DNA of 19,244 nucleotides from Macrostomum lignano (lineage: Eukaryota), in NCBI GenBank assembly GCA_002269645.1, contig NIVC01004346.1, positions 1 through 19,244 of the forward strand. Reading direction: 5' to 3'. The position numbers and the translations under genes are program-made. Below the pieces are notes generated by a model. That model did no database searches. It was given only the letters and a program-made list of their open reading frames with translations, and was not told the DNA's origin. This document shows positions 1 through 19,244 of the stretch, piece by piece (position 1 is the first letter of the stretch; every line of letters starts with the position of its first letter).

Positions 1-1204
1 ATGACTTTATAAGGCTGGAGGCCGCTCTCTCGGTTGTGAACTTCCTGCCAGACGAAGAATCGTTTCAAGCGCTAGGAATTTGTTTGGAGAGCAGAAGTTC
101 CTTGTAAATCAATACGAGGGATGGCGAAACGTCTTCGTAGCTTATATAGTCTGTATGCAGATGTCGCTGGAGACCATGCCCACAATGGTATTCGAGATGT
201 TCACCAGCGCCTTCGTGAACGACAGCTTCGACTCGGTGAAGAGTATCGTTAGCGACGTCAAGCAGACCATGAAGCGTAGCGTGGACGAAGAGTCCTGGAT
301 TCGACTGCCGAGCAAAATGTCAATCAATAGCAAACTGGACGCTCTACAGAGCACCTGTCCTACCCCCGCTTCAACATGTCCGAGTTCACGGAGGTCTACT
401 CAAACTAGAACAATCGAGTCCGGCATTGCGAGTCATTCGGCCAAATCATTCTGGTGTACAAAAGCGCCTTGGGAAAGAATCAACTCTGGTACTTGAGCAC
501 CAATCAGCCAAAGTGGAGAGCCAAGGAGATCTTCGAAAATGCAATGGCAGTAAACTCTCGGTACTCGGAGGTTGACAACGCAATCTTCATTTACCTGGGA
601 CTGCTGCGAACCCAAATCTACTTGAAGGGCTCCCCCGACTACCTGCTGTACGGAGGCGTCGGCAGCGTCATCGGTCACGAGATCGGGCACGCCTTCGACT
701 GGAACGGACGCCACCTTGATGGCAGCGGACAAAAAATTTTCTTAACGATATTTGGTGGAGACACGGAGAGTACCGCAGTCGAAGTCAGTGCCTCATCAAA
801 TCGTATGATCAGCTGATCAGCTCAGAACTTGGTATACTCGGAAAGAAAGGCAACCAAACGGTCACTGAGAACTTTGCAGACATTGTGGGCGTCAATGCGG
901 CATTCGTGCATACAGAGCGAGTGCAGCTCGATCGCTGAGGTCAGGGAAGTCGCCTGAGACGCTGCCAGGTGAGAAGCTGTCAGGTCTGACACATGAGCAG
1001 CTGTTATTCATCCAGGATGCTCAGTTTCACTGTGCGAAGGCTGAGAAGACTCAGCGTCAACAGTTCGGCTTGGACCCGCACACGCCTCCGAGGACGCGTA
1101 TGAACGGCAGGGCGATGCACTCGAATGACTTCGCCAAGGTGTTGAGCTGCAAGCCGGGAGATGCCATGTACCTGAGCGATGACAGCAAGTGCCACTTCTG
1201 GTGA
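1..1204 (+). CDS. Host M13-family (neprilysin-like) zinc metallopeptidase, C-terminal part; 5'-partial and frameshifted in this sequence
   Basis: Stitching frames gives YGGVGSVIGHEIGHAFD (HExxH), TENFADIVG (third Zn ligand Glu, ~865-890), DPHTPPRTRMNG and the typical ending SCKPGDAMY...KCHFW* (TGA 1202-1204). Several 1-bp frameshifts (e.g. ~782, ~905). No obvious introns in this segment. Confidence 0.88.
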
Positions 1205-1398
1205 TCAGGAGACTGTGCAATGCTTTTTATTTCGAGTTAAATTTGACAGTTCTCTAGTTGGTTTTATTCACCTGGATCAGTTTTTTTCTATATATCGTAT
1301 TCAATCTGCGCATGATTCATTGCTTCTGTCATAATCGAAGTTCATCGCTAATTTTATGTACTCAAATCGAAATTTTGTTGAGTTACTACATACACATT

Positions 1399-1404
1399 AA
1401 TAAA
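1399..1404 (+). promoter_or_regulatory. Candidate AATAAA polyadenylation signal of the M13 gene
   Basis: Canonical hexamer ~195 nt after the M13 stop, in an AT-rich 3' region; position only. Confidence 0.35.
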
Positions 1405-1405
1405 G

Positions 1406-1700
1406 AGTAGAAGGCATGAGGGGGCTTCTGGGACAAAATTTTTCACCTCCTCCATAATCCCATTAAATCCATCCATATTATCCCTGACAGAATCAGAAAA
1501 AAGGGGGGTCGCACTCGCTCCGAAAACGTCCTCCATAATCCACCTAAATCCATCCATATTATCCCCGACAGAATCAGAAAAAAAGGGGGGTCGCACTCGC
1601 TCACAAAACGTCCTCCATAATCCCATTAAATCCATCCATATTATCCCTGACAGAATCAGAGCATAACAGGTGTCCTACTTGCTCCGAAAACTTCGAACAT
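1406..1700 (+). repeat. Left TIR, containing three ~81-87-bp units (1451, 1532, 1614)
   Basis: 1406-1460 is the exact reverse complement of 16492-16546. Units begin tccataatcc(cat/acc)taaatccatccatattatccc. Confidence 0.95.
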
Positions 1701-1737
1701 GATCTGTCAATTTTCTCTTTACCTCCCAGTCCAGTAG

Positions 1738-1946
1738 TAGTTCAGTAGTATGCTCGAGTAAAAAGTTTAAAGAAATAATTATCTCGACTTCTAGGAAAAA
1801 ACCTTTCACCTCCAGTTTAATCAACATAGTTCAGTAGTATGCTCGAGTAAAAAGTTTAAAGAAATAATTATCTCGACTTCTAGGAAAAAACCTTTCACCT
1901 CCAGTTTAATCAACATAGTTCAGTAGTATGCTCGAGTAAAAAAGTT
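1738..1946. repeat. 89-bp direct tandem repeat, 2 full copies plus a ~31-bp partial
   Basis: Unit tagttcagtagtatgctcgagtaaaaagttt...caaca starts at 1738, 1827 and 1916; the full copies are identical. Confidence 0.95.
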
Positions 1947-2577
1947 ACACTTGTTCTCTGGGGCTCCTGCAGAGAGGACAGGTTTGCTCACCCTGAGCAA
2001 GTGCGGTTGTCAAACACTGGTTGCAGAAGACGCCCCTGCAACATGTAGTAAAAACAGGATCTTGTGGTTCGTGTTGACAATAGGGGCACAGCCCTCCAGA
2101 ATTTGACCAATCCGTAACCATTGGCTCAGCCTTCGGCTGGATCGGTGGTTGTGATGGACCAGGCTGCGACGCGGCCAGTTGGGTTGGCGGTTGAAGCCAT
2201 GTCGTCGGTGGCGGTGGCAAATTTGTTAACGCCGGCGATTCCACAGGCGGATGGTTAGGCAGTGGTGGATCGGCCTCTTGGAAGCGGATATTATCCGCTT
2301 CCTCTTCTTCCGCACGTCTTTCTTGATTGAATCTAGTTTGTGTACGAACGGTTTCTTCTAGATGGTGAAGTTTATTTCGCGAGGATCGATACTCCCGAAG
2401 ACGTTGCAAAAATAGTTCGTTTTCCTTATATTGCGGCTCCTCTTCTTGTAGAAATACTTCTACATTAATCCTTCTGAAGTCAGATTTTCTGTGGCTGGCT
2501 GTGAGGGGTCCTAGTTTACTATTTTGTTTCCGTTTCAATGCAATAACACGTTCCTTGAGAGTCGAAAGAGAAGGCAT
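1945..2577 (-). CDS. Accessory protein with C-terminal RING finger (putative E3 ubiquitin ligase) and a Pro-rich linker
   Basis: CPYC-x11-CC-x4-CNQC-x11-CPLC at the C-terminus; basic/helical N-terminus; 210-aa open ORF. Confidence 0.8.
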   Translation of the reverse strand: MPSLSTLKERVIALKRKQNSKLGPLTASHRKSDFRRINVEVFLQEEEPQYKENELFLQRLREYRSSRNKLHHLEETVRTQTRFNQERRAEEEEADNIRFQEADPPLPNHPPVESPALTNLPPPPTTWLQPPTQLAASQPGPSQPPIQPKAEPMVTDWSNSGGLCPYCQHEPQDPVFTTCCRGVFCNQCLTTALAQGEQTCPLCRSPREQV

Positions 2578-2665
2578 GTGCCAAGTGTGGCGAGACGTGC
2601 ACAGTTCTTCCTTGAATTTATACGCTCATACTCGTAGGCTATTTTTAGATATTCATACGTATAGA

Positions 2666-2750
2666 CCAACTAGGCGGGCCACATTCCGAGGCCAAATCGG
2701 CGGGCCGAGGCCAACTCGGCGGGCCAACTGGCCTCGCAATTTGGCCAATA
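2666..2750. promoter_or_regulatory. GC-rich cluster of three 15-bp CCAAMTMGGCGGGCC motifs upstream of the RING gene; candidate promoter
   Basis: Copies at 2666-2680, 2692-2706 and 2711-2725, followed by GGCCAAT at 2743-2749. Confidence 0.5.
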
Positions 2751-2936
2751 ATCAATATCAATCAAGGAGGGAATCTCAACATACACAGTCCATGCATGCT
2801 AATGGCGGCGAAGCGGTTGACTTTTTATTTTCTGCTCTTAGCTCTCTGGAGAATGAGAATCTCTCTTGTGCGCAACTCTTTAGGGAATAAAAAACTGTAC
2901 TTACTCAAATCCACACTTGCTCATGCCCTTCCCGAT

Positions 2937-3432
2937 TCAAGCGCCCCTTTCTACCCCCAGCTCTTTCAGCAGTCTTCCCAATTCATTGTTAGGAGCGCAC
3001 AAAATAAACTCTGCTCCCGTGCGTTCGCCCTCTCTCCCGTGCACTCGCCCTCTCTCCCAAACACCGCCCTCGGCGTACACCCCCAACCCCAGTTTTGTCT
3101 TACTAAAAATAACAGCTTTAACTAGCTTCCGAGCGATCGACTCACGAAATCCGCTTGAAGCCCCTATATTGTCTAGTCTCTTAAGCATTTCTTTGTCCCA
3201 GCGATTCTTCTCCTCAGGAAAATCTCTATATTTAACGTCGTGCCACATGCAGACAGAGTCTAGCTCGTTCACAGGCTCATGCCCAGGATTGGATTATTGT
3301 TTTTATCTAACTGTATTTCAAGTGGATTCAAAGGCCCGCAATATTTATAGCCGGGAAGTGTCCAGCCTTTGTTTGGATGAGGAAGCTTTTCTATCAGTCC
3401 ATGTGAATCTATTTTACCACCAGAGCGTGCAT
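2937..3432 (-). CDS. PLA2X: Parvovirus-type phospholipase A2 domain protein (PLA2X-like), frameshifted
   Basis: One frame gives WTLPGYKYCGPLNPL (Ca2+ loop); after a 1-bp shift at ~3287 it continues GHEPVNELDSVCMWHDVKY (catalytic HD) and KTKLGLG. ATG at 3432 requires a second inferred shift at ~3427. Confidence 0.85.
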
Positions 3433-3462
3433 TATTTTATTTAAAATTTTCTTTTTAAATAA

Positions 3463-4493
3463 ATGACAGATCAGAAACTTAAAAAACTCTACTACAGCGA
3501 CAAAGGATTCTTTGTAGGCAAAAATGCCGTTAGTAAACTCATGGAGCTGAGTAAGGAACCAAAAGCTACAGTAGAAAATGGCTCTCTAAGCAGGCTGTCT
3601 TTCAAGTCTATTTCCCACCAGTAAAATTTGAAAGGCCCATTTCAGTATTTATAAACCTAATGAGCGCACCAAGCAGATCTTTTGTTTCTCCCCAACGACT
3701 CAGGCTACAAGTATGCTCTTACAATTACAGACGTTGCTCCAGATATAAGGAAGCGAGACCGCTTAAGACGAAGAAGTCAGAAGCAGTTGCAGCCGCCCTC
3801 CAAGATATTTATAAAAACTCTCCGCTCACATACCCCCAAATCTTTATGACCGACCCGGGTAAGGAATTCATGGGTGTAGTGAAATCCCTTATGGAAAAGA
3901 AAAACACAGAGATTCGCTATGGCAGAACAAACTTGCACAGAGACCAGGCTTTTGTGGAAAGATTCAATCTAACTCTAGCCAAGAGACTATTCACTAAGCA
4001 GACAGCGCAAGAACTCAAACTGAGTGCGGGGCAGTACTATACCAAGTGGACAGAAAGACTCCCCACTGTTATAGAGCAACTGAACAATGAAGTCACACGC
4101 ATGACTGGATTGAAACCATCCCATGCAATTAAACAAGACACTGTCGAACTTAAGGCATCTCATAGAACAGACAACAACACGACAACCCCACACAACACAC
4201 AAACACAAAACACACCTCGAACTACCCTAAGCTTCCAGGAGTTGAATCACCATACATACTGACAAACTCTGAGTTTCTACGCTTTTTATATCTACCTGGA
4301 GAGCTAGAGAAGACACCAAAAGAAGAGCTACAGATCCATACTTCAGCCTTGATGTACATAAAATAGACAGACATTTTACCTCCGACTCCGGTGACTATTA
4401 CTTTTTATCTCAGCCTTTAACCCTAAATCCCCCACGCGGTCATTCACTAGAGCTGAACTCCTAGTGATACCAGCTGACACAGAAATTAATTAA
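3463..4493 (+). CDS. INT: Retroviral-like DDE (rve) integrase of Maverick type, frameshifted
   Basis: Stitched: HQADLLFLPND (D), FMTDPGKEF (D), QAFVERFN (E), and C-terminal KRRATDPYFS and RSFTRAELLVIP; stop TAA at 4491-4493. Shifts at ~3578, 3638, 3667, 3738 and in the 3' part. Confidence 0.93.
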
Positions 4494-4509
4494 AATATTA
4501 AAATAAAAA

Positions 4510-4827
4510 ATGACAAAGATTGAAACCAGAACCATCAATAAACTCAATAAAATCATTGAATCAAAGAAACCAGGTCTTATATCAATTAAAGGTGCCAAAG
4601 TAAAAGTCGATCCCACGCAGCAAATAGTTCAGTGTAATGAGCAAAGACACAGCATCACAGATGAAAAGTCAGGAGGAATCCTACCATTAGCAGCTCTTAT
4701 TCCGATCATTGCAGGCGCTGTAAGTGCCGCAGGTGGTGTAGCTGGAGGTGTAGCAACTGCTGTTAAAGCTGGGAATGATAGAGCCCACCAGCTGAATTGC
4801 AAAAGATTGCAAGAGACAAAGGTATAA
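4510..4827 (+). CDS. Small putative virion protein with a Gly/Ala-rich hydrophobic segment after a KSGG site; true end probably ~4885 after a frameshift
   Basis: KSGG|ILPLAALIPIIAGAVSAAGGVAGGVATAVK. The alternative frame after ~4790 reads AELQKIARDKGITIKAGEG. Confidence 0.65.
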   Translation: MTKIETRTINKLNKIIESKKPGLISIKGAKVKVDPTQQIVQCNEQRHSITDEKSGGILPLAALIPIIAGAVSAAGGVAGGVATAVKAGNDRAHQLNCKRLQETKV

Positions 4828-5034
4828 CAATTAAGGCAGGAGAGGGCTGCCCCGATCGTGATGATTGTGAGATGAAAATTCTGTAAGCAAGTCTGACATT
4901 GTCAAAGCATCATGACACTGCACAATGCTGGGTTTACAATAATGCGCATGTGATGAGGTTTAAAACCCCACTTTATCCAGCTTCATAAACCTAGCGCTAC
5001 TTATAGGATGTAGAAACAGTTCAACTTTTCTATC

Positions 5035-5048
5035 AGGGTGGTCACCCT
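5035..5048. promoter_or_regulatory. Palindrome AGGGT-N4-ACCCT upstream of PolB
   Basis: AGGGTGGTCACCCT ends 29 bp before the ATG at 5078; a second copy of the pattern lies at 16025-16038. Confidence 0.4.
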
Positions 5049-5077
5049 CAAATTTTTTTTATATTTTAGAGAAAAAA

Positions 5078-8000
5078 ATGCCAAAAGCTAATCCAGCAAA
5101 AGATTTAGTCAACAAACATTTTTCAAAAGGCGTCTCATTTCAAGACAAAAGTAATTTACTAAGAGAAGCATGTAAACAAAAGTTTAACACCGACCCTGGT
5201 CACCTGGGAAGCTATGAAAAACAGTTGGAAATCATCAATCAATTAGAATCCAACCAGTATGCGCCTATACAAAATCCTGCAAAGGAACACCAAGAGAGGA
5301 GTCGCAACTTAGTTAACAAATACGAAACTCTCACTGGTGAAAAAGCAAAGTACCCACAAAATAAGCAGGAACAAGAGAAATTAGAGCAATTAATCCATTT
5401 AAAAGAGTCGGAGCTTGCCATGAAGAGATTAATTTTGCACAGAGGAAGTTTACAGAACATTACATAGAGTACACAATCCCAATTAACGGCACCACCGCAA
5501 ACATCTACGACTATAAAGACAGCATCCAATCAGTTGTTGATCACACACTCAAAACACGCAAGACCTTTAAACTACAGATATCATTCAAGATTGCGTTTTA
5601 TATGCCTGCAAAACCCACTGAGCATCTCGAGTATTACATGACAACAAAGGCAAAGCCATTCACCCCTACAGACACACTGGATCCTTTCCTTCAAGATGTC
5701 ACTAAGAAAATTGAAGCGTTTACATCCAGAGGTTCCGGATGGGTCGTGGGAGGGATTCAAAGAGCGACTGTCATGGTCATGAAATATGACCCACTTAAAG
5801 CCTCCTCTTATATAGAGCTCCCGCATAAGCTAGCCGGCAAAAAAGCTTGCATAAATGTTAAAAATAAAGACAATTGCTGTGCTCTATGGGCAGTTCTTTC
5901 TGCACTTCTTTAGTGTCCCTCACCACCCCGAAAGAACCTCAAATTATCAAAATTATTTCAACTACTATCTCATCGAATGCGAAAAGAAGGGAATCAGGTT
6001 TGACAAAGGAGGCTTGGCGATCTCTCAGATCCCAAAGCTAGAAGAAGTGTTTAATAACAAAATTAGAATCACAGTCTTTGAGTGGAGTGAAAAAACTGAG
6101 AAAGTTCAACCGGTCAGATGTAGCAAAGACGTTTTAGATCCTGAGGGGAAAAGGCGGACTGAAGTGGATCTTCTAGTGATTGGTAATTTACTAGAGGAGG
6201 CTCACTATGTTTGGATTAAAGATCTTTCAAGACTCATTCACAAGCAGTTGAATAATCATCACGAGGCTGTTGCCATCTGCCGCTTGTGCCTTAAGCATTA
6301 CAGTGGACCTGAACGCTTTGAAAAGCTAACAGAGCATGAATTATCATGCGAGGATCACCCGACAAACTGCTCTCTTCCTTCAGCTGAAGAGAAGTATCTC
6401 CGGTTTAAGAACTATCACAAGATGGAGAAGCTCCCATTTGTTGTATATGCTGATTTCGAATGCTCAATCGTGCCAGAAACTCAAAAACAAACTCAAACTC
6501 AAAAACATGTCCCCAATTCAGTAGCATATGCCTTTATTAATACAAAAGGACTTGTTGAGTATAATTATTTCTTTGGAGAGCAGTGTGTGGAGCAGTTTAT
6601 TGCCAGAATGTTAGAGTTGCAAAAAGTGATTAGCACCCTTCAACCTGTTCCAATAATGATGACTGAGGAGGATGAAAGCAATTTCCTATCAGCAACTCAT
6701 TGCCACATCTGCAGGAAACATTTAACTTGCACTAATATTAAAAACCCCACCGTTAGGGACCACTGCCACTTTACTGGGAAATTTAGAGGTGCAGCGCATA
6801 ACACCTGTAATCTAAAGCTAAAATCGAACATTCATGATCTAACGATATTTTGTCACAACGCAAAGAACTATGACATGCATTTAATAGTTGAAAAAATCGG
6901 CATGATTCCAGACATACACCTTGATTGCATCGCAGAGAACAAGGAGAAGTTTAAGTGTGTTGATATTAAACAGGATAATTCGGGTACAGGTAAAATAAGA
7001 CTGAAGGATTCATATCAATTTCTAGCTGCCAGTCTAGACGAACTAAGCAAGAATCTAAAAGATGAACAATGTACATATACAAAGATGTTTGCAAGTAAAA
7101 TTAACAACAGTGATGAATCATTTAAACTTGAGAAAAAGGCTTCTACCCCTATGAAAATATTACTGGGTATCACGTATTTGAAGAAGGTTTACCACCACAG
7201 GAGAAGTTCTTTTCAAAGCTAACAGACTCTGGAATCTCTGACAAAGACTATGAGCACGCGAAGCATGTCTATAATTACTTTAATTGTCAAAACTTCTTCC
7301 AGTATCACCTGCTTTACCTCTTCACAGATGTGTTTCTGCTGGCTGATGTGTTTGAAACCTTCAGATACACCTGGTACACAGCATATGGCCTCGATCCAGC
7401 ACATTATGTGTCTCTGCCTGCCACTAGCTGGGAATCTTTGCTTAAAATGAAATGGGATCAAGATCCAGATTGGTACATTGAACTTCTTACAGACATTGAC
7501 ATGTACAATTTTGTCGAATCGTCAAAGCGAGGGGGATCTCAATTTGCGTTAACAGGTATGCAAAAGCAAACAATCCCTACATTGAATCTTACAATAAGGA
7601 GCAGCCCTCAAACTACATTACTTACTTGGACGCTAATAATCTCTACGGGTGGGCGATGAGTCAAGATCTTCCAGTTAGAGATTTTCGATGGCTACCCTCA
7701 TCAGAACAAAGTGGGACTTTTCATTGGCTGCCATTTATGAGGTTGATGTTTACATTCCACCAGAGCTTCACGACTATTTCTCTGACTTTCCACCCTTCCC
7801 AGAGAACATCAAGTGCCCGAAAATAATCGAAACTCCCAATGATAATAATGGAACTTGGCACCTGTCAGGAACAGAAAAAGAACATACAGAGAAACTAACA
7901 CAGAATCTAAACAACAAGACACGTTACAAAATCCATTACAAACTGCTTCAGTATTTTATCTCACTTGGTTGCAGGGTCACCAAAGTTCACAGGGCTCTTA

Positions 8001-8885
8001 CATTTACAGAGGAAGCGTGGATGAAACCCTACATTGATAAGAACACCCAGTTTAGGACCAAAGCAACCAACGACTTTGACAAGAACCTCTTTAAGTTGGC
8101 CAACAACTCTGTCTATGGCAAGACTCTTGAGAATGAGCGGAAAAGAACAAACCTGAAACTTGTTACCTCATCAGAGCCTGCTGTTATTCAGGCAAATATG
8201 TCAAAGCCAACATTCAAAGAACTCCATATCTTTAATAGCTACTTAGGTGTGATCATATTTTACAAAACCAAGGTGACGCTGCGCAAGCCGATCTATACAG
8301 GTGTCACTGTTCTCGACGAATCAAAACGTCTGATGTACCAGTTCTTCTATGGCATGAAGCAGCAGTACAAGGATAAAATGAAACTCTTGTACACTGACAC
8401 AGACAGTTTTATTATGGACATTCAAACAGAAGACATTTATCAGGACATGCTGCAGCAAAAAGATTTGTTTGACTTGTCTGAGTATGATGAATCTTGCAGG
8501 ACACAGAATGGCGATCAAGTGTTTGACGCCACTAACAAGAAAGTGATTGGGAAAATGAAGGACGAGATTGCTGGTGACATAATCACTGAATTCATTGGGT
8601 TGAGAGCAAAGTCCTATTTTATAAAATGTGAGTCGTCAGACCCAATAAAAAATCAAAGGGAATTCCGAAACGTGTGTTAGGAAGGAAATTAATGAAGCTG
8701 AATACAGAGACGCCTTGAATTGCAACAAAAAGACATCACATGAGTTCTCAAAGCTACAATCTAAAAACCATATTATTCACACAATTCAGCAAAAGAAGAT
8801 TGGACTGTCAGGTGCAGATAACAAGAGATTCATTTTTGATGACAATATCAACAGTCTACCGTTCGGGCATTGGAGATTAGGTTAG
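5078..8885 (+). CDS. pPolB: Protein-primed family B DNA polymerase (~1270 aa when stitched), frameshifted
   Basis: GSGW...KKACINVKNKD, exonuclease YADFEC and CHNAKNYD, EndoVII-like CHIC..RDHCHFTGKFRGAAHNTCN, motif A YLDANNLYG, motif B KLANNSVYGK, motif C YTDTDS, GKMKDE, GLRAKSY, and ending LPFGHWRLG* (TAG 8883-8885). Joins ORF-track pieces 5078, 5602, 5855, 7330, 7626 and 7688. Confidence 0.96.
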
Positions 8886-8926
8886 GTTTAGGAGGTTAGG
8901 AGGTGGAGGAGGTTTAGGTTTTTAGG
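8877..8926 (+). repeat. G-rich tract with six TTAGG pentamers and GGAGG units
   Basis: TTAGG at 8877, 8882, 8888, 8896, 8914 and 8922. Confidence 0.8.
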
Positions 8927-8958
8927 TTTAAGAGAAAGTTTAATAAACCTCATAAAAA

Positions 8959-9359
8959 ATGACGACAAATAACTTTCTTGAAGATTTGGCTAACGAACTG
9001 GAAATCCCAAACTTTAGAGGAATATTTATGAGGGACACTCTGCCTGATTTTCCTCTAAGAAAGAATGCGGCATCATGAACTTTGACACCACCGATAAGCC
9101 AGGATCTCATTGGGTTTGCTGGGTGATTGATCCCGATCGCAAGCACAAGTGTTATTACTTCGATAGCTATGGGACGGCAGTACCAGAAGAGCTAAGAAAT
9201 TATATGAAGGGAAAAAATAATAAAAAAATTTATCGCTCAGACTTTATTCTCCAAGGTCTTAGCAGTGATATTTGCGGTGAGCTGTGCATGACTGTTTTGT
9301 ATGCAATGACCAAAACACGAAAGACCTACAAGGAAATTATTCGTACCTGTGTTTCATAG
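8959..9359 (+). CDS. PRO: Adenain-like (C5-type) cysteine maturation protease, one frameshift at ~9062
   Basis: NFRGIFMRDTLP...CGIMNFD...GSHWV (His), YFDSYG (Asp), QGLSSDICGELC (Gln, Cys). Confidence 0.93.
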
Positions 9360-9363
9360 GGGT

Positions 9364-10019
9364 TCATTGTGCATTTCTCGTTGTACTTCTCGTTGTCCTT
9401 CTTTCCACATAATGTTGAAGAACTTTCTCGAGTTCATTTCTCAGCTGACTCATGTCATCAGTACCGACCATGTTCAAGTTCATTCGAATTGATTGTTCAT
9501 AAAGATCCTGAATGGTTTTGAACTCATCCTCTGAAATGAACTTATCCTCGATTGCCCTTGAAATGTACCCTATGATTGATGTGTGCACCCCTTTCTCTTT
9601 TACTTGCTTCTCCTGTAGCTGCTTTAGTTTTTTTCGCCTGTTTCGCGCTAATGCTCCAGTAATTGCTGAAATAAGTCCACATGCAGCACCCACAGAGCCG
9701 AGTGGATTGCGATTGGGGCTGTGATGACTGGCAACACTGAGACAGCTGCAGCAGATCCAGATAGAACAGACACAGATCCTAGAATCATATTGCTGTAGTC
9801 GAAAAATTTACAGTGGTTGTCATAGCGCTTAATTTTCTTTGTGTTGTGGAAAATATTTTTTTCAAGATCATCGCGCATTTTTTGAATCTCCACCAGTCGA
9901 AACTGTTGAGAGTTACAAGTAATGACGGGGTAGAGTTTTTGTTGCTCATATTGGGGTGCACTAGGTGCACTAGGTGTTGTGGGAGCATTCTGATCATAAA
10001 GAGAATTTTGAGCATCCAT
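9364..10019 (-). CDS. Maverick-type protein with a central hydrophobic hairpin, frameshift at ~9700
   Basis: Stitched: LYP..FRLVEI...KKIKRY...ILGSVSVLSGSAAAVSVLPVITAPIAI(P)LGSVGAACGLISAITGALARNRRKKLK...ISRAIEDKFISEDEF. Pattern recalled from Polinton proteins. Confidence 0.7.
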
Positions 10020-10123
10020 TTTTTAAGGGAATTTTTAAAAAAAATCGACAACTAGTTGGTGGTGTTAGATTTGTTTTACGTTGATTGCTTCGTCTGCAGT
10101 GCGCAACAGGTCTCTGAATCTGC

Positions 10124-10854
10124 CTATTCATTATCTGTGAGCTCCATTCTACGCATGATCTCAAACAAGTCGGTTGGATCACTTGTTTCCCTTGTGGTCT
10201 GTGGTGCCTCTTCAGCGTCAATGTTTTTGAGATTATGCAAGCGTTCAAGACGACCGATTCTTCTCACCGATTTCTGCCATTCGGTAAAAACTAAATCTAC
10301 AAAGACTTTAATTGCAGTAATTCTTACTTTGATTTGATCATGCAACGCTGTTGACTGAGTCATGAACTCTTCTAAATTCCTCACTTTACCTGTGTTGGTT
10401 GCGACGTTTTCTTTAATTCTATCATGCAATGCTGTTGACTGGTTCATGAACTCTTCTAAATTATTCACTTTAGCTGTGTTTGTGAAAACTCCTCCTTCAA
10501 GAATACGCATCCGTCTATCAATGGAATTTCCCAGAAGATTAACTGTCGATCTAAGCCGTTGATTTGCGAGACTATCGAAGTTATTTCTGACCTTAGTTCA
10601 TTAGTTGCGTTTAACAACGGCACATAAAGCTTATCACTTTCAAACTTCTGCCTAGCTACTTTAAGCCTGAGATCTTCCATGTTTATTTGCAACTGGTGCA
10701 TGGAGCGCTCTAGGGCTTTCAGTCTGTTTTTATTCAGTTTGATCTCTGGGATCTCTTCGTCGCTGTTGATATATCGCCTGTCAAGGATGGATATTTGAGC
10801 TGATGTAAGAGCGCTGTTGCCAGAAATGGATTCACCTGCAAAGTTTATTGACAT
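10124..10854 (-). CDS. Coiled-coil protein with an internal 28-aa duplication, frameshift at ~10540
   Basis: Joins ORFs 10465-10854 and 10124-10510; heptad-like segments; 84-bp-period DNA repeat at 10337 and 10421. Confidence 0.6.
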
Positions 10855-10870
10855 CTTTTAATAGCAAATT

Positions 10871-11670
10871 TTAAATTACAGTTCTTTTTTCTTTGCTGAT
10901 AATCACAAACTGGTAAGGCTGATTCCACTTGTCATAGCAAAGATTAACGAATTCCTCTTGTGAAATCTTTCTGCTTGAGTTTTTTGTTGGATTTATGAAA
11001 TAGGCAGGCGCAATGACCTCATTGTAAAATCTTTTTAACCTGTCCTGTGGAATGGTTGGAAACAGGAGAATCAGATTGCAGTTCCCACGAATTGTTTTGT
11101 TCGGGAGCTCGAACCAGTTCTGTGCAATGTAAATTACATTACAATTGTTATGTCGCCCTCTTGTAAAATAGTTTTCTATCTGCTTCTGTGGGCCTGTCAT
11201 ACAATCATCAAAGACGATCAAATGCTTTCTCCCCTTTTCTAGCTCATCTGGTTGGGGTAGAAGTTTGGTCTTTGGATCAGCCTGTGGATCTCCATAGGTG
11301 AACACTTTAATGTTCTGCCATTTTTCATTGTCTTTGAGGTGCTTTGATATTCAGCAGCTACAATTTCTGGGTTACTGGGAAGGCTCATTTGGTTATTAAA
11401 ACATGCAATAATGTCCTCTTTGTTCAGCTTGTTTTGAAGCCCTGCAATCAGCATTCTATACTCATCTTGATACAGTGTGGGAGAGTAGATGTGCAGAGTG
11501 TCATAGTCGATAAAGCCAGGTCTAAGAAGCATGTTAAAGACTCTGAATGTTTTACCTGAACCTGATGAACCAACAACAATGCATCTGAAGTGACTCGGGA
11601 TTGACTCGTGATGAGAAAACTTAATCTGATTACGCGTCCAGTGAGGATTGAAGTCGTTTGAAAAGTCCAT
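10871..11670 (-). CDS. A32/FtsK-like genome packaging ATPase, frameshift at ~11320
   Basis: Walker A VVGSSGSGKT, Walker B LIVFDDC, and FTRGRHNNCNVIYIAQ...IRGNCN; ATG in AAAAAATG context at 11670. Confidence 0.94.
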
Positions 11671-11705
11671 TTTTTCTATGAAAAAAAAATTAAATAATAA
11701 ATCAT

Positions 11706-11810
11706 TTAGATGTGTCATTTCGGGACTTGAATGTGTCGTTTTGGGACTTAGATGTGTCATTTTGGGACTTAGATGTGTCATTTTGGGACTTAGATGTGTC
11801 ATTTTGGGAC
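11706..11810. repeat. 21-bp tandem repeat, 5 copies (ttagatgtgtcattttgggac)
   Basis: Units at 11706, 11727, 11748, 11769 and 11790; the last three are identical. Confidence 0.97.
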
Positions 11811-11853
11811 TAGTCTTATACTCTTACATGTCTTGTACCCTCGGAAAGTACCT

Positions 11854-12234
11854 TTAGTCAAATTTGAAACCACTTCCTTTTTTAATGCTTGCTCTCATCT
11901 TCTCATAGACTGCAGGGTCCACACTGTCTGGATTTGGGGCCAGCGGAGGCCAGCGGAGTTGAATCTCTTGTTTAGGTGTTACAGTATCCTTTATCTTTTT
12001 GGCTGCTGTGGCTACACTGCCAGCCGCTTCGGCAACGTTCTTGATGTTCTCTTTGTTCTCTCCAATGACCTTAAAAATCTTAGCCCCCTGAGCGATCAAA
12101 TCAGCAAGGCCATTCCCAGAGCGTTCTTTTCTTGGATAGTGGCCTGCAGGGAAAAGTCCAGATCCGCGTTTAATGAGATTAAGTTCCTCTTTGTCATAGT
12201 ATTTGTCAATGTCTTTTTCGAAAATAAGAGGCAT
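11854..12234 (-). CDS. Small basic putative core protein (pVII/pX-like precursor) with three GxG motifs
   Basis: MPLIFEKD...KRGSGL...RSGNGL...KKGSGFKFD*; start chosen at AAAAAAATG (12234) rather than the ORF-track start at 12354. Confidence 0.65.
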   Translation of the reverse strand: MPLIFEKDIDKYYDKEELNLIKRGSGLFPAGHYPRKERSGNGLADLIAQGAKIFKVIGENKENIKNVAEAAGSVATAAKKIKDTVTPKQEIQLRWPPLAPNPDSVDPAVYEKMRASIKKGSGFKFD

Positions 12235-12247
12235 TTTTTTAAATAAA

Positions 12248-13494
12248 TTATTTTTTGTTGAACCGCGAAAGCAGAAGCTCTCTCGCCCTCTTATCGATGT
12301 ATTTTCTCTCAAGCATTTTGTCCAGGATGTTGACAAATTCTTTTCTATTTTCATCTTTCATTCCGGTCTTTGCCGCTCCTAGAAGAACCGCTACTCGCTT
12401 GTAGATTTCAGAAATTCCTTTTCCAGTTGAGGGCGGTTGGTCTTGGGTTGTGGAGTTGGTTGGGCTTGTAGCTGCTGGGGAGGTGATGCAAAAGACTGCT
12501 CACTTTCAGAGATGGAACTGTCATGTGGTGCCTGTCTTTGTTGAGGTGTGAAAACTCTTTGATTGATTCTATTCATTCGATCTGGAGAGTGTTGTTCTAA
12601 GCGTTGCCAGTCTGTTGGGTTTTGTTTCTTATATTCAGCTACTTTCAAAGGGTCTAACTGCTCGAGTTGACTGAGTACTTGTTCTTCTGTGAAATGTTGC
12701 TGCTGTTGTGGCGGTCGTTGTTGTTGTTGTGGTTGCTGTTGCTGTTGTTCTAGATATTTCATCTGATCAATGACTTCCCCCTGATCTGGCAAACCAAACC
12801 ATTGTTTAAAGTGCTTGTACTTTTTGAATTTAGTCAGGTTGACACCGCCATTGTACATGTGTTTCAGAACTTCTGGGACCTTTAGTATTTCTATATCTCT
12901 AGCAAGAGAAAAAGTCACTAGATCTCTGTAGTTCTTTAGCTGCTTGTCCGAGATTCTCTCTTGGTTCTTGGTCATAAAAGTCAGTAAGGCGTCTGTGAAA
13001 GGAATTTTCATAGCTTCTGAGCCTTTGACAACAGAAATATTTTCCTTATTTATGTCGATATAATATTCCACTGGTTCATTATAAATGTTTTTTCTCCACA
13101 TACTTATTCCAAATACATATTTCCCATCATGTTCGACACGCTCTACTGGTCCAAAAATGTTATCTGTCACTTTTAGTTGCTGTTGTGGTTGTGATTGTTG
13201 TGGTTGTGATTGTTGTGGTTGCGGTTGTATCTGTCGTTGCGGCTGTATCTGTGGTGCTTCTGGAATTTTTCCCAAAGCCTTTTGCACCTGGGTTTCCTGT
13301 ATGTCGTCGATAGTTTCTTTGACCTGATCAATATTTTTCTTAGCTTCTCCATACCCGGGTTTATGAAACTCTGTGGCTGCTTGGACAAACTCATTGTAGG
13401 ATTGTTGCTCCTTATTTATTAGCCTGGTAACTCTCTTTTCTGCCTGCGCCAGCTTTTCTAGTTCAGATATCTGCTGTGTACTTTTTCGCTTCAT
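12248..13494 (-). CDS. Gln-rich Maverick-type protein (possibly the PZ-type family), frameshift at ~12415
   Basis: 367-aa ORF with DNIFGP and poly-Q tracts. The shifted frame continues EISEIYKRVAVLLGAAKTGMKDENRKEFVNILDKML...RFNKK* (stop 12248-12250), resembling a C-terminal LLG..AG...E...ILD motif recalled from Polinton proteins. Confidence 0.7.
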
Positions 13495-13524
13495 TTCTTA
13501 TTTTATTTTATTTTTAGTTAAAAA

Positions 13525-14819
13525 ATGAACGACCCACTGACACCAGTTTTCTACAAAATTAACAAGCCTATTTTGAGTGATGATAGCACAATCAAAGCGA
13601 CTCAGGTAAGAGTTCCCAGTCAGGAAAATCAGAATGAAACTAATCTTGGTCCTGGCCAAACACTGACATTTACATACAATGGATGTTCGTCTTTGGTCAG
13701 TGTCCACAGTCTAAGGAGCGGCTTCTATATGACGTTTCAATTCAAAACTAAAGGAGGCGCAGACGCCGCTCATGCTAATGATGATCTACACAATGCGGAT
13801 GTCGCACTAACCAGTAATTTTGGGCTTATATGTTCAAAGAGTTTAATGTGTCCAATGGAAGTACAGAGTTGGAAAGAATAGCAAACTTTGGTGTGGTCTA
13901 TGATACCCAGTGCTTGATTGAGAACCCGGATTTTATTCAGATGGGGAGCGGTGCTGGATTCATCCCCAATGAACAGACAGGAGATGAGAATGACCCTGGT
14001 TACAAAAAGAGAAAGGAGAGATACAACTATGCTCTTGCTGGTGAGAACGATGCTGCTAAGAATCCGTTGTTTAGGTCTGTAGATATTTTTGTACCTTTGA
14101 GGTTTATGAGTGGTTTCTGTAATAGTTTCAATCGGTTGACAAGCAACTTTAGCTACACATTTAGACTGACTAGAGATGATCGGAACAGAGGAATTTGGTC
14201 GGGGGCCAATCATACATCGATGGAGATTAAGCTAACTAGCGTGGAGCTGTACTTAGAAATTATTGAGCCCAAGACTGCACTCAAAGCTGAATACTTGAAG
14301 GCGATTGAGAAAGACATTGATGTTGCTTATACAGCTTATATGTGCAGAGATGAGCGGAATGACGCAAGACACAATATTTGCATTAAAGAAGGCTCCTGTA
14401 GCAATCCAAGGTACATTATTGTCACTATGAGGAATACAACTAATGTAGGTAGATATCTACATGGAAACATTCGATCGATTCAGCATGAGATCAGTGACAA
14501 TTTATACCCTGCATTGCCACAAAATGGGAATTTCTCGGAGAACAAGATTAGTAAGTTTTACAATGAACTGTCGGACTTGGCTGTCAAAGAGAATAACGGT
14601 ATTGTTTTGACAACATTGCAGTATAAAAAACTATATCCAATATTTGGTATTGATGTGACTGCTAGACAAATGCCTACAGACAATAGCCCTGTTAACATTG
14701 TGACTAATATCGAGCGGAAAGAATTTGGTGCCGCAACGGCTGTTGATCTGTTTATTATCTATGCATTTGAGAGGAAGATCAAGGTCAATATGATCAACAA
14801 CTCGTCTAGTAAAGTTTGA
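13525..14819 (+). CDS. MCP: Major capsid protein (double jelly-roll, hexon-like), frameshift at ~13828
   Basis: ~430 aa when stitched; beta-rich pattern with FVPLRFMSGFC, FRLTRD, NPRYIIV, LYPIFGIDVT; directly upstream of the penton gene. Confidence 0.88.
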
Positions 14820-14841
14820 ATAATTTTTTTCAATAAAAAAA

Positions 14842-15699
14842 ATGGAAGCCATAGCCGAAAGACTAAACAACATTGTTTCACACTCTAAGGAGAGCATTCC
14901 AATCACTGTAGCGGGTCGCATTACTGAGTCAAACGGAATCTTCATTCAAAAATTGGAGCAACCACTTCGTTTGGATCCCGAGGCGAATTACCACGTCTAT
15001 CTCAATGATTTCACTGGGTGGTCAAATGTTCCCAATGTGACAGCGGAAAATAACAAGTTTTATTACAAATGGAAGCGTACTACAACAGAGGTTGTGATAT
15101 TTCCTGTCAGCACACAGAGCGTGGATACTTATAATTACTTCTTGGAGAACGTCTTCACTAAACGAAAGCATTTTGAGATACCGGATGAAAGCAAACCAGA
15201 AAATAAACTGTTCCCTGTTAGATTAACTTATGATCTAACTGTCATGAGAGTTGTCTTGCAAGTTCATAAGGACGCAGAGGTAGAGTTTAAAGATGGCACT
15301 TGGTATCGCGAGTTGGGATTTGAAAAGAGAGTTTATGGTGGCGCCACAGACCAAAGCCCGCTGCAGGCGCCTGGCACTGTTGCTGTGTCCCGGCTAATAT
15401 CCGGTATGTACTTGGCGCCAAATATCGCTGACATTGTCAAAGGCTTGAATATATTAATTCGCAGCAATCTGAGCCATGATTGGATATTCAAGGGCAAACG
15501 AAGCAACATACTTTTTAACATTTCAAACTCTGTTGCTGGTGGCAAAATGCTTGTGCAAAAGCCAAACCCCGTGAAAAGAGTGATTCTGAGTAATAGAGAG
15601 ATACATGAAATCATTCTGCAGTTTGAAACAGAGGATGGAGTTGGTGTCGATTTTAACGGGGAAGAGTTTGTGCTAACAATTATTATTGAGAGAATGTGA
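14842..15699 (+). CDS. mCP: Minor capsid protein (penton, single jelly-roll)
   Basis: Intact 285-aa ORF with PLRLD..Y.V.L, SNVPNVTAENNKFYY, ILIRSNL, and C-terminal IHEIILQFETEDG..VDFNGEEFVLTIII. Confidence 0.88.
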   Translation: MEAIAERLNNIVSHSKESIPITVAGRITESNGIFIQKLEQPLRLDPEANYHVYLNDFTGWSNVPNVTAENNKFYYKWKRTTTEVVIFPVSTQSVDTYNYFLENVFTKRKHFEIPDESKPENKLFPVRLTYDLTVMRVVLQVHKDAEVEFKDGTWYRELGFEKRVYGGATDQSPLQAPGTVAVSRLISGMYLAPNIADIVKGLNILIRSNLSHDWIFKGKRSNILFNISNSVAGGKMLVQKPNPVKRVILSNREIHEIILQFETEDGVGVDFNGEEFVLTIIIERM

Positions 15700-15760
15700 G
15701 TCGTCTTCGGGCTTGTAAAAGTACGATATAAGCCGCCAGGTACATCCTTGTAGTTGGCTA

Positions 15761-15997
15761 CTACAACTGCCTTATAACTTCAGCAAGGTTATAATAGCTG
15801 TCAAAATCGTTAATGACTACTCCGTGTTTTTCAAACCAGTGTCTTTGGAGAGCTAGATTAATATTAGGGACATTGATATCAACGTCGGGCCAATATTTTC
15901 TCATGTACTCGCTGCATTCCTTCTTGCATCGGTACTTGCTCTTGAAATTAGGCTCATGCGCTTTGTAATAAGAACCTGGAGAGACAACTGGAAACAT
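15761..15997 (-). CDS. Small hypothetical protein (~78 aa)
   Basis: Open frame MFPVVSPGSYY... with AAAAATG start context and an upstream palindrome; no motif recognised. Confidence 0.45.
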   Translation of the reverse strand: MFPVVSPGSYYKAHEPNFKSKYRCKKECSEYMRKYWPDVDINVPNINLALQRHWFEKHGVVINDFDSYYNLAEVIRQL

Positions 15998-16024
15998 TTT
16001 TAGAGAAAATTTAGATTTTTTCAA

Positions 16025-16038
16025 AGGGTAAGGACCCT
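16025..16038. promoter_or_regulatory. Palindrome AGGGT-N4-ACCCT upstream of the minus-strand small ORF
   Basis: AGGGTAAGGACCCT lies 27 bp from the ATG at 15997. Confidence 0.4.
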
Positions 16039-16167
16039 GCGCTGATGATTTAAAGTCTTAGGGATCTGGTTTCACGTTGCGGATTGAATGTGGGGAGAAG
16101 AATGCAGATTATTTTCTGATTGTTTCGAAGATGCTATGGGTGGATGTCAGTGGATTAAAATGGGATT

Positions 16168-16546
16168 ATATTCGAAGTTTTCGGAACAAGTAGGACACCT
16201 GTTATGCTCTGATTCTGTCAGGGATAATATGGATGGATTTAATGGGATTATGTTCGAAGTTTTCGGAGCAAGTGCGGCCCCTCCCCTTTTTCATGATTCT
16301 GTCAAGGATAATATGGATGGATTTAATGGGATTATGGAGGACGTTTTGTGAGCGAGTGCGACCCCCCTTTTTTCTGATTCTGTCGGGGATAATATGGATG
16401 GATTTAATGGGATTATGGACGATGTTTTGTGAGCAGGTGCGACCCCCCTTTTTTTCTGATTCTGTCAGGGATAATATGGATGGATTTAGGTGGATTATGG
16501 AGGAGGTGAAAAATTTTGTCCCAGAAGCCCCCTCATGCCTTCTACT
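16168..16546 (-). repeat. Right TIR, containing four ~81-86-bp units plus a degenerate partial unit at 16141-16170
   Basis: Units at about 16420-16501, 16339-16419, 16253-16338 and 16171-16252; reverse complement of the left TIR; ends CTACT. Confidence 0.95.
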
Positions 16547-16547
16547 A

Positions 16548-16696
16548 GGATGGAACCCAGATCGTGAATGGTGCCAAGATCAAAAGTGGCGCCAAGATCA
16601 AGAGTGACATCAAGATCAAGAAGCGCCAAGATCAGGAATGGCGCCAAGATCAGGAATGGCGCCAAGATCAGGAATGGCGCCAAGATCAAGAATGGC
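16548..16696. repeat. 18-bp minisatellite (gaatggcgccaagatcag), 8 units including a degenerate first unit, plus a partial
   Basis: Units at 16548 (degenerate), 16566, 16584, 16602, 16620 (16 bp), 16636, 16654, 16672 and a partial at 16690. Confidence 0.93.
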
Positions 16697-19244
16697 CTAG
16701 ATGAATATACATATATAAGCAATCTGAAGTTCGTGGAGCTTCTCGCCCAAGACGACCCTTGGTTTCGATTCTTCTCGCGGCGCTATACTCGTACTACTAA
16801 GGCACTACAGAAAAAATCACCAAGGTGATTTCCAGTATTTAGCGCCTCTTTTTTTGGCAAGGGCGAAATTTTTAGTGCTATTCTAATACTGCAATAAACT
16901 TTTTTTCTTTATGTTAGAGTTCGCCTACTGATAAGTAGAAAGTATAGAGTATGGCGCGCAGAAAGTTTGGGCCGGCAAAGCATATCGCCATGCGAGAGTG
17001 CAGCAGAGTATAAGTAGAATTTCTGTTCTGAAATGCCGAAACTGGACGTTGATGTCGCCAGGGCTGCTCCCCCGGCCTTTCTAACTGACGAGAGCGTCGA
17101 GACTGAAGGCCCTATACTAGAGAACAGTTACATCGACGGTCCATCATCTGACGCACCCTGACCACTTGGTATTACTTTTGTGGGTTGCGTCTTTTGTCGT
17201 TGGTTGTTTATTTATCAGTTTTTTTGCATGGAAATTGGCCACCCTAGAACTTATTTCAAACTATGATTCACGTCCATGAGGGCCAGCCTGCCAAGAATAT
17301 GTATATTATACATGAGGGTTCACTATATATATATATCACTATATATATGAGGTGTTACTGTGTACATCCTGATGTACAGCCGTACATATGCTGAACTAAT
17401 AACCTACTAATTACTTCTTCAAGTTATATTCATTTAGAAAAAGTATTGTAACTCGTAATCCAAGATTAACTAATCGTTAGAATATTCAAAATAATATGAG
17501 TAAGTTTAAGTTTGGTTCAATATTGAGGTCTGAAAGCAAATTGGGAGCTAATTTTAATAAATACGAGCGTACTTTCTTTGCGTAATGTGCTACTAAAAGT
17601 AGAGCAGCCAAAAGAAATTCGAATTATTTTTAAAAGGAATGACGTGAAGATTTAAGATAGAGCTTGTCTTCACCGATTGTATCTAATATATTTTAGCAAT
17701 AAATTCGTTTCGAAATATTTTTCTTTTAAGATACGCGATTCTGCGACACACGACTTACAAATCTCTCTGGGGGATAGGAAAACAAAAATACGAAGTTCAT
17801 TTTTTTGAAGAAACAAAAAGTTGGTGATCATGAATCTTGAATTGTTGTAAAAATAGAATCATGCAGAGAATCATCAAAAGTGATATATTGAGTTGGTTGC
17901 ATCATTTGCAATGAATGTTTTGCTTTAAAATAAATGAAAAAAATAGATGAAAAAATTCGTAAAAGAAAAACAGATTATAATTCTCTTAACACTTGAATCA
18001 TGTAGTTCGTAAAAAAACAAATGAGGAACAAAACGTTAAGAATAATGTTTTACCGTCGATTTAACAGTTTAAAGAAAATAAGTTTCAGATTTTCAAAGCT
18101 TCGAATAAATAATTATAATAGTCAATATCTCATAAATATGCAGATGCTTAAATTTAGCTTCAAGATTTAAAACATCACCGAAGAAAAATGTTGCACATCT
18201 AAAACAAAAATGATTGAAATTCGAATTACATCTTATCAGATTTTTGAAAGTGTAGATTCATGAAAAAAATTTAAAAAATCCAGGCGCTTCATTTACTTTG
18301 ATTTTAATAGAAATCTAAGAAAAGTTGTAAATCTTCATAGGATTTAAATTGACTGGCTGGTTTTAATAAGGATATAGTATACTTACTGCATATACAGGTA
18401 CATGTCTTTAGCTTTCTTTATTGTTAAACTTGTTGAAACAGATGTTTTCATAAAAAAATTTATATGATTTTGCAAAAAATTACGAGTAGCAAAAGCGAAA
18501 AAATATTTTTTGTTACAATAAAGTGATTAAACAACGTTTTGATAGCTTCTTCACAAATTGCATTACCATATGCAGCTAGTTCCTAGAAAAGCAGCACATT
18601 ATTTACATGGCTGGTAGGTTCAATATTACATGCATCTAGCTAGCTAGTCTTTAAGTTTTATAATTTTTTATACACTCTCAATATATTTTCTTTGTTAATC
18701 TTTTCCATTAATCGCAAGCTGCCTATAGTTCTTCGAATTTGTGGTTGCACTGCTGCTGTCAAGTACATGTACATGTTTAAACTACACAGGCACTGATACC
18801 ACTGGAGAGATTCTTCCCTGGTGCCTTTGACCACCAGGACCCTTCGGGAACAGGTCAAGAACTAAACAGCAATTGGGGGAGCCGGTCATATCCAGGGGAT
18901 TGAGATCAAGAAGGCACTAAACACTAAACACGGGTCAGTGGGACTCTGCAGGCAAAAAATGTGCATCCGTGCTCTTGCCTGTACATGTACTTGCTGTATA
19001 CATGCATACGATGCTTGAACATTTCATCCATATGATTGAATTTTTTGTCGGGGGAAATATAGTTCATTTTACCAAATCACCAGCTGACGTCTAATTTTGA
19101 TTTTAGAACAGAACAAATCCCCCAATCGATCCAGCTTGGTTGCCAGTCGAAGTGGAGAAAGCAAAAATCACAGCCAGCACAGTTGCAGCCGCAGCGAAGG
19201 CCGGCTGGCCAGCGCTTCGAGCCGAGCCCTTGCCGACTGTGACG

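Follow-up and report, generated by a model that had tools for sequence, protein, structure and literature searches.

We found that a Maverick/Polinton of 15,141 bp occupies positions 1406-16546 of the window, the whole 19,244-nucleotide stretch of Macrostomum lignano DNA analysed here, and ends exactly at both positions. Its identity as one copy of a Maverick (an adintovirus-type polintovirus) is virtually certain. It is also probable, though less firmly so, that this endogenous copy holds a complete set of replication, integration and capsid genes, that it comes from a likely recently active multi-copy family, and that its frameshifts are likely assembly errors. A reading of the sequence only had proposed a Maverick that is endogenous, adintovirus-like and equipped with all morphogenesis genes; the gene identities support this, and all the genes it named are present by profile, tblastn, motif and fold evidence. 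The gene content of the Adintoviridae/Eupolintoviridae (Starrett 2021) is found in full, namely PolB with OTU, integrase, protease and ATPase, hexon and penton, and terminal inverted repeats (TIRs). The element is of a well-known kind, and its novelty is limited to the capsid lineage, which looks undescribed.

The matching termini noticed in the sequence-only reading stand: inverted repeats of about 300 bp, starting AGTAG, lie at both ends (1406-1704 and 16246-16546, 276 of 296 aligned bases identical), and the boundary at 1406 is common to contigs with unrelated flanks, 7 in run X6 and 5 in X8, the flank agreement among contigs stopping there being about 0.5. The left repeat (1406..1704, plus strand) contains 82-bp subterminal tandem units, and the right one, together with its subterminal units of 81-84 bp, covers 16159..16546 on the minus strand. 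An 89-bp unit in 2.3 copies (1738..1942) includes 35 nt similar to TIR positions 1425-1459, a likeness whose score was reached in none of 2000 resamples and none of 1064 interior windows. Polinton insertion produces a target-site duplication of about 6 bp; none of 4-8 bp, with at most one mismatch and at most 3 bases from the ends, was found, which lowers the claim of one authentic insertion and leaves the gene-based assignment unaffected. The host flank carries an M13 peptidase gene.

The rve-type DDE integrase (3463..4493, plus strand, end approximate) is split into several frameshifted pieces that carry the D, D and E motifs. It scores below the cut-off with Pfam rve (E 0.027) and is matched in tblastn by the rve ORF of the viral contig L010 (E 6e-10). 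The protein-primed PolB (5078..8885, plus strand) extends over seven ORF pieces and is laid out as a terminal-protein-like region, a vOTU, an exonuclease with an Endonuclease-VII-like insert, and a palm, its segment 5078-5467 being joined to the remainder by ORF overlap only. Motifs Exo I-III and Pol A-C are present in translation. The catalytic motifs looked for were all recovered in translation (17 of the 17 sought), in a presence check that was not blind and used patterns picked by eye. The statement that PolB has no evident OTU domain, on the other hand, was mistaken. Its N-terminal part carries the OTU D, C and H residues, which 87, 88 and 90, respectively, of the 90 full-length relatives have (those of at least 1,100 aa among the 120 listed), and a conserved GSGW-containing region is followed by Cys and His with a spacing of about 108 codons (the relatives have a median of 95). 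Judged by residue conservation and position, a vOTU domain is present. The PolB relatives are 29-38% identical, and insects account for 24 of the 25 matches bearing a species name. PF03175 is reached by the window PolB pieces at E 6e-4 and 7e-4, below the cut-off; it matches 0 of 9 full-length relatives and is a precomputed label in 19 of 120. A PDB sequence search with PolB gave nothing significant.

The morphogenesis genes comprise an adenain-type (C5) maturation protease (8959..9359, plus strand; Peptidase_C5 E 4e-5; frameshift near 9,050), an A32/FtsK-type packaging ATPase (10871..11670, minus strand; frameshift near 11,340), a major capsid protein of the double-jelly-roll type (13525..14819, plus strand; Pfam DJR-like_dom E 3e-8) and a penton, or minor capsid protein with a single jelly roll (14842..15699, plus strand). 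The ATPase has Walker A and B motifs and an arginine finger, falls below the cut-off with Pfam Pox_A32 (E 0.002) and is found by tblastn with viral contig L003 (E 1e-31). For the major capsid, the fold prediction used a natural relative, 75-82% identical, and not the window sequence; that model (pLDDT 92) matches the PBCV-1, Sputnik and mavirus capsids. The penton model (pLDDT 64) aligns with the mavirus penton (Z 9.8, rmsd 12.4, 202 aligned) and with a PBCV-1 capsid chain (Z 9.8, rmsd 2.7, 110 aligned), and minor capsids rank first for it in BFVD. None of the top 50 BFVD matches of the major capsid exceeds 15% identity, and no close named adintovirus hexon is among them; a PDB sequence search with this protein returned nothing significant. 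In a quick tree it has a long branch to itself (stem 0.96, SH-aLRT 100), and the metagenome contigs, viral contigs and phages searched held no locus related by capsid or penton. The data support a capsid lineage that has no named close relatives, and the earlier idea of an undescribed lineage agrees with this long branch, whose relatives are all unnamed.

A parvovirus-type PLA2 (2937..3432, minus strand; frameshift near 3,280; Pfam Phospholip_A2_4 in two frames) and a core protein with an adenovirus pX-like domain (4510..4827, plus strand; Adeno_PX E 2e-7) are separate genes on opposite strands, not the PLA2X of the sequence-only reading; no pX-like tail was seen behind PLA2 in the three minus-strand frames, read by eye. 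According to Starrett et al. (2021, PMC8502044), each class has a hexon and penton that group with their Mayetiola or Terrapene cognates, Alpha adintoviruses are the Mayetiola class with a pfam03175-type PolB, PLA2X (PLA2 with a C-terminal pX) marks Alpha and not Beta virion modules, Beta adintoviruses are the Terrapene class with GasderminX/Cupiennin genes and a divergent OTU-PolB less than 30% identical to the pfam03175 type, and OTU occurs in the PolB of both. The argument for Beta that had been drawn from PLA2X and a missing OTU fails, both premises being wrong for the 1406-16546 element. The Alpha mark is not found either, as pX is encoded apart from PLA2. Gasdermin and Cupiennin gave no Pfam match among 30 ORF pieces (the source paper had used HHpred), and the weak PF03175 similarity fits a Beta-type PolB in a comparison that included no named Alpha or Beta reference. 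If PolB is of the Beta class, the element would be the reciprocal of the Alpha-PolB/Beta-virion chimeras described in the same source. A group I intron in the PLA2 gene was considered and rejected, with 0 Rfam matches and GGNCC uninterrupted in the gene; GGNCC has 26 sites in the window and does not rank as depleted among the 15 most under-represented palindromes.

Among the accessory genes, a 210-aa protein with a C-terminal C3HC4 RING finger (1945..2577, minus strand; zf-C3HC4_3 E 4e-8) is a predicted E3 ligase in a low-copy accessory cassette. Its upstream region (2618..2760, minus strand) is promoter-like, with TATAAA at -46 and three CCCGCC boxes at -102 to -147, and may be a host-type promoter; CCCGCC is missing from the remaining 13.1 kb. 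The idea of a TBP/TATAAG late box was abandoned, since there is no TBP Pfam match and A+T leaders occur instead: 11 of the 12 gene starts checked have only leaders of 80-100% A+T. The minus strand further carries a hydrophobic-segment protein in two overlapping frames (9364..10019, no family match at the cut-off), one or two small ORFs with an 84-bp internal repeat (10124..10854), and a small basic ORF with xGxG motifs (11854..12354, no family match), a candidate for a protease-matured core protein. Five 21-bp tandem units (11706..11811) lie upstream of the ATPase. A Gln-rich protein in two overlapping frames (12248..13494, minus strand) may resemble the Maverick 'PZ' protein; its pairwise comparison with a candidate PZ counterpart was not significant. 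Finally, a 78-aa ORF (15761..15997, minus strand) is weakly like the second catalytic-motif half of RNase T2 (Pfam E 0.006, below the cut-off), and its top three PDB matches are T2-family RNases (best E 0.019). NCBIfam gave sub-threshold matches only.

As reading frames, the genes are neither full-length nor complete, as had been claimed: of the seven core genes the penton alone is unbroken, and the other six (integrase, PolB, protease, ATPase, major capsid and PLA2) have at least one frame change each and at least ten in all, five of them in PolB by tblastn. These changes as written could be the real mutations of a dead provirus, and the lack of a target-site duplication points the same way. 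However, none of the 25 tblastn segments, which together align about 3,800 codons (some genes being counted twice), has an in-frame stop away from the alignment ends, so that the real stops named beforehand as a sign of decay were not found in them. Furthermore, substitutions are few relative to family contigs in the replication half: over 2,614 nt of the replication genes, six listed pieces of short-read contigs differ by 7 gaps and 5 substitutions, high-copy contigs reflecting the family majority and not the window copy. The gap pattern also occurs in single-copy DNA, with 7 gaps and 2 substitutions between the RING region and X6 contigs and 26 gaps in 638 nt of the left flank. The flanking host M13 peptidase gene is fragmented as well. 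Gap direction is uniform among the 12 gap rows listed (97 more exist), and most recur in four of four runs. Homopolymers were ruled out as the explanation by a lack of enrichment (6 of the 12 sites in runs of at least 2, against a background of 62%), a point that favors decay. Since there are no in-frame stops and small gaps occur even in single-copy DNA, we think it likely that the frame breaks are mostly assembly artefacts, and a decayed window copy seems quite unlikely.

PolB contig depth relative to the flank is 55.8 in X6 and 55.3 in X8, so that the element/flank ratio is equal and neither of the two runs stands out by excess depth. Among the contigs listed, which by nature do not reveal free ends, there was no pile-up of ends. 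The RING cassette lies at 1.3-1.7 times the flank, and the summed capsid-gene depth is 3.0-9.5 times below that of the replication genes in four of four runs. Judged by contig depth, the replication half would have about 55 copies, this capsid type about 15 and the RING cassette 1-2. The depth steps between these regions could also arise if the window were a chimera, by misassembly or ectopic recombination, of the left part of one insertion and the right part of another. This is compatible with a Maverick copy from a multi-copy family, and would account for the absent target-site duplication and for part of the mosaic depth. The left junction is bridged by no contig in X6 or X8 (0 of 2 runs), although such a hole is no proof, and a contig in X7 and X8 links an 18-bp array to position 16549, maybe as an empty site. 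In that empty-site reading the array, and not the window's left flank, would lie upstream. But a longer, higher-order tandem array could explain the same joint, and the TIRs are both complete and 93% alike; a chimera is a minority possibility in our view.

The present data establish termini, gene identities, motifs, folds and many insertion sites; from the published biology of the group we infer the following cycle. After excision, the linear DNA would be replicated from its ends by PolB, with the fused terminal-protein domain as primer; the vOTU would cleave this domain off, and the rve integrase would reinsert the DNA. Packaging into double-jelly-roll/penton capsids would fall to the ATPase, adenain would mature these by acting on pX-type core proteins, and PLA2 might aid membrane entry, while the RING gene with its host-type promoter could be an exchangeable early host-modulating cassette. 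The claim of virion competence cannot be made for the window sequence, in which the genes as written are broken; for the family it is conceivable, and we put the family's ability to form particles at even chances. The low capsid depth would also be expected if the family spread purely as an intracellular self-synthesising transposon, with a capsid module that is vestigial or confined to a minority, lost or replaced in most copies. Against this, capsid and penton keep their full length, with 53-82% identity to relatives in other assemblies, and the lower depth equally fits other capsid types, which would fall below the 92% threshold for contig placement; purely intracellular spread is rather doubtful. 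An active, particle-forming flatworm polintovirus with undescribed capsids, one replication module of about 55 copies paired with alternative capsid modules (this one about 15 copies), and exchangeable end cassettes, here an immediate-early RING gene driven by a host-type promoter and an RNase T2 fragment, is, taken as a whole, improbable.

Whether animal Mavericks still spread as viruses is an open question, on which particles or capsid peptides in the host, if found, would bear. Animals widely carry Mavericks with complete sets of capsid genes, and insertions in flatworms have been reported, so the element is unsurprising. It is of value because it documents an unnamed capsid sub-lineage and a young multi-copy family in which capsid and end cassettes vary between copies.

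Our search of the literature on Polintons/Mavericks in flatworms, with Repbase and most subscription journals outside its scope, met no description of this family. Orthopolintovirales insertions are reported in Rhabditophora (10.1101/2025.04.19.649669), so flatworm polintoviruses were already known; the likeness to them is by description. The polinton pPolB architecture TP-vOTU-EXO-PALM, as given by Krupovic et al. (2024, PMC11161782), is alike in the GSGW region, Cys/His spacing, exonuclease and palm, a likeness drawn from residues and position. The adintoviruses/Eupolintoviridae, as described in PMC8502044, are alike in OTU-PolB, rve integrase, adenain, FtsK-type ATPase, hexon, penton and TIRs; PLA2 and pX-like domains are common to both, fused as PLA2X there and separate genes here. 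The RING and T2-like ORFs have matches in 0 of 30 viral loci, and 3 of 30 viral contigs, the arthropod-type Mavericks L003, L008 and L010 of IMG/VR, combine the polymerase class with PLA2, penton and ATPase. These three share the polymerase class with its Endonuclease-VII-like insert, the PF21738 capsid class, and PLA2 and pX as separate genes, but the element differs from Mavericks of this type in gene order, and its capsid is only about 23% and its penton 20-23% identical to theirs.

Our analysis establishes the ends, gene identities, motifs, folds and multiple insertion sites of this Maverick, which is a genuine element of an ordinary kind; its new part is an unnamed capsid lineage. The element spans 1406 to 16546 (15,141 bp), both ends start with AGTAG, and the inverted repeats at 1406-1704 and 16246-16546 are identical at 276 of 296 aligned bases, bearing out the matching termini claimed by the sequence-only reading. 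Contigs with unrelated flanks stop at 1406 (seven in sequencing run X6, five in run X8), so the left end is genuine and common to a family. The window may join two different insertions, as a search of the element ends for a 4-8 bp target-site duplication found none, the left junction is bridged by no contig in X6 or X8, and in two runs a contig leads from 16690 back to position 16549, which would mean an empty site or else a longer array.

An 18-bp tandem array (16547-16696) immediately adjoins the right end. At 1738-1942, 89-bp tandem units that resemble part of the terminal repeat and include AGTAG are possibly relics of the terminus of a related element. The left flank (1-1204) holds a host peptidase gene of the M13 (neprilysin-like) family that carries an HExxH motif, is split into pieces and is apparently intronless here; the flank itself stands at about twice single-copy depth in runs X7 and X8. 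The CpG observed/expected ratio is 0.63 in the element (1406-16546) versus 0.91-1.02 in the flanks.

Pfam profiles run on 30 ORF pieces matched RING, PLA2 (divided between two frames), Adeno_PX, Endonuclease_7, Peptidase_C5 and a DJR-like capsid and, weakly, rve, PolB2 (together with Endonuclease_7), Pox_A32 and RNase T2. All 17 catalytic motifs sought were present in translation, as had been claimed, in a presence check whose patterns were picked by eye. The penton ORF (14842-15699) had no Pfam match; its structure model (pLDDT 64) aligned over 202 positions with the mavirus penton, at Z 9.8 and rmsd 12.4, and over 110 with a capsid chain of PBCV-1, at Z 9.8 and rmsd 2.7, and minor capsid proteins topped its BFVD ranking. 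A natural relative with 75-82% identity to the window's two capsid pieces has a predicted fold (pLDDT 92) matching the PBCV-1, Sputnik and mavirus capsids. With these capsid and penton matches, the gene set of the virion module is complete. Five 21-bp tandem units (11706-11811) separate the start of the ATPase gene from the core gene, and one X8 contig omits 60 bases of this array. A 78-aa ORF (15761-15997) resembles the second half of RNase T2 but has no counterpart of the first catalytic motif; contigs from other copies part from the window here, with loose ends at 15833-15966.

As reading frames, the claimed full-length element with a complete virion module does not stand, the penton being the sole unbroken gene, and "intact" and "virion-competent" are unsupported by the window sequence, whose genes are frameshifted as written. 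Comparison with relatives by tblastn gave five frame changes in PolB and a single one in each of the capsid, protease, ATPase and integrase genes, and overlapping ORF pieces suggest additional breaks. Four points favour assembly error over decay: the absence of stop codons away from segment ends in 25 of 25 aligned tblastn segments; the 7 gaps against 5 substitutions in 2,614 nt of replication genes (six pieces among the 32 contig pieces listed, of about 16,900); the gaps likewise present in single-copy DNA relative to the window; and the single direction of all 12 listed gap rows (97 further rows lie beyond these), most of them repeated in four runs. However, high-copy contigs reflect the family rather than the window copy, homopolymer enrichment at gap sites was sought and not found, and the far right flank is clean in X8, all of which count against assembly error.

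Contig depth is a rough guide, referred to one right-flank contig whose baseline is possibly off twofold; on this scale the PolB pieces reach 55.8 (X6) and 55.3 (X8) and a piece from the ATPase end reaches 33, compared with 13.6-18.7 for capsid and penton and 1.3-1.7 for the RING region. Summed depth over the capsid genes (13483-15408) was 3.0-9.5 times below that of the replication genes in all four runs. We infer that the family includes other capsid types or capsid-less copies, that it is young, that most copies carry a different capsid type or none, and that few carry the RING cassette. Polintons are already known to exchange modules (PMC8502044; PMC10748475). The RING region (1945-2760), being near single-copy in the contigs, is therefore a putative exchangeable cassette. 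Its gene alone combines a TATA box with three GC boxes (11 other gene starts have A+T-rich leaders) and is read from sequence as a putative early host-modulating cassette.

A word-indexed search gave nine close capsid relatives (42-74% identity), none informatively named, and in a full scan 3 of 100 matches reached E 1e-30. A quick tree of 55 rows grouped the window with eight unnamed sequences (stem 0.96, SH-aLRT 100), identity in the best 50 BFVD matches was at most 15%, and the 12 penton relatives (52-63%) are also unnamed. Within the databases searched, the capsid is an undescribed sub-lineage of the known class PF21738; the proposed undescribed lineage thus holds for the capsid, the element itself being ordinary. 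From cited work and general knowledge, DNA replication would be primed by a terminal protein with vOTU processing, the rve integrase would insert the genome, the ATPase would package DNA into jelly-roll capsids, adenain would mature pX-type core proteins, and PLA2 may assist entry.

The Beta typing, drawn from PLA2X and a missing OTU domain, loses both premises. Of 90 full-length PolB relatives aligned (from 120 listed), 87 share the Asp of the window, 88 its Cys and 90 its His. These residues follow the GSGW-containing region and precede the exonuclease, the position given for the vOTU domain by Krupovic et al. (PMC11161782). In the available text of Starrett et al. (PMC8502044), OTU occurs in both Alpha and Beta PolB and PLA2X marks Alpha virion modules. 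The weak PolB match to pfam03175 fits the published Beta description, and the presence of PLA2 and the insect origin of 24 of 25 species-named PolB matches lean towards Alpha; either genus may apply. PLA2 and pX are separate genes in the window, as they are in three IMG/VR relatives.
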